A stretch of DNA of 64,000 bases. Origin: an uncultured Spirochaetaceae bacterium. Its GTDB lineage: Bacteria; Spirochaetota; Spirochaetia; JC444; Marispirochaetaceae. The stretch lies in the NCBI GenBank assembly GCA_964554875.1, contig CAZKQJ010000015.1, positions 10,302 through 74,301 of the forward strand, read 5' to 3'. How positions within the stretch are numbered: the first letter of the stretch is position 1; every line of letters begins with the position of its first letter. The notes under the pieces were generated by a model, which saw nothing but the letters and a program-made list of their open reading frames with translations, was not told where the DNA came from and made no database searches. The translations under genes and the position numbers were made by a program. Positions 1-64,000 of the stretch are shown here, in pieces.

Positions 1-437
1 GCATTACGTATTCCTGCTACAACGTTCTCATAGATAATAGGAAAGGCCATCAGTACAGACACGAATACGGGAACCAATCCCGAAGGAAACCAGATCAGCG
101 CCAGCAGAATAAAGGACATGACCGGGGTACTCTTGATTACGATGACCAGGGGTTTTACAAGATTGCGGAAAACCGGCGACAGACCGGCGGCTACACCGCA
201 GATCAACCCCAGGAGGGCGGAGAACAAAAACGCCGCGACACCCCGCAGGGTGGTGGCCCCCAGGGCAGACAGAAAGCCCGGGGAACCTATCACATCCAGC
301 AGAGAGCCGGCAACCCGGAGAGGTCCGGGGAGTATGACCTCGGTGCCCACGTACAGCGCCCCCAGCTTCCAGAGGGCGATTATCAGCACAACCCCCATCA
401 GGGGGATACCGAAGGGTTGCCTATTCGTAGAACTCAT
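1..437 (-). CDS. ABC transporter permease, SsuC/TauC/NitT family (runs off the window start)
   Basis: Hand translation from the ATG at 437 gives MSSTNRQPFGIPLMGVVLIIALWKLG...ILPGPLRV...LVKPLVIVIKSTPVMSFILLALIWF...FPIIYENVVAGIR. It overlaps the end of the substrate-binding gene. Confidence 0.8.
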   Translation of the reverse strand, partial: MSSTNRQPFGIPLMGVVLIIALWKLGALYVGTEVILPGPLRVAGSLLDVIGSPGFLSALGATTLRGVAAFLFSALLGLICGVAAGLSPVFRNLVKPLVIVIKSTPVMSFILLALIWFPSGLVPVFVSVLMAFPIIYENVVAGIRN

Positions 438-1410
438 CCGACGGGATACTCCCCCCCACGGAAGCGGGAGCCAAGCTATGGAGCACCCGGTACAGCTCAT
501 CCACCCTGGAACGGGCCTCAGCGGGTCTCTGAAAATGCAGATTGAGTCGAGGCACCGCCGAGGCGATTATCCCCGCCGGCATATCCATGAACTCCTCGGC
601 CAAGTGGCCTGTCTCCTTCGGATGGGCAATTACCCAGTCGATGGCATCGGCATATTCCGAGAAGAAGGCCTCCACCGCCTCCGGATTGGATTCCAGGAGC
701 TCAGCTTTGACCAGTACCGCGGTCATCGGATAGGTCGATCCGGTACCCGAGCTCCTGGCCCAGACCTCCTGAAGATTGATTACCGGCTGAACCGCGGGGT
801 TTTTAGCTGCCACAATGCTGACAAAGGGTTCCGGCAGTACCGCCAGGTCGACCTTCCCGGCTACCAGCTGGGGTGTTATGGATACCTGGTCAAAACTGAA
901 ATCGATGGTAACATCATTATCAGGATCAATTCCGTTCTGGTCCAGGGTATAGCGCAGAATAAACTCCGGAGTCGATCCCTGTGCGATGCAGTAGATCCTT
1001 CTGCCCCGGAGGTCCTCCATGGAGCTGATATCGCTCCGGGAGCTGACAATGTACAGCAGTCCGTCCCCCGAAACAGCTCCAAAGCGGTAGGGTACCCCTT
1101 TGCTGTGCAACACCGCAGCCAGATTAATCGGAACGGCGGCGATATCCACCTCTCCAGACATGATCCGGGAGAGCATTATCTGGGGCTCCTGGACTACCCG
1201 GTACTCCGCCTCGAATCCTTCGGCAAAGACGGGACGATTCTTGAAGAGGGGAAGCATTCCGATGGAAGTCGGGCCCTTAAGTCCGGCTACCTGAATTTTC
1301 ACAGTACCCCGGGAGAGTTCCGGGGCCTCTTCCCCCACCCCCGCGGCTGTCAGGCTGAAACTGAAAATGATAAATATTAGTACGCTGATGAGTGCGGAAA
1401 ATCGTTTCAT
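421..1410 (-). CDS. ABC transporter substrate-binding protein, SsuA/NMT1-THI5-like
   Basis: Signal peptide MKRFSALISVLIFIIFSFSLTA; motifs GLKGPTSIG, GEVDIAAVPINLAA, GKVDLAVLPEPF. Start moved to the ATG at 1410. Confidence 0.8.
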   Translation of the reverse strand: MKRFSALISVLIFIIFSFSLTAAGVGEEAPELSRGTVKIQVAGLKGPTSIGMLPLFKNRPVFAEGFEAEYRVVQEPQIMLSRIMSGEVDIAAVPINLAAVLHSKGVPYRFGAVSGDGLLYIVSSRSDISSMEDLRGRRIYCIAQGSTPEFILRYTLDQNGIDPDNDVTIDFSFDQVSITPQLVAGKVDLAVLPEPFVSIVAAKNPAVQPVINLQEVWARSSGTGSTYPMTAVLVKAELLESNPEAVEAFFSEYADAIDWVIAHPKETGHLAEEFMDMPAGIIASAVPRLNLHFQRPAEARSRVDELYRVLHSLAPASVGGSIPSDEFYE

Positions 1411-1432
1411 TTTACCTCCGGTCAATCTAACC

Positions 1433-2671
1433 CTACTGAAGGGACAAGTCTTGGTCAATATCGGATATTCTTCTCCGGACAAGACAGGTCAGCCTTTCCG
1501 ATGCTGCAAACATGGCAAGCAGAAAGCTGAGGAGGATAAAGGGCAGCAGAACAAGTCCTGTGTACTGCAGAATGAATCCCAGCAAAGGCGGCAGGTAGGC
1601 GGAGCCCACATAGGCAAAACCCATCAGGAACCCGATTACCTTGCGGGCCGCCTCCCTCCCGAAGCGTGCCGGGACTTCGTGAATCATTGCAGGAAAGACT
1701 GGAGAGAGCCCCAGGCCGACCAGAACCAGAGCGAGTCCAAGAACGGCATCCGGCAGAGGCAGGATCAGAATCAGAATACCCGCAAGGGCTATGATGATTC
1801 CCATCCTGATCATGCGCACGTTTGACAGCCTGAAGGAGATAATCCCCGACAGAAAACGTCCCGCGGTGATCCCGCCGTAGTACATGGCAATCCAGGAGGC
1901 GGCATCCTCAATGGTAAAGCTCCGAACATGCACCAGGTAACTGCTGCCCCATAATCCCAGGCCGACTTCGACACCGCAGTAGAGCAGCATGGTCAGAAGG
2001 GCATAGATGATTCCCGGAAGTTTGAGGATTCCGGGGGCTTCCTTCGCTTCTGTCTCCCCTTTCGGCGAAGCCTCCTTCGGCTGCACCAGATCCTGGTGCC
2101 TCTTCCAGATCGGAAAACTTACAAGGATAACAACAGCCATGAAAAGCTGCAGAAAGGCTATGGTTCGGGCGCCGGGCTGCCATGATCCGCTCTGTGCCAG
2201 AGCCCGGGACATAATAACAGGCCCGAGGGTTGCACCTATCCCCCAGAAGGAGTGGAGCCAGTTCATGTGGTGAGCCCTGAAATGGAGGGCTACATAGTGG
2301 TTCAGGGAGGCATCCACGGCGCCACCTCCAACACCAAGCGGAACAGCCAGAAAAAGCAGCCAGACAAATGAGGGCGCCATGGAAAAACCGAAGAGCGCCA
2401 GGGATGTCATGAGGATACTGATAAAGGTAATCCTGGAAGTACCGATTTTTTCGGTAATATAGCCGCTCAAGAAACTGTAGATAATCCCGCCGCTGATGGA
2501 AATCATGGAGATAAGACCAGCAGTTGAGAGATCGATCCCCCACTCCCGCTGAATTACCGGGATCGCCACCCCCAGAATGGAGTCGGGAAGTCCGAGACTG
2601 ATAAATGCCAGGTAAATGACCAGTAAAAGCAGTATGGTAATGATGGTGTGCTCCTTTTTCACGGTCGCCAT
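1433..2671 (-). CDS. MFS transporter (sugar-type)
   Basis: About 12 hydrophobic segments; IYLAFISLGLPDSILG and MNWLHSFWGIGATLGP. The start is ambiguous (2671, 2752 or 2833) because it lies in the tandem repeat. Confidence 0.85.
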   Translation of the reverse strand: MATVKKEHTIITILLLLVIYLAFISLGLPDSILGVAIPVIQREWGIDLSTAGLISMISISGGIIYSFLSGYITEKIGTSRITFISILMTSLALFGFSMAPSFVWLLFLAVPLGVGGGAVDASLNHYVALHFRAHHMNWLHSFWGIGATLGPVIMSRALAQSGSWQPGARTIAFLQLFMAVVILVSFPIWKRHQDLVQPKEASPKGETEAKEAPGILKLPGIIYALLTMLLYCGVEVGLGLWGSSYLVHVRSFTIEDAASWIAMYYGGITAGRFLSGIISFRLSNVRMIRMGIIIALAGILILILPLPDAVLGLALVLVGLGLSPVFPAMIHEVPARFGREAARKVIGFLMGFAYVGSAYLPPLLGFILQYTGLVLLPFILLSFLLAMFAASERLTCLVRRRISDIDQDLSLQ

Positions 2672-2866
2672 CGGACGCTTTCCGTCCTCCGGCTCCGCTC
2701 TGCTTCGTTCAGGGGCGGCAAAGCCGCCCCTTCGCTTTTTCACGGTCGCCATCGGATGCGTCCCGTCCTCCGGCTCCGCTCTGCTTCGTTCAGGGGCGGC
2801 AAAGCCGCCCCTTCGCTTTTTCACGGTCGCCATCGGACGCTTTCCGTCCTCCGGCTCCGCTCTGCT
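2654..2866. repeat. 81-bp tandem repeat (about 2.6 copies) with internal palindromes, REP/BIME-like
   Basis: Units start at 2654, 2735 and 2816. Each full unit has GGGGCGGC-AAA-GCCGCCCC and GGACG-CTTTC-CGTCC hairpins. Confidence 0.95.
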
Positions 2867-2868
2867 GT

Positions 2869-3891
2869 TTATTTGCGTACGAGTTCGAACTCGCAGGACA
2901 TCTTTTTCAAGGCCAGAAACTTGAGGCCCTCCACGTAGCTGTCGTGAATGTCCTCCTGGAATATCAGTCCGGGAACGTGGCCGGCGGGGGCCTCATCTGC
3001 GACCCTCTGCAGGACAAGGTTCCTGATTTCCGGAGTAAAACTGTATCCGGACAGAACAATGGTTCCGGGATTGATAATCGCATTGACGGACAGAACCGTT
3101 TTTGCGACGTAATAGCTGAATCGTCCCTTGTCTCCCTGAATCTTTCTTTGCAGCTCATTGGGGACTCCCAGGGGCAGATAGGATACTTCACCGGCAAAAT
3201 TGGAATTCCCCTGCAGAATTCTGCCGTTGATCACGATTCCTGCCCCGGGATTCCCCTCCTTCGGATAGTATATGTACACCAGACTCTCGGATTTCTGATC
3301 TGTATTTGCCCTGAAATGACCGATGGCAGTACAGTTAACGTCATTCTCAATCACTATTTCCCGGCCGGTCCGCTTCTGCAGATATTCAGCCAGGGGAAAA
3401 CCGATCAGAAAAGCAAAATCACAGAGTCCGATGATGCCCTTATTGACTACCGCGGGAACCCCAAGACCAATCACCTGTAGACGGGGAAAGGAACTGCAGT
3501 AGGTATCGATCAGGGAATTCACCTCGACAAGACTGATTCCCGCAAAAGAGGAGCGTTCTTCATGGAGCAGCTTCCCTCCCATATTGATTACCGAGGAGTA
3601 GATGATCTTTTCCGCCCCTTCCTGCCTCAGATACATCAGGAGCAGATGGGCGTAATCCTGATTGTAGACAAAGCGACGGGAAGGACGCCCGCCGGTTGAG
3701 TCGGCCAGGTCCATCTCCAGGACTTCTCCGGATTCAATAAGCTCCTTCAGGATATTCCCGCAGGTTGCGACACTCAAGCCCGTTGTCCTGGCAATGCTCT
3801 TTTTTGTTCCATAACCCGACTGCCTCAAAACCGAACGAATAAGTTCGGTGTTTATCTGCCTGATCTTTATTGTGTTCGCCGCCACTTTCAT
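2869..3891 (-). CDS. ROK family transcriptional regulator
   Basis: N-terminal HTH (TKKSIARTTGLSVATCGNIL), STGGRPS, IENDVNC, GNSNFAGEV. Confidence 0.9.
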   Translation of the reverse strand: MKVAANTIKIRQINTELIRSVLRQSGYGTKKSIARTTGLSVATCGNILKELIESGEVLEMDLADSTGGRPSRRFVYNQDYAHLLLMYLRQEGAEKIIYSSVINMGGKLLHEERSSFAGISLVEVNSLIDTYCSSFPRLQVIGLGVPAVVNKGIIGLCDFAFLIGFPLAEYLQKRTGREIVIENDVNCTAIGHFRANTDQKSESLVYIYYPKEGNPGAGIVINGRILQGNSNFAGEVSYLPLGVPNELQRKIQGDKGRFSYYVAKTVLSVNAIINPGTIVLSGYSFTPEIRNLVLQRVADEAPAGHVPGLIFQEDIHDSYVEGLKFLALKKMSCEFELVRK

Positions 3892-3993
3892 TAAGTCTTA
3901 TTATAAGTATTGATTTTTATTATGCAAGAGCTAGATGGTTTTTTTTGAAAAAGATATGTTGGTCTCTCTGGCCGGGTCTGATACTATGGAACA

Positions 3994-5052
3994 GTGGAAA
4001 CAGTCTTTCTCAGAACCGCCCCAGGTCTTGAAGATCTCAGCAAACAGGAAGTCCTGGAGGCACTAAAAAAGGAGACCCCGGAAACCCGGATAAAAGCCCG
4101 CAGCGGCAGAGGCTGGGTAGAGGTCGTTCCCCCGCCCTCGGTGGTTCCGGAGGAGCTTTTCAACAATCTTCGTACAGTCTTCCGCAGCATGATTCTTAAA
4201 GCTTCCGCCCCCCGGGGGGAGGGAAAACCCGAAACGGAAGCCCTGAAGCTGGTCACAAAGGGAGGCTTCCACGATCTGCGGCACAATTCACCTTTCCGCA
4301 TTACCTGCTATGCCCCCACCGAACCCTCCGGAACCCGGCGTATGGTAGAACAGGTAATCGGTACGGAGGCTGTCAGGGCCAGCGGAGCCCCCGTGGACCT
4401 TACCCGCTACGATCTGAACTACGGGCTTGAATTCCTGGACAATCGGATTTTCTTCGGCACCGTATTCAAGGACGAAGAAGAGGCCCCTCGATACAGAAAA
4501 ACCTTTCAGGTCCGCTCTTCGGTAAAACCCCATATTGCGGCGGCAATGCTGCGTCTCGTCGGCTTTGGTTCACGTCCGGGAACCCTCCTCGATCCCTGCT
4601 GCGGTTCCGGAACAATCCTGCTGGAGGCTGCATCGACCCGGCCGAAATCACGGCTCTACGGCGTTGACGTCGATCCCCTCTGCGCCAAAGGGGCCCAGAA
4701 AAACCTGATTAACCTCTTTCCGGACCATGGGGATAGCCGCATATACCTGGGGGACGCAAGAAAGCTGGAAGAACTCTTCCCCGCAGGAGGTATCGACTAC
4801 CTGGTAACCAATCCCCCCTTTGGAATCAGAACAGGAACCCGTATCAACTTTTACTGGTTCTACCGGGGGCTTCTTAACGGAGCAAACCGGCTTCTCGATA
4901 AGAATGGCAGAATCGCTCTTCTTGTTGGTCGGCAGCGGGGTATTTTCAATCGGGCAGTCAAGGAAGACGGAAATTTCAGGACCATCCATATCCGGGTAAT
5001 TGACGCCTCCGGGCTCTTCCCTGCCCTCTATGTGCTGGCAAGGACAGGCTGA
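3994..5052 (+). CDS. THUMP-domain class I RNA (m2G-type) methyltransferase, UPF0020/Trm14/RlmL-like
   Basis: LLDPCCGSGTILLEA SAM motif, TNPPFG motif IV, N-terminal THUMP-like region. Confidence 0.8.
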   Translation: METVFLRTAPGLEDLSKQEVLEALKKETPETRIKARSGRGWVEVVPPPSVVPEELFNNLRTVFRSMILKASAPRGEGKPETEALKLVTKGGFHDLRHNSPFRITCYAPTEPSGTRRMVEQVIGTEAVRASGAPVDLTRYDLNYGLEFLDNRIFFGTVFKDEEEAPRYRKTFQVRSSVKPHIAAAMLRLVGFGSRPGTLLDPCCGSGTILLEAASTRPKSRLYGVDVDPLCAKGAQKNLINLFPDHGDSRIYLGDARKLEELFPAGGIDYLVTNPPFGIRTGTRINFYWFYRGLLNGANRLLDKNGRIALLVGRQRGIFNRAVKEDGNFRTIHIRVIDASGLFPALYVLARTG

Positions 5053-6059
5053 TGGACTTCCTTTTTGAAAGCCGCTTTAACGCCCTGATGGAAGGAATCA
5101 GTGGTCAGTTCGGGACAACGCCCCTGGGCCTGCTGATGTTTATTATTGCCCTGGCGGCGCTGCCGCTTTTTCTCTCCTTTTTGTATCTCCTGCAAAAGCA
5201 CCGGGAAAAGCAGGCCCGCATACAGCGGAGCAGGGAGATCGTCAGGAAACGCGCCGAAAAGATCGGGCTCAGTCCCGCGGAGAGGGAACTGGTGGAGCAG
5301 CTTTCGGAGTATGGGGGAGGACCGGAATCGGGCTACCTTGTGCTCTTTGACGAGCCCCGGTTTCACAAGGCCGCGGAAGAACTTCAGAAAAAGGAAACCG
5401 GGATCGGCCCGAGTTCAATCGCCGCCCTCAGGGTCAAACTGGGATTCAGCAGGGAAACCTCCCACAGACTGCATTCCACCGCCCAGCTCCCCCTTGGGGA
5501 TCCCCTGCTGGTGCGTCCGCAGAAAAAGCAGGGAGTGTTCAAGGCTGTTGTTATCGCCGTCCAGACCGACGGCTTCGAGATAGCCATGGACGGAAGCAAT
5601 CTGCTGACATCGGGAGACTCCGCTGTATTTCAGTACCAGAACCGCCAGGGTATCTTTTTGTTCAAAAGCTACTGTGTCAAACGGACGGGCGGCAGAATGC
5701 TGATACGCCACCAGGAAAAGTTTAAACAGCTTCAGAAGCGGGCCTATTTCAGAACAGCCTATACGGGAAAGCTGGAAACCGGACATTTTGATAAGGACGA
5801 ACGCTTTCAGACCCGTTTTGTCGATATCGGCGGAGGCGGCGCAAGCCTGATCAATCCGCAAGACCGATTTGATCAGGGAGATTTCCTTGAGCTGATTTTT
5901 TTCCTGCCCGGGAGCAATGACAAGCTCTGCCTCAAGGGCAGCGTAATCAGGACCTCCCGGAGCAGAAAACTGCTTCATGTTAAGTTCGAAGGGATTCAGG
6001 AGAATCAACGGGACCGGATACTGGGACTGGCCTTTAAACCACGGAAAGATTCCGGGTAG
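5052..6059 (+). CDS. Membrane-anchored PilZ-domain (YcgR/flagellar-brake-like) protein
   Basis: N-terminal TM helix; RxxxR motif (QKRAYFR) and DxxxGG motif (DIGGGGA). Confidence 0.8.
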   Translation: MDFLFESRFNALMEGISGQFGTTPLGLLMFIIALAALPLFLSFLYLLQKHREKQARIQRSREIVRKRAEKIGLSPAERELVEQLSEYGGGPESGYLVLFDEPRFHKAAEELQKKETGIGPSSIAALRVKLGFSRETSHRLHSTAQLPLGDPLLVRPQKKQGVFKAVVIAVQTDGFEIAMDGSNLLTSGDSAVFQYQNRQGIFLFKSYCVKRTGGRMLIRHQEKFKQLQKRAYFRTAYTGKLETGHFDKDERFQTRFVDIGGGGASLINPQDRFDQGDFLELIFFLPGSNDKLCLKGSVIRTSRSRKLLHVKFEGIQENQRDRILGLAFKPRKDSG

Positions 6060-6069
6060 TATCGGGTTC

Positions 6070-6912
6070 ATGGATTTTGAGCACCGATACAGCCCCTTTG
6101 CACAGTCGCCGGATATCGAACAGTTCAGAACAGAGGTACTCAAATTTTACGCCTCTGAAGGGCGCAACTTTCCCTGGCGTCAGGATACCTCCCCCTACAG
6201 CGTATTCGTCTCCGAGGTCATGCTTCAGCAGACTCAAGTATACCGGGTGGAGCCGAAATACATCCGCTGGATGCGGGAGGTTCCGGACTTTCAGGCCCTG
6301 GCAGAGCTCTCCACGGAACGCCTGCTGGGGCTCTGGCAGGGCCTGGGTTACAATCGCCGGGCCCTGGCACTCCGGGAGTCGGCAGAAAAGGTCATAAAGG
6401 AATATGATGGAATCCTGCCCGATGATCCGGAGCTGCTGCAGCGCCTGCCGGGAATCGGTCCCGCTACGGCGGCTTCGATCTGCGCCTTTGCTTTTAACCT
6501 GCCCGTTGTTTTTATCGAAACCAACATCCGCAGGGTTTTTATCCACTTTTTTTTCCGGGATTCAGAGCAGGTAAGCGACAGGGATATCCTTCCCTTAGTC
6601 GAAGCAAGCCTGCACCGGGTATCACCCCGGGACTGGTACAACGCCCTGATGGACCTTGGTACTCTGCTTAAAAATCGGGTAGCCAACCCCAACAGAAAAA
6701 GCCGCCACTACACGCGGCAGGCTCCCTTCAAAGGCTCCAACCGCGAAGCCCGGGGGGCGGTACTCAAAGCCCTCCAGAAAGCTACCCGTCAGTCAGCGGA
6801 GGAACTCTCGGAAACCACGGGAATCGACTTCCGGCGGATACTGCGGGCCGCTGAAGAGCTGGAGAAGGAAGGCTTCCTCAGCGCTGAAAAGGGCCTTTTC
6901 GGATTGACATGA
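6070..6912 (+). CDS. mutY: A/G-specific adenine glycosylase (MutY-like), lacking the [4Fe-4S] cysteines
   Basis: RNFPWR, VSEVMLQQTQV, WQGLGYNRRA, HhH LPGIGPATA, ETNIRRV. Start moved to the ATG at 6070. Confidence 0.85.
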   Translation: MDFEHRYSPFAQSPDIEQFRTEVLKFYASEGRNFPWRQDTSPYSVFVSEVMLQQTQVYRVEPKYIRWMREVPDFQALAELSTERLLGLWQGLGYNRRALALRESAEKVIKEYDGILPDDPELLQRLPGIGPATAASICAFAFNLPVVFIETNIRRVFIHFFFRDSEQVSDRDILPLVEASLHRVSPRDWYNALMDLGTLLKNRVANPNRKSRHYTRQAPFKGSNREARGAVLKALQKATRQSAEELSETTGIDFRRILRAAEELEKEGFLSAEKGLFGLT

Positions 6913-7022
6913 CAAACCGGCAGGAGACATCGGGATTGGGATGTTCTCAGGAAACAAGGGAGGAACGGCAGGTTTGGATTATGCACCTGTTTTTCTGCTG
7001 ACGTGCGGGTAAAATATACAGT

Positions 7023-7751
7023 ATGAAAATTATCGGACTTGACAGTGCAGTACAGGAGAAAGATAACGGCCTCGTCCTTTGTGAATATAATGATACACAC
7101 GAAATGATTCTGAAAGATGTGTGGGACCATAAACAGCCTTTGGTTGTACAGATTTGCGAATGGCTGAAGGATAGGAAAAAAACCCTGATAGGGATAGATG
7201 CACCCCTGGGTTGGCCGTTTCAGTTTTCCAAAGGCCTGCAGGACCACCACGCCGGGATGTATCTGGGAGACGACGCCAAGGCCTTTTTCAGGCGGGAAAC
7301 CGATCTGGATATCGCGAAACGATTTCACAAAACCCCTCTGGAAGTAAGCGCGGACAGAATAGGACGAACTGCTTTTATGTCACTGAAACGAATCAGGGAA
7401 ATCAGTGAAAGATCGCACAGAAAAGTGTCTCTGGTATGGAATACTCGGGACGACTATGATGTTGGTTTCATTGAGGTGTATCCCGCAGCAACGCTTTTAG
7501 CTAATAAGCTTGATATAAAGGGCTATAAAAAAAACTACGAAATCAGACTGAAACTCTTAGCTGAACTGAAAAGTCAGTGTTCAAAACAGGGCATGGACAA
7601 GATTGATATCGCTACAATCGACCACAATTTTGACGCCTTTATTTGCTGCCTCGCGGTATATGATTTCTTGACAGGAACGTGCAAAGCACCAGAAAAGATC
7701 ACTAAAAGAATAAATAAGGAAGGATGGATATGGACCAGAGCAATTGAGTAG
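7023..7751 (+). CDS. DUF429 family predicted nuclease (RNase H-like)
   Basis: IIGLD, IGIDAPLGWP, RRETD, IEVYPAATL, FDAFIC, KEGWIW pattern; visibly more AT-rich than its flanks. Confidence 0.75.
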   Translation: MKIIGLDSAVQEKDNGLVLCEYNDTHEMILKDVWDHKQPLVVQICEWLKDRKKTLIGIDAPLGWPFQFSKGLQDHHAGMYLGDDAKAFFRRETDLDIAKRFHKTPLEVSADRIGRTAFMSLKRIREISERSHRKVSLVWNTRDDYDVGFIEVYPAATLLANKLDIKGYKKNYEIRLKLLAELKSQCSKQGMDKIDIATIDHNFDAFICCLAVYDFLTGTCKAPEKITKRINKEGWIWTRAIE

Positions 7752-7835
7752 TAACTGTTGTCCCCAGGCGGGGGCAGCGGACAGCTAGGGCCCGCGCTAT
7801 ATGGTCTGGTAGCCGGGCGTCCCCCCGGTCCCTGG

Positions 7836-7884
7836 AAAAAAAAGCCCCCGCCAGCTTTTCAGCCTGCGCGGGAGCATTTTTTTT
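7836..7884. terminator. Probable bidirectional intrinsic terminator between DUF429 and tyrS
   Basis: A-run, imperfect GC stem (gcccccgc...gcgggagc) and T-run between convergent genes. Confidence 0.55.
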
Positions 7885-7903
7885 AAGCGAGGTGCTTCTT
7901 TTT

Positions 7904-9136
7904 TTACTTGACCACAATCCGGAAAAATCTCTTTTTTCCCGCCTTCAGCATGAGCTCCCCGTCCTGAACAAAGGAGCCGTCCACAACCGTGTCTATATCC
8001 TCGATTTTCCGGTCGTTGATGCGGGCGCCGCCCTGCTGAACCAGTCTGCGGGCTTCGCCGTTGGAGGAACAGAGGTCTGTGCGGGCAAAAAGCTCCAGCA
8101 CGCCGATGCCCTTTGCAAGTTCCGAGGCGGAAAGTTCCAGACTAGGAATGGAACTTTTGTCGCCGCTTCCGCCGAAGGCGGCCTTGGCAGCGGCCAGGGC
8201 CTTGTCCGCCTCATCCTTGCCGTGGACCAGGCTGGTGTACTCCCAGGCCAGGCGCTCCTTGGCTGCGTTCAGGGCTGCCCCTTCTCCTGCGCAGAGTTCC
8301 CGGATCTCCTCCAGTTCCAGAAAAGTAAAGAGCTTCAGGAACTTCTCCACGTCAGCGTCGGCCACATTGCGCCAGTACTGGAAAAAATCGTAAACGGAAA
8401 AGAGCCCGGAATCGAGGAAGACGGCGCCCTTCTCTGACTTGCCCATTTTCTGTCCGTCCGCCCGGGTAACCAGGGGAAAGGTCAGCCCGTAGGTTTCGCC
8501 TCCCTCCATGCGCCGGATCAGGTCGATACCCGCCACGATGTTGCCCCACTGGTCGTCCCCGCCGATCTGAAGCCGGCAGCCCTTACGCCGGTAGAGCTCC
8601 AGGTAGTCATAGGACTGGAGCAGCTGGTAATTGAACTCAACGAAGGAGAGCCCCGTCTCCAGCCGCTTTTTATAGGACTCGAAGGTCAGCATCCGGTTTA
8701 CGGAAAACTGGCTGCCGATCTCCCGCAGGAAATCGATGTAGTTCAGGTCTGCAAGCCAGTCGGCGTTGTTCACCAGCCAGCCGTTCTCCCCGTCCAGGGT
8801 AACGAAGTTGGTCAGCTGCGCGGCGACGCTCTTTACATTGGCTTCGATCTCCTCGTAGCTGAGCATCTTTCGCATCTCTGTCTTCCCCGAGGGGTCGCCG
8901 ATACGGGCGGTGCCGCCGCCCACGAGGAGCACGGGTTTATGTCCGGCCCTCTGCAGGTGAGAGAGAGCGAAAATCGGAACCATGTGTCCCACATGCAGTG
9001 AGGGCCCAGTGGGATCGACCCCCACGTAGAAGGCCACCGGTCCCTGGTCCATCAGGGAACTCAAGGAGTCAAGATCGGTACACTGTTGAATGAATCCCCT
9101 CTCCTGGAGGATCTGCAAGGCAGAATTCAGGCTCAT
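7904..9136 (-). CDS. tyrS: Tyrosine--tRNA ligase
   Basis: GVDPTGPSLHVGH, YQLLQSYD, QIGGDDQWGNI, KMGKS, C-terminal S4 domain. Confidence 0.98.
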   Translation of the reverse strand: MSLNSALQILQERGFIQQCTDLDSLSSLMDQGPVAFYVGVDPTGPSLHVGHMVPIFALSHLQRAGHKPVLLVGGGTARIGDPSGKTEMRKMLSYEEIEANVKSVAAQLTNFVTLDGENGWLVNNADWLADLNYIDFLREIGSQFSVNRMLTFESYKKRLETGLSFVEFNYQLLQSYDYLELYRRKGCRLQIGGDDQWGNIVAGIDLIRRMEGGETYGLTFPLVTRADGQKMGKSEKGAVFLDSGLFSVYDFFQYWRNVADADVEKFLKLFTFLELEEIRELCAGEGAALNAAKERLAWEYTSLVHGKDEADKALAAAKAAFGGSGDKSSIPSLELSASELAKGIGVLELFARTDLCSSNGEARRLVQQGGARINDRKIEDIDTVVDGSFVQDGELMLKAGKKRFFRIVVK

Positions 9137-10470
9137 ACGCGCTTGTACTCCTTTATCTCCTTACGGATCCGCGCGGCAAGCTCGTTACGATGGACCCGGA
9201 CCTGCTCCATGGAGTCCCTGAAGCGGAGGGTGACCGTCCCGTCCTCCTTGGAGTCGTAGTCCACGGTAACACAGTAGGGAGTACCCCCCTCGTCCTGCCT
9301 GCGGTAGCGGCGGCCGATGGCTCCGGACTGATCGTAGAAAACGTTGAAGTCCTCCCGCAGAGCCGCCTCTATCTCTTTCGCAAGTTCGGCAATGCCGTCC
9401 TTCTTGACCAGGGGAAGAATCGCCACGGTTATGGGGGCAATTGCAGGATGAAAGTGCATCACCGTCCTGACATCCCCATCCTCGAGCTGTTCCTCCTCGT
9501 AGGCATCGGAGAGGACCATCAGTACCGAACGGGTAAGCCCCGCGGAGGTTTCAATTACGTAGGGAACATAGCGTTCCTTGGTCTGATCCTCCAGGTAGGT
9601 CTGGTCCTTACCGGAGAACTCCTGGTGCCGGCCCAGGTCGAAGTCGGTGCGGTTGTGGACCCCTTCCAGCTCCTGCCAGCCCATGGGGAAAAAATACTCG
9701 ATGTCGTAGGCGTCCTTGGCGTAGTGGGCCAGTTCGTCCGACCCGTGCTGGTGCCAGCGGAGCCGGTCGGAGCGGATACCCAGCTTCTTGTAGTAGCCCA
9801 TCCGCTGTTCTCGCCAATAGTTGAACCACTCGTCGTCGCTGCCGGGTTTAACGAAGAACTGCATCTCCATCTGCTCGAACTCGCAGGTTCTAAAGATAAA
9901 GTTCTTGGTGACGATCTCGTTGCGGAAGGCTTTTCCCACCTGGGCGATGCCGAAGGGAATCTTGACCCGGCTGGTCTGCACCACGTTGCGGAAGTTCACA
10001 AAGATTCCCTGGGCGGTTTCGGGGCGCAGGTAGACGATGTTCTTGTCGTCCTTCACCGGGCCCAGGTGGGTCTGGAACATCAGGTTGAACTGACGGGGTT
10101 CGGTGAAGGTCCCGGAGTTTCCACAGACCGGGCAGGGGGCGGAAAGATCGATGTGGTCCGCCCGGAAGCGGTTCTTGCACTCCTTGCAGTCAACAAGAGG
10201 ATCGGAAAAGTTGGCCACATGGCCCGATGCCTCCCAGACTTTGGGGTGCATCATGATTGCAGCATCCAGGCCCACGATGTTTTCGTGAAGCTGGGTCATC
10301 TCCTTCCACCAGAAGTTCTGAATATTCTTTTTCAGCTCCACCCCCATGGGGCCGTAGTCCCAGGCGGAGGAGAGGCCCCCGTAGATTTCGGAAGACTGAA
10401 ATACAAATCCCCGGCGCTTGCAGAGGGAGACGAGTTTGTCCATGGTTACTTCGGCGGTTTTTTCTGCCAT
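9133..10470 (-). CDS. glyQS: Glycine--tRNA ligase, alpha2 type
   Basis: YLRPETAQGIF, FRNEI, EFEQMEMQFF, ELEGVHNRTDFDL, IGRRYRRQDEGGTP. Confidence 0.98.
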   Translation of the reverse strand: MAEKTAEVTMDKLVSLCKRRGFVFQSSEIYGGLSSAWDYGPMGVELKKNIQNFWWKEMTQLHENIVGLDAAIMMHPKVWEASGHVANFSDPLVDCKECKNRFRADHIDLSAPCPVCGNSGTFTEPRQFNLMFQTHLGPVKDDKNIVYLRPETAQGIFVNFRNVVQTSRVKIPFGIAQVGKAFRNEIVTKNFIFRTCEFEQMEMQFFVKPGSDDEWFNYWREQRMGYYKKLGIRSDRLRWHQHGSDELAHYAKDAYDIEYFFPMGWQELEGVHNRTDFDLGRHQEFSGKDQTYLEDQTKERYVPYVIETSAGLTRSVLMVLSDAYEEEQLEDGDVRTVMHFHPAIAPITVAILPLVKKDGIAELAKEIEAALREDFNVFYDQSGAIGRRYRRQDEGGTPYCVTVDYDSKEDGTVTLRFRDSMEQVRVHRNELAARIRKEIKEYKRV

Positions 10471-10511
10471 TCTGTGCTCCTGACGTAAGAAATTATAGAT
10501 TTTCCGGACCC

Positions 10512-11987
10512 TTACAAGCGTCCTTTTAATACGGAGATCAAGCGGTCGATTCGCCTGAGGGACTCATCGGTGCCGATCAGACGGCAGCTTTCGATAAGCG
10601 GCGGTGATACGGTGCTTCCCGTCAGTCCGACTCTCAAGGGGCCCATCATGTCCCCCAGCTTGACCTCAAGCTCCTCAGCCCTGACGCGGAACTCTTCTTC
10701 CATTTCCTCGTCCCCGAGGGAATCAAGGCGGGAGATAAGTTCCCGGCCGGCTTCCAGTACCTCAACGGTTTTGGCCGGGTCCAGCTTTTTGGGCACGGCG
10801 ATACCGGGGTCATCGGCTTCGACATCCTGAAAAAGAAAGCGGACCAGGGGGGCGATCTCACCCAGGGCCTTAAGCCGCGGTTTGACCAGGGGAATAAAGT
10901 TGTCGATAATGCGCCGTTCATCCTCCGTCGGCGGATCGGAGATGATGCCGTCCCGCATCAGGAAGGGGATCAGGGCTTCCTTGAGCTCCCCATCCTCCTT
11001 CTGCCGGATGTACTGACCGTTGAACCAGGCCAGCTTCTTGTAATCGAAGACCCCCGGGGCCTTGTTCAGCTTTTCCAGGCTGAAAAGCTCTTCCAGCTCC
11101 TCCCGGCTAAAGAATTCCCGGGAGTCGTCGTAGCTCCAGCCCAGCAGGGAGACGTAGTTGAGCAGCGCTTCGGGCAGGTAACCTTCGTTGCGGAACTCCC
11201 GCACGCTGGTGGATCCGTGGCGTTTTGAGAGTTTCTGCCCGTCCTTGCCCATGACCATGGGAAGGTGGCAGTACTTCGGGGGCTCCCATCCGAAGGCTTC
11301 GTATAACAGAACATGCAGGGGGCCCGAGGGAATCCACTCCTGGGCCCGGAGAATGTGGGTAATCTCCATCAGATGGTCGTCCACCACGTTGGCCAGGTGA
11401 TAGGTGGGAAAACCGTCACCCTTGAGGATGACCGGGTCTGGGTTGATGTCCCTGTTCTTGCGGGTAATGGTTCCCATGATTTCGTCGGAGAAACTGGTGG
11501 AACCCTCCAGGGGAATCTTGAAACGGATTACCGGCTCCAGTTCCCGGGCTTTCAGATCCTCCGCCAGGCGCTTCTCGTCTTCGGGAGACAGGTCCCGGCA
11601 GCGCCGGTCGTAACCGGTGGCCTTCTTCTGGCTCTTTCTGAGCTCCTCCAGCCGTTCGGCTGTGCAGTAGCAGCGGTAGGCGTGGCCGCTTTCAAGCAGC
11701 GTGTTCGCGTATTCCCGGTACAGATCAAAGCGTTCGGACTGTACATAGGGACCGAAGTCGCCCCCCACATCGGGACCTTCGTCCCATCTGATACCGAGCC
11801 ACTGGAAGGTATCATAGAGGTCCTGCAGGGCTTCATCGGAATAACGGGTGCGGTCGGTGTCCTCCACCCGCAGTATGAAGCTGCCTCCCTGGCTTCTGGC
11901 AAAGAAATAGTTGAATAAGGCGGTCCTGACCCCGCCGATATGCTGAAGGCCCGTCGGTGACGGGGCGTAGCGTACGCGCACGCTCAT
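10512..11987 (-). CDS. gltX: Glutamate--tRNA ligase
   Basis: RVRYAPSPTGLQHIGG, LRVEDTD, PTYHLANVVDDH, KLSKRH. Confidence 0.98.
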   Translation of the reverse strand: MSVRVRYAPSPTGLQHIGGVRTALFNYFFARSQGGSFILRVEDTDRTRYSDEALQDLYDTFQWLGIRWDEGPDVGGDFGPYVQSERFDLYREYANTLLESGHAYRCYCTAERLEELRKSQKKATGYDRRCRDLSPEDEKRLAEDLKARELEPVIRFKIPLEGSTSFSDEIMGTITRKNRDINPDPVILKGDGFPTYHLANVVDDHLMEITHILRAQEWIPSGPLHVLLYEAFGWEPPKYCHLPMVMGKDGQKLSKRHGSTSVREFRNEGYLPEALLNYVSLLGWSYDDSREFFSREELEELFSLEKLNKAPGVFDYKKLAWFNGQYIRQKEDGELKEALIPFLMRDGIISDPPTEDERRIIDNFIPLVKPRLKALGEIAPLVRFLFQDVEADDPGIAVPKKLDPAKTVEVLEAGRELISRLDSLGDEEMEEEFRVRAEELEVKLGDMMGPLRVGLTGSTVSPPLIESCRLIGTDESLRRIDRLISVLKGRL

Positions 11988-12034
11988 AATTATCCTCGTT
12001 AATCCTAGTTTTTTTTCTAAGTGACTGGTGAATG

Positions 12035-12064
12035 ATTATAGCGGGGGCAGGTGTGTACCGTCAA
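12035..12064 (-). promoter_or_regulatory. Sigma70-type promoter for gltX-glyQS-tyrS
   Basis: On the minus strand, TTGACG (12064-12059), 18-bp spacer, TATAAT (12040-12035). Confidence 0.6.
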
Positions 12065-12082
12065 CGGCCCGAAAAAGGGAGA

Positions 12083-12391
12083 TCAGGGAATGTCCTGGCG
12101 GTAAAACTCGAGGGCCTCCTCCACCAGGGCCCTCCACTCTTCATCCAGAGAACCGCTAAAAGGAGTACGCCCGGCATGGCGGTACCAGTAGCGGGCGTTC
12201 CACTCCTCCCCTTCCCTGCGGTGCAGGTAGGCGTGTACCGCACTTCCCAGTACCGTGGGTGTGGACTGGGCTATGGAATGGGCAAAATCCCAGTCACCTT
12301 TTTTGTCCCACCACAAGGCCTTCAACACCTGATCCGGTACCGGATCGGGAGATGAGGCTTCAAGACTTGCCAGAAACTCGTTAAAGGTCAT
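12083..12391 (-). CDS. Conserved hypothetical protein (W/H-rich: WDFAH...HAYLHRREG...NARYWY)
   Basis: Clean ORF with a motif pattern I recognise from small uncharacterised bacterial proteins. Confidence 0.7.
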   Translation of the reverse strand: MTFNEFLASLEASSPDPVPDQVLKALWWDKKGDWDFAHSIAQSTPTVLGSAVHAYLHRREGEEWNARYWYRHAGRTPFSGSLDEEWRALVEEALEFYRQDIP

Positions 12392-12444
12392 GCTGCGTTT
12401 AAAATGTACATACAGACGGCTCCGGGGTCGAGATAAAAGGAGAA

Positions 12445-12828
12445 TTAGTTCAAGATGGCGGTATCCTTCTCAAACTGGCCTGTGGAAAGAAGAACCAGGG
12501 TGCAGGCTTCCATGTAGGGGATACCTGCGGAATCCAGGGCTTCCTTAAGCTTCTGTGACTCGGTCCCCGGATTAAAGATAACCCTCTCGGGGTTCAGCTT
12601 TACAATTGCATCAATTTCGCTGCCTATATGACGGGGACCCACATACAGGGTCAGGGTATGGATTCTCCCTTCAATCTGGGAAAGAGAATTGTGAACAGGG
12701 ACCCCCTCGATTTCTTTCAGGGTGGGATGCACGGGCACAACCTTGTACCCGTGACTTCGAAGCATGGTAAGGGCTTTATATGAGTATCGTTCCGGATTGC
12801 GGCTTGCGCCGAGAATGGCAACCTGCAT
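12445..12828 (-). CDS. CoA-binding protein (YccU-like)
   Basis: VAILGASRNPERYSY, VVPVHP, VIFNPGTES, EACTLVLL. Start moved to the ATG at 12828. Confidence 0.9.
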   Translation of the reverse strand: MQVAILGASRNPERYSYKALTMLRSHGYKVVPVHPTLKEIEGVPVHNSLSQIEGRIHTLTLYVGPRHIGSEIDAIVKLNPERVIFNPGTESQKLKEALDSAGIPYMEACTLVLLSTGQFEKDTAILN

Positions 12829-12940
12829 TATTTCCTCCAATATATGGTTTATAATATATAATGATTTCAACAAAGACAAGCTCCAGGATTTTCCCGCTCT
12901 TTATTGACCGGAAAGGGGTTTCCTCCTATGGTGATGGGTA

Positions 12941-14230
12941 ATGAGCACAACAGGCCTGACACCAAGAGTAACCCAGAAAAGCATCTTCCTTGCATGGCTT
13001 CCCCTGGCGGCCATGTGGATTTTTATGGCCGTGGAACAGCCCGGCATCGCCGCGATAATAGCACGAATGCCGGAGGTAAAGAAACAGCTTGCCATTTTTG
13101 GAGTGGTCTTTTCTTTCTCCCTGATTATCGAGAGTCCCATAATACAGATGCTTTCGGCGGGTGCGGCCCTGGGTACAAACCGCAGTAATTACAAAAAACT
13201 GCTGAACTCAATGCACCTTATGGGAATCGTGCTTACTCTGATACACCTTCTCGTGGGAGTCACCCCTCTTTTTGATTTTCTGATTCTGGAACTGATCGGT
13301 ATGCCTGGAGACTTTCTCCCAGACAGCCGGACAGCCTTCCTGCTTATGACACCCTTTACTGCCTCCGTTGGATACCGCAGGCTCTGGCAGGGGGTACTCA
13401 TCCGCAGGGGGCAGTCCAGGGTAATCCCTGCCGTCATGCTGGCCCGGCTCATGACATCCGCCCTTATTCTTATGCTTGGAATGTTCTTTCAGTTTCTTCC
13501 GGGCGCCGCCGTCGGAAGCCTGGCGTTGACAATCGGCGTCATAGTCGGAGCGGCCGGCTCCTTTGCCTTTGTGCGCCAGGAACTGCCGCGAATGGAATAC
13601 GGTGATGAAGGTTTTAGCTATGTTTCGCTTTTTCATTTTTACTATCCCCTGGCCCTTACCTCCTTCATCGATCTGGCAGCGCGGCCAATCCTTTCAGTAG
13701 GAGTTGCCAGGGCCGCAAGACCCATAGAATCCCTGGCCATCTGGCCGGTGGTAATGGGCTTTATGTTCCTCTTCAACTCCTTCGCGAAATCCTACCAGGA
13801 GATCGTTATAACCCTGAATGACAAGCCCGGGGGACAAAGGGAGCTGAAACGTTTCGCACTCCGCATGGGACTGAGCGTTTTTATCGCCTTCCAGCTGGTG
13901 GTGTTCACTCCATTACGGGATCTCTGGTTCCGCTACGTTTCAGGGCTGGATGCGGAACTGATGGAACTCCTTCCCATGTCGGTCTTCTTTGCTTCCTTTG
14001 TGCCCGCCATATTCTCATCCATATCCTATAACCGCGGGGTTCTTATAACAAGCAAACGAACGGGAATGGTCAGTCTCGGGGTCTTTATAAATTTCATGTC
14101 CATGGTGATTCTGATGTTCAGCATTCTGCTTGTACCCGGGATTACCGGAGCCACCCTGGCCGCAGCCTCTTTCTTCGGCGCCATGGCGGCGGAAGCCATC
14201 TTTCTGGCCTGGAAAAGGGGCAGAGGATAG
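12941..14230 (+). CDS. MATE/ANKH-like 12-TM membrane transporter
   Basis: Two hydrophobic halves (FLAWLPLAAMW / FHFYYPLALTS); ESPIIQML; YRRLWQGVLI. Confidence 0.65.
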   Translation: MSTTGLTPRVTQKSIFLAWLPLAAMWIFMAVEQPGIAAIIARMPEVKKQLAIFGVVFSFSLIIESPIIQMLSAGAALGTNRSNYKKLLNSMHLMGIVLTLIHLLVGVTPLFDFLILELIGMPGDFLPDSRTAFLLMTPFTASVGYRRLWQGVLIRRGQSRVIPAVMLARLMTSALILMLGMFFQFLPGAAVGSLALTIGVIVGAAGSFAFVRQELPRMEYGDEGFSYVSLFHFYYPLALTSFIDLAARPILSVGVARAARPIESLAIWPVVMGFMFLFNSFAKSYQEIVITLNDKPGGQRELKRFALRMGLSVFIAFQLVVFTPLRDLWFRYVSGLDAELMELLPMSVFFASFVPAIFSSISYNRGVLITSKRTGMVSLGVFINFMSMVILMFSILLVPGITGATLAAASFFGAMAAEAIFLAWKRGRG

Positions 14231-14269
14231 CATTCCCCGGAACCGGAAAATCTGCTATCCTTGCGCTGA

Positions 14270-15022
14270 ATGAGCATAAACGAAGGCAGCACTCCTGCAG
14301 TACAGAATTACATCCCCTCCAGGGAGTTCATGAAGGGCGCCAGGGATACAATTCCCCTGCTTTTGGGGGCCCTGCCCTTCGGCATGATCTACGGAACCCT
14401 GGCGATAACCGCGGGCTTGAGCAGAGCAGCTGCCATAGGTATGTCCGCCCTGGTTTTCGCGGGTTCGGCCCAGTTTATTGCCGTGGGCCTGATAGCCTCC
14501 GGGACGCCGGTTCTGGTCATTATCGCGACCACTTTTATCGTCAACCTGCGCCACCTGCTCTACAGCACGACCCTGCTCCCCCACCTGAAAAAGCTCCCTG
14601 TAATCTGGCGCATGCCTCTTGCCTTCTGGCTGACGGATGAAACCTTCGCCGTATCGGTCCATCGCTGGATGGCGGAAGACTCTTCCCCCAACAAGCACTG
14701 GTACCAGCTGGGATCCTCCCTTGCCATGTATCTGAACTGGCAGTTCTGGTGCTTCATGGGTCTCGTGCTGGGGGAGAGTATTCCCAATGCAGCCGAATGG
14801 GGACTCGATGTAGCCATGCCGGTTACCTTTATAGGGATGACCATTCCCTTCGTGAAAAACCTGCCCATGCTGGTCTGTGTTTTGACCGCCTCTTTCTGCG
14901 CTCTGGTCTTTAACGGACTCCCCTACAAGGCCGGATTAATGATCGCCTGCGCCCTGGGGATTCTATCCGGGCTGATCAGCGAACGGCTTCGCAGGGCCGG
15001 GAGAAGTGGGAGGCGTATATGA
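14270..15022 (+). CDS. azlC: AzlC family branched-chain amino acid exporter
   Basis: [24 protein letters not shown]. Confidence 0.9.
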
Positions 15023-15348
15023 GCGGTACGGAGCTGACGATCATCCTCGGTATGACCCTGGTCACCTTCGGAATACGGGGACTGATTCTGCTCTTCTCCG
15101 GAAGAATCGAGATATCCGGTGCCTGGGAGAGTGCCCTTGTCTACGTGCCGCCTGCAGTGCTGAGTGCTATAATCGCACCCTCCGTGCTGATGCCCCGGGG
15201 AAGCCTTGATGTCAGTTTCGGGAACTTCTACCTGATCAGCGGATGCGCGGCCCTGATTGCGGGAATCATTTTTCACCGGTATGCCCTGTGGGCGGCCATA
15301 GTAACCGGGCTTGCAGTCTTCGGACTCTACCGCTTTTTCTTGCTCTAG
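15019..15348 (+). CDS. azlD: AzlD family protein
   Basis: [21 protein letters not shown]; ATGA overlap with azlC. Confidence 0.85.
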
Positions 15349-15378
15349 GGAGAAACCTGATGTAGGGTATAGAAAATA

Positions 15379-16371
15379 GTGAGAGTCATAGACAGCATAG
15401 AAAACAGAGATAGATCAGGCTTCCTGGGCACTGCTCCAATTTTCTCCTCCCTGGGAGCGGAAGAACTCGATTTCATAGCCGGACACTGCGCTCTCTACGA
15501 GTTCGATGTCGGTGAGCACATATATGCTGCAGGCTCCAAAAAGGCGGAGCTCTTTATTCTTGTGGCAGGAAAAGTCGGCATCTATCGGGAAGAAGGTGCT
15601 CTGGCCCGGTTCCTTCCCGGAGAGATATTCGGGGAACTTGGTCTTTTGGCTGACGAGCCCCGGGAGGAACTCGCCATGGCGGAGGAACAGACCCGGATTC
15701 TTATCTTTCCCAGACGGGATGTCTGCTTCCAGGAGATACTCGAATCCAGGCCGGAGCTTTCTTCCCGACTGCTGCGTAAACTCATGGAGTCAGCCGCCTC
15801 CAGGCTGCGTCAGGCCAACCGGCTTATCAAGCAGAATTCTCCCTGGATCCGGGAACTGCGGCACCAGGTCTATACAGACCCCCTGACAGGACTTCCAAAC
15901 CGGACCTATCTGGAAGAAAACCTGGCCGGCTTTTTTTCCTCCCCTCCCTGCGCCCTGCTGATGTTCAAGCCGGATAACTTTAAGCAGATTAACGACAGCT
16001 ACGGGCACGAGGCGGGGGACGCGGCGATCCGGCAAATCGGGCGCTTTCTCTCCCGCATTGCCCTGCCGGAAGAGCGGGTCGTGCGCTTCATGGGCAACGA
16101 ATACGCCCTGATCTGCCCGGAGACAGATATTGAAGAGGCCACACAACGCGCCAGGAAAATACAGAAACTTCAGGGCGCCCTTGATTACGAATACCAGGGC
16201 AAAGCAAACGGCATCGTCGTTACCGTGAGTGCCGGCATCGCCGTCTATCCCAGGCATGCTACGAATGCACCGCGGATCATCGCTCTGGCGCACGGACTGG
16301 CCATGCGGGGGAGGACCATGGGGGGCGGGCAGCTTCTGATCGCTGCCCCGGATGAGGATCAAGCATCATGA
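15379..16371 (+). CDS. cNMP-binding domain + degenerate GGDEF domain protein (MGNEY)
   Basis: FGELGLLADEPR, TDPLTGLPNR, FKQINDSYGHEAGD, RFMGNEY. Confidence 0.9.
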   Translation: MRVIDSIENRDRSGFLGTAPIFSSLGAEELDFIAGHCALYEFDVGEHIYAAGSKKAELFILVAGKVGIYREEGALARFLPGEIFGELGLLADEPREELAMAEEQTRILIFPRRDVCFQEILESRPELSSRLLRKLMESAASRLRQANRLIKQNSPWIRELRHQVYTDPLTGLPNRTYLEENLAGFFSSPPCALLMFKPDNFKQINDSYGHEAGDAAIRQIGRFLSRIALPEERVVRFMGNEYALICPETDIEEATQRARKIQKLQGALDYEYQGKANGIVVTVSAGIAVYPRHATNAPRIIALAHGLAMRGRTMGGGQLLIAAPDEDQAS

Positions 16372-17351
16372 CGGAGAAAGACTTTCTTCGTAGTGTAGAC
16401 ATATTTTCATCCCTCTCTGACGAAGAACTGGAGATTCTCGCGGAGCTGCTGAAGCGCAGTTTCATCAAAAAGGGGGAACTTCTTTTTTCTGAAGGTGATG
16501 ACGGAGAAGAGATGTTCATCGTTGAAAGCGGCAGGATGGGAGTAAACGTGGTCCTCGAAGAGGGAGCAGAACTTGAAGTCGCGAATTTCGGTCCCCGGGA
16601 GTTTTTTGGGGAGATGTCGATCTTCGAGGGAGAACCCCGCTCCGCCAGTTGCAGGGCAAAGGAAGACTGTGAACTCCTCAGCCTGAAAGCGGGAGACTTT
16701 TTCAGCCTTGCAGACCGGCACCCGGAGATGGCAAACAGAATAATGCATCGAATGCTGAATGTGACAGCCCAAAGGCTTCGAAAAACGAACCGCTTTCTGA
16801 CGGAGATGGTCAGCTGGGGGGAATCAGCGAGAAAGCGGGCCGTGAGCGACGATTTAAGCGGCCTGTACAATCGGGGATTCTTCGATGTCAGCCTCAAACG
16901 CACCGTTTCCGAGGCTCTCAGCGCGGGAGAACCACTCTGTCTTGCAATGGCAGATCTCGACGGTTTCGGCCGGCTCAACGCCCTTCACGGCGAGGAAACA
17001 TGCAACCTGGTTATCCGGAAGGCTGCAGAGGTTTTCCGTCAGGGCTTCTCCGACGGGGATATCCTGACCCGTTACGGAGGGGATGAGTTCGCCTTTATTC
17101 TGCCGGGACGAAACTTGCGGGAAGCAAAGGAGTTATGCGATGATATATGCAGAAAGATGCAGTCGCTGGAAATCAAGACGGATCGAAACAGGGAACCTGT
17201 AATACTGAGCACAAGTATCGGGATCGCCGCTCTTTCCGACGGGGTCTTTTTCGGGGAGGATCTGGTCAGGATGGCGGACGAAGCCTTGTACCGGGTCAAG
17301 ACAGCCGGTCGCGGCCGTGCCCTTTGTTACAGCTGGAGAGACAAGGGATGA
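16368..17351 (+). CDS. cNMP-binding domain + GGDEF domain protein
   Basis: FGEMSIFEGEPRSA, DDLSGLYNR, DLDGF, RYGGDEF, ADEALYRVK; ATGA overlap with the upstream gene. Confidence 0.9.
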   Translation: MTEKDFLRSVDIFSSLSDEELEILAELLKRSFIKKGELLFSEGDDGEEMFIVESGRMGVNVVLEEGAELEVANFGPREFFGEMSIFEGEPRSASCRAKEDCELLSLKAGDFFSLADRHPEMANRIMHRMLNVTAQRLRKTNRFLTEMVSWGESARKRAVSDDLSGLYNRGFFDVSLKRTVSEALSAGEPLCLAMADLDGFGRLNALHGEETCNLVIRKAAEVFRQGFSDGDILTRYGGDEFAFILPGRNLREAKELCDDICRKMQSLEIKTDRNREPVILSTSIGIAALSDGVFFGEDLVRMADEALYRVKTAGRGRALCYSWRDKG

Positions 17352-18529
17352 AAAAAAGTGACATTCGGAGCATTGCAGAAAAAAACCGAAGAGTGCAGCA
17401 CATCATCGAAGCGCTGGTCCAGAGCCGAAATGTGCTGGTTCTGGGGCATAAAAACAGCGATGAAGACTGCATCGCCTCCATGGTTGCCATCTCTCTTCTG
17501 GTTAAAAAGCTCAGCAAGAACGTTTCCATACTTCTGACCGAACAGATTCATGAACGCTTTCACTACCTTCTGAACATCTGCCGCTACAATGCCATCAATG
17601 TAATTCCCGACTGCTCCGGAGTGGCTGACGAAATCGATACAATCTGCGTTGTGGATACCCCCAAACCGGAGATGCTGCAAACCTGCGAAGGGGCGGAGAA
17701 ACTGCTTCGCTCTCCCGACATCAGGGTAATCGAGTTCGATCATCATCTGGCGGCGGACTCCGCCTATATCGCCCCCAGGGAGACAGCACTGGTGACAACA
17801 GCTTCATCAACCTGCGAACTGATTGGTTTTCTGGCCCTCAAGATGAGATGCCTTCGCGGCCGTTTCGAGGAGATTGACGGGGAAGACCTCTTCAGCCGGA
17901 ACTTTGTTCTGGCCGTTCTTACCGGAATTGTCGGTGATTCGAAGATGGGAAAGTTCATAAAAAGCCACCGGGAGCGCTGGTTTTACAAGCTCTTCTCTTC
18001 CCGTTTTTCCCGCATGCTCAGCGAAAAGACCCATCAATCTTCATCTAACCTCTCCTCCATGGAAGAAATCTTCAGTGAGATCACCAGACTTTCCCAGCTC
18101 GAGGAGGGCTGTTTCAAATACTTCATGGCCCATAAACAGCATCGCGGATGCATCGCCTATACAATCCTCGATGAAGAGAAGACCAGCCCTCTGCCGGAGG
18201 AGACCGATATGGACCTCTTCGTCTCTACCGCCCGCTCGGTGGCGGATGCCCTGGCGGAGGAGAGCGGCTGTCTGGGGATGGTGGCCTACAATGATCCGCC
18301 GGAGGTCTCGGATCTCGTCCAGTTCCGTATCCGCCGCAGCCACTCCTTCCAGGGTTTCGATCTTCGGGAGATTCTGTCCGCAGCCGGAATCGAGAACGGA
18401 GGAGGCCACGAAGGGGCCATCGGCTTCCGGGTTCCCAAAAGAGAGATCCCGGACATCGGTGTATACTGCCGGCATCTTCTGGACACCATTACTGCTGCGT
18501 TCCCACCACTGCAGGGAAACGTACAATAG
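17348..18529 (+). CDS. DHH/DHHA1 family phosphoesterase
   Basis: HKNSDEDC, VVDT, FDHH, GIVGDS, GGGHEGAIG. True start is the ATG at 17348, overlapping the TGA of the GGDEF gene. Confidence 0.9.
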   Translation: MKKSDIRSIAEKNRRVQHIIEALVQSRNVLVLGHKNSDEDCIASMVAISLLVKKLSKNVSILLTEQIHERFHYLLNICRYNAINVIPDCSGVADEIDTICVVDTPKPEMLQTCEGAEKLLRSPDIRVIEFDHHLAADSAYIAPRETALVTTASSTCELIGFLALKMRCLRGRFEEIDGEDLFSRNFVLAVLTGIVGDSKMGKFIKSHRERWFYKLFSSRFSRMLSEKTHQSSSNLSSMEEIFSEITRLSQLEEGCFKYFMAHKQHRGCIAYTILDEEKTSPLPEETDMDLFVSTARSVADALAEESGCLGMVAYNDPPEVSDLVQFRIRRSHSFQGFDLREILSAAGIENGGGHEGAIGFRVPKREIPDIGVYCRHLLDTITAAFPPLQGNVQ

Positions 18530-18556
18530 CCCCGGAGGGCTGTGGTATACTGGGGT

Positions 18557-19825
18557 ATGAGCACAGCGCCGATCCATCAGGCATTCCCTTCACCAAGACA
18601 CAGACCGCCGGAAGCAAGCAGCCTCTATAAGGCCCCCGAACGGCTTCTATCGGCAATATCTTCCAGAACAGGGCAGATTCCTGCGGTACTGAACATTGTC
18701 GCACCCATTGGATACGGAAAAACGAATCTGGCGGCAGCGGTCTGCCGTTCCCTTTTTTCCAGGAGTATCTGGCTCAGCCTGGCGGAAGGATGTTCCGATG
18801 AGCCGACATTCAAGTCCGACCTGCTTCAGTCATTCCGGGAGGCGGGGATTCTTCCTCCCGGAAATCAGGACTTTAAGGACGTATTTCATCAACAGACACC
18901 TGTCTGCCTGACACTGGACAATCTGCATCTGCTGCCCCGGGGGGCGGCTTCAATTATTACGGAACTCTTCAGCTCCCTGCCGGGGAACAGCCTTATGGTC
19001 CTTTGTTCCGATGAGGATCACAGCTTTCCGCTTTCACGTCTCAGAATCGACGATCGTGTTCTGGAGATTCGCATCGAAGATTTAACGGCCACAAAAGAAG
19101 AGATCGCAGCTTTTTTTGTCCGTCTCGGATCCTCTCCTTCGGATGATGAACTGGAGATTCTTCTGCAGAAGACCGGGGGATGGTGGGCCTGTATACGGCT
19201 TTTTGCAATAGGCTGGCGACAACTCGATGCTGCCGGCAGAAAAGGGTTCTTAAGCCGGTTCAGGGCCACGGACCGCTTTATACGGGAGTTCCTGACAGAA
19301 AACATCGATGCCCATCTTTCTCCGGAACAGCTGGATTTTTTAAGGACTGTTTCCATCTGCACCCATATCAGGACGGAACTTGCCGCGCAGCTTTGTAGCC
19401 ACATGGAGGCTCCGATCCGGCCCCTGGTACAGGATCTTCTTACCCGCTACATTCTGCTTCCAACCGGTCACGGATGGTATCGACTTCCGGTCATTCTTAA
19501 ACAGCACTACTACGCCGACCTCGACAGAAGCAGCCGTGAAAAACTGCACCGCAGGGCAGCCGAATGGTTCCAGCTGCAGCAGATGCCGAAACTGGCATCC
19601 CATCATCTTCAAAGAGCAGGAATAGAGTCTCCCCTGGCCCCGAGGGAAACGGAGATTCTCCTCCAGGCGGCCCAGGGGCTCAGCAATGCGGAGATCGGTG
19701 AACGCCTTTTTATAAGCCAGGGAACGGTAAAGTGGCACATGAACAGAATCCTGGAAAAGCTTGACTGCAGCAACCGGACTGCTGCAGTTGAAACCGCCAG
19801 AAGAAACGGATTCATCTCCGGTTGA
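18557..19825 (+). CDS. Short MalT-like STAND ATPase / LuxR-HTH transcriptional regulator
   Basis: Walker A APIGYGKT, LTLDNLH, TGGW, C-terminal RETEIL...GLSNAEIGERLFISQGTVKWH. Confidence 0.85.
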   Translation: MSTAPIHQAFPSPRHRPPEASSLYKAPERLLSAISSRTGQIPAVLNIVAPIGYGKTNLAAAVCRSLFSRSIWLSLAEGCSDEPTFKSDLLQSFREAGILPPGNQDFKDVFHQQTPVCLTLDNLHLLPRGAASIITELFSSLPGNSLMVLCSDEDHSFPLSRLRIDDRVLEIRIEDLTATKEEIAAFFVRLGSSPSDDELEILLQKTGGWWACIRLFAIGWRQLDAAGRKGFLSRFRATDRFIREFLTENIDAHLSPEQLDFLRTVSICTHIRTELAAQLCSHMEAPIRPLVQDLLTRYILLPTGHGWYRLPVILKQHYYADLDRSSREKLHRRAAEWFQLQQMPKLASHHLQRAGIESPLAPRETEILLQAAQGLSNAEIGERLFISQGTVKWHMNRILEKLDCSNRTAAVETARRNGFISG

Positions 19826-19915
19826 AACAAACGCAAATCCTACCCCTATTCCTGCCTTTGGATAGGTGGCTTCGTCTTCCTGGAGAAGTACACTGCCATA
19901 CAGGGAGAAGCGGGA

Positions 19916-20161
19916 ATGAACGCCAATCGCAAACGGTCCTATCAAATTCTCGCAGAGGGAACAATAACACGGATTGAGGATGAACGGCTTTCAGCCTGGA
20001 ATTTCCAGGCCCTTGGAGACGGAAAGACCCTCATGACCGGTCCGCAAGTTGACAGTTCAGCCCTCTACGGAATTCTTTCGGCCCTGCGGGACAGCGGAAT
20101 CGTACTCCTGGGAATCAAGGAAGTAAAACCAACCAACAGATCGGAAGGAGACAGAAGATGA
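19916..20161 (+). CDS. Small hypothetical protein (ACT-like pattern YQI...T.MTG..VDSSALYGIL..LRD.GIVLL)
   Basis: ORF with an upstream purine-rich RBS; resembles small proteins I recall next to MalT-like regulators; TGA overlaps the next ATG. Confidence 0.7.
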   Translation: MNANRKRSYQILAEGTITRIEDERLSAWNFQALGDGKTLMTGPQVDSSALYGILSALRDSGIVLLGIKEVKPTNRSEGDRR

Positions 20162-22602
20162 ACCGTACATTTTTTATTGCTGCATGTATTGCAGCCATAT
20201 CACTGCTGGCAGGCTGCGCGAGCTTTAACGGGGCCATCCCCATCGAGAGCGATGCCCCTGAGACGTTCCATATTTCACCCAAAAATGCTGATGGAATCAA
20301 GGACAGCCTGACAATACCAGTGGATTTTCCCGAGATAAAGGGGCTGACAATCTCTTCCTATGAATATTCAATCCGACGGGACGACGGCACTGCGTTCTAC
20401 AGCTATTCTGAACAGGCGGCCCGGCCCCCATGGTATAAACGGATTATCGGGGCGAAAGCGGCGGTTAAACTTCCCCGGGAAATTGTCTGGGACGGTCGGA
20501 GCGACACGGGCGATTTCGCTCCGGACGGGCACTACTACATGCTCATCCGTGCGGAGGATACAAAAGGCAACCGGGGAGAAGCCCGGCCTTTTACGGTAAT
20601 CGTGGACGATACGCCTCCGTCCGTGAACGTCATGCTTCCCTATACCGTGTTTTCTCCCAACGCCGATAACAACCGTGATACCCTGGACATCTATTTTCAG
20701 GACCCTTCTCTTGAAGAGACCTGGGAAGCCCGGATTCGCAAAAGCGAAGGAACCCCGGTATTCGATTACAGCTGGCAGGAATTCCCCATTGATATCCGAT
20801 GGGACGGCAAAACTGAAAGCGGAGAGCTCATGGAAGATGGTGAGTATATATTCTCGGTAAGTTCCACAGATCTGGCGGGCAACAGCTTCAGCTGGGAAAG
20901 CGGGCTTCTGTTAAAGGAATCCGCCCTGCCCCCCATTTCGGCGAGGCTCTCGGATACAATACTCTCACCCAACGGAGACGGAATAAAGGATACGGTCATG
21001 CTGTATCTCGATGCCGAAACTCCGGACCGGATTGTAAGGGCAGGGATTTCAGTTATCGGTAAGAACGGCATCAGTCTGGCCAGTCTTCCGGCGCCCTCAA
21101 GCTACCCGACAACAGTGACCATAACCGGAATCCTGGAAAACGGCCGTCCCATTCCCGACGGTATCTATTATATCCGGTTCAACGTGGAATACCGCAACGG
21201 AGCCACTCCCTCCACAGTGACCCCTCCCCTCCTCATTGACACAGCTCCCCCATCTGCAGTCGTCAGCGTCGATTACCGGCTCTTCTCTCCTGACGGCGAC
21301 GGTCGCAGGGACGATCTGAACTTTTACCAGAGCAGCGAAGAAGCTGTTGCCTGGAGCGGGACCATAACTGATCAGAGCGGCCGTACGGTTTTTCGTCGCG
21401 ATTTCGGTTCCCGGGCCTCCGGTTTCAGCTGGAACGGCCGGGACTCCCTTGGCAACTCCATTCCCGACGGGGTCTACACATATACCCTCCAGGGAACGGA
21501 TGAGGCCGGCAACAGGGCTCTCCGGCGGATTGACGGCATCCGCATCGATACCAGGCCCACCCCGGTGGCACTGCGTTCCATGGATACCAGCTTCAGTCCC
21601 AACGGGGACGGAATAACCGAAACCGCCCGGTTTACCCCGGTAATAGAGATTACCGAAGGAATCAGTTCATGGCTCTTTGAGATAACCGACAGCCGGGATA
21701 CCGCAGTCTACACCCTTTCCGGAAACAGCTATGACGATCTTCCCCGCACCCTTCTGTGGACCGGTGAAGGGGCTCCCGAAGGTCTTTACGGCGGACGCCT
21801 GACCGCAGAATATGAAAAGGGGAATATCGCTGTTACAGTCAGTCCCGAAAAGGTTGCATTGGATATCAGCGGTCCGGGAATCAATGCCCAGGTAACTCCT
21901 CTTCCCTTCGGGCCCGACGGAGACGGGTTTAACGACAGACTGATGATCAAAATCATCGTCGAAGATCCTTCCGGTGTCATTCTCCGGGAAGCCGAAATCC
22001 TCGATCCCGCTGGGAACTCCTTCCTTCGCCTGCCTGCAGCCGCCTTTACCGCCGCAGGTTGGTCCTGGGACGGAAAATCCGCCTCAGGAGAGCTGGTGCA
22101 GTCCGCCTCGGACTATACCCTCAGGGTGCAATCCAGGGATACCGTGGGAAACGAAAGCCGGTACGAACTGTCCATTCCGGTGGATATTCTGGTAATCCGT
22201 GACGGGGACCGTTTGAAAATCAGCATTTCCAGCATTTACTTCAAACCGAACACTCCCGACTATATTAATGTGGAGCCTGAGACCGCCAGGCGGAACCTCG
22301 CTACCCTGGACAGGCTGGCGGAAATTCTCAAAAAGTATTCTGACTACCGCATCAGGCTCGAAGGCCACGGCGTGCGTATCTACTGGGATCAGCCGCAGCG
22401 ATGGCCCGGGGAGGAAACCGAGGTGCTGGTTCCCCTTTCCCGGGCCCGGGCAGAGGCTATCCGGGCCGCCCTCAGTTCACGGGGCGTAAAACCGGAGCGT
22501 ATGAGCATAGAGGGCTTCGGCGGGTACCGGCCGGTGGTTCCCCATGGTGATCTGGATAACCGCTGGAAAAACCGGCGAGTGGAATTCATCCTGGTTAAAT
22601 AA
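20158..22602 (+). CDS. Large lipoprotein with repeated FlgD-Ig/FSPNGDG modules and a C-terminal OmpA-like peptidoglycan-binding domain
   Basis: Lipobox LLAGC; repeated (F/I/L)SP(N/D/K)xDG and W(D/N)G motifs; IRLEGH, LSRARAEAIR, NRRVEF. Confidence 0.85.
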   Translation: MNRTFFIAACIAAISLLAGCASFNGAIPIESDAPETFHISPKNADGIKDSLTIPVDFPEIKGLTISSYEYSIRRDDGTAFYSYSEQAARPPWYKRIIGAKAAVKLPREIVWDGRSDTGDFAPDGHYYMLIRAEDTKGNRGEARPFTVIVDDTPPSVNVMLPYTVFSPNADNNRDTLDIYFQDPSLEETWEARIRKSEGTPVFDYSWQEFPIDIRWDGKTESGELMEDGEYIFSVSSTDLAGNSFSWESGLLLKESALPPISARLSDTILSPNGDGIKDTVMLYLDAETPDRIVRAGISVIGKNGISLASLPAPSSYPTTVTITGILENGRPIPDGIYYIRFNVEYRNGATPSTVTPPLLIDTAPPSAVVSVDYRLFSPDGDGRRDDLNFYQSSEEAVAWSGTITDQSGRTVFRRDFGSRASGFSWNGRDSLGNSIPDGVYTYTLQGTDEAGNRALRRIDGIRIDTRPTPVALRSMDTSFSPNGDGITETARFTPVIEITEGISSWLFEITDSRDTAVYTLSGNSYDDLPRTLLWTGEGAPEGLYGGRLTAEYEKGNIAVTVSPEKVALDISGPGINAQVTPLPFGPDGDGFNDRLMIKIIVEDPSGVILREAEILDPAGNSFLRLPAAAFTAAGWSWDGKSASGELVQSASDYTLRVQSRDTVGNESRYELSIPVDILVIRDGDRLKISISSIYFKPNTPDYINVEPETARRNLATLDRLAEILKKYSDYRIRLEGHGVRIYWDQPQRWPGEETEVLVPLSRARAEAIRAALSSRGVKPERMSIEGFGGYRPVVPHGDLDNRWKNRRVEFILVK

Positions 22603-22676
22603 GGTACCCAGAATAGTATGCCGGGGGAGCTTCTGTCCCGTAGACAGAGTCTCCCCCCGGCCCTACAATACCCGCC

Positions 22677-23888
22677 ATGGCAGACATCGCTGTAATCGGC
22701 GGCGGACCGGCGGGGCTTTTTGCCGCCATCAGGGCAGCGAGGCGGGGCAGTCGGGTACGCATTCTGGAGAAGATGAAAAGCCCCGGCCGCAAGCTGCTTA
22801 TAAGCGGCTCAGGTCAGTGCAATATCACCCACGAGGGGGAGATACAGAACTTTCTGTCCCGCTATGCCGAAGCGGGCCGTTTTCTCCGCCCCGCGCTCTT
22901 TCACCTTAGCCCCCGGGACCTCCTGAACTTCTTTGAAGAGAGGGGTATCGGTTTCGAGACGGAAACGGGTGGCAAGGTTTTTCCAAAGAGCCGCCGGGCC
23001 CGGGACATTCTCGATGTGCTGCTCCGGGAGCTCGAGGCATCCGGGGCGGAACTTGTGATTGATCAAAATGTAAGATCCATCGACGCAGGCAGGGGCGGAT
23101 TTACCCTCCGCTGCAGCGGTGAGGAGACAGGTCCCGTAGACCGGGTAATACTGGCAGCAGGCGGGGCATCCTATCCGTCCACCGGTTCCGATGGTTCGGG
23201 TTTTGTCCTGGCGGAGCAGCTGGGACACAGAATCGTCAGCCCCCGACCCGCCCTTACGGATACCGTAATCCGGGACTTCCCCATGGCGGAGCTGGCAGGC
23301 ATATCTGTAAGGAACTGCAGAGTACTCCACTACAGGGATAAAAAGCTCCTGTCCCGTCTTTATGGGGACCTCCTGATCACCCATACGGGTTTTTCCGGCC
23401 CTGTCATCATGGATGCGTCCCGGAACATTCATCCCGGAGACATCCTTGTTCCGGATTTCGGCGGCCGCGGGGAAGAGACGGAGGAGGTACTCCGCCGTTT
23501 TGCGGAGGAAAACGGGAAAAAGCAGATAAAATCGGTATCACGTATACTCAGCTGTCCCGAAGCACTCCTTGAAACACTGCTGAACAGGGCCGGCATACCT
23601 GGTGAAGGGCGCCTGGGGGAACTCTCCAGGAGGATGCGGCGCCTTCTGGCTCGGACGATCGCCGAAACACCGTACGCGGTGGCCCGTACCGGAGATTTAA
23701 AAAGCGCCAGGGTCACAGCCGGCGGTGTTGACCGCCGGGAAATCAGTCCCCACAGCATGGAGAGCAGAATCGTACCCGGACTCTTCTTTGCCGGGGAGGT
23801 CATCGACATCGACGGTGATACCGGAGGTTTCAACCTGCAGGCAGCCTTCTCCACCGGCGCCCTGGCGGGGGATAACTGCGCGACCTAA
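22677..23888 (+). CDS. HI0933/BaiN family flavoprotein oxidoreductase
   Basis: GGGPAG, GRKLLISGSGQCNITH, GGASYPSTGSDG, VTAGGV, DGDTGGFNLQAAFSTG. Confidence 0.92.
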   Translation: MADIAVIGGGPAGLFAAIRAARRGSRVRILEKMKSPGRKLLISGSGQCNITHEGEIQNFLSRYAEAGRFLRPALFHLSPRDLLNFFEERGIGFETETGGKVFPKSRRARDILDVLLRELEASGAELVIDQNVRSIDAGRGGFTLRCSGEETGPVDRVILAAGGASYPSTGSDGSGFVLAEQLGHRIVSPRPALTDTVIRDFPMAELAGISVRNCRVLHYRDKKLLSRLYGDLLITHTGFSGPVIMDASRNIHPGDILVPDFGGRGEETEEVLRRFAEENGKKQIKSVSRILSCPEALLETLLNRAGIPGEGRLGELSRRMRRLLARTIAETPYAVARTGDLKSARVTAGGVDRREISPHSMESRIVPGLFFAGEVIDIDGDTGGFNLQAAFSTGALAGDNCAT

Positions 23889-23999
23889 AAGACCAATAAA
23901 AACAATACGAATTTAAACCTTGTCCCCGGACAGCTTCTGCCATACCCTTCAATCGTTAATTATTTATCTATAGGATCTACTTTTTTGAAGGAGACAAGG

Positions 24000-25718
24000 A
24001 TGAGAAAGATTCGTATTGCATCGTCTGTTCTTATTGCAGTTCTGATTGCCCTTCTCGCCTCCTGCGGCAGTGCTGTCTACACGGCGGGCACCTACACAGG
24101 AGAGGGTCAGGGTCATGGAGGAACAATTCGTCTTGAAGTTTCGGTTGACGATACGTCCATAACCGATATCACAATCACGGAAAACCCGGAATCGGATTTC
24201 AGTCTGCCCGCCATCAACAAGCTGATCGACACCGCTATCGAGAAAAACAGCGGTGACATAGACAGCGTCAGCGGTGCGACGGAGACCTCCGCCGGTGTAA
24301 TAGCTGCAATTCAGGCAGCCCTGTCCAAGGCCCGTATCGGGGAAGCAGCCCCCCAGGCGGCTGAAAAGGAGAGCACAGGCGCCCGGGACATCAGCGTGGA
24401 TGTTGCCGTTATCGGTTCCGGCGGAGCGGGGCTCTCCGCGGCCATCGAGGCAAAGAATGCCGGCGCCTCTGTACTGATCATTGAAAAGATGGCAGTTGCC
24501 GGGGGTAACACCAATTACGCCACCGGAGGACTGAACGCCGCTGAAACCAGCTTTCAGAAGGAGCAGGGAATCGAGGATTCGGCGGAGCTCTTTTTTGAAG
24601 ACACCATGAAAGGCGGGAAAAACATCAACAACCCCGACCTGGTAGAGGTACTGACCACCCGTTCGGCGGAAACAGTCGCCTGGCTCACTGATCTTGGAGC
24701 AGATCTGAGCGATGTGGGACGTCTGGGGGGAGCCTCGGTCAACCGTTCCCACCGGCCGAAGGGCGGCAAGGCCGTCGGGGCCCACATTGCGGGAACCCTG
24801 CAGAAGGTCGCCGAAGCCGCGGGGGTCGAAATCAGGCTTGATAACCGGGCGGTCGCCCTGGTAAGCCGTAACGGCGCCGTGAGCGGCGTACAAGTCGAAT
24901 CACCCGAGGGAAGCTACACCATAAGCGCGAAGGCGGTCATTCTGGCAACAGGCGGTTTCGGTGCAAGCCCCGAGAAGATCGTCCAGTACAAACCCAAACT
25001 GGAGGGCTTTGGCACCACCAACCACCCCGGCGCCACCGGTGATGCCCTGGATATGGTAAAAGAACTCAATGTCGCCCTGGCGGATATTGAAGAAATCCAG
25101 ACCCACCCAACGGTTGTTCCGGTCAAGAATACCATGATCACCGAGGCTGTCCGGGGTAACGGAGCCATTCTGGTCAACCGTGAGGGAGTACGTTTTGTCT
25201 CCGAGCTTGAAACCCGGGATGTCGTCTCCGACGCCGAACTGGCCCAGGAGGGGGGAACAGCCTTCCTGCTCTTTGACCAGGGCGTACGGGAATCCCTGGC
25301 GGCCATTGAGAAATACGCCGGGAGCGGACTTCTTACCGAGGGCGCAAGTCTTGAGGAACTGGCCCGGACAATGGACATGGAGCCCGCTACCCTTGCAAAG
25401 ACCGTTGAAACCTACAACTCCTACGTTGTTGCCGGCAAGGACGATGATTTCGGCAGAGCCAGCATGCCCCGCCAGCTGACCCAGGGCCCCTACTACATGG
25501 TAGAGGTCGGCCCCGCTGTTCACCACACCATGGGCGGCATAAAGATCGATACCGAAGCCCGGGTCATCAACAAGGACGGAAATCCCGTTCCCGGACTCTA
25601 CGCCGCCGGTGAAGTTACCGGAGGAGTCCACGGCGCCAACCGTCTCGGCGGTAATGCCATGGCGGACATTACGGTCTTCGGACGCATTGCGGGGAAGAGC
25701 GCGGCGGAAGGAAGGTAA
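24000..25718 (+). CDS. Extracytoplasmic flavocytochrome-c/fumarate-reductase-family lipoprotein with an N-terminal FMN-binding domain
   Basis: AAGGAG RBS; lipobox LLASC; flavinylation motif DSVSGAT; GSGGAG; QTHPT, TEAVRG, ELETRD, HHTMGG, NRLGG. Confidence 0.9.
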   Translation: MRKIRIASSVLIAVLIALLASCGSAVYTAGTYTGEGQGHGGTIRLEVSVDDTSITDITITENPESDFSLPAINKLIDTAIEKNSGDIDSVSGATETSAGVIAAIQAALSKARIGEAAPQAAEKESTGARDISVDVAVIGSGGAGLSAAIEAKNAGASVLIIEKMAVAGGNTNYATGGLNAAETSFQKEQGIEDSAELFFEDTMKGGKNINNPDLVEVLTTRSAETVAWLTDLGADLSDVGRLGGASVNRSHRPKGGKAVGAHIAGTLQKVAEAAGVEIRLDNRAVALVSRNGAVSGVQVESPEGSYTISAKAVILATGGFGASPEKIVQYKPKLEGFGTTNHPGATGDALDMVKELNVALADIEEIQTHPTVVPVKNTMITEAVRGNGAILVNREGVRFVSELETRDVVSDAELAQEGGTAFLLFDQGVRESLAAIEKYAGSGLLTEGASLEELARTMDMEPATLAKTVETYNSYVVAGKDDDFGRASMPRQLTQGPYYMVEVGPAVHHTMGGIKIDTEARVINKDGNPVPGLYAAGEVTGGVHGANRLGGNAMADITVFGRIAGKSAAEGR

Positions 25719-25745
25719 TGCCCGCCTGAAGACAAAATAAGCCCA

Positions 25746-25769
25746 GGCCGGGGCCTAAGGGTCCCGGCC
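25746..25769 (+). terminator. GC-rich hairpin after the reductase gene (terminator or mRNA stabiliser)
   Basis: ggccggggcc-taag-ggtcccggcc stem, with only a weak U-tract. Confidence 0.45.
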
Positions 25770-25813
25770 ATCTATTTTCTATCATGATCTTTTTGAGTAC
25801 ACTGGCGGGGAAC

Positions 25814-27349
25814 ATGAAGCTCAGCCGGAAGATATCTCTTTTTATTATCCTCATACTGATTTTTACTGTTTTTATTACCTCCTTCTTTTTTCTCAGCCAG
25901 TGGCTCGACTCCCTCCGCTTTCAGATGCGCAGCCAGGCCATGGACCTGGCGGAAACCCTGAGCAGGGCGTCACAGATCCGGGTGAACATCGGCAGCCCCA
26001 ACGGAGACATTATCATACAGCGGGAGATGGAGCGGATCCGTCTGCATACCCGCATCCAGTCAATCCAGATTGTGAATGTCGAAGGACTCATCTACGCCCA
26101 CTCCCTGGAGTCGGAAATTCGGAAAAAGACGGATAATCACCTGCTAATGACCGTCCTGGAAAGCGGTGAGGCAGCCAGACGGGAGGAACAAAGCCTGACC
26201 GCTCCTTCTTTTCAGGCAGCAGCCCCGATCTATCACCGGGGGATTCTCGCAGGCGCCGTGCTGGTGGAGCTTTTTTACGGACGGATTTACCAGGAAAACC
26301 GCCGCAACATCATGATAATCGCCGCAGTTGCCCTTTTTACCCTGGCCTGCGGGATTTTTCTGGCCCGGCTCCTGTCGACAAACATCAAGCAGAGTATCTT
26401 CGGTCTTGAACCGGTGGAGATAGCCCGCCTCCTTACCCAGCAGGATCTTATCCTTTCCAGCTTTGACCTGGGAGTGGTTTTTTCCAACCGGGACGGTTCG
26501 ACGAGCATGATCAACCCCGCAGCGCGAAAACTTCTGGGGCTCTCACCGGAGGAGAAGGATTTCCGCATCGGTTCCCCCGGCGAAGGGCCCAGGGAGTACC
26601 AGAGCAGAAACGGACGGGTACTCCTTTGCCGCAGCTATCCGGTAATCGATCACCACAGAGAAGAAGCGGGACGGGTGACCGTCTTTGAGGACCTGACGGA
26701 GGCCCGGCGACGGGCTGAAGAGCTTACCGGAATGCGCCAGCTGACCAGCGCCCTCAGGGCCCAGAACCATGAATTCCTGAACAAGCTCCACAGCATTTCC
26801 GGCCTGATTCAATTGAAGGAGTACGACGAGGCCCTGCGCTTTATCTCCGATGCCGCGGGCCACCGGGGAGAGCTTACCGCGGTTCTGACCCGCCGGATAC
26901 AGGAGCCTGCCATAGCGGGACTCCTGTTGTCAAAATACAACCGTGCAGCAGAGGCACGTATCGCCGTCACTATCGACGAAGAATCATCTCTTTCATCATC
27001 GTCTCCTGTTATTTCTCCCCAGGACCTGTCCACCATCCTGGGAAACCTGCTGGAAAACGCTTACGAGGAACTCAGGGGAAAAGAGGGAGGAGAGATATTC
27101 ATCGGTATCTACGAGGGGGAGAGTTCCCTGCAATGCTGCGTGGAAGATAACGGCCGGGGTATTCCCTCCCATATCCGGGAAAGCCTTTTTCAGCGGGGAG
27201 TATCCACCAAAGGGGAGTCCCGGGGAATCGGGCTTGCTCTTGTAAAGGAGATAATCGACCGTTTGGGCGGGACGATTCAGATAGACGGAGTCCACGGCAC
27301 CTCGGTGGACCTGGACATTCCCGCTTCGAAGGAGAAGCAGGCAAGATGA
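25814..27349 (+). CDS. CitA/DcuS-family sensor histidine kinase
   Basis: Two TM helices around an sCache-like domain; LRAQNHEFLNKLH; ILGNLLENA, EDNGRGI, GVSTKG, GIGL. An alternative start lies at 25784. Confidence 0.92.
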   Translation: MKLSRKISLFIILILIFTVFITSFFFLSQWLDSLRFQMRSQAMDLAETLSRASQIRVNIGSPNGDIIIQREMERIRLHTRIQSIQIVNVEGLIYAHSLESEIRKKTDNHLLMTVLESGEAARREEQSLTAPSFQAAAPIYHRGILAGAVLVELFYGRIYQENRRNIMIIAAVALFTLACGIFLARLLSTNIKQSIFGLEPVEIARLLTQQDLILSSFDLGVVFSNRDGSTSMINPAARKLLGLSPEEKDFRIGSPGEGPREYQSRNGRVLLCRSYPVIDHHREEAGRVTVFEDLTEARRRAEELTGMRQLTSALRAQNHEFLNKLHSISGLIQLKEYDEALRFISDAAGHRGELTAVLTRRIQEPAIAGLLLSKYNRAAEARIAVTIDEESSLSSSSPVISPQDLSTILGNLLENAYEELRGKEGGEIFIGIYEGESSLQCCVEDNGRGIPSHIRESLFQRGVSTKGESRGIGLALVKEIIDRLGGTIQIDGVHGTSVDLDIPASKEKQAR

Positions 27350-28029
27350 ATATCCTCATCCTGGAAGACGATCCCATGGTCAGTTCCATAACCAGCCGCT
27401 TTCTGAGGCAGATAGACTCAGGGTTCCATCCCGTATGCGCCGGCACCATCGATGAGGCCCACAGGCTCTGCGAAGAACAAAAGTTCGATCTTATGCTTGT
27501 GGACGTCTACTTCCCTGATAAAACAGGGGTGGAGTTTCTCCAGAAAGAACGGGCACAGGGGAACCCTGCAGTGGCGATCATGATAACCGCGGACAAAACT
27601 CCCCATACGGTTGAGCAGACCCTGGCACTGGGAGCGGTGGACTATCTGATAAAACCCTTTGAGTTCCAGCGTTTCAGCGAAGCCGTCCTTCGGGCAAGGG
27701 AACGCATATCCAGGATTCATGGATCAGGGAGCTCAGACTTCGACCAGAGGCAGCTGGATAGTCTGATTATACCGGAAAAGCGGAAACCGGCAGATTCGCT
27801 TCCGGAAAAAGGAATGGGAGCCCAGACCTACAGCATGGTAAAAGAGATTATAGAAAAACACGAAGACGACTTCAGTGCCCGGGACATCGCCGAAGAGGCA
27901 GGCCTTGCCAGGGTTACGGTGCGGCGCTACCTTGAGGGCATGCTCGCCGAAGGACTGCTTGAAATGTCTCCGGTCTACGGCCATGTGGGAAGGCCAATGC
28001 ACCGGTACCGCAGGAGCCGGGAACAATGA
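27346..28029 (+). CDS. CitB/DcuR-family response regulator
   Basis: LEDD, LVDVYFPD, LIKPF, GLARVTVRRYL, YGHVGRP. Confidence 0.92.
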   Translation: MNILILEDDPMVSSITSRFLRQIDSGFHPVCAGTIDEAHRLCEEQKFDLMLVDVYFPDKTGVEFLQKERAQGNPAVAIMITADKTPHTVEQTLALGAVDYLIKPFEFQRFSEAVLRARERISRIHGSGSSDFDQRQLDSLIIPEKRKPADSLPEKGMGAQTYSMVKEIIEKHEDDFSARDIAEEAGLARVTVRRYLEGMLAEGLLEMSPVYGHVGRPMHRYRRSREQ

Positions 28030-29435
28030 ACGTACGGAGGCTTTTGACTCCCCTGGCAGCAGGACTCCTCCTGGCGGGGATCTTCTTCCTTATGAGCCGG
28101 CCGGAAAAGTATGACGTGCTGGTCGTTGGCGCCGGGGCCGCCGGTCTTTTCGCCGCTCTGGAGGCAGAGGAACAGGGTGCATCGGTCATGGTCATCGAAA
28201 AGATGCCCACCATCGGAGGCAACACCATCCGCGCGACAGGCGGTATGAACGCCGCCGAGTCTGAAATACAGGAAAAACTGAATATTGACGACAGCCTGGA
28301 ATCCCACCTGAAGGATACCCTGCAGGCGGGGCACAGGACCAACGATTCCGTTCTGGCGAAGATACTTGTAGAGCAGGCCAGGGAAGCGGTAAGCCGTCTC
28401 CGGTCCCTTGGAGCGGATCTTGAAGACGTGGGCTACCTCGCCGGCCACAGTGCGCCGAGGACCCACCGGCCCACCGGGGGAGCCCCCGTGGGAACCGAAA
28501 TCATACGGGTCCTGAAAGATGCCCTCAAGAAAAGGAATATTCCCATTCGGCTGGAGACACGAATAATCAGTCTTATCAGGAAGAAAGGAGTCGTCCGGGG
28601 CGCTCTTGTGCGGGACAAGACCGGAAGAGAATACCGGATACTCAGCTCCGCTCTTGTTCTGGCTACCGGGGGTTACGGCGGCAGTCCCCGAACCTTCGTC
28701 CGCTACAATCCGGCCTTGACAGGATTCAATACCACCAACCATCCCGGTGCAACAGGGGATTACATCCCCCTGGCTGAAGAGATCGGCGCCCGACTGGTGG
28801 ACATGGACCAGATCCAGGCCCATCCCACGGTGGAACCCGACCACGGAGTATTGATAACCGAGGCCCTGCGTGGAAACGGAGGAATCCTCGTTGACCTGAT
28901 GGGGCGGCGCTTTACCGACGAGCTGGCCTTCCGGGATATTCTGAGCGCGAAGATTCTGGAGCGGCGTAACGGAATAGCCTATCTTATCTTCGATGACAAG
29001 GTCCGCAGGTCCCTTTCGGCGGCGGAAAACTATATTCACCGTAACCTGGTGGTCAGCGCGAATACCCCGGAAGAACTCGCCGGCAAACTGGGTATTGATC
29101 CGCCCCTCTTTTCCGCGGAACTTGAAAGCTACAACAGGGTGCACAGGTCCGGCGAAACAGACCTCTACGGCAGAAGCGGGATCAGCATAGCCCTGGAGAC
29201 TCCCCCCTATTACGGCATAAAGGTCTCGCCGGGGGTACACTACTGTATGGGGGGCCTGGCTATCGACGATCGGACCCGGGTACTGAGGGACTCCGACGGA
29301 AAGCCGATCCCGGGCCTGTATGCTGCCGGAGAGTCCACGGGGGGCATTCACGGGAGCAACCGCCTGGGAGGCAACTCCCTTGCTGACGCGGTGATATTCG
29401 GACGCATTGCCGGCCGCGAGGCGGCGGGAAAATAA
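28026..29435 (+). CDS. Second flavocytochrome-c/fumarate-reductase-family FAD protein, N-terminal membrane anchor, no FMN domain
   Basis: Hydrophobic N-terminus, GAGAAG, QAHPT, TEALRG, FRD, HYCMGG, NRLGG; ATGA overlap with the regulator gene. Confidence 0.88.
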   Translation: MNVRRLLTPLAAGLLLAGIFFLMSRPEKYDVLVVGAGAAGLFAALEAEEQGASVMVIEKMPTIGGNTIRATGGMNAAESEIQEKLNIDDSLESHLKDTLQAGHRTNDSVLAKILVEQAREAVSRLRSLGADLEDVGYLAGHSAPRTHRPTGGAPVGTEIIRVLKDALKKRNIPIRLETRIISLIRKKGVVRGALVRDKTGREYRILSSALVLATGGYGGSPRTFVRYNPALTGFNTTNHPGATGDYIPLAEEIGARLVDMDQIQAHPTVEPDHGVLITEALRGNGGILVDLMGRRFTDELAFRDILSAKILERRNGIAYLIFDDKVRRSLSAAENYIHRNLVVSANTPEELAGKLGIDPPLFSAELESYNRVHRSGETDLYGRSGISIALETPPYYGIKVSPGVHYCMGGLAIDDRTRVLRDSDGKPIPGLYAAGESTGGIHGSNRLGGNSLADAVIFGRIAGREAAGK

Positions 29436-29440
29436 ATAGG

Positions 29441-30937
29441 CTACTCTTCGGATGTGGCGTAGTCGAGGATAATCTCCTTGGTCGCCTCATCCCGGGGCAG
29501 GTCGCAGGCAATCCGGCCGCCGGCAAGCACCAGGACACGATCGCACATGCCGAGGATCTCTTCGATTTCCGAGGAAATCAGAATAACCGAGGCGCCTTTG
29601 CCGACAAGATCGTTTATGGAGTTGTATATATCCACTTTGGCCGCGGCGTCCACTCCCCGGGTCGGTTCATCCATTATGTAGATCCCCGCCCTGCACATGA
29701 AGGAACGGGACAGAAGCACCTTCTGCTGATTGCCTCCGGAATAGAAGCGCAATATGTCCTTGAACTGTCCCGGGACAATACCCAGACGCCGGATATATTC
29801 CCCCGTAAGCTGGCGCATGTAGAGCTCGTTCAAAGCCAGGCTGTTCAGAAAGCGCGGCAGGGTCGCGATAGTCAGATTGGTTATCAGGTTCAGGGGTGGA
29901 AATATGCCGTTCTCCGACCGGTTTTCCGGCACCAGGATTACCCCGTGCTGCATGGCATCAAGGGGATGATTGAAGCTGACCTGCTTTCCGTGAAGAAGTA
30001 TCTCTCCCCCGGTAAATTGGGCAAGACCGAAAAGGCAGTTGCTTAACAGTGTTCTTCCGGAACCCATAAGCCCGGTTATCCCAAGAATTTCCTGTTTGCG
30101 CAGGGAAAAGGATACGGAATGGAGTATCGGTTCGCTGGAGAGCCCTTTTACCTCCAGAATCGTCCCGCCGGGGTGCAGGGATAGGCGGGGATAGCGTTCC
30201 CGGTGGGGGTCCTCGATCATCATCCCCACCAGGGTGCTTTTGTCGATCTCGTTGACCCGGCTGGTTGATACGATCCGGCCCTTGTGAATTACCGTAACCC
30301 TGTCTCCCACCCGTTTTATCTCGTCCATCCTGTGGGAAATGTAGAAAACCCCCTCCACCCGCTCTTTTAACTCCTCGAGTATCGTGAAAAAGAGGTTTCG
30401 CTCGATCTCCCCCATGGCAGCGGTGGGCTCGTCGAAAATTACAACCTCCGCTCCGGAAACATAGGCTTTTACCGCCGAAAGAAGCTGTCGTTCCGCGTAG
30501 CCCAGGCGGTTTACCCGCATGCCCGGATTAAAGTCGATGCCGAAGTACCTCAGAAGCTCCGCGCATTCGAGTTCGGTACGGGCCCGGCTGAAGTAACGGC
30601 ACAGACGCCCCTCCCGGGCATAACGGTCAAAGAAAACATTCTCCGCCACACTCAGATTTCCGAAAAGCTGATTGTCCTGGTGCTGATAGAAAATTCCCCC
30701 CTTGCGGGCGGCATGGAAGGATTCAAACTCAATCTCCTCGCCCTTCAGACGAATGGAACCGGAATCCCGTGAATAGAGGCCGCTTACGATCTTCATAAGA
30801 GCCGATTTGCCGGAACCGTTCTCCCCTATTATTACGTGGACCTCCCCCGGAAGCAGATCCAGATTAATGGAGTCCAGAAGAAACTCGTTGTCGAAGTTCT
30901 TACTGATATTTTCCAGTACCAGCAGCGGAGAACTCAC
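29441..30937 (-). CDS. Sugar ABC transporter ATP-binding protein (RbsA/MglA-type, two NBDs)
   Basis: [37 protein letters not shown]. Confidence 0.9.
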   Translation of the reverse strand: MSSPLLVLENISKNFDNEFLLDSINLDLLPGEVHVIIGENGSGKSALMKIVSGLYSRDSGSIRLKGEEIEFESFHAARKGGIFYQHQDNQLFGNLSVAENVFFDRYAREGRLCRYFSRARTELECAELLRYFGIDFNPGMRVNRLGYAERQLLSAVKAYVSGAEVVIFDEPTAAMGEIERNLFFTILEELKERVEGVFYISHRMDEIKRVGDRVTVIHKGRIVSTSRVNEIDKSTLVGMMIEDPHRERYPRLSLHPGGTILEVKGLSSEPILHSVSFSLRKQEILGITGLMGSGRTLLSNCLFGLAQFTGGEILLHGKQVSFNHPLDAMQHGVILVPENRSENGIFPPLNLITNLTIATLPRFLNSLALNELYMRQLTGEYIRRLGIVPGQFKDILRFYSGGNQQKVLLSRSFMCRAGIYIMDEPTRGVDAAAKVDIYNSINDLVGKGASVILISSEIEEILGMCDRVLVLAGGRIACDLPRDEATKEIILDYATSEE

Positions 30938-30940
30938 CGT

Positions 30941-31720
30941 CTATACCCTACCCTCAAAAACATTGATGGAAGTATGCAGCTGGATGTTGCGCACAAAAAT
31001 CTGCTGCTTATACTCGTCGGAGATGGAGGGGTTTGTTATGACCTTGTCCGCAAGCTTCAGGCTTCCCAGGCGAAAAAAGGCGTTGCGGCCGAAATTTTCA
31101 CCCATACACAGAAAGATCTTTTCTTCCGCCGACTCCATGGCCGCCTCGATGAGCTCCGCTTTTTCATGGCTGGCGACGCTTACCTCCAGATTCTCGCCGA
31201 TTCCTTCCACCTCGGCGAAGAGCCGGTTCACGTGAAAGCGGCGCAGGTTGGCCACCGAGAGGGAACCATAGAGGGACCTGCCGTCATCCGCCACGTCTCC
31301 CCCCAGAAGCACAACCCGGTTGGAGGGCTGCCGGGCGATTTCGGTAGCGACAGGGATATAGTTTGTAAGCACCGTAATTCCGTTCCTTTCTACAATGCGC
31401 CGGGCAATACAGTCACAGATATCACCCCCGGTCAGCATAATGACGTCCCCGTCCTCGATCATGTTCAGGGCGACGGAGGCGATCTCCCGGGAGTCCCTGG
31501 ATACATCGGCGGTCGGCTCCGGCTGGACGGATTCCTCGATCTCCCGCAGAACAGCGCCGCCGTGGGTACGGGTCAAAACACCGTCGCGCTCCAGTTTTTC
31601 CAGGTCCCGTCGGATGGTCACCTCCGAAACATTGAGCATGGAGCTCAGGGCATGGACCTCCACCTGGCGGTTTTCCCTGAGAAAGTTCTTTATAATCCGG
31701 GTGCGTTCAACAGCAAACAT
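30941..31720 (-). CDS. DeoR/GlpR family transcriptional regulator
   Basis: VSEVTIRRDLEKLE, RTHGGA, VLTN, VLLGG. Start moved to the ATG at 31720. Confidence 0.92.
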   Translation of the reverse strand: MFAVERTRIIKNFLRENRQVEVHALSSMLNVSEVTIRRDLEKLERDGVLTRTHGGAVLREIEESVQPEPTADVSRDSREIASVALNMIEDGDVIMLTGGDICDCIARRIVERNGITVLTNYIPVATEIARQPSNRVVLLGGDVADDGRSLYGSLSVANLRRFHVNRLFAEVEGIGENLEVSVASHEKAELIEAAMESAEEKIFLCMGENFGRNAFFRLGSLKLADKVITNPSISDEYKQQIFVRNIQLHTSINVFEGRV

Positions 31721-31822
31721 GACAAACTGTTCATAACTATACGGGATTGAAGCGTCCTTGACAATCAAAATCTCATCATCCACAAATAAGCGAAAAGAAA
31801 CGATAAAGATCAAAACTTTTTA

Positions 31823-31851
31823 TTGACGTCCCACCAAAGCAATGGTACGAT
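31823..31851 (+). promoter_or_regulatory. Sigma70 promoter (extended -10) for chvE-gguAB
   Basis: TTGACG (31823-28), 17-bp spacer, TGn-TACGAT (31846-51). Confidence 0.7.
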
Positions 31852-31868
31852 TTACACATATTCGCAAG

Positions 31869-31885
31869 CAAACGAACATCGTTTG
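31869..31885. promoter_or_regulatory. Palindromic operator candidate CAAACGA-ACA-TCGTTTG
   Basis: Perfect 7-bp inverted repeat just downstream of the predicted start site, opposite the DeoR gene. Confidence 0.5.
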
Positions 31886-31990
31886 TGAGCGTTTTTTTAT
31901 TACATCTGTGCGTGAACGTACACATGAGATCATACTGTCGATCCTGTGATCGATGGATTATGATACTACTTTCTTACAAAAGGAGTTTTT

Positions 31991-33061
31991 ATGAAACGAA
32001 TTGTACAGGCACTGACAATTCTCGCCATCATCGGCCTTGCGGCTTCGATGCTTGTGGCGGAAGGACAGAAGGAAGGGGATCAGAAGGTTGTAGGTATCGC
32101 CATGCCGACCCAGTCTTCCCAGCGGTGGATCCAGGACGGCGGCAACATGAAGAAGATCCTCGAGGAACGGGGTTACAAGGTCGACCTGCAGTACGCCGAA
32201 GACAACATCGACGCTCAGGTAAACCAGCTCGAGAACATGATCGTCAAGGGCGCTGATGTTCTGGTAATAGCCTCCATCGACGGCGAATCCCTGACCAATG
32301 TACTGGACAAAGCCGCGGCCCAGGATATCCCGGTTATCGCGTATGACCGTCTCATCCGCAACTCCCCCCATGTCAGCTACTACGCCACCTTCGACAACTT
32401 CCTCGTGGGCGTTCTGCAGGGGGACTACATTGTAGAGAGTCTGGGACTTAAAAACGGCAAGGGACCTTACAACATCGAAATCTTTGCCGGATCCCCCGAC
32501 GACAACAATGCATACTTTTTCTTTGACGGCGCCATGTCGAGGCTTCAGCCCTACATTGACAAGGGCCAGCTTGTAATCCGCAGCGGTCAGACGGAATTCG
32601 ACCAGGTTGCCACCCTGCGCTGGGACGGCGCGACCGCGCAGCAGCGCATGGACAACATCCTAACCGCCCACTACTCCGGCGCCAATGTGGATGCAGTCCT
32701 CTCCCCCTACGACGGAATATCCATCGGTATCCTCTCTTCCCTCAAGAGCGTCGGTTACGGCAGCTCCAAGCCGATGCCCGTTGTAACCGGTCAGGACGCA
32801 GAGCTTCCTTCAGTTAAATCCATCCTGGCGGGCGAGCAGGCCCAGACCGTCTTTAAGGACACCCGGGTCCTGGCACAGCGTGCTGCCGATATGGTCGACG
32901 CCGTACTTCAGGGCAAGAAAGCCGAGGTCAACGACACCAAAACCTACGACAACGGGGTAAAGGTTGTTCCCTCATACCTGGAAGAGCCTGTATCTGTGGA
33001 CAAGAGCAACTGGGAAAAAGCCCTTATTGCAACCGGATACTACACCAAGGACATGTTCTAA
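31991..33061 (+). CDS. chvE: Multiple monosaccharide ABC transporter substrate-binding protein
   Basis: [55 protein letters not shown]. Confidence 0.95.
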
Positions 33062-33080
33062 AAAACGAATCCGAGAATAG

Positions 33081-33104
33081 AACCGGCGGCGCAAGCCGCC
33101 GGTT
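33081..33104 (+). other. Intra-operon hairpin after chvE (mRNA stabiliser / REP-like)
   Basis: aaccggcggc-gcaa-gccgccggtt, a perfect 10-bp stem. Confidence 0.7.
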
Positions 33105-33151
33105 TCACTGTATACTATTTCCGGATAGACCCGGAATCACAAGGCAATAAT

Positions 33152-34723
33152 ATGGCTGATATTCATCTGGAAATGCGCCGGATAACCAAGAGGTTTCCCG
33201 GCATAACCGCCCTTGATCAGGTAACGATGCAGGTCAACAATAAAGAGATCCATGCCCTGGTGGGAGAAAACGGCGCCGGCAAGTCCACCCTCATGAAAGT
33301 CCTGAGCGGTGTCTATCCCTATGGAAGCTATGAGGGCGAGATTTTCCTTAACGGGGAAGAGTGCCGCTTCAAGGATATCCGGGAAAGTGAACGCCTGGGC
33401 ATCGTTATAATTCACCAGGAGCTGGCCCTTATTCCCTACCTTTCTATCGCGGAAAATATCTTTCTTGGCAACGAACAGGCAAGAAACAGTATAATAGACT
33501 GGTTCAAGACATCCTCCCGGGCCCGGGAACTCCTTGCAACTGTCGGGCTGGATGAAAACCCGGCCACCCTTGTGGGAAACATCGGCGTGGGAAAACAGCA
33601 GCTTGTAGAGATTGCCAAGGCCCTGGCAAAGAATGTCAAGCTGCTCATCCTGGACGAGCCCACCGCCGCCCTGAACGACCGGGAGAGCAACCAGCTCCTT
33701 GATCTGCTTATCCAGCTCAAGAGCGAAGGGATTACATCAATTCTGATCTCCCATAAACTGAAAGAGGTCGAGAAGGTCGCCGACACTATTACAGTTATCC
33801 GGGACGGCAAAGTCATCGACAATCTTACAAAAGGCAGGGATGAGATTGACGAAGACCGTATTATAAAAAGCATGGTGGGCAGAGAACTGACAAACCGCTT
33901 TCCCGACCGGGAAGCAGACATAGGTGAGACCGTACTGGATGTCAGGGACTGGAGCTTCTATCATCCCCAGCACGAAAACAGGCTGGTCATAAACCGGGCC
34001 AACTTTCATGTAAAAAAAGGTGAGGTTGTGGGCTTTGCGGGTCTCATGGGGGCAGGACGTACCGAACTGGTAATGAGCCTCTTCGGAAAGTCCTATGGAA
34101 AACGACACAGCGGGCGGATCCTGCTGAAGGGAAACGAAATTGTCATGAACAGCGTAAGCGACGCCATCGAGAACGGCATAGCCTACGTAACGGAAGACCG
34201 GAAAGGCTACGGGCTTATTCTTATCGAAGACATTCGCCGGAATCTTACCCTCCCTTCTCTCGGGAACCTGAGCAGCAGCGGTGTGGTCAACTCCTCGGAG
34301 GAGGTTCTTTCAGCGGAGAAATACCGGAAAAAGATCACCATAAAATGCTCCGGGATAGACCAGAATGTCGATAATCTTTCCGGGGGCAACCAGCAGAAGG
34401 TCGTGCTTGGTAAATGGATCATGCTGGAACCGGATGTTCTTATCCTGGACGAACCGACCAGGGGAATCGACGTGGGCGCCAAGTTCGAGATATACCAGAT
34501 AATCAATCAGCTGGCCGCGGAAGGAAAATCGATCATAATGATCTCTTCGGAAATGCCCGAGCTCCTCGGCATGTGCGACCGCATCTACGTTGTTGACCGC
34601 GGAGAGATCGCCGGAGAACTGGACAGGCAGCAAGCCAGCCAGGAAAGCATTATGAAGATCATCATGAACCATCAAAAACAGAGCAAGGAAATAAGCCATG
34701 GACAGCCTCAAACAGTACTTTAA
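33152..34723 (+). CDS. gguA: Multiple monosaccharide ABC transporter ATP-binding protein
   Basis: [38 protein letters not shown]. Confidence 0.93.
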
Positions 34724-35870
34724 ATCAAACATTCGCCAGTACGGAATGGTGCTGGCCCTTGTCGTTATCATGTTCTTCTTCCAGATCGTTACCGGCGGCA
34801 TCCTGTTAAAACCGGCCAATGTAACAAACCTGGTTCTGCAGAACAGCTATGTGCTGATTCTCGCCGTGGGGATGCTGCTGTGTATCCTAACAGGTAATAT
34901 CGATCTCTCCGTCGGGTCCGTCGTCGCTTTTGTGGGTGCCGTCTCTGCTGTCATGATGGTGGACTGGAACATGCCGGTACTCCCGGCCATTCTGATCGCC
35001 CTTCTTATAGGAATCGTCGTCGGAGCCTTTCATGGGGTGTTCATCGCTTATCTGCGGATACCGCCCTTTATCGTAACCCTGGCGGGTATGCTTATCTTTC
35101 GGGGCCTGACCATGGTTATATTGAAAGGACAGACAAAGGCTCCCTTCGAAAAGTCCTTCCAGGCTATTGCCGCGGGATATATTTCCGGAGGGGGATTCAG
35201 TATTGGCGGGTTCAATCTGATAGCCGTTCTGACGGGGATTATTCTGTCGGCCCTGTTCATTCTGGGAATCGCCGTAAACCGCCGAAACCAGAAAAAATAC
35301 GGCTTCGAGGTCTTGCCCACAGGCTTTGAAACTGTCCGGGTTCTGGTCATACTGGCTGCGATCAACTGGCTGACTCTGAGCCTTGCCCTTTACAACGGAA
35401 TTCCCATTGTCATGGTGGTGCTTTTTGGGCTCGTCCTCATCTACACCTTTATTACCCAGAAAACCATCTTCGGCCGGCACATCTATGCCCTGGGGGGCAA
35501 CGAAAAGGCCGCCAAACTGTCGGGTGTCAAGACAAAGAGGGTCATGTTCCTGGTCTATACAAACATGGGACTGCTTTCCGCAGTGGCGGGTATGGTCGTA
35601 GCCGGTCGTCTGAACGCGGCAACCCCCAAAGCAGGAACCATGTTCGAACTCGATGCCATTGCAGCCTGTTTTATCGGCGGTGCCTCCGCCTCGGGGGGTA
35701 TTGGGACTGTAGTGGGAGCTATTGTCGGAGGCCTTGTAATGGGCGTTCTGAACAATGGTATGTCCATCATGGGCGTGAGTGTCGACTGGCAGCAGGCAAT
35801 CAAGGGAATGGTCCTTCTCGGTGCCGTATGCTTTGATGTGTACACGAAATCAAAGTCTCAGGCAGACTGA
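34698..35870 (+). CDS. gguB: Multiple monosaccharide ABC transporter permease
   Basis: [37 protein letters not shown]. Confidence 0.93.
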
Positions 35871-35898
35871 TTCTCGTTCACATACCACCTCCTTTTCT

Positions 35899-35937
35899 GG
35901 TGCTGTCCGGATGACTCCACGGACAGCACCCTTTTTT
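35899..35937 (+). terminator. Intrinsic terminator of chvE-gguAB
   Basis: ggtgctgtccg / cggacagcacc 11-bp stem followed by cTTTTTT. Confidence 0.8.
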
Positions 35938-36373
35938 ACCCTTCTCCCTTCTTCGCCGGCGGAACAAGCATTAGCGTCAGTAGGACAAGCCCTCCAAACC
36001 CCACATAGAGCAGAGTAAAAAACCAGACAGGGAACTCGTAAAACAGCAGCATTCTGACCAGCCTGCCAACAAAGGATATATCCTCCTCGGCGGACTGCCC
36101 CGCCGCCGTACGCAGGCGATACTCCCACAGGGTCAGGGGACACCAGATGCCCAGCAGGGCTTCGAAAGCGACAAAGAGAACCGCCAGAAGATGCAGTGTC
36201 CTGAACACGCGGTTGCGGACCCAGGTCCAGCCCCGAAGCCAGCCGATCAGTATGCTTATCTCCCCGCCCACGGTAAAACCGAGGTAACAGAAATGTATCA
36301 GGACAACGAAATCCGCGAGAAGAGCAAAGAAACCCTTATTAAAAAGGACCGACATTCCTTGTGAATTATACAC
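35936..36373 (-). CDS. DUF2784 family membrane protein
   Basis: LADFVVLIH, FRTLHL, WCPLTLWEYRLR, SFVGRL. The start may be 36355. Confidence 0.85.
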   Translation of the reverse strand: MYNSQGMSVLFNKGFFALLADFVVLIHFCYLGFTVGGEISILIGWLRGWTWVRNRVFRTLHLLAVLFVAFEALLGIWCPLTLWEYRLRTAAGQSAEEDISFVGRLVRMLLFYEFPVWFFTLLYVGFGGLVLLTLMLVPPAKKGEG

Positions 36374-36452
36374 CCTGATTCATCACCGGGACAAAAAAAC
36401 CGTGAGGGGATCTACCTTCCCCCCACGGTTCCCACACAAGAAATGTACAAAG

Positions 36453-36821
36453 CTACTCAACTACAATGAACTTTCCCCACATTCCCCGGGCACGGTGATT
36501 ACCGACACTGCAGTAGAACTCAAATTCACCGCTTTTGTCGGCAACGAACTCGATGGTCTCGCTTCTGCCTGCGGGAATCTGCCTGGTTGCGGCATCGAAC
36601 TCATCAATTACCCAGTCGTGGAAGCCTCCCCCGTTGGTAAAGGTCAAACGGACGGTATCTCCCTTTTTGACCCGAATCTCCCTGGGGATAAAGTCGAAGC
36701 CCTTGTTGGTGACGCTGATCTCCTTTACACCGGGGCCCTCGCCGGAGAGATCAACAACTTCCTGGGCCGCGAGAGGTACGAGCGCTGCGCTTAACAGCGC
36801 GATAAATAAAAGCTTTTTCAT
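36453..36821 (-). CDS. Secreted cupredoxin (type-1 copper) protein
   Basis: Signal peptide; H (HDW) plus C-x3-N-H-x3-G-M (YCSVGNHRARGM) ligand set. Confidence 0.88.
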   Translation of the reverse strand: MKKLLFIALLSAALVPLAAQEVVDLSGEGPGVKEISVTNKGFDFIPREIRVKKGDTVRLTFTNGGGFHDWVIDEFDAATRQIPAGRSETIEFVADKSGEFEFYCSVGNHRARGMWGKFIVVE

Positions 36822-36859
36822 GTCTTAAACCTCACTATTATGATCATATATGTCAAGTA

Positions 36860-37345
36860 TTATTTATTCGGAACCAGAATCAGCATGCCTCCGCTGCCCG
36901 CGGCAGCCGCTATCAGGTACTGATAATACAGGAGACCGGGAATAAAAAGCGGCAGCAGCCCCGCTGCAATCTGCACTACCCCGCCGATAATGAAAAGCCG
37001 GGGCGTCCACCAGCGGGCATTCACCAGAAAAGCGGAACCCATAAGCAGCAGCCAGAATACCCCCAGATAGGAGATCAGCCACATGATCTGCGGCAGCATG
37101 AATACCAGAAAAGAAACGACCATGCCGAAACCCACGGCAATTATCCAGAGAAACATGATCTTTCGCAGTTTAGCGGACTTCATGGGCATATAGAGAACCA
37201 TGGGGATAAATCCGATAATTGTCAGAACAAGCCATACCCAGTTAACCCGCGGGTCAGGCCAGTAATGCGTTGCAAGCCAACCGACGAGTTCAACAAGAGC
37301 CCAGGTAACAAAAACGATACGTGGTTTGGTCCAGAAGCGTTTCAT
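36860..37345 (-). CDS. Hypothetical membrane protein (about 6 TM)
   Basis: Strongly hydrophobic ORF; probable start MKRFW at 37345. Confidence 0.7.
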   Translation of the reverse strand: MKRFWTKPRIVFVTWALVELVGWLATHYWPDPRVNWVWLVLTIIGFIPMVLYMPMKSAKLRKIMFLWIIAVGFGMVVSFLVFMLPQIMWLISYLGVFWLLLMGSAFLVNARWWTPRLFIIGGVVQIAAGLLPLFIPGLLYYQYLIAAAAGSGGMLILVPNK

Positions 37346-37441
37346 GGGTTTAATATAACTAATTTTGTAATACAAAGAAACTTTTCATTTTTTTTGTAAA
37401 AAAATGAAAACCGTCCTATAATGATAATGGGGGTAGTTATC

Positions 37442-37972
37442 ATGAAAACATTCGTTTTTCTAATGATCTGCTGCGCCCTGTTAATTCCATCATGTGAAAC
37501 CCTTACCGACATCGAACAGGGAGCATCGAAAATCTCGGGAACCATGTCTAAAGGTGCTGCTGCAGGCGGCAGTGCATCAAGCCTGGGATCCGTGGACTTC
37601 CGCAAGGATGAGGTCCTGTGTTCAGTCAGCGGCAATGAAGCACAGGAAAAGGCCCGTTATCTTCCGGCAGTGATCCTGACAGCACCTACGGCGGCTACAG
37701 GCAATCAGGCGGAGGTAATGTATCCTGATGGGAAAAAGGACTGGACCTACATTGTTCTGCCCTCCCGCAAGGCAAACGACGCTGACCTGCTAATCGGAGA
37801 ATCCGTACTCTATATGTACCACCAGAGCGACGACGAGGATATGACCCAGGAGAAGTACCGCAACAATTCCTGGATTTTCGGTACCGTAACATCCACCGAC
37901 GAGATGTTCAAAGGAGTCGTCGAAGTTGACGGCCGTCCCATGCTGGTTAAATGGGTCAGGATTGCCCAGTAG
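37442..37972 (+). CDS. Hypothetical lipoprotein
   Basis: Signal peptide with lipobox LIPSC; GGGGTAG RBS upstream of the ATG at 37442. Confidence 0.7.
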   Translation: MKTFVFLMICCALLIPSCETLTDIEQGASKISGTMSKGAAAGGSASSLGSVDFRKDEVLCSVSGNEAQEKARYLPAVILTAPTAATGNQAEVMYPDGKKDWTYIVLPSRKANDADLLIGESVLYMYHQSDDEDMTQEKYRNNSWIFGTVTSTDEMFKGVVEVDGRPMLVKWVRIAQ

Positions 37973-38017
37973 TCTTCAGGGATTGCAGTCTCCCGGGATA
38001 TTCTCTATATTCAGCCC

Positions 38018-38875
38018 ATGATCCCTTTAGGTGTTCCCGTTAAAGCTGTAATTAAATCCATTGGTTCCGGCCGCTGCATGCTGCTGGTTGAAGGGCGGGA
38101 GGTCCCGATGAATATATGGGAACTCCCTCCCAAAAGCAAACCCGGCGGTGAACTGGAAGTTACCGTGTACAACGATGCCAAAGAGAGTCTCAAGGCGACT
38201 GTTCTCAAACCCTTCGCAGGTCTGAATGAGTTTGCAGCTTTGAAGGTAAAAACCGTCAACGACTGGGGCGCTTTTCTGGAGTGGGGGATTCCCAAGGACC
38301 TTTTTCTGCCCAAAAGGGAACAGGCACGTCCGGTCCGCCCGGGAGAGAAACTCGTTGTTCGGGTCATTCTGGACCACGAACAAAAAGGGCTTATTGCGAC
38401 AAGCAAACTGGACGCCTATTTTAATTATCGCCCCGAAGAGATCAAACCCCAAGATCAGGCTGAACTGCTTGTTTTTGAGGAGATCAAAATCGGGTACGGA
38501 GTCGTGGTTGAAGGACAGTATCGGGGAATGATCTACAAAAACGAGGTATTCCAGAAAATCGAAACCGGTCAGCACCTGACGGGAACAGTCAAAAAGATCA
38601 GGGAAGACGGTAGAATCGACTGCAGCCTGAACCCGGTGGGTTTCAATGCCGCCATGGAAGCGGCCAAGGAGACCATCCTCTCTGCCCTGGAGGAACAGAG
38701 GGGTTTTCTACCCCTCCACGACAAAAGCTCCCCGGAAGATATTGCCTCCACCCTGAACATGAGCAAGAAGAACTTCAAGAAGGCATCGGGGATTCTCTTC
38801 AGGGAAGGAAAAATCAGCATCGAGGATCAGGGGATCCGACGGAAGAAGTATTCTCCTGGGGGAAGACGAGGCTGA
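38018..38875 (+). CDS. CvfB/YitL family S1 RNA-binding protein
   Basis: GAFLEWGIPKDLFLP, YRGMIYKNE, GFLPLHDKSSPEDI, MSKKNFKKA. Confidence 0.9.
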   Translation: MIPLGVPVKAVIKSIGSGRCMLLVEGREVPMNIWELPPKSKPGGELEVTVYNDAKESLKATVLKPFAGLNEFAALKVKTVNDWGAFLEWGIPKDLFLPKREQARPVRPGEKLVVRVILDHEQKGLIATSKLDAYFNYRPEEIKPQDQAELLVFEEIKIGYGVVVEGQYRGMIYKNEVFQKIETGQHLTGTVKKIREDGRIDCSLNPVGFNAAMEAAKETILSALEEQRGFLPLHDKSSPEDIASTLNMSKKNFKKASGILFREGKISIEDQGIRRKKYSPGGRRG

Positions 38876-39710
38876 AGCGCGTTCCCTGCGGACCGGACTG
38901 TACGCTGAGTTCCCCCTTCAGCTGTTGGGCGAGTATTTCTATCAGCAGAAGACCGAAGGATTGACGCGCTTTCAGTGGGTCAAAACCCACTCCGTCATCC
39001 CGGATTTCCAGCAGCTTTCTACCGCCATCCTTCAGGAATCTTACCCAGATGTTACCCTTTCCGCTGCCCGGAAAGGCGTACTTGAAACAATTGGTCAGTA
39101 TTTCATTGATAATTATCCCGCAGGGAATAACCTCGTCATCTTCAAGGGGCACGGGATCGATGGCGGAGTGTATCTGTATGTCCCTGGAAGCACTGACTCC
39201 GTGAATATTGCTTATCAGCTCATTCAGGTATTCATCGATTGAGAATTTCCTGGGGTCCCCGGTTTTGTACATCTGCTCATGAATCAGCGCCATGGAGTAA
39301 ATCCGTTTGTTCAGATCTTCCATCAATTCAGCCGGATCGTTATGGTCCTTCTGCAGATTAAGCTGGATCATGCTTTGGATCATCTGCATATTGTTCTTGA
39401 CCCGGTGGTGGACCTCCCGGACAAGAAGCTCTTTTTCCGCGAGGCGGTCCCGTGCCTCCCGTTCCCGTCCGGCAAGACTTACCAGAAGCCGCTCCTTGTA
39501 GACCGCGTAGGTCCGGACCAGAAGATAGACGAGAACGGTGGTAAGTACCACATATATCCAGCCCTTCAGTGTCTGGAACCTCCTGTAAAGCTCGATATCC
39601 TGGAAGATCATCGCCAGAAGAGAATCCGATAGAAGGATCCAGAGAAAACCGAACAGAAAGTAGATGCCCGCTATCAGAGCCGGGGCCCTGAAGAACCTAT
39701 TATTCGACAC
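38814..39710 (-). CDS. Orphan sensor histidine kinase (HisKA_2 family)
   Basis: Two N-terminal TM helices; EVHHRVKNNMQ, NEILTNCFKYAF, DDGVG, FGL. Confidence 0.88.
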   Translation of the reverse strand: MSNNRFFRAPALIAGIYFLFGFLWILLSDSLLAMIFQDIELYRRFQTLKGWIYVVLTTVLVYLLVRTYAVYKERLLVSLAGREREARDRLAEKELLVREVHHRVKNNMQMIQSMIQLNLQKDHNDPAELMEDLNKRIYSMALIHEQMYKTGDPRKFSIDEYLNELISNIHGVSASRDIQIHSAIDPVPLEDDEVIPCGIIINEILTNCFKYAFPGSGKGNIWVRFLKDGGRKLLEIRDDGVGFDPLKARQSFGLLLIEILAQQLKGELSVQSGPQGTRFSLVFPQENTSSVGSPDPRC

Positions 39711-39714
39711 TTTT

Positions 39715-40308
39715 TTACCTCATAAAAAAACTCGTTCCAGGAATGATATGATCCGCGGCCTTTTTTGGAACATCAGCTGCCGTATAGGAATCCTCCAGGG
39801 GAATCCACTCGGAATGCCACATACGCTGCTTCCATTCAGGGTCCCGCAGGGCTATGCGCCGCAAACGCTCCTCCGGGCTTATATCAATATAGATTCGAAG
39901 GTCATAATAATCCCGCAATTCCTTCCGAAGAGAAGATACCCCTTCGATAATCACTGTCCCGGAGAGGTCATACTCCACCGGCCCGGAATACTCACCGGCG
40001 GAACAGTCGAAATGACGGGTGACGGCCCGGGGATTCCCGGCCTGCCGAAGGATTTCCCCCTCCAGCCGCTCCCATTCAACATTTCCCATGGGGCAGTCTG
40101 TCATTCTGTGATGGGTACGCAGGGAAAAGGGAAGAAAGTAATCGTCCACATGGATCAGTTCGCCCTTCAGCCCCCGGGCCAGTTCCGCTCCGAGGGAGCT
40201 TTTTCCGGATGTCCCGATACCGTCGATGGCTATAAGGAAAGGCCGCTTTGTCCTGGGACCAAGAGGAGAAGGCAGGAGCCTTAGGGGTATGCCGGCAAAG
40301 TCAGTCAT
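39715..40308 (-). CDS. Uridine kinase-like P-loop kinase
   Basis: IAIDGIGTSGKS, IHVDDYF, IIEGV, YDLRIYID. Confidence 0.75.
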   Translation of the reverse strand: MTDFAGIPLRLLPSPLGPRTKRPFLIAIDGIGTSGKSSLGAELARGLKGELIHVDDYFLPFSLRTHHRMTDCPMGNVEWERLEGEILRQAGNPRAVTRHFDCSAGEYSGPVEYDLSGTVIIEGVSSLRKELRDYYDLRIYIDISPEERLRRIALRDPEWKQRMWHSEWIPLEDSYTAADVPKKAADHIIPGTSFFMR

Positions 40309-40404
40309 GGAACCTGTATACTCCGGTAAAAAGCATCTTGTAAAGCCTTATGAATTGTATATACTACAGCCAGAGTATGCAAATTCTCCCTTCCAGGAGC
40401 AGAC

Positions 40405-42057
40405 ATGGAACGTACATGGTGGAAAGAGGCTGTTGTCTACCAGATATATCCCAGAAGCTTTAAGGACAGCAATGGCGACGGAATCGGCGATCTTCAGGGA
40501 ATAATCGAGAAGCTGGATTACCTTTCTTATCTGGGGATCGATACCATCTGGCTGAATCCGGTTTACAAGTCTCCCAATGACGATAACGGATACGATATCA
40601 GCGACTACCGGGACATTATGGATGAGTTCGGCAGCATGGAGGATTTCGACGAGCTTCTGTCGGCAGTCCATCAGCGGGGCATGCGGCTCATAATGGACCT
40701 GGTGGTGAACCATACCTCCGATGAACATTCCTGGTTTCTCCGGAGTCGGGAGTCTCAGGATAATCCCTACCGGGATTACTATTTCTGGCGACCCGGGAAT
40801 GCCGGGGCCCCGCCGAACAACTGGCGCTCCTTTTTTGAAGGCCCCGCGTGGGAGTACGATGAAAAAACGTCCCAGTGGTACCTGCATCTCTTTACCCGCA
40901 AACAGCCTGATCTCAACTGGGACAACCCGAAGGTCCGCGACGAGGTTCGGGGAATAATGCGTTTCTGGCTGGAAAAGGGCGTGGACGGCTTTCGCATGGA
41001 TGTCATTAACCTGATCTCGAAACATCCCGGGCTGCCGGACGGCAGGGACAGCTCAAACCTTTTGGGACACGAACACTTTGCCAACGGTCCGAAAATCCAT
41101 GAATACCTCCGTTTTGTCAAGGAGAGTCTGGAAGGCCGCGACATAATGACCGTGGGCGAAACCGTAATCGCCGATCTTGACACCGTAGCAGGATATGTCG
41201 ACAGAGAAACAGGCAGCCTGGACATGGCCATCAACTTCGAGCATGTTACCCTGGATCGGGGAGTAGATTCCTTTGACCCCGTTCCCCTGGACTTAAAAGC
41301 TCTCAAGGAGTGCTTCTCCCGCTGGCAAAAGAAACTCGACGGCAGGGGCTGGAACTGCCTCTATATGAGTAACCACGATCAGCCCCGTCAGGTCTCCCGT
41401 TTCGGTGATGACGGGGTTTATCACCGGGAATCAGCGACCATGCTGGCAACACTGCTTCATACAATGCAGGGGACACCCTTTATCATGCAGGGGGAGGAGA
41501 TCGGCATGACGAACGTTGAATTCCCTTCCATAGAGGACTATCGCGACGTGGCAAGCCTCAACTATTATCGCGAGCGTCTGGCTGCAGGGGACAGTCCGGA
41601 ATCGGTACTGAAGAGGATCCGCCAGTGCAGCCGGGACAATGCCAGGACGCCGATGCAGTGGAGCAGTCAGGAGAATGCAGGTTTCAGCGAAACAGCTCCC
41701 TGGATCGGAATAAATCCGAATTTTCACTCCATCAACGTTAAACAGGAAGTCGAGGATCCCGAATCGATTCTGAACTATTATCGCAGACTTATCTCTCTGA
41801 GAAGAAAATACCCGGTTTTTGTTTACGGGAATTTCTCGGAGATCCGTCCGGAAGATCCCCAGGTATTTGCCTATCGACGAGAGTTCGAAGGAACAAAACT
41901 GCTGGCTGTCATGAACATGAGCGGCAAGGAGCGCAGGTTTGAACTCCCCGAAGAAAGCTCAGGCAGGCTCCTTATCGGCAACTACGGCGGAAGACAGCAC
42001 ATTACGGGAAGCCTCGCCCTGCGCCCCTACGAGGCCATGGTGCTTATCGCCGAATAA
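40405..42057 (+). CDS. malL: GH13 oligo-1,6-glucosidase / alpha-glucosidase
   Basis: YQIYPRSFKDSNGDGIGDL, DLVVNHTSDEH, DGFRMDVIN, VGE, NHDQPR, RDNARTPMQW. Confidence 0.93.
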   Translation: MERTWWKEAVVYQIYPRSFKDSNGDGIGDLQGIIEKLDYLSYLGIDTIWLNPVYKSPNDDNGYDISDYRDIMDEFGSMEDFDELLSAVHQRGMRLIMDLVVNHTSDEHSWFLRSRESQDNPYRDYYFWRPGNAGAPPNNWRSFFEGPAWEYDEKTSQWYLHLFTRKQPDLNWDNPKVRDEVRGIMRFWLEKGVDGFRMDVINLISKHPGLPDGRDSSNLLGHEHFANGPKIHEYLRFVKESLEGRDIMTVGETVIADLDTVAGYVDRETGSLDMAINFEHVTLDRGVDSFDPVPLDLKALKECFSRWQKKLDGRGWNCLYMSNHDQPRQVSRFGDDGVYHRESATMLATLLHTMQGTPFIMQGEEIGMTNVEFPSIEDYRDVASLNYYRERLAAGDSPESVLKRIRQCSRDNARTPMQWSSQENAGFSETAPWIGINPNFHSINVKQEVEDPESILNYYRRLISLRRKYPVFVYGNFSEIRPEDPQVFAYRREFEGTKLLAVMNMSGKERRFELPEESSGRLLIGNYGGRQHITGSLALRPYEAMVLIAE

Positions 42058-42137
42058 TGGCCGGAATCCCGAAAGCCTTTTCTTCACACGGGGAACCTTC
42101 GCCGGAGGGCTGCAAATATGCTACAATCCCCTGGTAA

Positions 42138-42896
42138 ATGAGTCGAAAGAGACGGGTCTCCCCGCAGAGCTATTCCCTCGCCCGGCTGCTGTCTAAACAG
42201 CCCAAAAGCCTGGCGAAACACCCCATGTATCTCCGGATGCTTCAATATTACAGGCTTTCAGCACGGCTCAGGACTCTGCGCTTCAGCCGACGCTGTTACT
42301 CTCTTCTCGACCGGGCGGTAATTTCACCGGAATATCTGGAGAATTTCTACCGGACCTACCGCCTGCCGAAGGACCCCTTTTTCCCCCTGTTCTTCACCAT
42401 AAAGCGGGACTACCTGAACCACCGAAACGAACTCAGGCGCCGCCGTGAAAGCTACATTTTAGCGCGAGTGCGGGAGCTGGATCCGCAGGTTCTGGGATTT
42501 ATCCGCTACCTGGGAAAAATGGAGCAGCAACTGAACGCCGCCGGAAGAACCCCGGTATGGGAGCGGACAATTTACCCGGGAAGCAAGAAACGGGCCGATG
42601 AATATCATCGCTGCAGCCTTGACCAGTGGATCGAAATATTTAAAACCTTTGGCGATGGCCTGCGGAAACGCTACCCCCGTAAAGCCCGGGAAGCGGACTG
42701 GGAACAGATCTTTGCCGCCTTCATTCTTGAGTGTCCGCCGGGGAACAGCGATTTCCGCCCCCCCGACGAGACGCTGGTAAAACGTCAGTACCGGAAACTG
42801 TCGAAACATCACCATCCTGATTCCGGCGGGAATCCGGAACATTTCAGACTCCTGAAACAGGCCCGGGATATCCTGATCGAGGGCTTCACACAGTGA
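42138..42896 (+). CDS. Hypothetical protein with a C-terminal J-domain
   Basis: VKRQYRKLSKHHHPDSGGNPEHFRLLKQARDIL (HPD motif). Confidence 0.8.
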   Translation: MSRKRRVSPQSYSLARLLSKQPKSLAKHPMYLRMLQYYRLSARLRTLRFSRRCYSLLDRAVISPEYLENFYRTYRLPKDPFFPLFFTIKRDYLNHRNELRRRRESYILARVRELDPQVLGFIRYLGKMEQQLNAAGRTPVWERTIYPGSKKRADEYHRCSLDQWIEIFKTFGDGLRKRYPRKAREADWEQIFAAFILECPPGNSDFRPPDETLVKRQYRKLSKHHHPDSGGNPEHFRLLKQARDILIEGFTQ

Positions 42897-43569
42897 AGAG
42901 CATCAGCGGGGAAGGACACAGACTGTCAATTACCGGCAGGTCCTTCGCTGAACAGTAGCCCCTGGAAATAAAATCCCGCTCCAGGCCCTTTTCCGTAAGG
43001 ATCTGCAGATGGGTGTGATGAAACCAGTTACCGTTTTCGTTAAAGTCCCCCACCCGCGCAAAGGCCTCTCCTGCCTTTAACGCTTCACCCCGGGGAGGCA
43101 GGGATGCAAGGGCAAGATGTCCGTAGAGACTGTAGAAGGTCTGAAAACGATCAGAGGAGTGCCGGAGCAGAACGAAGCCGCCGTAGTTGCCTTCCCCCTC
43201 TTCATAGCCCTGGATTTCAACCACTGAATCCAGCGGAGCATGCAGGACCGTTCCGGCTGGAACGATAATGTCCAGTCCAAGATGAAAGAATCGCCCTTCC
43301 CGCCGCATCTGGGGACAGGAGGAGAGAAGTTTTCGCCGGTCCTCCATGTAGGATGCGAGTCCCCAGGAGCAGGACCCGGACATCTGATCATCGATGATGC
43401 TCTGGTAACGCCTCTGGTCCCGGGGATCGACCCCATCAAAGAGGCTGCTCTCGCTGGACAAATCCAGAAGACAGGGTTCTCCCCGAAGGCCGGAAACAAG
43501 AGGGAAGCGTTTGACCTTTTTTCCGTAGAAGATATAGGGGTATCTCAGTTTTGTTGCCTGGTCCGTCAT
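42886..43569 (-). CDS. M23 family metallopeptidase without a signal peptide
   Basis: HLGLD (HxxxD), YGHL, HTH (HxH), ENGNW; ATGA overlap with the KamA-like gene. Confidence 0.85.
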   Translation of the reverse strand: MTDQATKLRYPYIFYGKKVKRFPLVSGLRGEPCLLDLSSESSLFDGVDPRDQRRYQSIIDDQMSGSCSWGLASYMEDRRKLLSSCPQMRREGRFFHLGLDIIVPAGTVLHAPLDSVVEIQGYEEGEGNYGGFVLLRHSSDRFQTFYSLYGHLALASLPPRGEALKAGEAFARVGDFNENGNWFHHTHLQILTEKGLERDFISRGYCSAKDLPVIDSLCPSPLMLFTV

Positions 43570-46022
43570 ATGGGGAACGCCGTGGAGCTGACAAGGCCGG
43601 AAACAGGAATTACAGGTTTTCCGTCCTCTCCGATTTCAACATTTTCCGGGAGCTGATACTCCGGATACATATCCCTGAAATAGGGCAGACTGTAGCTGTC
43701 GAGTTTTACCCGGATTCCATCATCACCGTGGATAAACGACGAGGTAAGTCCGTAATATACCTCTCCCAGAGGGGTCTGTAGTATGTAGCGGGGGCCTTCC
43801 CGGCCGCTTCCCTCTCTGCGGATTTTGGAAGCGATATCGATTACGTCATACATATCTACTGGATGTTCCCTGTTCCACTCCCGCTGCACAGGATGGCCGG
43901 CCACATACAGGTGATGAAACTCGATTCCCGCTTTACGGTAGGCAAAGGTAAGTCCGCATATCTCGTCGGGAAAGTCGTTTATTTTCCCCAGCAGCGGGGT
44001 ATTGGCATACACGGTGATTCCCCGGTTTGTCAGACGGCGGGTGAGCCGAGCGTGTTCATCGCTAAGCTGTTGGGCGTTAAGAAACCAGGTTTCTATTTCC
44101 AGGCGCAGAGGGTCGGATACCCCAAGACGGTTCATTTCCGCCAAAGAGGAAACGAGAGCCCTGGTAAAAACTTCAGGGGCAGAGGCGAATTCACTGCTCC
44201 GAATCCGCAGTGCGTTTACATGACCGATTTTGCGGAGTTCCCCGGCTATCCTTCTGAGACGGTAGAGGGCCTCGCGGATCCCCGATTCAGGACGGACAAG
44301 TACATCACTTATGGCAGGATTCCCACGGATATATTCGAATTCTGCTGCGCCCGCAGTACAGTCGATCTCTACCCTGGTTTCATGAACCCGGTCCAGGCCC
44401 CGGATACCGGTGGGAACGATGGACTCACCCCGAATCAGGGAATGAAGGGAAGGCCCCTTCAGGGTATCCGGGACATCCAGGGGTACGGAAACATGCTGTA
44501 TCCGTAAGGGGCGGGAGCCCAGAAAGTAGGCATCCTTGCCCATTTTTGCCATATACTGAATGTCCAGTGTGCCCTCCGGGTTTACCCGGATATTCGGCAG
44601 CTCTGTTGCCAGGGGGGCGAAGGATTTAAAATAATCCGGAGTATAGGGAGTCCTTATCCAGATAAAGTTCTCCTCCCCCTCCACGGGCTCCACCGCCCAT
44701 CCGCTGGTGTACCATTCCATCTTCCCGATGGGGGTGGCGGTACAGATTTTCGGTACGCTTCGGTCGGAGAGGTGAGCCCTGAGATACTCGGCCACATCGA
44801 TTCCATCAGAAAGGGGAGACCAGTAGACGCTGTTTCCGTGAATCGGACTGCAGGGAATATAGATATAGTGCATCTCCGCACCGGCACCCCGCAGCAGCTT
44901 GAAGAGCCGTACCAGTTCCGGCCCCTGATCGTTGCAGTCTTTCAGGAAGGGAGTCTGAATGTAAACGGCAATACCCGATTTTACAAGCTCCGTTATGATC
45001 TCCAGACTCACCGGAGAGACCTCGTCGGGATGAATAAAATGGGTGGCGATCTCCATCCGCTTGCCGTGAAGCTGTAGTTCGTAGTTCTTGTGCTTCAGGA
45101 ACCTCATCCAGGATTCATCCTTCCGGAGGAAAAGATCGGGATAATAGGCCACCGAGCGGGTTGCAAGGCGAAGAGTCTGTACATGATCGATGGTCATCAG
45201 TCCGTCGATGGTGGCCTCCATGTTGCGACGGCTCAGAAAAGGGTCTCCCCCGGTAATAACGATCTCCTTTATATCGGGAGAACAACGGACATGCTCTATG
45301 GCCTTTTCGACATCCTCTACCGTGGGATTGACTTCGTTTCGGGATTCCTTGTGTTTGCGGAAGCAGAACCGGCAATAGACCGGACAGCTCATGTTCAGCA
45401 GATAGATTACCCGGTTCTGGTACATCTGCTCCAGAAGCCCCTGGTGGAACTGGCCGATCCAGGTGTTGGCGTGGCCCACCGGATCAAGTTCCTCAACGAA
45501 GGGCATATATTGATAGGCAACATCCGGCGAAAGCATCATCTGTCGCACTGTATGATATGACAGACGCACCGGGTACATATCGATCACCTTCTGCAGGTCA
45601 CCGCGCTGATCCCCGGGGACTTCAAGGTTGGTCAGATCCACCAGGCTTTCCACGTCTTTTACGGATACATAGCCGTGTTGAGGAATACAGACCTCGAGCA
45701 AAGCAAGCAGATAAAGATAGGGAAGAACGATACCGTTCACTCCGGGATTCTTCGGTTTAGAACCGTCAAAGACCGGAGAAAGGGCATTGAAGAACCCCGC
45801 AGGATTATTCCTGTAGCCGCAAGCTTCCAGCAGCCTGTCAAATTTTTCAACCCCGCTGCCCGTCCCCGTGATCCGGAGAAACTCCTGACCCGCAAGATCA
45901 AAGGTGGCAAAGTGTTCAAGAAACTCCCTGCTTTTGTTCGTCAAAGCATCTACAGGTATATTCAGCTCCCTGCCTGAGTTCTTTAATATGATTCTCACCT
46001 CATCCGTTCCGCTCTTCACCAT
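43566..46022 (-). CDS. KamA-family radical SAM aminomutase-like protein with an internally duplicated, degenerate second domain
   Basis: CPVYCRFCFRKH, ITGGDP, LRLATR, THFIHPDE, QTPFL, TPIGK. The second half repeats the fold without these catalytic residues. Confidence 0.88.
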   Translation of the reverse strand: MVKSGTDEVRIILKNSGRELNIPVDALTNKSREFLEHFATFDLAGQEFLRITGTGSGVEKFDRLLEACGYRNNPAGFFNALSPVFDGSKPKNPGVNGIVLPYLYLLALLEVCIPQHGYVSVKDVESLVDLTNLEVPGDQRGDLQKVIDMYPVRLSYHTVRQMMLSPDVAYQYMPFVEELDPVGHANTWIGQFHQGLLEQMYQNRVIYLLNMSCPVYCRFCFRKHKESRNEVNPTVEDVEKAIEHVRCSPDIKEIVITGGDPFLSRRNMEATIDGLMTIDHVQTLRLATRSVAYYPDLFLRKDESWMRFLKHKNYELQLHGKRMEIATHFIHPDEVSPVSLEIITELVKSGIAVYIQTPFLKDCNDQGPELVRLFKLLRGAGAEMHYIYIPCSPIHGNSVYWSPLSDGIDVAEYLRAHLSDRSVPKICTATPIGKMEWYTSGWAVEPVEGEENFIWIRTPYTPDYFKSFAPLATELPNIRVNPEGTLDIQYMAKMGKDAYFLGSRPLRIQHVSVPLDVPDTLKGPSLHSLIRGESIVPTGIRGLDRVHETRVEIDCTAGAAEFEYIRGNPAISDVLVRPESGIREALYRLRRIAGELRKIGHVNALRIRSSEFASAPEVFTRALVSSLAEMNRLGVSDPLRLEIETWFLNAQQLSDEHARLTRRLTNRGITVYANTPLLGKINDFPDEICGLTFAYRKAGIEFHHLYVAGHPVQREWNREHPVDMYDVIDIASKIRREGSGREGPRYILQTPLGEVYYGLTSSFIHGDDGIRVKLDSYSLPYFRDMYPEYQLPENVEIGEDGKPVIPVSGLVSSTAFPI

Positions 46023-46220
46023 ACACAGAAATCCTTTTGATGTTTTCAGGACCCAGTATACGGTATGTCCAGGGGGATAACAAGGAAAGGAATTACCAAC
46101 TGTGCCGAAGGTGGGTCATGACCGGCAATTTCACGGTCAACGGCATTCGAACGAACAGCAGGAAACTCGAACCGGTGATTTTTCAGGAGACCGGTGTTAT
46201 AATAAGGATGGAGTTGAATA

Positions 46221-47306
46221 ATGCAATCACAAACCTCATTATTTCAAATACCTTTATTTCTTTGTATTTTGATTCTTTCAGCAATTCCGGTGCATTCCGA
46301 AGACACTGTTCACCAGGATTGGCATCGTTTCATGTTGTGCGGCAACAGTATTGTTATTCCTGATTGGGGAGCCTCGTCTGTCCTTGAGTCCGACGATATT
46401 TTTTTACCCTCCCGGTACGGAGCGGAAAAGGCCCTGGACGGGGATACTGCCACATCATGGGTAGAGGGAGTCCCGGGTCCCGGCATTGGAGAGAGTTATA
46501 CCCTGGCACTGCCATCATTACCCGAAGCTCTGGGATTTCACAACGGGTATGCGAAGAACAGCGATCTTTTTGGTTGGAACCATCGGGTAAAAACGATGAA
46601 TGTCAGCATATATGCCGCTGTAACGGTCGACGCCCTGAGCACCGAACGAGCCATAATCTATGATGCGCAAATCATATCAGAGATGCACACGATTCACCTG
46701 ACCGATACAATGGCCGCCCAGAGGGTCCCGCTGCCGTTTTCCAGGACGATGCTTATCGAAAAGATGAAGGCTTTCCGTGAATCCGAAGCCATTGAATCCT
46801 GGAGATTCCCTGTGGCTACTGAGAATGGGGCCAATGCGGAGTCGGGGCTTTCATACGATTTCAGATACCTGATTCACCTGGAAATCGCGGATATCTACCC
46901 CGGAACACGCTGGGAAGATACCTGTATCGCCGAATTGTGGGCCGATTACGGCGACGCTGTCGGGGTCAGGGAATCCGAGAACATGCGGTCCCTCGTTATT
47001 ACCAAAGCAGATAACGAAGAAATCATCGTATACAGCCCCTTCGAGTACCTTGTAACGCTGCTTGAAACAAACAGCTCCAATGAATGGGCCCTCGTAATCC
47101 TCGAACCCTATTATCATGACGGCGGCAGGATCGAGACCAGGTATGCTGTGATTCACCTTCCAACAGGCCGTGATTTGAGCGGAAAGACACTGTCCAATGT
47201 ACTTCCCGTTGGATTCATGGAAGATGGACCTGATACCTATCTGAAACATGAAAACGGCGTTTCAGGAAAAGGCGGCCGAATTCCCTGCAGGCTCTACCAC
47301 GACTGA
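46221..47306 (+). CDS. Secreted protein with a discoidin/NADase-type glycan-binding-like domain
   Basis: Signal peptide; YGAEKALDGDTATSWVEG, GFHNGYAK, NHRVK, IYPGTRWEDTCIAEL. Confidence 0.65.
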   Translation: MQSQTSLFQIPLFLCILILSAIPVHSEDTVHQDWHRFMLCGNSIVIPDWGASSVLESDDIFLPSRYGAEKALDGDTATSWVEGVPGPGIGESYTLALPSLPEALGFHNGYAKNSDLFGWNHRVKTMNVSIYAAVTVDALSTERAIIYDAQIISEMHTIHLTDTMAAQRVPLPFSRTMLIEKMKAFRESEAIESWRFPVATENGANAESGLSYDFRYLIHLEIADIYPGTRWEDTCIAELWADYGDAVGVRESENMRSLVITKADNEEIIVYSPFEYLVTLLETNSSNEWALVILEPYYHDGGRIETRYAVIHLPTGRDLSGKTLSNVLPVGFMEDGPDTYLKHENGVSGKGGRIPCRLYHD

Positions 47307-47450
47307 CAGTGAACGGTGCAGCAGAATAGAATAATCATCATATGAAACGCAGATTTCTGGTCCCCTGGTTCTCCTTCGAGCAGTATCAGAATCATGATCT
47401 TCTTGTTCTGTTCCACCATGCCGTAAAAATATGCTATTCTGAATCAGAAA

Positions 47451-48716
47451 ATGGTTCATATCACAAAACCGCACTCAGACGATCCTCTCTGTTCAGCAAC
47501 CCTAGTTATATCCCTGGTACTTCACGCTTCAGCAGCCCTGCTTTTTCATCATGCCCAACTCCGTTCAGGGTCTCAGTATGTAATCCTGCAGGAGTTCGCC
47601 TGGCATTTCAGAATTCTGCTGGTCCTGTCCGCGGGTCTCTCACTTCTGCTGCGATTTTTCCGGAAGAATGCCCCTCTGCTTCTTATCTTCAAAATCGGCC
47701 TTTTTTTTCTTATCACCTACCCCCTGGGGCTGGAGCTGGGTATTTTCCTCATACTGCTTTTTGCAATCCTCACGGATATCTTTGCCTATCTGCCGCTTAA
47801 GGCAGCACTTGCATACAGTGTATTGAGCCTTGTAATCGCCGGAACCCTCGGAAATCCCGGATCGGCTTTCAACTACCCCAGATACGGCGCAGAGTTTGAG
47901 GAGCTGCTTACAGTCGGTATTACGGCCCTTGTCTACACCTTCGTCCTGCTGATGTACAGACAAACAGCCACAAAACTTACAACCGCCAACAGCAAAACCA
48001 GCCACCTGGATTCCGTCATCACCCAGCTCTCGGATGCCAATCTCGATTTTCAGCGCTATGTACACAGTGTGGAATACTCGGCTGTTCAGTCGGAGCGCCG
48101 GAGAATCAGCAGCGAGATTCATGATACAGTCGGTTACTCCCTGACAAACATCCTCATGACCCTGGAAGCAGTCAGTGATCTGATAGACAGGGACAGCCAG
48201 CGGGCACATGAGGCCCTGGGACGCTCCATTCGGGAAGCCCAGAACTGCCTGGAAGAAACCCGCCGTTCGATGCAGGAACTCAGATCAAAGGAACAGAATG
48301 AGGCGGTGGGACTGCAGGCTCTGGCACATCTGGTCCGCTCTTTCAGCGAGGCCACGGGAATCAAGGTCAACATGGAATTCGGAAACGCACCCACCAGTTT
48401 CGGCAGCAGAGTAGACCTGGTGCTATTCAGGATTATTCAGGAGGGGCTGACCAATGCCTTTCGTCATGGACAGGCGGATACAGTGAGAATTGCCCTGTGG
48501 ATTGAAGAAAATCAGCTGGTGGTCTCAATCCTGGACAACGGCCGGGGCACATCGCAGATTGTCGAAGGGATAGGTATAAGCGGTATGCGGGAACGGGTCG
48601 AGAAGATATACGGAAAAATCAGTTTCAAGAACTATCCCGACGGTTTCAGCGTAAGGGCCGTTCTTCCACTGAAGGAGGATAACAATGGACAGGATACGGG
48701 TGGTTCTCGTGGATGA
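47451..48716 (+). CDS. Membrane sensor histidine kinase (HisKA_3, NarX/DesK-like)
   Basis: Multi-TM N-terminus; ERRRISSEIHDTVG, QEGLTNAFRHG, DNGRG, GIGISGMRER. Confidence 0.9.
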   Translation: MVHITKPHSDDPLCSATLVISLVLHASAALLFHHAQLRSGSQYVILQEFAWHFRILLVLSAGLSLLLRFFRKNAPLLLIFKIGLFFLITYPLGLELGIFLILLFAILTDIFAYLPLKAALAYSVLSLVIAGTLGNPGSAFNYPRYGAEFEELLTVGITALVYTFVLLMYRQTATKLTTANSKTSHLDSVITQLSDANLDFQRYVHSVEYSAVQSERRRISSEIHDTVGYSLTNILMTLEAVSDLIDRDSQRAHEALGRSIREAQNCLEETRRSMQELRSKEQNEAVGLQALAHLVRSFSEATGIKVNMEFGNAPTSFGSRVDLVLFRIIQEGLTNAFRHGQADTVRIALWIEENQLVVSILDNGRGTSQIVEGIGISGMRERVEKIYGKISFKNYPDGFSVRAVLPLKEDNNGQDTGGSRG

Positions 48717-49374
48717 TCAGGTTCTCTTTGTGGAGAGCCTGCAGACCGTTCTTGAACTCAGGTCCGACGACATCGAGGTCGTGGGGACCGCCCATAATGG
48801 AGAAGAGGGCCTTGAAGTTATCCGCGCCAGCAGACCGGATATAGTCCTTATGGACGTCCGTATGCCTGGAATGGACGGAGTTGAAGCTACCCGCAGGCTG
48901 CATCAGGAACATCCGGAAATAAAGGTCGTCATGCTCACGACCTTTGACGACGACGTCTACGTCCGGGAGGCCATGCAGTACAGCGCCGTGGGGTATATCC
49001 TCAAAAATATCCCGGCTACGAACCTTATCAATTCGATCCGGGCTGTCAGGGACGGCACAATACAGCTTTCTCCCAGCGTTATGCACAAGATAGTCAGTCC
49101 TGAAATCGAGGCTGCGCCTTCCGGACGCAGCTCAAAGAAAACCGGGACAGAGCTCCAGGCTTCGGACTTCAGCCGCAGGGAACGGGAGGTCCTCTATCTT
49201 CTATCCAAAGGTCTGGATAACAGAGCCATAGGAGAAAAGCTCTTTATCGCGGAGCAGACGGTTAAGAACCAGATATCCAGAATATACGGAAAAATCGGCA
49301 GCCACGACCGCTTCAGGGCAGCGGAAATCGCCCGGCAACTCGATATAGGCCGGTATATTTCCCGGGATGACTAA
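48685..49374 (+). CDS. NarL/LuxR family response regulator
   Basis: LVDDQ, LMDVRMPGMDG, LTTFDDD, REREVL...TVKNQISRI. Confidence 0.92.
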   Translation: MDRIRVVLVDDQVLFVESLQTVLELRSDDIEVVGTAHNGEEGLEVIRASRPDIVLMDVRMPGMDGVEATRRLHQEHPEIKVVMLTTFDDDVYVREAMQYSAVGYILKNIPATNLINSIRAVRDGTIQLSPSVMHKIVSPEIEAAPSGRSSKKTGTELQASDFSRREREVLYLLSKGLDNRAIGEKLFIAEQTVKNQISRIYGKIGSHDRFRAAEIARQLDIGRYISRDD

Positions 49375-50363
49375 AGCCGCGCAACAACCTTGTTTTCATG
49401 AGACTGCATAAGCCGGTTAATAAGATGCTGAGCTTCCCAGGCTTCCCGTATTGGAACCTTCGCGGTCGTTCCTGTCTTCACGGCATCGAGAAAATCCACG
49501 AGAGCCCTGCTTCGAAGATCTGTTTCCGGCGGGTATTTCTCAACAGCCCTCTCCTTCGATGTAGTCCAGCGAAGTGTTCCAGTTTCCAGAGAGGAATATT
49601 CGGCCACAAGCCGGGAGCAGACCAGGCGAAAGCTTGCTTCCCAGCTGCCGGGGACCGCGCAGTTGGAGGATGCCAGAGAGACCAGAGCCCCTGACTTCAT
49701 TACCAGGCAGGCCGCCGAGGTATCCTCGATGGAATAATCCGGTACCTCACGATGACAGATGTTGTCCTGGAACCCGACGACCCCGGCGGCCGGACCGAGA
49801 AGGTGCAGAACGAGGTCGAAGAGGTGGATTACCTGTTCCAGGAGCTGTCCGCCGGAGAGTCCAGCCCTCCTCCACCATGATGCGTGAAGCGAATTACACA
49901 GATAGGCTCCCTGCAGCAAGGAGGGACAACCCGCCTCTCCGGCTGAGAGAAGCTCCCGGAGGCGCATAATCAGGGGATGAAAGCGGTGTTGAAAATCCAC
50001 CTGGGTAATTACGCCGGCAGCCTCCGCAGCCTTGACCATGGCCTCTGCCTGATCCGCTTTGACCGCCAAGGGCTTTTCCAAAAAGAGGTGGATTCCTCTC
50101 CTGGCAGCCTCCTCCACCTCTCCCCGGTGGGCCCCCGGAGGAAGACAGACAAAGAGAGCCTCCAGTTTTTCCCGGTCAAGCATACTTCGGTAATCGGTGT
50201 ACACCGGTATCTGCCTGCCCAGCCTGAAAGCCAGGGCTTCGGCGCTTTCGAGGCGGCGGGAACAGAGGGCTGCAATTTCGGCCTTGCCGCTCGCTTCGGC
50301 GTTAAGCGCATGGGTCCTGCCCATGGAACCGGTTCCGATTACAGCGCAGCGCAGTCTATTCAT
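49371..50363 (-). CDS. Gfo/Idh/MocA family NAD-dependent oxidoreductase
   Basis: IGTGSMG, EKP, SGGQLLEQVIHLFD. Confidence 0.9.
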   Translation of the reverse strand: MNRLRCAVIGTGSMGRTHALNAEASGKAEIAALCSRRLESAEALAFRLGRQIPVYTDYRSMLDREKLEALFVCLPPGAHRGEVEEAARRGIHLFLEKPLAVKADQAEAMVKAAEAAGVITQVDFQHRFHPLIMRLRELLSAGEAGCPSLLQGAYLCNSLHASWWRRAGLSGGQLLEQVIHLFDLVLHLLGPAAGVVGFQDNICHREVPDYSIEDTSAACLVMKSGALVSLASSNCAVPGSWEASFRLVCSRLVAEYSSLETGTLRWTTSKERAVEKYPPETDLRSRALVDFLDAVKTGTTAKVPIREAWEAQHLINRLMQSHENKVVARL

Positions 50364-51435
50364 CCTTGTCCCTCCCCGTCCCCGATTCCGCAGCAGGGAA
50401 TATTACTCCAAGTTTTATTGCCCGGGCCGGCTCTTCCATGCACATGCGGTACTCCTCCTTCAGCTCCGCGTAGGGAACAAGCCGGTCAATAAGGTGATGG
50501 CCCGGTATGAGCCCCTGCCCTATCAAATGCAGGCATTCTGCCTCGATGCGGCCGGCACTCCAGCGGGGGTGGTCCCTGTTGGGGTCGCTGGTAGCCCGGG
50601 AAAAGATGATCTCGGGGCAGTTCATGTGGGCCTCCGCTCCCAGGTCCAGTCCGGCACCCCAGGGGGGCGGAAAAGCCCCGCAGACGATCCTTCCCCCGAA
50701 GGCTACACCCCGGAGGGCCTCCTGGAGGGCCTGCCGGGAGCCGGACATCTCAATAACTCCGTCTGCCCCCCTGTTCCGGGTAAGGAGTTTCAGTTCCCGG
50801 CCCACGTCTTCAGCGCCCGGGTCCAGTACCTCCGTGGCGCCCATCTTCATGGCCGCCGCCCTCCGCCCTTCCAGGGGATCGAGGGCAATAATCTGAGTTG
50901 CCCCGGAGAGAAGGGCCATGCGAACACAGATAAGCCCGATGGCCCCCATACCGAATACTGCGACCCTGTCCCCAAGGCGTACTCCGCTGTCCCGCACAGC
51001 CCCCAGGGAAAAGCGAGCCGGGTCAAGGCAGAGAGCGGAGCGCCAGTCGTTCTGCGACAGCCGCCACAGCCTGTTTCGGGGAATTACCGCGTATTCACAA
51101 AAGTGGGAGAAGCCGAATACATGCTCCCCCACTGCCAGATCCGTCACGTCCCGACCCAGAGAGGATACCCTTCCCGAAACCATATTGCCCGCGAAAAAGC
51201 TGTTTTCTTTCTTCTCTCCCCTGTCATGGGCAGGCGTTTTTTCATGAATCCGGAGCTCTTCGTTCCATTTTCCCCGCTGCGACGGGTACCCCTGGGCCAT
51301 GGAGAACTCGGTGCCGTGCTTTATGGCTCCGTACTCCAGCTCCACCAGGACCTCTCCCGGACCGGGTTCCCCGCGGGGGAACTCTTTCCACTCCAGCTTT
51401 CCGCTGCCTTCCCGGACCTGCAGGACCCTGTTCAT
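50356..51435 (-). CDS. ycjQ: YcjQ-like MDR-family glycoside 3-dehydrogenase
   Basis: KHGTEF, DPARFSLGAVRDSGVRLGD, EAHMN...IIFSRATSDPNRDHPRW match E. coli YcjQ as I recall it. Confidence 0.75.
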   Translation of the reverse strand: MNRVLQVREGSGKLEWKEFPRGEPGPGEVLVELEYGAIKHGTEFSMAQGYPSQRGKWNEELRIHEKTPAHDRGEKKENSFFAGNMVSGRVSSLGRDVTDLAVGEHVFGFSHFCEYAVIPRNRLWRLSQNDWRSALCLDPARFSLGAVRDSGVRLGDRVAVFGMGAIGLICVRMALLSGATQIIALDPLEGRRAAAMKMGATEVLDPGAEDVGRELKLLTRNRGADGVIEMSGSRQALQEALRGVAFGGRIVCGAFPPPWGAGLDLGAEAHMNCPEIIFSRATSDPNRDHPRWSAGRIEAECLHLIGQGLIPGHHLIDRLVPYAELKEEYRMCMEEPARAIKLGVIFPAAESGTGRDKDE

Positions 51436-52739
51436 CGTATTATCCTGCAGTAGTCGCCGTGGGCGGTGAGCATCTCATTGCAGAGAGATACAATCTCGTC
51501 GATACTGAGTTCCGCCGCCGTATGGGGATCCAGGAAGGCGGCCTGATACAGGGCATCCCGGCTTCCCTGCAGGGCGGCCTCGATGGTCATGAGCTGCACA
51601 TGCACCGCCGCGCTGTTGAGGGCGGCACACTGGACGGGAAGTTCCCCTGCGTAGACCCCCTGAATGCCGTTACGGTCCACCAGACAGGGGACCTCTACAA
51701 CAGCTCTGGCCGGCAAGTTGGGAATGAGGCCGGTATTCTGCACATTTCCGTGAATCCGCCGGGGGGTCCCGGAAACAACTGAGTCCATTATACCGGCCGC
51801 GTACTCATAGGAGAGGCCACTGGATTCGGCACTGAAGTCCAGGCTCTTTTCCTTTTCATTTTCCCACTCCCGGATCTGCTCCCTGCAGCGGCGGGGATAC
51901 TCATCCAGGGGAATATGGTACTCCTTTATGAGTTCGGGATGAGTGCGTTTTATCCAGTACGGACTGTACTCCGCATTATGCTCTGAAGACTCCGTTACGT
52001 AGTAACCAAAGCGCCGCATGATCTCGAAGCGCAGCCGGTCCTTGTGTTCCCTTAAACCTGAAGCCCGTTCCTTTATTTCCGGGTAGAGGTCTTTGCCCTT
52101 GTGTCTGATCTCCAGCAGCCAGGCCATGTGGTTAATACCGGCAATTCTCCATTGGACTTCCTCCGGGTCGATGTCAATTCCGGTGTACTGCAGGAGCCGG
52201 GGCACACAGATCTGTACCGAGTGGCACAGACCGACGGTCCGGATCCCCGAAGCAGCCAGAATCCCGCCGCTTACGATGGAGAGGGGATTTACATAATTCA
52301 GCAGGAGGGCTTCGGGGCACTCCTCCTCCATCTCCTTCACTATCTCGAACATCACCTGCAGGGTTCGTATACCCCGGAAGATCCCCCCGATCCCCAGGGT
52401 ATCCCCGATGGTCTGCCGCAGCCCGTAGCGGGCGGGAATTTCGAAATCGATTACCGTTGCCGGCTCGTAGCCACCCACCTGAATCGCATTTATGACAAAG
52501 TCCGCCCCCCGCAGGGCAGCAGCTCTCTGTTCCTCTCCGCAGAAGCCGCGAAGACGGGCCAATCCCGCATTCAGCCCCTGGTTCAGTCGACCGATAATCT
52601 CCAAGGACTCTTTCAGTCTTCGACTGTCGATGTCATACAGATGAATCTCCGTATCCCGCAGCGCCGGAGTTTGAAAAGCATCTCCCAGAATATTACGCAC
52701 GAAAACAGTGCTTCCGGCCCCCAGAAAGGTAATAATCAT
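51432..52739 (-). CDS. melA: GH4 NAD+/Mn2+-dependent alpha-galactosidase
   Basis: ITFLGAGSTVF, QTIGDTLGIGG, NYVNP, GLCHS, GINHMAW, TESSEHNAEY. Confidence 0.88.
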   Translation of the reverse strand: MIITFLGAGSTVFVRNILGDAFQTPALRDTEIHLYDIDSRRLKESLEIIGRLNQGLNAGLARLRGFCGEEQRAAALRGADFVINAIQVGGYEPATVIDFEIPARYGLRQTIGDTLGIGGIFRGIRTLQVMFEIVKEMEEECPEALLLNYVNPLSIVSGGILAASGIRTVGLCHSVQICVPRLLQYTGIDIDPEEVQWRIAGINHMAWLLEIRHKGKDLYPEIKERASGLREHKDRLRFEIMRRFGYYVTESSEHNAEYSPYWIKRTHPELIKEYHIPLDEYPRRCREQIREWENEKEKSLDFSAESSGLSYEYAAGIMDSVVSGTPRRIHGNVQNTGLIPNLPARAVVEVPCLVDRNGIQGVYAGELPVQCAALNSAAVHVQLMTIEAALQGSRDALYQAAFLDPHTAAELSIDEIVSLCNEMLTAHGDYCRIIR

Positions 52740-52795
52740 TTTCGTTGCCTCCAGGTCCCATGCTAGGGCATCTGTTTTCCGGGGTATATAGCAAA

Positions 52796-53656
52796 ATGTG
52801 GAAAATGAAGTCCGGTTCCGAGTTCTTCAACACCATCGTTCCTTCCGCAGACATCAACCTTCTGTTCACCGGATACGAACAGTGCCCCCCGGAAAAATCC
52901 TGCGGAGGCGTCCGTTCCCATTTTCTCCTTCATTACATAGTGTCCGGCAGCGGAACAGTACTCACCGGCGACAAAACCTTCAAGCTCAACCCCGGAGACC
53001 TCTTCTGCTATTCTCCCGAACAGCCCCTTCACTATACGGCGGATTCCCTGAGACCCTGGAAGTTCGCCTGGGTCGGATTCACCGGCGCGAGGGTCGACGA
53101 GATACTCAAGCCATTCACCGGCGGAGCTCCCCTGACCATCCGTACCCACCCTTCCCCGTTACGAATGGAGGGACTCTTTGAATCGCTCTTTCGACAGCAG
53201 GAGCTCCGCAACGAAGGCTTTAACCTGGTTTCCGAAGGTATTCTTCTGGAAATTCTGGGGGAGTTGTGCCGGGCTGACTGCAAATTTCCGGAATCGGTTC
53301 AGGTTCAAGATACCCCGCCCGGGATTGGAACCGGGGACCTGCAGTCCTTTTATGTGCAAAAGATGAGGCAGTTCATCCATTCCAATTACCAGAATGCCAT
53401 AAGCGTGCAGCACGTGGTGGACTACATCGGGATTGACCGCTCTTACGCTTCCCGAATTTTTCATCGCCTGGAAAAGCGGACCATTCAGCGTTACCTTATC
53501 GATCTTCGAATGAAAAAAGCAAGGCAGCTGCTCGAGGAAAAAAGACTCTCCATTGTAAACGTCGCTCGTTCCGTGGGGTATCAGGATTACACCACCTTTG
53601 AACGAAGGTTCAAACAGGAGCATGGCAAATCCCCCGGCTCTTTCCCGGATACGTAA
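52796..53656 (+). CDS. AraC family regulator (MelR/MsmR-like)
   Basis: Cupin HFLLHYIVSGSG, WVGFTG; C-terminal double HTH (DRSYASRIF, VARSVGYQD). Confidence 0.9.
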   Translation: MWKMKSGSEFFNTIVPSADINLLFTGYEQCPPEKSCGGVRSHFLLHYIVSGSGTVLTGDKTFKLNPGDLFCYSPEQPLHYTADSLRPWKFAWVGFTGARVDEILKPFTGGAPLTIRTHPSPLRMEGLFESLFRQQELRNEGFNLVSEGILLEILGELCRADCKFPESVQVQDTPPGIGTGDLQSFYVQKMRQFIHSNYQNAISVQHVVDYIGIDRSYASRIFHRLEKRTIQRYLIDLRMKKARQLLEEKRLSIVNVARSVGYQDYTTFERRFKQEHGKSPGSFPDT

Positions 53657-53661
53657 AACAG

Positions 53662-53684
53662 GTACGAAATCGGTACTTTCGTAC
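53662..53684. promoter_or_regulatory. Inverted repeat GTACGAAA-N7-TTTCGTAC (terminator or operator)
   Basis: Perfect 8-bp inverted repeat 6 nt after the AraC stop and upstream of the ABC operon. Confidence 0.4.
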
Positions 53685-53755
53685 TATTGTTGCCCAATAA
53701 TACCGGCTTTATTCTGATAAAACGAACTCAACTGTTTCAAGGAGGTAGTGACGTT

Positions 53756-55138
53756 ATGAAAAAGTTGACCGTTCTTATTATGGTCCTGATTTTGCTTGGT
53801 ACTTCTGCCTGGGCAGGCGGACAATCCGCGGCTCCAGTGGAGGATGCAGATGTATCCGGACCGGTATCCATCGATTTCTGGACCACCCAGACACAGTCGG
53901 ACCGAATGTCCACAATTCAGGTACTCATAGATACCTTTGAGGCACTGAATCCGAACATTTCAATCAACCTGGTTGCAGTGGATGAAAACGACATGGCCAC
54001 CCAGCTGAACACCTCAGCCGCCGCCAACACCCTGCCGGCCCTGATTGAATGTGCCGCGGAAAACGCCGTCGCCTTCGGCTCCGAGGGACTGCTCAATGCA
54101 AAAGCCATTACCGAGGTAATCGAAGGGATCGGGAAAAACAGGTTCTATGCCGGAACCCTGCGCCTGAATGAAAGTGCCGAGAAAGGCAGGTACTACGGTG
54201 TCCCCTATCACGGATGGGTCCAGGGCATCTGGTACCGGGCCGACTGGTTTGAAGAGGCAGGATTGAATCCGCCGTCCACCTGGGATGACATACTTGAGGC
54301 TGCCAGGTATTTCTATAAACCACAGGAAAACCAGTATGGCATCCTGGTGGGAACCAAAGCGGAAGCCTATGCAGAGCAATGTTTTACCCAGATAGCCATG
54401 GCCAACGGAGCTCAGCTCTTCGATGCCCGTGGGAATCTTATCTTCAATTCTCCGGAAATGCGTGAGGCTGTTCAATACTACGCTGAACTGGCTAAATTTA
54501 ATCCTCCGGGCCCCCAGACCTGGCGCGCCAGGGACTACTACCTTCAGGGGAAAATGGCCATGTTCTTCTATTCCACCTACATCATGGACGATCTGGCCAT
54601 CGAATCTGACGCAAAGGACTCACTTACCGGCGAGCACTTCACGGAGCTTAGCGGCAGGAATTTCGATCCCCAACTGGTGCAGAATACCCGGCTCGCGTCG
54701 ATAATCAGAAAAACCCAGAACGCGGGCTATGGTACAATTGTGAGCTTTGGCATTCCGGATCATGGAGATCCGCTGAAAACTGCCGCAACACAGCAGTTTA
54801 TCAGATACCTCTTCACCCCCAACGCCTATATCACCTGGCTGCATATGGCACCGGGAGGGATGAATCCGGTTCTGAAAGAAATATCTACCAACGTGCGTTT
54901 TCAGAACGATCCCAAAGGTATCTTTCAGCATTACGGCACGGAGAAAATGGCGGAAATCATCCAGGGCCTGGACAGCATCGAGACCTTCAGCATTGTGGAT
55001 GGAAAGCGAATGGCCGCGGCCAGTACGATCTATTCCAAGCAGATCATTCCGCAGATGCTTTACAAGATCACCCAGGAAGGAATGAATATCGACGCAGCCA
55101 TGAAATGGGCCGAAGCCGAAATGAAGAAACTTATGTAA
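53756..55138 (+). CDS. ycjN: YcjN-like carbohydrate ABC substrate-binding protein
   Basis: AAGGAGG RBS; GVPYHGWVQGIWYRAD, EQCFTQIA, YSTYI, MAPGG resemble YcjN as recalled. Confidence 0.75.
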   Translation: MKKLTVLIMVLILLGTSAWAGGQSAAPVEDADVSGPVSIDFWTTQTQSDRMSTIQVLIDTFEALNPNISINLVAVDENDMATQLNTSAAANTLPALIECAAENAVAFGSEGLLNAKAITEVIEGIGKNRFYAGTLRLNESAEKGRYYGVPYHGWVQGIWYRADWFEEAGLNPPSTWDDILEAARYFYKPQENQYGILVGTKAEAYAEQCFTQIAMANGAQLFDARGNLIFNSPEMREAVQYYAELAKFNPPGPQTWRARDYYLQGKMAMFFYSTYIMDDLAIESDAKDSLTGEHFTELSGRNFDPQLVQNTRLASIIRKTQNAGYGTIVSFGIPDHGDPLKTAATQQFIRYLFTPNAYITWLHMAPGGMNPVLKEISTNVRFQNDPKGIFQHYGTEKMAEIIQGLDSIETFSIVDGKRMAAASTIYSKQIIPQMLYKITQEGMNIDAAMKWAEAEMKKLM

Positions 55139-55163
55139 AACTCTTAGCGCAGGGAGAGACAGT

Positions 55164-56057
55164 ATGAATATGCAGCATACGCTACAGGCAAAAGGACTGG
55201 ATCTCAGACAGCGCGAAATCGTGCTGGGATGGTCGCTTGTTCTTCCATCGGTTCTGATCATCCTGGCACTTATTCTGTATCCGATTGTCTACAACATATA
55301 TCTCAGTTTTTTTGATGTAAAACCCCTGGCAGACAACACATATATAGGGCTGGAGAACCACAGGAATGTTGTTCTTGATCCTGGTTTCTGGAATGCCATT
55401 GTTTTAACGGTCATCTATGTACTCTTTACTACGCTGGGTACGACCCTCATGGGTCTCTTTGTGGCCCTGGTCATGAACAAGAAGTTCCCTTTCAGAGGAT
55501 TCGTTCGCAGTCTCATCCTTTTTCCCTATGTTGCTCCCGTAATCTCGGTCGTTTTTGCCTGGCAGTTCATCTTCGATCCGGTGAACGGCATATTCATGGA
55601 CATCGCCTATGAACGGCTGGGGATCTTTTCCAGCCGCTTCAATCTGATCGGATCTCCCTCGACCGCAGTGTGGGTAGCGATTATCTTCAGTATCTGGAAG
55701 AATTTTCCCTTCTCTTACCTGATGATACTTTCCCGACTTCAGGCTATCGACCAGAACCTCTACGAGGCCGCGGAGATGGACGGGGCTTCCGGCTGGCAGA
55801 AGTTCCGCTACATTACCCTGCCGGAGGTCTATTTCGTCATGGGGGCCATCGTCCTGCTCAGGATGATATGGAACTTCAACAAGTTTGAAGAGATCTACCT
55901 GCTCACGGACAACGTACGGGTGCTTTCGGTATACACCTACTTCAAGGCATTTGTCGGCACAATGGAACTCGGACAGGGTGCGTCCCTGGCGGTAATACAG
56001 TTCCTGCTGCTCATCGGTTTTATTCTTTTCTATGTAAAACGGGTACTCAAATGGTAA
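55164..56057 (+). CDS. ycjO: Carbohydrate ABC permease (YcjO-like)
   Basis: WKNFPF...LQAIDQNLYEAAEMDGA EAA loop. Confidence 0.8.
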   Translation: MNMQHTLQAKGLDLRQREIVLGWSLVLPSVLIILALILYPIVYNIYLSFFDVKPLADNTYIGLENHRNVVLDPGFWNAIVLTVIYVLFTTLGTTLMGLFVALVMNKKFPFRGFVRSLILFPYVAPVISVVFAWQFIFDPVNGIFMDIAYERLGIFSSRFNLIGSPSTAVWVAIIFSIWKNFPFSYLMILSRLQAIDQNLYEAAEMDGASGWQKFRYITLPEVYFVMGAIVLLRMIWNFNKFEEIYLLTDNVRVLSVYTYFKAFVGTMELGQGASLAVIQFLLLIGFILFYVKRVLKW

Positions 56058-57013
56058 GACGTAACAGTATTTTACGACGAGGCGGTTTTGCCCTACTGGT
56101 ACTGGCAATAGTTTTTTTCAGCATATTTCCATTTATTCAGATGCTCTCCATTTCCCTCAAGTATCCTGGAGAATGGGGCGATCCCGGACTTGTACCGGAC
56201 AAGATAAACCTCGAAGCCTACATGGAACTACTGAATATCGGCCAGAGTGCAAAGAATGTTCCCGAATCTGTTCTGAACCTTCTGAATGAAACCCCGGATC
56301 TGACAGATGAACAGAGGCAGGCAATTTTGCAGAAATACAGAAGTACGGGAGATGTTTTTCCTTTTCTGCGGTACTTTGCAAACTCCTTTCTGCTCTCCTT
56401 TTCCGCGGCCTTCATTACAGTTATATTCGCCATATTCGGGGCCTATTCCTTCAGCCGTCTGAGGTTTCCAGGACGCTCCCTTATTCAGCGGGGGGTTCTG
56501 TTCGTCTATATGTTCGGTGGAATCCTTCTTCTGATTCCTCTCTACAAGATGTTCGTCAGTATGGGCTGGATACGCATACCTCCGGGAGCCTTTTTAAGTC
56601 TGCTGATAATCTACGTCGTCCAGACCCTTCCGGTCTCCCTCTACATGCTGGGAAACTACTTCCGGACCATCCCCTACTCGATTGAAGAGGCTGCCATGAT
56701 TGAGGGATCGTCACGGTTCGGAACAATCTGGCGGATCATCATTCCCCTTTCCGTTGCCGCAATCGTAACCGTCTTTATCTACTGCTTCATGATTGCCTGG
56801 AACGAGTATCTGTTTGCCTCGGTATTCCTGAAGAATTTCAAGGACCTCTACACCCTTCCCATGGGGCTCAAGGCGCTTTTTACCTCCAAGAATGCGATAT
56901 GGGACCGGATAATGGCTGCCTCGGTACTGACTGCGACGCCGGTAATCATTCTGTTTATCTCGATTCAGAGGAACCTGGCGGGGGGAATGGCCGCGGGGGG
57001 CGTGAAAGAATAA
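56051..57013 (+). CDS. ycjP: Carbohydrate ABC permease (YcjP-like)
   Basis: AYSFSRLRFPG, IEEAAMIEG, AWNEYLFA. Confidence 0.8.
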   Translation: MVRRNSILRRGGFALLVLAIVFFSIFPFIQMLSISLKYPGEWGDPGLVPDKINLEAYMELLNIGQSAKNVPESVLNLLNETPDLTDEQRQAILQKYRSTGDVFPFLRYFANSFLLSFSAAFITVIFAIFGAYSFSRLRFPGRSLIQRGVLFVYMFGGILLLIPLYKMFVSMGWIRIPPGAFLSLLIIYVVQTLPVSLYMLGNYFRTIPYSIEEAAMIEGSSRFGTIWRIIIPLSVAAIVTVFIYCFMIAWNEYLFASVFLKNFKDLYTLPMGLKALFTSKNAIWDRIMAASVLTATPVIILFISIQRNLAGGMAAGGVKE

Positions 57014-57037
57014 GGGCTGCCCGTATACGGACAGCCC
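57014..57037. terminator. Hairpin between convergent genes
   Basis: gggctgcccg-tata-cggacagccc stem with one mismatch. Confidence 0.6.
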
Positions 57038-57070
57038 CCTTGTTGACAATGGGAAACTGGCGCTGATGAA

Positions 57071-57847
57071 TCAGCGCTTTGCTCCTGCAAGAGCCTCTTC
57101 CACCAGGGAATAGAAAGTATCGTAGGTAATAGTCGCTCCGGTGATTGTGTCAGGAGCAGACGTGTTCTGACTCTCCATGAAAGCCTTCTCTACAGCCTGA
57201 GCCTGTTCGTGCCACTCTTTTGTAGCATTAGAATTGGCTACCATACCGTATTCCCCGTCCCTGGAGCGCTGAACCTTGCTGGTTCCGCCATCTTCCGCAA
57301 AAGCATCCCAGTGGGCGGAAACCACGTACCCGGATGTTACCGTAAGATCCACAAAGTACTTCCATCCATTGTGGTACTCTTCATCCGAAGCTGAGTATGT
57401 GCCGTCCTTATAGGGACCGTAGCCCACAGGGCCCTTGGACAGAGCTTCAGCAGCAAGTTCGTAGAACTCATTATAATGGATGGTAGCTCCGCTGATGGTA
57501 TCGGGCATTTCGGTTGATGGATTCTCCTTGAAATACTCCTCCACCGCAGCGGCCTGAACATGCCAGTCTGCCTGGGCTCCCCCCTGGGCAACCATAGGGT
57601 AATCTCCTGCTTCGGAAACGGAAAGCTTGTCCGGCCCTGCGTTGATGTTGGAACCGTTCCAGAGTACTTCTGTGAATTCTCCACCCTCGACCTTCAGGGT
57701 CAGGTTATATTTCCAACCGCTTCTGGGAAATTCCGTCTGCTGGGCAAAATAGATACCGTCTTCATAGCCCGTTCCCTTCGAACTGCAGCTAACAAAAAGG
57801 GCGGCAGCGAGGGCCAGTACAACGGTAATTCTTACAATGTGTTTCAT
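57071..57847 (-). CDS. Lipoprotein with two FMN-binding domains (PplA / Treponema membrane-immunogen-like)
   Basis: Lipobox FVSC; two homologous halves (Y.DG.Y...GWKY), each ending in a flavinylation motif (DTISGAT, DTITGAT). Start at the ATG at 57847. Confidence 0.88.
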   Translation of the reverse strand: MKHIVRITVVLALAAALFVSCSSKGTGYEDGIYFAQQTEFPRSGWKYNLTLKVEGGEFTEVLWNGSNINAGPDKLSVSEAGDYPMVAQGGAQADWHVQAAAVEEYFKENPSTEMPDTISGATIHYNEFYELAAEALSKGPVGYGPYKDGTYSASDEEYHNGWKYFVDLTVTSGYVVSAHWDAFAEDGGTSKVQRSRDGEYGMVANSNATKEWHEQAQAVEKAFMESQNTSAPDTITGATITYDTFYSLVEEALAGAKR

Positions 57848-58035
57848 TGAAACCTCCAATCCTCTCATATTGGCCTTTTAATATAGCACAAACAATATAC
57901 TATCTTATAATGGATTTGTATATGTTTTTCAATATATTTAACGCATATTATAGATATAATTCTTTATTATCTCGGATAAGAGAGCTTTCTTTCAGCTAAA
58001 ATTCACAAAATACAAAATAAAATCACAATAAATAA

Positions 58036-58064
58036 TTGACAGTATCTTACTTTACTTATACTGT
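58036..58064 (+). promoter_or_regulatory. Sigma70 promoter overlapped by an inverted repeat
   Basis: TTGACA (58036-41), 17 bp, TACTGT (58059-64), AT-rich UP region; ACAGTAT-N12-ATACTGT spans both boxes. Confidence 0.65.
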
Positions 58065-58136
58065 ATTCATGTTATATAAATTTTTCTTGATATTCTGTCT
58101 CCAAAACAGACAGAGACAAGGGAAAAGGAGAACGGC

Positions 58137-58742
58137 ATGAAGATAATCCGTTTGATGGTAATTGCACTGGTACTGATCCTGGTATTCGGCGCCTGCAGTG
58201 GCAAAGCCGCCGGAGATAAAAAAGAAGAAAGCACCGTCGAAACAGCTGAACCTGCCAAGGGTATTACCCTGGAGAACGCCTTCTACTATACACATGTGGA
58301 CGGGCACAAGAAGGAGACCCAGATTCCGGCGGTTGTTCTTTTTGAATATGAACAGCTGAAAACCGTTCGCTACCAGATTGCTTATATTGCCTGTACCTGC
58401 CGAGGACCGGAAGTAAACTACTGGTCCGTGGCAAATGTGGAGATCAACAAATCCAACCTTACTGTCGACCATATTTCCTACTACGAGGATTCAACCGAGC
58501 ACTATGTGGCAGGGATGTACGGCGACAGCACCGAATCCTGGGATGGAACACCGGTAAAAGAACTTTTCGACGGTTTTATCCAGGACAGTATTCTCGGCAA
58601 ATCTGAAAGCGAGATAGACGCTTATGTACCCATGCACGGGAAGGTTGACACCTACACAGGTGCCACGGTTACTCCCAATAATGCCATGCGTATGCTTCAG
58701 GGACTCTTTGAGTACCATAAAGAACACTACGGCAGCAACTAA
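58137..58742 (+). CDS. Uncharacterised lipoprotein with a CxC motif and a C-terminal FMN-flavinylation motif
   Basis: AAGGAG RBS; lipobox FGAC; IACTCRG; VDTYTGATVT. Confidence 0.75.
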   Translation: MKIIRLMVIALVLILVFGACSGKAAGDKKEESTVETAEPAKGITLENAFYYTHVDGHKKETQIPAVVLFEYEQLKTVRYQIAYIACTCRGPEVNYWSVANVEINKSNLTVDHISYYEDSTEHYVAGMYGDSTESWDGTPVKELFDGFIQDSILGKSESEIDAYVPMHGKVDTYTGATVTPNNAMRMLQGLFEYHKEHYGSN

Positions 58743-58774
58743 GAACTTCTGCCAAAAAATAGAGGAATAGAACT

Positions 58775-59671
58775 ATGATCAAGAAGACAACAATTATACT
58801 GTTTACCTTAATGCTGGCTCTCTCCATTGTCTCCTGCGGCAAGTCAGGTGCTGACGCGGGGCTTACGGGAAGTGAAGAAATCACCATGGAGAATATCGAT
58901 CAGTACCTCGACAGGGATGCCAGATTCATCGATCTGCGGAATTTCGCCGACATGTTCAACGGCGGCTACATCGCAGGCTTCGAGGTTGTACCCTTTTTCC
59001 AGTACCTGGAAGGCCGCGCCCTGGTCCGCAACAATGGCTGGGAGTTCTCCGAGGTCGACGTAATTGAACCGGCAATGCTGGAGAACATCTTCGGTTCAAA
59101 GGAAGGCGTAATCATCCTGATGTGCGGTTCCGGAACACGGGCAGGATATGTAATGGACGCCCTTAACAGCCTGGGCTACACCAAGGTTATCAACGCCGGA
59201 GGAATCCGGGATTACAAAGGCGCAAACAAGGTCCTTGGGGACGGCAGCTATGCCGGTCAGATGGCCCTTCCCGCAGAGGTCACCATGGAAAACATTGACC
59301 AGTACCTGTACAGGGACGGGGCCAAATACGTCGACCTGCGTAATGTTTCCGATATGTATACCGGCGGATACATTGAAAGCTTCGAGCTCGTCTCCTTCTT
59401 TGAGTACCTCGAAAACAACGCCCTGGTCCGGAACAACGGTTGGGAGTTCTCGGAAGCCGATGTAGTTGAACCTGCAATTCTGGAAAACATCTTCGGCTCC
59501 AGGAACCGGGAAGTATTCCTTATGTGCGGATCCGGAACCCGTGCGGGTTATGTAAAAGATGCCCTGGAGAACCTCGGCTATACCACCGTATACAACGTAG
59601 GCGGGATTCGGGACTACAAGGGAGACCACAAGGTCTTTGGTGACGAGTCATTCAGCCTGAAGATCCAGTAG
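58775..59671 (+). CDS. Tandem rhodanese-domain lipoprotein
   Basis: Lipobox IVSC; two 133-aa repeats, each with (I/V)DLRN, GYI, LMCGSGTRA and N(A/V)GG. Confidence 0.88.
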   Translation: MIKKTTIILFTLMLALSIVSCGKSGADAGLTGSEEITMENIDQYLDRDARFIDLRNFADMFNGGYIAGFEVVPFFQYLEGRALVRNNGWEFSEVDVIEPAMLENIFGSKEGVIILMCGSGTRAGYVMDALNSLGYTKVINAGGIRDYKGANKVLGDGSYAGQMALPAEVTMENIDQYLYRDGAKYVDLRNVSDMYTGGYIESFELVSFFEYLENNALVRNNGWEFSEADVVEPAILENIFGSRNREVFLMCGSGTRAGYVKDALENLGYTTVYNVGGIRDYKGDHKVFGDESFSLKIQ

Positions 59672-59691
59672 TATTCAGATTATTCACCCCG

Positions 59692-59727
59692 GCTCGGGTC
59701 CTTTATAAACAGGATCCGGGCTTTTTT
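59692..59727 (+). terminator. Intrinsic terminator after the rhodanese gene
   Basis: 11-bp stem gctcgggtcct / aggatccgggc followed by TTTTTT. Confidence 0.8.
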
Positions 59728-60264
59728 ATGGAATCAGCTGAATTCCCGCCAGAACCTGGTGTCCATACGTCCGAATCAAGCCCGGATAACCCATTTGATC
59801 CGAGCCTATGCCGTAAATTCCAAAACTTGCGTTCCTCGGACTGTAACGATTTTCCAGGAACAGGTTCCAGGAATCTCCAAGCTCCTGTTGGTGTACCCGG
59901 GCCTGGGAAAACCCCGTACGGAACCAAACACCAGGCATTCCGCCCCCAGTGCATGCCTGATACTTACCGCTGTTTCGCTGTCCACAGCACCTGAAAACTG
60001 GTATTCCAGTTCCTCCGTTATCCGGTCAATATTCTCGCGCTCAACGACCGCGATGCCGGCGCGTATAAATGCCCGGGTTATTTCGTCGGCTACGAAACGG
60101 CTGTTTTCCGCCTGTCCGTCCGTATTCATCTCGGCTACTGCAAGGGGGGAAGTCCGCGGAAAACCACTGAAACAAAGATCACGCACAAGCGTATCATAGA
60201 TATCGCAATAAAGATGAATTGATGATACCAATGCAAGCATCATAATAACGAATTTCCTGGACAT
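59726..60264 (-). pseudogene. CsgG/FlgO-like domain gene, probably internally deleted or frameshifted
   Basis: AVVERENIDRITEELEYQFSGAVD...LGAECLVFGSV, after which the frame loses family character. An overlapping frame (59938-59726) reads like a beta-barrel C-terminus. Confidence 0.45.
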
Positions 60265-60394
60265 GCTCTCCCTCTTTCTATCGCTTTTTGGGCATTATGA
60301 TACCAAATATACAGCTCATTTATTCCGGATTTTTACTTCCCCATGAACTATATTCTACGAAAACGGGGCAGGTTACCAGGCCGGTTCCTGTTCA

Positions 60395-60724
60395 ATGCAG
60401 TTCACCAAGGAGAAAGAAGTGGCGGAATATACCTTCGACGGAACGACCCTGCGGGACAGCAGGGGGACAAAGATGGGAGAGGTTGACAGGACTTACGTTC
60501 GCGGATGGAACGCAGCCCTGCTGGGCCAGCTGGACCGTAAGAATATACGGGATCCCAGGGGAAAGAAACTGCTGGAGTTTGACGGTAAAACCGTAAAGGA
60601 CGATCTTGGAAAGAAAGTCGCCAGCATAAAGGAAATTCAGGAGCTGATAGAGGGAGAAGCGGACATTTCCCTGGTGGCGGCCTGGTATTTTCTGATTAAA
60701 AAGCAGCAGGCGAACATGACATAG
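60395..60724 (+). CDS. Small hypothetical protein with four ~16-aa beta-type repeats
   Basis: FDGTTLRDSRGTKMG / VDRTYVRGWNAALLG / LDRKNIRDPRGKKLL / FDGKTVKDDLGKKVA. Confidence 0.7.
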   Translation: MQFTKEKEVAEYTFDGTTLRDSRGTKMGEVDRTYVRGWNAALLGQLDRKNIRDPRGKKLLEFDGKTVKDDLGKKVASIKEIQELIEGEADISLVAAWYFLIKKQQANMT

Positions 60725-60839
60725 CTCACTTGCAAAGCTGTCTTCGCATGTTATACTGAGAATAAGCATGGTTCTCATTGCGTGATAACAAAATACAGGC
60801 TTGATTCATCAGGAGGACTGTTCTTGAAGGAGAGTACCT

Positions 60840-61532
60840 ATGAAGAAAGCAGCTTTGATTGCAACGGTTGCCCTGTTTCTATTGATTGCACCACTGTCAC
60901 TGGTATCAGCCGAAGCGTCGGAAATGGATTCTGACTGGAACCGGCGTATCGCATCTCCGTCCTATGGATTCAGCTTCGGCTTCGCGGAAGTTAAATATGG
61001 TAACGACAGTAAGGCCACTGTGGTAATGCCCGGAATTGATCTGCGGCATTTCAACGGGACCAATGTAACCGAAGCCGGCGGATTTTATTACGGTTATGAG
61101 CTCGGTGTGGCAGCCAACTTCTACCTCGGGAGTGAAACCCTTTCCAATGGAGCATCGGAATACGATATCGAGCAGATCGCCATGGCAACCCTCTTTCTTA
61201 TGGGAAAACACGGTTATCGCATAGAACTACCAGGCACGAGAGGAAAGTTCGGTATCGGGTTGGAACTGGGCATGGGTCTCATGGGAGGCGCAGGATCCTT
61301 TGAGCTTAAGGAAAAAGGGGGTGACAACCTCAGTCAAACCGAAGAGATCATCGGCCCGGTCTTTGAAGCCGGAATTGAAGGACTGATGGACGCGGGTCCC
61401 AACAACCGGCTTGTTCTGCGTCTGGGGCTTATGGTCAGCCCCGAGGTACTTGACGCCGAAGTGTACGGTTTCAACGCAGAAGCAGCCCCGGTCCGGATTA
61501 ACATTCGCTGCGGCTTTGTACGGGACCATTAA
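60840..61532 (+). CDS. Putative outer-membrane beta-barrel protein
   Basis: AAGGAG RBS, signal peptide, alternating Gly/aromatic beta strands. Confidence 0.6.
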   Translation: MKKAALIATVALFLLIAPLSLVSAEASEMDSDWNRRIASPSYGFSFGFAEVKYGNDSKATVVMPGIDLRHFNGTNVTEAGGFYYGYELGVAANFYLGSETLSNGASEYDIEQIAMATLFLMGKHGYRIELPGTRGKFGIGLELGMGLMGGAGSFELKEKGGDNLSQTEEIIGPVFEAGIEGLMDAGPNNRLVLRLGLMVSPEVLDAEVYGFNAEAAPVRINIRCGFVRDH

Positions 61533-61533
61533 A

Positions 61534-62001
61534 TCAGATATCACCATCCTCTTCATCGGGGACTACAAGTACGGGGCAGTGGGCTTTTCGTATTACCTTC
61601 TCGGTAAAATTACCGAGCATACGGTTTATTACGTTCGAACCCGCTCCCCTGCCAATCACAACCAGACTGACAGACGCTTCCCTGGCCTTCCGCAAAATCT
61701 CCTCCCCGACGTTGCCAACGGAAAAATCCGAGGACCATGACACATTCTCAGGTATGGCGGGAATATAGACTTCTGCGATCTTGCGGTCGATGTCCTGCCT
61801 GGCTTTGGCGTCCACATCCTCCACCTCGTATATGTAGGACTTCCAGAACTGGGCATCCGGCTCCGGGATGGCATGAAAGATGATCAGCTCGCTTCCCTCA
61901 TTGGCGGCCGCGATATTCAGGGCGTAACGGAATGCACGCAGGGCGTCGGTGTTGAAATCGGTACAAAAAAGAATCTTTTTAAAGATATTCCTGTGGGGCA
62001 T
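61534..62001 (-). CDS. Universal stress protein (UspA family) at the end of the TRAP operon
   Basis: FKKILFCTDF, LIIFHAI, VVIG...LGN..EKVIRKAHCPVLVVP. Confidence 0.92.
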   Translation of the reverse strand: MPHRNIFKKILFCTDFNTDALRAFRYALNIAAANEGSELIIFHAIPEPDAQFWKSYIYEVEDVDAKARQDIDRKIAEVYIPAIPENVSWSSDFSVGNVGEEILRKAREASVSLVVIGRGAGSNVINRMLGNFTEKVIRKAHCPVLVVPDEEDGDI

Positions 62002-62013
62002 CCTGTTCCTCCT

Positions 62014-63315
62014 TTAACGAAGCAGTCCCGGCAGAAAGAGCGAGAGCTGCGGGAACACAATCAGAATAAGCGCGGAAAGCAGCAACATCAGCAGATACGG
62101 CATGGCCCCCTTGAAGATGGCGGTAAGCGGAATATCCCGTTCGATACCGCTGACCACATAGACATTCACCCCCACGGGAGGCGTAATCACCCCCATCTGG
62201 GTAATTACAACCACGATCACGCCGAACCATACAGGATCGAATCCGAGTTCAAGAATTACCGGATAAAAAATCGGGATTGTCAGCAGAATCAGGGCCAGAG
62301 CATCGATAAAACAGCCAGCGAACAGGAAAAAGAGGATGATTATGATCATGATCCCCCAACCCGGCAAAGGCAGGGAGACAAAGAAACCGGCCACCGCAAA
62401 GGGGATACGGGAAACAGCGAGAAACCTCCCGAAAATGACCGCTCCAGCCACGATAAAAAAGATCATGCTCGAGGTCCGCACAGTTTCAAAGATTATCATC
62501 TTTAGTTTATGCAGGGACATCTCCTTCTGAAGGATGGCTATGATGAAACTCCCTGCAGTTCCCACCGCGGCGGCTTCTATGGGGGTAAATATCCCGAAGA
62601 ACATCCCTCCCATAACCAGGAAAAAGAGCAGCAGGGTCTCGATAACGCCGGTGAGGGACTGAAAACGCTCTTTCCAGCTGTGCCGCGGACCGGCGGGACC
62701 GAGGCTGCCGTTGCCGGCGCAGCTGAAATAGATGGACAGGCAAAAGAGCAGGGCAATTAAAATTCCCGGGATAATTCCCGCGAGAAAAAGGTCACCGATG
62801 GACTGCTCGGTCATCAGGGCGTATACGATAAAGACAACCGAGGGGGGAATCAGCATGCCCAGGGAGCCTCCGGCGGCAACGGTCCCCGAGGCCAGGGAAT
62901 CAGCATAACCGTAGCGCTTCATCTCCGGCAGGGCTACGGCGGACATGGTGGCAGCCGTTGCCGGCCCTGAACCGCAGATTGCGCCGAAACCGGCACATGC
63001 CCCCACCGTGGCCATGGCCAGGCCGCCCTGCAGATGACCGATCCATACATAGGCGGTACGAAACATGCGTCTGCTGATTCCGGCATGAAAAGCTATCTGA
63101 CCCATCATTACAAAGAGGGGAATTACCGTCAGACTGTAGGATGAAAAAGTCTCATACAGATCAGCGCTGACCATGCTGAAGGCCGCCGAGGGGTTAACGA
63201 TCAGAGCAAATCCGACCACCCCGGAGGCAAGCATTGCAAAGGCGACGGGCATGCTGGTCAAAAGCAGTCCAAGGAGAATCAGACACCCGATTACACCGAT
63301 TTCCACAGGACTCAT
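62014..63315 (-). CDS. dctM: TRAP transporter large permease
   Basis: GLAMATV, GSGPATAA, GGSLGMLIPPS, DPVWFG, ITPPVGVN. Confidence 0.95.
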   Translation of the reverse strand: MSPVEIGVIGCLILLGLLLTSMPVAFAMLASGVVGFALIVNPSAAFSMVSADLYETFSSYSLTVIPLFVMMGQIAFHAGISRRMFRTAYVWIGHLQGGLAMATVGACAGFGAICGSGPATAATMSAVALPEMKRYGYADSLASGTVAAGGSLGMLIPPSVVFIVYALMTEQSIGDLFLAGIIPGILIALLFCLSIYFSCAGNGSLGPAGPRHSWKERFQSLTGVIETLLLFFLVMGGMFFGIFTPIEAAAVGTAGSFIIAILQKEMSLHKLKMIIFETVRTSSMIFFIVAGAVIFGRFLAVSRIPFAVAGFFVSLPLPGWGIMIIIILFFLFAGCFIDALALILLTIPIFYPVILELGFDPVWFGVIVVVITQMGVITPPVGVNVYVVSGIERDIPLTAIFKGAMPYLLMLLLSALILIVFPQLSLFLPGLLR

Positions 63316-63794
63316 GGTTTGATAAACTCCTTGCCCGGATGTGTAAGATGGTAGAGAAATACGATCATCATCAGTACAAAGTTCAGACTGACAAGCATGG
63401 GTATCCAGAAAACCGGCAGACCAAGATTGGGGAAAACCTCACCTGAAGCCATCAGGGTGAGACCGTGACGATACACCTTCACGGTGAGGACGCCAAAGAT
63501 GGCAAGAGCAGATATCCGTAAAAGAGAATCCAGTATCAGGCGGCCGATTCTGCTGCACTTGTGGTAAAAAAACTCGATGGCAATGTGTCCCTTTACCGCG
63601 GTCAGATACGGCAGGGCGCAGGCGACGGCAACGGCTCCGCAGGCCCGCACCAGATCATAGGCACCGGTAATCCCGGTACCGAAGAGCCGCAGCAGAACAT
63701 CGATAACGGTAATTCCCATCATGAGAAGTACCGCCGCGCCGGCTATAATCGCAAAGGCCTTTATGAACTTCCTGATAAGGGAGTACACGATCAT
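63312..63794 (-). CDS. dctQ: TRAP transporter small permease
   Basis: Four TM helices; DVLLR, HIAIEF; ATGA overlap with dctM. Confidence 0.9.
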   Translation of the reverse strand: MIVYSLIRKFIKAFAIIAGAAVLLMMGITVIDVLLRLFGTGITGAYDLVRACGAVAVACALPYLTAVKGHIAIEFFYHKCSRIGRLILDSLLRISALAIFGVLTVKVYRHGLTLMASGEVFPNLGLPVFWIPMLVSLNFVLMMIVFLYHLTHPGKEFIKP

Positions 63795-63801
63795 TGGGCA
63801 G

Positions 63802-64000
63802 TTACTTCAGCATTGCCAGGAGATCATTCAGAAAGGCTTCCCCGGGAAGTCCTTTCTCTTCCGTGGCCTTTATGTATTCAGCATAGACAGGGTCCATGGC
63901 CGCAGCCAGGGCATTCTGCTCAGCTTTCGGCAAATCAATGAACTCCTTGCCCAGCTCTTTTACAAAGTCCTCACCTTCCCTGTCGCTCTGGTCCCAGGCC
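63802..64000 (-). CDS. dctP: TRAP substrate-binding protein, C-terminal fragment (runs off the window end)
   Basis: Hand translation AWDQSDREGEDFVKELGKEFIDLPKAEQ...MDPVYAEYIK..EEKGLPGEAFL, directly upstream of dctQ. Confidence 0.8.
   Translation of the reverse strand, partial: AWDQSDREGEDFVKELGKEFIDLPKAEQNALAAAMDPVYAEYIKATEEKGLPGEAFLNDLLAMLK

Follow-up and report, generated by a model that had tools for sequence, protein, structure and literature searches.

The accepted picture of a GGDEF enzyme is a symmetric homodimer whose two half-sites have equal jobs, and degenerate GGDEF domains are usually seen as decayed receptors. Within such a dimer, the residues that read the base of a given NTP belong to the same chain as those that bind its metal. 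In PleD, WspR, DgcZ and IsPadC the half-sites are identical and both catalytic. The two adjacent spirochaete proteins described here, P1 and P2, share with these enzymes the GGDEF fold and the helical linker between sensor and GGDEF domain, and P2 also shares D327, the GGDEF motif, K442, R446 and R300. In contrast, P1 carries Lys for the metal-binding Asp together with an xGNE motif, and P2 is without K332.

The same domain order, cNMP-binding then GGDEF, is found in XC_0249 from Xanthomonas campestris, a cGMP-enhanced diguanylate cyclase (PMC3770947). A cyclic mononucleotide thus controls the GGDEF output of XC_0249. Unlike P1 and P2, however, it is encoded by a single gene, has a canonical site, is presumably a homodimer, and has neither a dead or rebuilt paralogue nor a DHH/DHHA1 partner. 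The Hypr GGDEF enzymes, such as GacA and Bd0367, possess Ser or Thr at position 344 and are homodimers (PMC6456294). P2 of the locus studied here resembles them in its changed residue 344 and in a GGDEF motif with central Asp rather than Glu, but its residue 344 is Asn, and most P2 orthologues have Asp (117/128). Because of this Asn, the assignment of P2 as a Hypr cGAMP synthase was rejected; Ser or Thr occurs at this position in no orthologue among the 128 pairs.

The third gene of the locus, P3, brings in a different set of relatives. Its best fold matches are TmPDE TM1595, NrnA/Pde2, Borrelia DhhP and Rv2837c, whose DHH, GGGH and Arg-rich motifs it keeps. Despite these similarities, identity to them is 15-18%, and P3 differs in its helical insert and in being tied to P1 and P2. 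The P3 fold also matches the catalytic domain of GdpP, and in natural P2-P3 fusions a GGDEF-type domain stands directly ahead of DHH/DHHA1, as in GdpP. GdpP is a membrane-anchored c-di-AMP phosphodiesterase with a PAS domain and a degenerate GGDEF domain, whereas P2 has an intact GGDEF domain and an obligatory GGDEF paralogue beside it. Specifically, the proteins of this locus contain neither a TM segment nor a PAS domain; a cNMP domain serves as sensor, and P2 and P3 are encoded separately in the window.

Mammalian adenylate cyclase (C1/C2) and Cas10 (Palm1/Palm2) each combine two homologous palm-type domains, with the metal ligands on one and the ligand or acceptor nucleotide on the other. 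P1 and P2 are likewise homologous domains with the metal ligands on one, a likeness that is analogy only: C1/C2 forms a single site across the interface, GGDEF chains each bind their own NTP, and the families are different. Literature searches for a heterodimeric diguanylate cyclase, a GGDEF heterodimer or a spirochaete module of cNMP-GGDEF and DHH proteins found no paper on any of these in the library covered.

Organization of the locus

The window, a 64,000-nucleotide stretch of DNA from a marine spirochaete, contains P1, P2 and P3 as a single, tightly coupled three-gene unit, as indicated by the open reading frames and their overlaps (Table 1). A sequence-only reading had described cNMP and GGDEF domains in both P1 and P2 and an ATGA overlap between their genes. 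The open reading frames and Pfam matches confirmed this, and all the motifs quoted in that reading were found in their places. P3 falls outside the span it covered, which ends at 17351, and is tied to P2 by the second ATGA. Clustering of all flanking ORFs of 80 related loci yielded no further conserved partner. An upstream AzlCD and a downstream LuxR/AAA_16 gene are common only to Marispirochaeta loci. Elsewhere, the genome has a complete c-di-GMP machinery (27 GGDEF, 7 EAL and 10 PilZ matches), seven class III cyclase domains and several more DHH proteins besides P3.

Table 1. Features of the P1-P2-P3 locus, in window coordinates; residue numbers are those of each protein, and named catalytic positions follow PleD.
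Feature	Position	Strand	Description and basis
P1 gene	15379..16371	+	ORF, GTG start, 330 aa; cNMP-binding domain, helical linker, GGDEF-like domain with rebuilt metal-less site; Pfam, orthologues
P2 gene	16368..17351	+	ORF, ATG start, 327 aa; cNMP-binding domain, helical linker, GGDEF domain; full catalytic set minus K332
P3 gene	17348..18529	+	393 aa; DHH/DHHA1 phosphoesterase, NrnA/TmPDE/DhhP/GdpP fold, helical insert of ~60 residues; Pfam, AF2, Foldseek, co-occurrence
ATGA overlap, P1 stop/P2 start	16368..16371	+	P2 start codon inside P1 stop codon; translational coupling
ATGA overlap, P2 stop/P3 start	17348..17351	+	Sequence; P2-P3 a single polypeptide in 25 related loci
P1 cNMP-binding domain (PF00027), residues 42-114	15502..15720	+	Pfam; phosphate-binding cassette FGE...PREE
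P1 GGDEF-like domain, residues 165-305	15871..16293	+	HMM match
P1 motif KPDNFKQINDSYGHEAGD, residues 197-214	15967..16020	+	Lys197 for metal-binding Asp327; K332, N335, D336, G339, H340, G343, D344 kept
P1 MGNEY for GGDEF, residues 238-242	16090..16104	+	Asn for metal ligand Glu/Asp370; Glu371 kept
P1 AHGLAMRGRTMGGG	residues 304-317		Sequence
P2 cNMP-binding domain (PF00027), residues 33-118	16464..16721	+	Pfam; canonical FGE...PRSA cassette
P2 GGDEF domain, residues 159-316	16842..17315	+	Pfam
P2 motif DLDGFGRLNALHGEETCN, residues 196-213	16953..17006	+	Metal Asp196 and Asn204 kept; K332=Gly, D336=Ala, H340=Glu, D344=Asn
P2 SDGD at RxxD inhibitory-site position	17049..17060	+	RxxD lost in window's P2
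P2 GGDEF motif, residues 237-241	17076..17090	+	Asp239 metal ligand, Glu240 general base
P2 ADEALYRVKTAGRGR	residues 303-317		Sequence
P3 DHH motif, residues 131-133	17738..17746	+	Invariant in 51 orthologues
P3 GGGH motif, residues 351-354	18398..18409	+	Invariant in 51 orthologues

The two GGDEF half-sites

Pfam identifies cNMP_binding and GGDEF domains in P1 (E 1.8e-13, 50.7 bits, and E 3.7e-29, 102 bits, respectively) and in P2 (E 9.8e-25, 86.8 bits, and E 3.4e-33, 115 bits), the PF00990 cut-off being 23.8. Residues of the half-sites are given in PleD numbering, which agrees with the motif spacing and with the alignment, free of gaps, of P2 152-317 with 1w25 282-447 (phmmer). Conservation was tallied over 128 P1/P2 pairs. 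In P2, the G, E and R-S-A of the phosphate-binding cassette are invariant (128/128). The cassette of P1 reads R-[T/N]-A in most orthologues versus PREE in the window, so that ligand binding by the cNMP domain of the window's P1 is uncertain.

The GGDEF-like domain of P1 keeps only the nucleotide-reading part of the site (K202, N205, D206, H210 and D214), with Lys at the position of the metal Asp. Compared with a diguanylate cyclase half-site, it is without metal Asp327 (the first Asp of DxD), GG[D/E]EF, K442 and R446, a pattern that extends throughout the family. In the window, LPEE stands where the RxxD I-site, placed five residues upstream of GGDEF, would be. K-P-D replaces the metal Asp in all 128 pairs, and K332, N335, D336, G339, H340, G343 and D344 are each present in 128/128, so every guanine-reading residue is retained. 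Position 370 is Asn in 123 of the 128, the usual motif being xGNE instead of GGDEF, while K442 has become Arg in 126 and R446 Gly in 122. Glu371 is retained in 121 pairs, and position 300 differs among the pairs (R 66, K 38, others 24). Across 128 independent pairs the substitutions vary little or not at all, so they do not represent random decay. The loss of the metal Asp and of GGDEF in P1, pointed out by the sequence-only reading, is thus real and family-wide.

P2 presents the catalytic set of a half-site: the Mg ligands D196 and D239, the general base E240, the clamps K311 and R315 for the triphosphate, and the trans-acting R169. Its orthologues conserve D327 (128/128), GGDEF (127/127), R300 (128/128), K442 (123/128) and R446 (116/128), as well as N335 (123/128) and D344 (117/128). 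K332 is lost in 125 of the 128 pairs, Lys being present in 3, and D336 and H340 are mostly lost too. The RxxD c-di-GMP inhibitory site is intact in 72-79 of the 128 P2 orthologues. In the window, P2 has the metal Asp, the GGDEF motif, K311, R315 and N204, with Gly at 332 and Asn213 for D344. The change of D344 to Asn and the loss of RxxD are lineage-specific, being found in 10/128 pairs and confined to Marispirochaeta and a small number of further lineages. K332 binds phosphate and is listed with the catalytic residues of diguanylate cyclases (PMC6629876). Without it, catalysis may be slow even in P2. Weak Pfam matches to the Cas10 palm2 domain and the GdpP GGDEF domain, seen for the P2 half of a fusion, were set aside as general homology.

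The losses in P1 and P2 had been read as mirror images. This holds for P1 across the family but not for P2, which in most orthologues keeps N335 and D344; the family-wide losses of P2 are instead K332 and, mostly, D336 and H340. The accompanying comparison with adenylate cyclase C1/C2 does not hold exactly either. Because base reading and metal binding for one NTP depend on one chain, two half-defective GGDEF chains do not add up to a whole site, and both this mechanism and the tallies rule out a single complete site assembled from complementary losses. Judged by its conserved residues, P2 is instead a nearly complete donor site and P1 an acceptor-only pocket. When position 300 of P1 was cross-tabulated against 332, 340 and 344 of P2, clade-wise patterns appeared and no usable covariation.

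Pairing, ancestry and distribution

The sequence-only reading had proposed that P1 and P2 are obligate partners and had named frequent partnerless homologues as evidence against this. The survey of homologues came out for the pairing: P1 is directly followed by P2, in fixed order, in 80 of 80 related loci. At the cut-offs applied to a class sample of 151 Spirochaetia genomes, 47 proved to have P2 and 43 to have P1; the mismatches all trace to contig ends or to a P1 that has diverged. The module is present in about 30% of the sampled genomes, and 379 loci were found in species-representative genomes. Of 75 unfused loci, 29 have the 4-nt overlap of P1 and P2, and in 70 the genes overlap or lie at most 20 nt apart; translational coupling thus holds for most loci. 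Moreover, natural single-chain P1-P2 fusions (more than 40 protein clusters, forming one clade) retain the same asymmetry. P1 and P2 each form one clade (SH-aLRT 99), which marks them as paralogues from one ancient duplication. The pair is an old and obligate module of the Spirochaetia.

P3, a DHH/DHHA1 protein

P3 shows the domains, motifs and two-lobed fold of NrnA/GdpP-type DHH/DHHA1 phosphoesterases. Its DHH match scores 50 bits (cut-off 28.1), and the DHHA1 match, at 20.7 bits, lies under the cut-off of 25.9. The DxD, D, DHH, GGGH and Arg-rich motifs are all invariant among 51 orthologues, as is RxRR at residues 327-330. The AF2 model (pLDDT 86.5, pTM 0.81) matches TmPDE, DhhP, NrnA and the GdpP catalytic domain in Foldseek with E 1e-17 to 1e-12. 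With all its catalytic motifs present, P3 is predicted to be an enzyme of this type that cuts dinucleotides. None of the curated NCBIfam equivalogs for NrnA, GdpP and DhhP was reached, the best score being 31 bits against a cut-off of 707. The best match is a GdpP-like 'signalling protein' model, far under its cut-off, and the NrnA model gives 18.6 bits against 350. Because these cut-offs are missed, P3 is classed by sequence as a separate DHH/DHHA1 subfamily. It occurs in 46 of the 47 P2-bearing genomes of the class sample and in only 2 of the remaining genomes, and it is fused to P2 in 25 related loci. The P1-P2 fusion clade has no P3.

Proposed mechanism and alternatives

The best reading of the conserved residues is that P2 would be the sole catalytic half-site, with P1 accepting or sensing a guanine nucleotide without metal and P3 acting as an eraser. 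That the three proteins are parts of one conserved spirochaete nucleotide-signalling module, an asymmetric heteromer with P3 as its eraser, has about an even chance of being correct. In diguanylate cyclases, the fourth residue of GGDEF serves as general base for the 3'-OH in the opposite half-site, and the R300 equivalent works across the dimer (PMC6456294). The beta-phosphate is held by the side chain of K332, R300 touches the nucleotide of the partner, and H340 is near the 3' position (bioRxiv 10.1101/2025.08.22.671821). In addition, some diguanylate cyclases let go of pppGpG, a genuine intermediate (PMC6005682). In the proposed mechanism, P1 and P2 would form an asymmetric dimer by contacts of their linkers and GGDEF domains, and the P1 pocket would hold a guanine nucleotide without metal. 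Glu240 of P2 would deprotonate the 3'-OH of this nucleotide in trans, enabling it to attack the alpha-phosphate of an Mg-NTP held by P2. Only one bond would be made efficiently per encounter, giving a pppGpG-type product, and closure to c-di-GMP would need a flip of the intermediate or P2:P2 pairing in a higher oligomer. Binding of cAMP or cGMP at both N-terminal domains would gate the pairing, and P3 would hydrolyse the product, making the module a writer plus eraser. A cNMP input is plausible because the P2 cassette is invariant and the genome has seven class III cyclase domains. An AF2 model of a natural P1-P2 fusion (P0001, 39-row naturally paired alignment) gave pLDDT 82.5 and pTM 0.49, with confident domains whose arrangement is not confident.

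The sequence-only reading had suggested that only one phosphodiester bond can form, which fits the published trans general-base mechanism (PMC6456294). This suggestion is weakened because P1 keeps Glu371, which is superfluous in a one-bond model, and because many P2 orthologues keep RxxD, which suggests that c-di-GMP matters as ligand or product. In its fullest form, P1:P2 would be a heterodimer with a single catalytic site, like Cas10 Palm1/Palm2 or cGAS, with fixed acceptor (P1) and donor (P2) pockets. Its product would be a linear 5'-triphosphorylated dinucleotide (pppGpG, or pppGpN in Asn344 lineages such as that of the window) or, after extension, a short linear or cyclic oligo-G. Such a second messenger, distinct from c-di-GMP, would be under the control of cAMP or cGMP and be removed by a dedicated nanoRNase-like P3. 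This version seems rather unlikely. Somewhat more probable, although still on the doubtful side, is that P1 has no catalytic role and regulates P2 as a pseudoenzyme. It would sense GTP, (p)ppGpp, pGpG or c-di-GMP and bind P2, or else tie it up in unproductive heterodimers. P2:P2 pairs would then make c-di-GMP inside a P1(2)P2(2)(P3(2)) complex, and P3 would clear pGpG or c-di-GMP. The nearly complete catalytic set of P2, the frequent RxxD product-inhibition site and the full c-di-GMP machinery of the genome all agree with such a role. GTP-sensing degenerate GGDEF domains are known, for example in Caulobacter PdeA/CC3396, and the PleD GGDEF active site binds (p)ppGpp. Furthermore, DHH/DHHA1 enzymes are usually homodimers, so the P2-P3 fusions, which probably dimerise via the DHH domain as NrnA and GdpP folds do, may bring two P2 domains together. 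A regulatory P1, however, leaves unexplained why the trans-acting Arg300 is invariant in P2 and free to vary in P1, why H340 and K332 are absolute in P1 and lost in P2, and why coupling and fusion set a 1:1 stoichiometry.

Two other explanations have less in their favor. The sensor, GGDEF and DHH/DHHA1 order of the P2-P3 fusions parallels GdpP, and the fold of P3, shared with the GdpP catalytic domain and Borrelia DhhP, and its best, though sub-threshold, NCBIfam match point in the same direction. By this logic, hydrolysis of c-di-AMP, nanoRNA or pGpG by P3 would be the only enzymatic output, and the two GGDEF domains would serve as regulators that bind NTPs, much as the degenerate GGDEF domain of GdpP binds ATP, and that relay cNMP/NTP status to P3. 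This is improbable: P2, unlike GdpP, conserves D327, GGDEF, K442 and R446, the fusion clade without any P3 indicates that the pair has its own function, and the genome has several other DHH proteins. Tandem paralogues are also frequent in GGDEF-rich genomes such as this one, and P1 and P2 might be merely co-regulated, forming separate homodimers that act independently. The strict two-way co-occurrence across the class, the fixed order, the coupling and the fusion clade make this highly improbable, and a P1 homodimer would be without any metal site.

Overall, an entire bacterial class has kept an obligate pair in which one half-site was rebuilt under strong purifying selection, and in the preferred reading the other holds all the chemistry. 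P1 and P2 offer a naturally evolved test of how c-di-GMP acquires its two phosphodiester bonds, and of whether the linear intermediate may be an output in its own right. In these spirochaetes, one module would link the sensing of cAMP/cGMP with GGDEF chemistry and with a new subfamily of DHH/DHHA1 proteins.

The P1-P2-P3 locus

The genes for P1 and P2, the two adjacent cNMP-binding and GGDEF proteins, and for P3, the DHH/DHHA1 protein encoded next, share a strand and are joined by a start-in-stop ATGA at each junction. The paired genes described in the sequence-only reading were thereby confirmed and, through the second ATGA, extended to three. The motifs it had quoted from P1 and P2 were all found where placed, and its PleD numbering agrees with the motif spacing and with an ungapped match of P2 to the PleD chain 1w25. 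P1 shares 79% identity with a hypothetical protein from M. aestuarii, which assigns the source organism to Marispirochaeta. Its genome has a full c-di-GMP and cNMP toolkit, comprising 27 GGDEF, 7 EAL, 10 PilZ and 7 DHH hits as well as 7 class III cyclase domains. Elsewhere in this genome (G000:C42:26919-29987), a DHH-family gene (27944-28372, minus strand) is flanked by GGDEF genes (26919-27377 and 29520-29987).

Comparison of the flanking ORFs of related loci revealed no further conserved neighbour beyond P3. Homologues of the AAA_16 and GerE regulator turned up only in the two nearest Marispirochaeta relatives (loci L013 and L014), which places this gene outside the conserved module. Conservation of the upstream AzlC/AzlD pair is restricted to the genus.

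Genes at and around the locus (window positions)
Feature	Position	Strand	Remarks
AzlC/AzlD branched-chain amino-acid exporter pair	14270-15348	+	Stop and start overlap; ends 30 nt upstream of P1
P1	15379-16371	+	GTG start; 330 aa; Pfam cNMP_binding and GGDEF
P2	16368-17351	+	327 aa; Pfam cNMP_binding and GGDEF
P3	17348-18529	+	393 aa; Pfam DHH above cut-off, DHHA1 slightly under cut-off
MalT/LuxR-type regulator (AAA_16 + GerE)	18542-19825	+	Begins 12 nt past P3 stop
Lipoprotein-like protein	20158-22602	+	814 aa; many Ig-like repeats with SPNGDG motif; OmpA-like C-terminus

Pairing of P1 and P2

In a pattern scan of species-representative genomes, a P1 relative was encoded at 379 loci. The 80 best of these all belong to Spirochaetota or unclassified MAGs, and in each, wherever the DNA continues, P1 is followed directly by P2 on the same strand. 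Among 151 evenly sampled Spirochaetia genomes, 47 had a P2 orthologue and 43 a P1 orthologue, counts that depend on the cut-offs used. All discordances were explained by a contig end (G023, G061, G100, G148) or by a divergent, still adjacent P1 (G015, G051). These two surveys bear out the earlier proposal of obligate pairing, and homologues lacking their partner, the pattern set beforehand as its refutation, were not observed.

Of 75 unfused loci, 29 have the 4-nt overlap of the window between P1 and P2, 16 another overlap and 25 a gap of at most 20 nt. Naturally fused P1-P2 chains, 642-673 aa long, make up more than 40 clusters when grouped at 90% identity. In a tree of 58 P1, 58 P2 and 6 outgroup rows, one branch sets all P1 apart and another all P2 (SH-aLRT 99 each), which indicates that a single duplication predating the divergence of the sampled lineages gave rise to both. 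The pair is thus an obligate, ancient module. Two genomes of one genus carry, on another contig, a second P2-like gene that is 32-33% identical (G058:C302:1215-2162 and G125:C66:897-1847).

Active sites and input domains

Residues at active-site positions in 128 unique P1-P2 pairs (PleD numbering)
Position	P1	P2
R300 (trans-acting)	Variable: Arg 66, Lys 38, others 24	Arg 128/128
D327 (metal)	Lys 128/128	Asp 128/128
I328	Pro 128/128	Leu 93, Met 26, other 9
K332	Lys 128/128	Gly 56, Arg 48, Asn 10, His 7, Lys 3
N335	Asn 128/128	Asn 123
D336	Asp 128/128	Variable
G339, G343	Gly 128/128	Gly 78 and Gly 104, respectively
H340	His 128/128	His 43 (39 in fusion clade), rest Gln or Glu
D344	Asp 128/128	Asp 117, Asn 10
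E370 (metal)	Asn 123	Asp 127/127
E371 (general base)	Glu 121	Glu 127/127
K442	Arg 126	Lys 123
R446	Gly 122	Arg 116, Lys 7

A P1 profile run against 1.84 billion representative proteins recovered more than 110 clusters at 50% identity with the KPDxFK...GH..GD signature. Across the 128 pairs, the P1 site has not decayed but has been rebuilt and then frozen. The mirror-image loss proposed for P1 and P2 holds only on one side: the P1 pattern is family-wide, but the window P2 diverges from the family norm, with Asn at 344 ('CN'; 10/128) and a lost RxxD (SDGD), traits found in Marispirochaeta and a small number of further lineages. Of all 128 P2 sequences, 72-79 have an intact RxxD.

The phosphate-binding cassette of P2 (FGE...PRSA) is invariant in 128/128 pairs and that of P1 reads G-E...R-[T/N]-A in most lineages and PREE in the window, which makes P2 a safer candidate than P1 for sensing cAMP or cGMP at this locus.

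A possible one-bond reaction

Each chain of a GGDEF dimer holds a GTP of its own. The fourth GGDEF residue serves as general base towards the 3'-OH of the GTP on the partner chain, and the R300 equivalent likewise reaches across (PMC6456294). In PleD, D327 and E370 coordinate Mg together with the carbonyl of I328, K332 binds the beta-phosphate through its side chain, the partner's R300 touches the nucleotide and H340 adjoins the 3' position (bioRxiv 10.1101/2025.08.22.671821; PMC7288161). K332 is counted among the catalytic residues (PMC6629876). The reaction passes through pppGpG, which some homologues release (PMC6005682).

The view of P1 and P2 as complementary halves of one site must be abandoned, because a single chain supplies both the base contacts and the metal contacts of any one NTP. 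Instead, P2 carries the full set for attack on its own bound NTP (D196, D239, E240, K311 and R315), and the residues conserved in P1 (N205, D214, H210 and K202) are those required to present a guanine nucleotide and its 3'-OH, with the invariant R169 of P2 acting in trans on the P1-held nucleotide. The reverse bond would require metals in P1, where Lys occupies their place. P2 would then be a nearly complete donor and P1 an acceptor-only pocket, an asymmetry that would account for R300 being invariant only in P2 and H340 only in P1. With the catalytic set on P2, the nucleotide-presenting set on P1 and no metal site in P1, one efficient bond per P1-P2 encounter is mechanistically coherent and plausible.

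Caution is nevertheless in order, as synthesis of c-di-GMP may still be possible, through a flip of the linear intermediate within the single site, as in cGAS-type enzymes, or through P2:P2 pairs. Most P2 orthologues keep the RxxD site for c-di-GMP inhibition, and P2-P3 fusions may dimerise via the DHH lobe, which would pair two P2 domains. Glu371, superfluous to a strict one-bond model, is kept by P1 in 95% of pairs, and the absence of K332 from P2 calls for caution about its catalysis. The AF2 model of a natural P1-P2 fusion has confident domains, but its pTM of 0.49 does not fix their geometry.

P3 as a candidate eraser

At the 68 judgeable loci, P3 is fused to the P2 C-terminus (25), encoded by the next gene (29) or non-adjacent (14). 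Genome-wide, the class sample has a P3 orthologue in 46 of its 47 P2-bearing genomes; the exception, G019, belongs to the P1-P2 fusion clade, two further members of which likewise have no P3 nearby. One Spirochaetia family (G039, G066, G111, G150) retains P3 though it lies 0.5-1.5 Mb from P1-P2, and within the class sample only G131 and G141 have P3 without detectable P1 or P2. P3 thus belongs to the P1-P2 module. At L031, a divergent module (G015:C1:2141500-2150600), the P2 ORF (471 aa) runs into the first ~110 P3 residues and the remaining P3 is a separate ORF, which could reflect a frameshift or a broken fusion.

The fusion proteins P0001-P0040, all without P3, have Arg at P2 position 332 and keep H340. 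Of the 54 P3-adjacent loci, 40 have Gly at position 332 and 39 have Glu or Gln at position 340. This may hint that the presence of P3 accompanies a change in the P2 phosphate pocket.

The AF2 model of P3, a confident one (pLDDT 86.5, pTM 0.81), best matches the stand-alone enzymes TmPDE (TM1595, solved with 5'-pApA and GMP), Borrelia DhhP, NrnA/Pde2 and Rv2837c, together with the GdpP catalytic domain; family II pyrophosphatases and RecJ rank behind these dinucleotide/nanoRNA phosphodiesterases. Its DxD, DHH, GGGH and RxRR motifs show no variation among 51 orthologues. By sequence P3 reached no cut-off of the curated families and therefore represents a new subfamily. Its job is likely the hydrolysis of a linear or cyclic dinucleotide, which fits the role of eraser of the P1/P2 product.

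Relation to known systems

The nearest characterised protein, XC_0249 of Xanthomonas, is a single cNMP-GGDEF diguanylate cyclase enhanced by cGMP (PMC3770947). GdpP shares the order of GGDEF followed by DHH/DHHA1, but its GGDEF is degenerate and its sensor is of another type. Residue 344 is also changed in Hypr GGDEFs, although into Ser or Thr, and adenylate cyclase C1/C2 and Cas10 Palm1/Palm2 are merely functional analogies. Full-text searching, with a coverage that excludes most subscription-journal papers, turned up no account of a heteromeric GGDEF enzyme or a P1-P2-P3 module. Overall, the pairing is obligate, the mirror image is inexact and one-bond chemistry is plausible, and the P1-P2-P3 proposal is directly testable.

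Follow-up and report, generated by a model that had tools for sequence, protein, structure and literature searches.

The locus considered here raises the question of whether lipoproteins with flavinylation motifs and a rhodanese lipoprotein, encoded side by side in a spirochaete, act together outside the cytoplasm and, if so, which of them belong to the system and what chemistry it performs. It lies in a 64,000-nucleotide stretch of DNA from an uncultured marine Spirochaetaceae bacterium, and the whole stretch is termed the window below. The original prediction held that the three genes, here called A, B, and C, form a relay that passes electrons from FMN carriers through a Cys-x-Cys pair to the sulfane sulfur of the rhodanese, releasing it as H2S.

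Organization of the locus

The composition on which that prediction was built holds throughout: all three lipoprotein ORFs are present with the motifs ascribed to them (Table 1), and each has a lipobox (FVSC in A, FGAC in B, and IVSC in C). The two [S/T]GAT motifs of the PplA-like protein A are DTISGAT at 57482-57502 and DTITGAT at 57131-57151, both on the minus strand. The CxC and TGAT motifs of B are C86-T-C88-R at 58392-58403 and DTYTGAT (D171-T177) at 58647-58667, and the two CGSGTR loops of the double rhodanese C lie at 59123-59140 (Cys117) and 59525-59542 (Cys251). A and B-C likewise share a single AT-rich divergent region, with a G+C content of 30-32% over positions 57750-58199, against about 52% in the surrounding DNA. 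TTGACA occurs within it at 58036-58041, and positions 58039-58064 form a perfect inverted repeat, ACAGTAT-N12-ATACTGT, which is kept in three Marispirochaeta genomes; an Rfam search of the control region and operon for riboswitches or other RNA families returned none at E ≤ 1. As terminator-like hairpins close both A and B-C, A is monocistronic and B-C a two-gene operon.

Table 1. Features of the A/B-C locus (positions in the window)
Feature	Coordinates	Strand	Evidence
Terminator-like hairpin at the end of gene A	57012..57039	-	12 pairs (8 G-C), then T-rich tail
Gene A, lipoprotein resembling PplA, two FMN_bind units	57071..57847	-	ORF, domain and motif evidence
AT-rich divergent control region between A and B	57848..58136		Composition, repeat, TTGACA
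Gene B, lipoprotein of a small uncharacterized family, CTCR and flavinylation motif	58137..58742	+	ORF, motifs, homologues
Gene C, tandem-rhodanese lipoprotein with two CGSGTR loops	58775..59671	+	ORF, domains, motifs
Terminator-like hairpin at the end of B-C	59691..59722	+	12 pairs, then TTTTT

The ORF of gene A is open back to 57868; translation more likely begins at the second ATG (57847), because a GGAGG lies just before it, and this yields a protein of 258 aa. The protein matches Pfam FMN_bind with 36.6 bits (cut-off 22), and its nearest solved structure is 2KZX (E=1.4e-22). Against the NCBIfam PplA model NF041941 it scores 59.1 bits (E=3.9e-16), under that model's cut-off of 325, so that, as judged from such profile matches, A is PplA-like in architecture only.

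Gene C is a rhodanese by a clear margin, with 41.4 bits against PF00581 (cut-off 22.2) in two stretches, and can be aligned with PDB 6MXV and PspE. Its two units are 70% identical to each other, and both have an active-type loop of the six-residue C-X4-R form expected around a catalytic cysteine. This cysteine is kept in all rhodanese partners of the main clade and also in distant ones; the exception is a pair of loci (L042 and L052) in which it is shifted within the loop (ADGCIR), an observation that counts against reading B-C as a sulfur reductase.

Gene B is far less readily placed. Its match to FMN_bind is borderline (20.8 bits by hmmscan and 22 bits in the genome search, with the Pfam cut-off at 22), and it matched no solved structure or curated family. 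A fold search with its AlphaFold2 (AF2) model (pLDDT 80) gave best E values of 0.14 in the PDB and 0.027 among viral proteins, and a profile search of PDB sequences recovered signal-peptide matches only. An hhalign comparison of the B family with A-type FMN_bind domains is collinear over B residues 99-182, at a probability of just 2%. B nevertheless bears, on an exported protein as in A, the acceptor motif Dxx[ST]GA[ST], from which we infer flavinylation at Thr177. The acceptor Ser/Thr177 is retained across the B family even where the motif has drifted, and the CTCR motif is invariant throughout.

Conservation of the B-C pair

A pattern-based search yielded 35 independent loci from Spirochaetota, Acholeplasmataceae/Izimaplasma, Mycoplasmatota, and one Lachnospirales MAG, and in 33 of them a C-type rhodanese adjoins B. 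The 33 span two phyla, Spirochaetota and Mycoplasmatota, besides the Lachnospirales MAG. Spirochaetes have B first, whereas in Acholeplasmataceae, Izimaplasma, and Mycoplasmatota the rhodanese gene precedes it. Gene A lies beside the pair in Marispirochaeta, Oceanispirochaeta, and Spirochaeta UBA5339. The B and C proteins of Marispirochaeta aestuarii share 91-92% identity with those of the window. Among 61 relatives, the neighborhood check suggested by the original prediction found B and C-type genes together in the same 5 genomes. B is rare in the phylum (7 genomes of a 401-genome sample), and a rhodanese stands beside it in each readable locus examined in that sample (G000, G382, G301, and G174). 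B and the rhodanese are also fused, both as B+Rhd (L012, of 405 aa, P0243, P0244, P0267, and P0269) and in the opposite order (P0245); further fusions join a canonical FMN_bind domain to B (P0255 and G301), and some fusions carry extra DAVSGA[ST] tags. Recurrence in nearly all loci and as gene fusions indicates that the pairing is not due to chance, and adjacency in nearly every genome with B, together with fusion in both orders elsewhere, points to functional coupling of B and C. The AF2 model of a natural B-rhodanese fusion has a pTM of 0.44 and a disordered linker and hence predicts no interface or usable domain packing. Sediminispirochaeta is not represented among the 35 loci, which is weak evidence given the pattern-based search, and the DNA of two congeners that lack B-C (G002 and G005) is too diverged for an empty-site comparison.

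Of the trio envisaged as a unit, B and C thus stand, whereas A, a neighbor in 8 of about 37 cases, does not: the conserved unit is the B-C operon, and A is a facultative neighbor. A might even lie outside the system altogether, its position reflecting lineage-specific synteny, with B-C drawing electrons from RnfG or via DsbD. A-like genes are found in 25 of the 61 relatives, against the 5 with B-C, and G030 carries its A-like gene together with those for Ndh2 and a polyprenyl synthase, away from that genome's B-Rhd fusion. However, each of the 5 relatives with B-C also has an A-like gene, which in 4 of them, spanning three genera, is the divergent neighbor (68-91% identity), and A is the sole PplA-like gene of its own genome. 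Moreover, an FMN_bind partner recurs in other guises, namely upstream (L020 and L022) or downstream (L047) of the pair, in the N-terminal fusions, and as the DAVSGA[ST] tags. We therefore regard the exclusion of A from the system as rather unlikely.

Selenocysteine variants of the B family

In at least five loci (L039, L064, L065, L066, and L067), the second Cys of CTCR is replaced by an in-frame TGA, and reading through this codon, the only TGA in each gene, gives a family member of full length. Correspondingly, seven representative protein-database clusters end exactly after "CT". In L066, the B-C pair is followed directly downstream by tRNA-Sec (selC), selD, selA, and selB. Decoding of TGA as Trp (code 4) was considered and rejected: the TGA is single in each gene and always at the invariant Cys, the neighboring genes are intact in code 11, and L066 adjoins the tRNA-Sec and sel genes. 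An Rfam search found no SECIS element in the Sec-variant loci. An ad hoc hairpin, AUAAGCA-GGU-UGCUUAU, lies about 22 nt past the UGA in L066 (z -2.05) and L064 (z -0.9), with nothing convincing in the remaining loci. This Sec form of the B family, read from the in-frame TGA codons, is new here.

Gene B of the window has TGC at Cys88 and hence is not itself a selenoprotein gene. The exchange of the equivalent residue for Sec in relatives marks Cys88 as a catalytic redox residue, and by the same replacement, the Cys86-x-Cys88 center as a whole is judged to be catalytic. The CxC could instead serve, with an invariant His and Glu, as a metal site, although the Cys/Sec exchange lowers the likelihood of such a role.

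Genomic context and candidate electron donors

The flavinylating enzyme and the Rnf or Ndh donors expected elsewhere in the genome are indeed present, as one ApbE lipoprotein (C5:32061-32894, 322 bits), two Rnf-type clusters (RnfD/G), and a membrane-domain Ndh2 at C3:68182-70311, beside a polyprenyl synthase gene and on a different contig from A. The Rnf-type clusters and Ndh2 are possible electron donors for the module. Clustering of an FMN_bind lipoprotein with a membrane-domain NADH dehydrogenase, which defines Listeria-type extracellular electron transfer (EET) (PMC8238504), is not seen here and is seen in the relative G030.

In some other lineages, apbE and rnf genes directly adjoin the pair. 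In L042 and L052, apbE lies immediately 3' of the B-C pair, and rnfC/D/G and an Fe-hydrogenase gene are divergent, upstream; in L066, rnfG/E/A/B are upstream. In Acholeplasmataceae and Izimaplasma, the genes on either side of the pair encode a DsbD_TM protein, which has an N-terminal CxxC, and a thioredoxin lipoprotein with a CPDC motif, neighbors that suit protein-thiol chemistry equally well. The spirochaete loci have no DsbD or thioredoxin neighbor, with three DsbD genes elsewhere in the window's genome. Sulfur-specific genes (Psr/Phs, Sox, or Dsr) are not linked to the pair in any locus; the genome separately encodes a cytoplasmic CoADR protein with two rhodanese domains.

Functional interpretation

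Taken together, these sequence features make it probable that the B-C pair carries out extracytoplasmic sulfur chemistry driven by a flavin. We propose, with a probability of roughly 45%, that B-C is an extracytoplasmic, ApbE-dependent functional analogue of NADH-dependent persulfide reductase (Npsr). ApbE would attach FMN to Thr177 of B, and the FMN would exchange electrons with the Cys86-x-Cys88 center, with which it is presumed to be in contact. This center would act on sulfane sulfur bound as persulfide on the loop cysteines of C. In the presumably favored, reductive direction, C would be loaded with sulfur from polysulfide, S0, or organic persulfides, the B dithiol would free it as H2S, and the resulting disulfide would be re-reduced by FMNH2. 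Electrons would here probably arrive via the PplA-like carrier A, from an Ndh2/quinone chain or from Rnf, and the process could serve as an electron sink for a fermenter or as a defense against reactive sulfur. Two precedents are of relevance: in Npsr, the rhodanese Cys accepts sulfur first, before the flavin-adjacent Cys (PMC7969121), and in the periplasmic polysulfide reductase MccSep, Sec is essential (PMC13510729).

One alternative concerns direction. The same components run in reverse would make a minimal sulfide (or thiol) oxidase, comparable to SQR or flavocytochrome-c-sulfide-dehydrogenase in detoxification in sulfidic habitats: HS- would attack the B disulfide, the sulfane sulfur would pass to C, and electrons would flow through FMN and A to periplasmic FMN_bind reductases or quinone. 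The redox potentials of FMN and S0/HS- permit both directions, which counts against a reductase. SQR pathways have the same layout of flavin, redox cysteine pair, and rhodanese acceptor, two exported FMN_bind-fumarate-reductase-like lipoproteins of this genome could accept the electrons, and the hosts are, by their record titles, anaerobes of sediments, mats, and soda or saline sites. Yet the neighboring genes, namely Rnf, Fe-hydrogenase, DsbD, and thioredoxin, are electron suppliers, the pair has no linked gene for a persulfide dioxygenase or for the handling of sulfite, and Sec in a Cys-x-Sec arrangement is typical of reductive S-S cleavage (PMC13510729). We accordingly regard an oxidase as improbable.

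Other substrates appear less probable still. The pair would serve envelope thiol-disulfide upkeep if B used its flavin to reduce, oxidize, or isomerize the disulfides of exported proteins or of low-molecular-weight thiols, with the single-Cys rhodanese as its redox partner. CxC shuttle disulfides occur in sulfhydryl oxidases, and the rhodanese PspE of E. coli can take part in disulfide-bond formation. The DsbD_TM and thioredoxin genes bracketing the pair in Acholeplasmataceae and Izimaplasma fit such a role, as do the flavinylation clusters of Méheust et al. (PMC8238504), which include DsbD, thioredoxin-like, and CXC (DUF4266) proteins. Against it speak the spirochaete loci, which lack these neighbors despite the DsbD genes elsewhere in the genome, and the identity of the obligate partner: without exception this is a rhodanese, in many cases a duplicated one, whose C-X4-R loop has the length found in sulfurtransferases, and in no case a thioredoxin fold. 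We regard this role as unlikely. Lastly, the location of the L066 pair between rnf and selC-selD-selA-selB could hint that what is reduced or captured is a different chalcogen or a metalloid (selenite, tellurite, or arsenate), possibly even selenium acquisition with a perselenide on the rhodanese; the Geobacter rhodanese lipoprotein ExtH has been tied to selenite and tellurite reduction (PMC5877670), and MccSep also reduces selenite (PMC13510729). However, sel genes often adjoin selenoprotein genes irrespective of substrate, and most family members, including B of the window, have Cys and no sel genes nearby. Rhodanese loops of six residues, as here, are of the sulfurtransferase type, as opposed to the seven residues of the arsenate-reductase/phosphatase type, and we deem this last reading very improbable.

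Relation to known systems

Sulfane-sulfur reduction by B-C would be closest to Npsr, the CoADR-rhodanese of Shewanella loihica and Archaeoglobus fulgidus, which similarly combines a flavin, an adjacent redox Cys, and a rhodanese whose surface Cys is the first acceptor, yields H2S, and in some organisms has all three on one chain (PMC7969121). In contrast to B-C, Npsr works in the cytoplasm, is built on a pyridine-nucleotide-disulfide-oxidoreductase fold, draws electrons from NADH, and contains non-covalent FAD as well as bound CoA. B lacks that fold, is exported as a lipoprotein, and combines a flavinylation motif of the phosphoester type with a Cys-x-Cys/Sec center in about 180 residues. Pfam and NCBIfam detect no pyridine-nucleotide-disulfide oxidoreductase domain in B or C, and the likeness is functional only.

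With the ApbE-flavinylated FMN_bind carriers, such as RnfG, NqrC, and Listeria PplA (PMC8238504, PMC11334425), the module shares export, a Dxx[ST]GA[ST] motif before the C-terminal helix, an ApbE in the genome (gene-adjacent in some lineages), and Rnf or Ndh2 nearby; B differs in scoring at or below the Pfam cut-off and in an extra N-terminal beta-sheet that holds the CxC. The flavinylation clusters with DsbD, DUF3570, thioredoxin-like, and DUF4266 proteins (PMC8238504) also pair thiol-disulfide with flavin chemistry outside the cytoplasm, have a conserved CXC, and, like the Acholeplasmataceae and Izimaplasma loci, adjoin DsbD and thioredoxin genes. In B-C, however, a single protein carries both CXC and flavin motif, with a rhodanese as its constant companion, and none of the seven proteins scanned matched the Pfam DUF3570 or DUF4266 models. 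Wolinella Sud with PsrABC, Geobacter ExtH, and MccSep (PMC5877670, PMC13510729) offer precedents for an extracytoplasmic rhodanese with an electron-transfer chain and for Sec and Cys in S-S cleavage, but they depend on molybdopterin or multihaem cytochromes, whereas motifs for haem, Mo, or Fe-S are absent from B-C, which would rely on a predicted covalent flavin.

Neither of two flavinylation surveys (Méheust et al. 2021, PMC8238504; Huang et al. 2024, PMC11334425) mentions a rhodanese or the CTCR family, and our literature search found no link between ApbE or flavinylation and rhodaneses. The conserved B-C lipoprotein pair is apparently undescribed so far. A flavin that feeds a vicinal Cys/Sec pair is also familiar from high-Mr thioredoxin reductase (FAD to CxxxxC to the C-terminal Gly-Cys-Sec-Gly), which likewise has Cys and Sec forms across organisms; unlike B, it is of an unrelated fold, cytoplasmic, and NADPH dependent.

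Implications

More tentatively than the Npsr analogy itself, we suggest that the pair may define an unrecognized class of extracytoplasmic sulfane-sulfur (polysulfide/persulfide) reductase. Its two parts would be a rhodanese and a Cys-x-Cys/Sec protein bearing covalent flavin, connected in fermentative spirochaetes and wall-less Bacillota relatives to Rnf or to flavin-based EET, and the B family would be an uncatalogued bacterial selenoprotein family (C-T-U-R). Such a reductase would join Mo-Psr, MccSep, and NSR/Npsr among the routes by which anaerobes move electrons onto environmental sulfur and would carry the Npsr mechanism into the periplasm. Extracytosolic flavinylation is a recently recognized third mode of envelope electron transfer, which the published surveys have not linked to sulfurtransferases. 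The B family would also extend the known selenoproteins by a family overlooked in current catalogues and by gene callers, with seven database clusters truncated at the UGA. More generally, the flavin/(seleno)thiol/rhodanese module would give fermentative spirochaetes, Izimaplasma, and their relatives a concrete enzyme for handling S0, polysulfide, or persulfide in sulfidic sediments without molybdenum or haem enzymes.

Organization of the locus

The window lies on contig C15 of a 3.95-Mb Marispirochaeta genome, whose protein C shares 92% identity with one from M. aestuarii. The PplA-like gene A, gene B with its Cys-x-Cys center and flavin motif, and the rhodanese gene C lie between a sugar ABC-transporter operon on one side and small lipoprotein and stress genes on the other. 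What the original prediction described here (the ORFs, their motifs, and the AT-rich divergent region) proved accurate in every particular. A scores 36.6 bits on Pfam FMN_bind, weakly resembles the PplA model (59 bits versus a cutoff of 325), and has homologs among solved structures in the FMN_bind-like domains 2KZX and 3O6U; a GGAGG seven bases 5' of its second ATG makes 57847 its likely start. B is borderline for FMN_bind (20.8 to 22 bits), and the halves of C are 70% identical to each other. The A/B intergenic region spans 289 bp at ~30% G+C. Since terminator-like hairpins lie 3' of both A and C, A stands alone and B-C constitutes an operon.

A perfect inverted repeat overlapping a TTGACA upstream of B is kept in three Marispirochaeta genomes, though in neither Oceanispirochaeta nor UBA5339, and has the look of an operator. 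The region 3' of B-C encodes a small lipoprotein with weak CsgG/LpoB-like matches, a 109-aa protein of beta-flower-like type, and an exported protein of 230 aa without a family; a Usp gene and a TRAP transporter come next. In other genomes, none of the genes of this region is linked to B-C.

Features of the window, of the remainder of its genome (contigs C1, C3, and C6), and of loci from other genomes (L numbers)
Feature	Coordinates	Strand	Characteristics
Gene A	window 57071-57868	minus	two FMN_bind-type units carrying DTISGAT, DTITGAT
Gene B	window 58137-58742		lipobox FGAC; C86-T-C88-R; DTYTGAT
Gene C	window 58775-59671		tandem rhodanese; CGSGTR loop in each half
Inverted repeat	window 58039-58064		ACAGTAT-N12-ATACTGT
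Cys88-codon hairpin	window 58398-58433		-24.6 kcal/mol, z ~ -4
Region 3' of B-C	window 59806-61532
Sec-form B gene	L066:4001-4666		in-frame TGA
Sec-form B gene	L039:7800-8561		in-frame TGA
Sec-form B gene	L064:219-632		in-frame TGA
Sec-form B gene	L065:4001-4750		in-frame TGA
Sec-form B gene	L067:128-817		in-frame TGA
FMN_bind-FAD reductase	window 24111-24326 (C15:34412-34627)
FMN_bind-FAD reductase	C6:64621-64830
Ndh2 and synthase-like gene	C3:68182-71281		709-aa Ndh2
CoADR-rhodanese frame	C1, ~190733		681 aa; SFANCG active site, CASGAR loop
A-like gene, Ndh2, and synthase	L063:2206-6088		genome G030
Rnf/ApbE-linked variant	L042:7094-7912		rhodanese loop ADGCIR
Rnf/ApbE-linked variant	L052:5066-5902		rhodanese loop ADGCIR
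Tagged fusion	L012:919-2136	minus	DAVSGA[ST]

Linkage and fusion of B and C

Among 61 relatives, B was found in five, and a high-scoring C-type rhodanese in exactly those five; the two are adjacent in four and form a single 405-aa protein in G030. A pattern-based scan across 185,579 species genomes recovered 35 B loci in Spirochaetota, Acholeplasmataceae, Izimaplasma, other Mycoplasmatota, and a Lachnospirales MAG. C-type rhodaneses adjoin B at 33 of them; one exception is a second B paralogue in a trio-bearing genome, the other a 1.6-kb contig. In spirochaetes B precedes C, in the remaining lineages C precedes B, and clustering of all flanking ORFs at these loci yielded no further universally linked gene. 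Of 401 evenly sampled Spirochaetota genomes, only seven carry B, with a rhodanese adjacent at every B locus that could be read. Thus, B-C is a rare, mobile accessory pair with close to obligate linkage, and the neighborhood conservation on which the original prediction was staked is borne out for these two genes.

Only 97 B-family clusters emerged from an exhaustive profile search covering 1.84 billion representative proteins. Several of them are fusions: B precedes one or two rhodanese domains (P0243, P0244, P0267, P0269) or follows one (P0245), and the existence of both orders strongly indicates that the two act together. B also follows a canonical FMN_bind domain in P0255 and in the Treponema-like genome G301, where a rhodanese lipoprotein is encoded next. 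Some fusions, such as those of L012 and P0244, carry an extra DAVSGA[ST] motif directly after the signal peptide, which may be a short stand-alone flavinylation tag. The recurrence of a canonical FMN unit near B as neighbor, fusion, or tag suggests a flavin-to-flavin relay into B.

The redox center of B

CTCR is invariant among close and distant B-family members alike; the flavin motif varies (GSS, NSS, GNS) with retention of the acceptor Ser/Thr. The "split" B gene of the Lachnospirales locus has a TGA precisely at the second Cys codon, and seven representative database clusters are gene calls ending precisely at "...CT." With TGA read as Sec, five loci encode full-length family members with exactly one TGA each and the sequence C-T-U-R. 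In the complete genome at L066, the Sec-form B is followed at once by tRNA-Sec, selD (with its own Sec codon), selA, and selB. Cys/Sec exchange at one position is a classic mark of redox-active catalytic residues (PMC1794560), and homology extends this role to Cys88 in the window's B. No NCBIfam model matches the Sec-form proteins, and in a 2026 review of prokaryotic selenoproteins "FMN," "flavin," and "lipoprotein" do not occur and no CxU entry shown matches the B family. These genes probably represent an uncatalogued selenoprotein family. An Rfam search of the Sec-variant loci detected no SECIS, and a hairpin of a plausible kind is present only at L066 and L064. The window's B coding sequence forms a very stable hairpin from the Cys88 codon, which recurs in the other two Marispirochaeta and is weaker elsewhere. 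This hairpin may be a mere consequence of the GP...WS codons or a relic of a SECIS-like element.

In the AF2 model of B, a five-stranded sheet (residues 48 to 114), with CTCR ending strand 3, is followed by helices, the last of which has Thr177 at its N-terminus, an arrangement shared with FMN_bind domains. Fold searches of PDB and BFVD with this model returned no significant match, nor did the family profile match PDB sequences; hhalign gave a collinear, low-probability alignment of residues 99 to 182 to A-type FMN_bind units. The description that fits B best is a divergent FMN_bind-like core preceded by a family-specific sheet bearing the redox center. The AF2 model of a natural B-rhodanese fusion showed no confident domain packing.

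Genomic context and electron donors

In Acholeplasmataceae/Izimaplasma, the pair is bracketed by a 390- to 420-aa DsbD_TM protein with an N-terminal CxxC and a thioredoxin lipoprotein (CPDC); in Izimaplasma an additional FMN_bind lipoprotein follows the cluster. L042 and L052 (Mycoplasmatota) combine a divergent Fe-hydrogenase, rnfC, rnfD, and an rnfG with two FMN_bind domains, and then a rhodanese-like gene, B, and apbE. L066 has the order rnfG-E-A-B, tandem rhodanese, B. Such neighbors place the pair inside flavinylation-associated clusters as defined by Méheust et al. (PMC8238504). In L042 and L052 the rhodanese Cys is shifted within the loop relative to CxxGxR and the B motif is NSS or GSS; rhodanese and B appear to have diverged in concert.

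The candidate donors anticipated elsewhere in the window's own genome are present in trans: one ApbE lipoprotein, two RnfD/G clusters, and an Ndh2 with a C-terminal membrane domain beside a heptaprenyl-diphosphate-synthase-like gene, along with three DsbD genes. The genome also encodes two exported FMN_bind-FAD reductases (609 and 592 aa), both fumarate-reductase-like lipoproteins and likely to be further clients of the same periplasmic flavin chain. In G030, an A-like gene directly adjoins Ndh2 and a polyprenyl synthase, the Listeria-type arrangement for flavin-based extracellular electron transfer. Spirochaetes carry a Listeria-like locus of PplA-like lipoprotein, Ndh2 with C-terminal membrane domain, and polyprenyl synthase; the window's genome retains the latter two, and its only PplA-like gene, A, adjoins B-C instead.

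Proposed function

Our literature search found no paper that links rhodanese to flavinylation or ApbE in this way, and the flavin-rhodanese module is absent from two published surveys of flavinylated systems. Outside the cytoplasm, B-C follows the logic of the NADH-dependent persulfide reductase Npsr, combining a predicted flavin with a vicinal Cys/Cys(Sec) pair and with a rhodanese whose loops carry a single Cys each. In Npsr, sulfane sulfur is first taken by the rhodanese Cys, and the flavin-adjacent Cys then reduces it to H2S (PMC7969121); in MccSep, Sec is essential for periplasmic polysulfide reduction (PMC13510729). Together these favor sulfane-sulfur reduction by B-C, fed through A, to which we give a probability of about 0.45 by analogy. 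Electrons would pass from the Ndh2/quinone chain or Rnf through A to B, whose flavin/CxC center would reduce sulfane sulfur held on the loop cysteines of C.

The same parts could run in reverse as a sulfide oxidation, which we consider unlikely. The DsbD and thioredoxin neighbors of the pair speak for envelope thiol-disulfide maintenance, a role that we nonetheless rate as less probable still, and selenite or another chalcogen as substrate appears the most improbable of these. A separate question is whether A lies outside the system. The original prediction treated the trio as one unit; the B-C linkage holds, but A-like genes are much commoner than B (25 of 61 relative genomes) and are divergent neighbors of B-C only in Marispirochaeta, Oceanispirochaeta, and Spirochaeta UBA5339. 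That A is no part of the system we consider less likely than not. Alongside the proposed sulfane-sulfur reduction by B-C in the envelope, the genome encodes an Npsr-like cytoplasmic protein in which a CoADR-type flavoprotein is joined to two rhodanese domains; with such a protein present, persulfides may be reduced inside as well as outside the host's cytoplasmic membrane.
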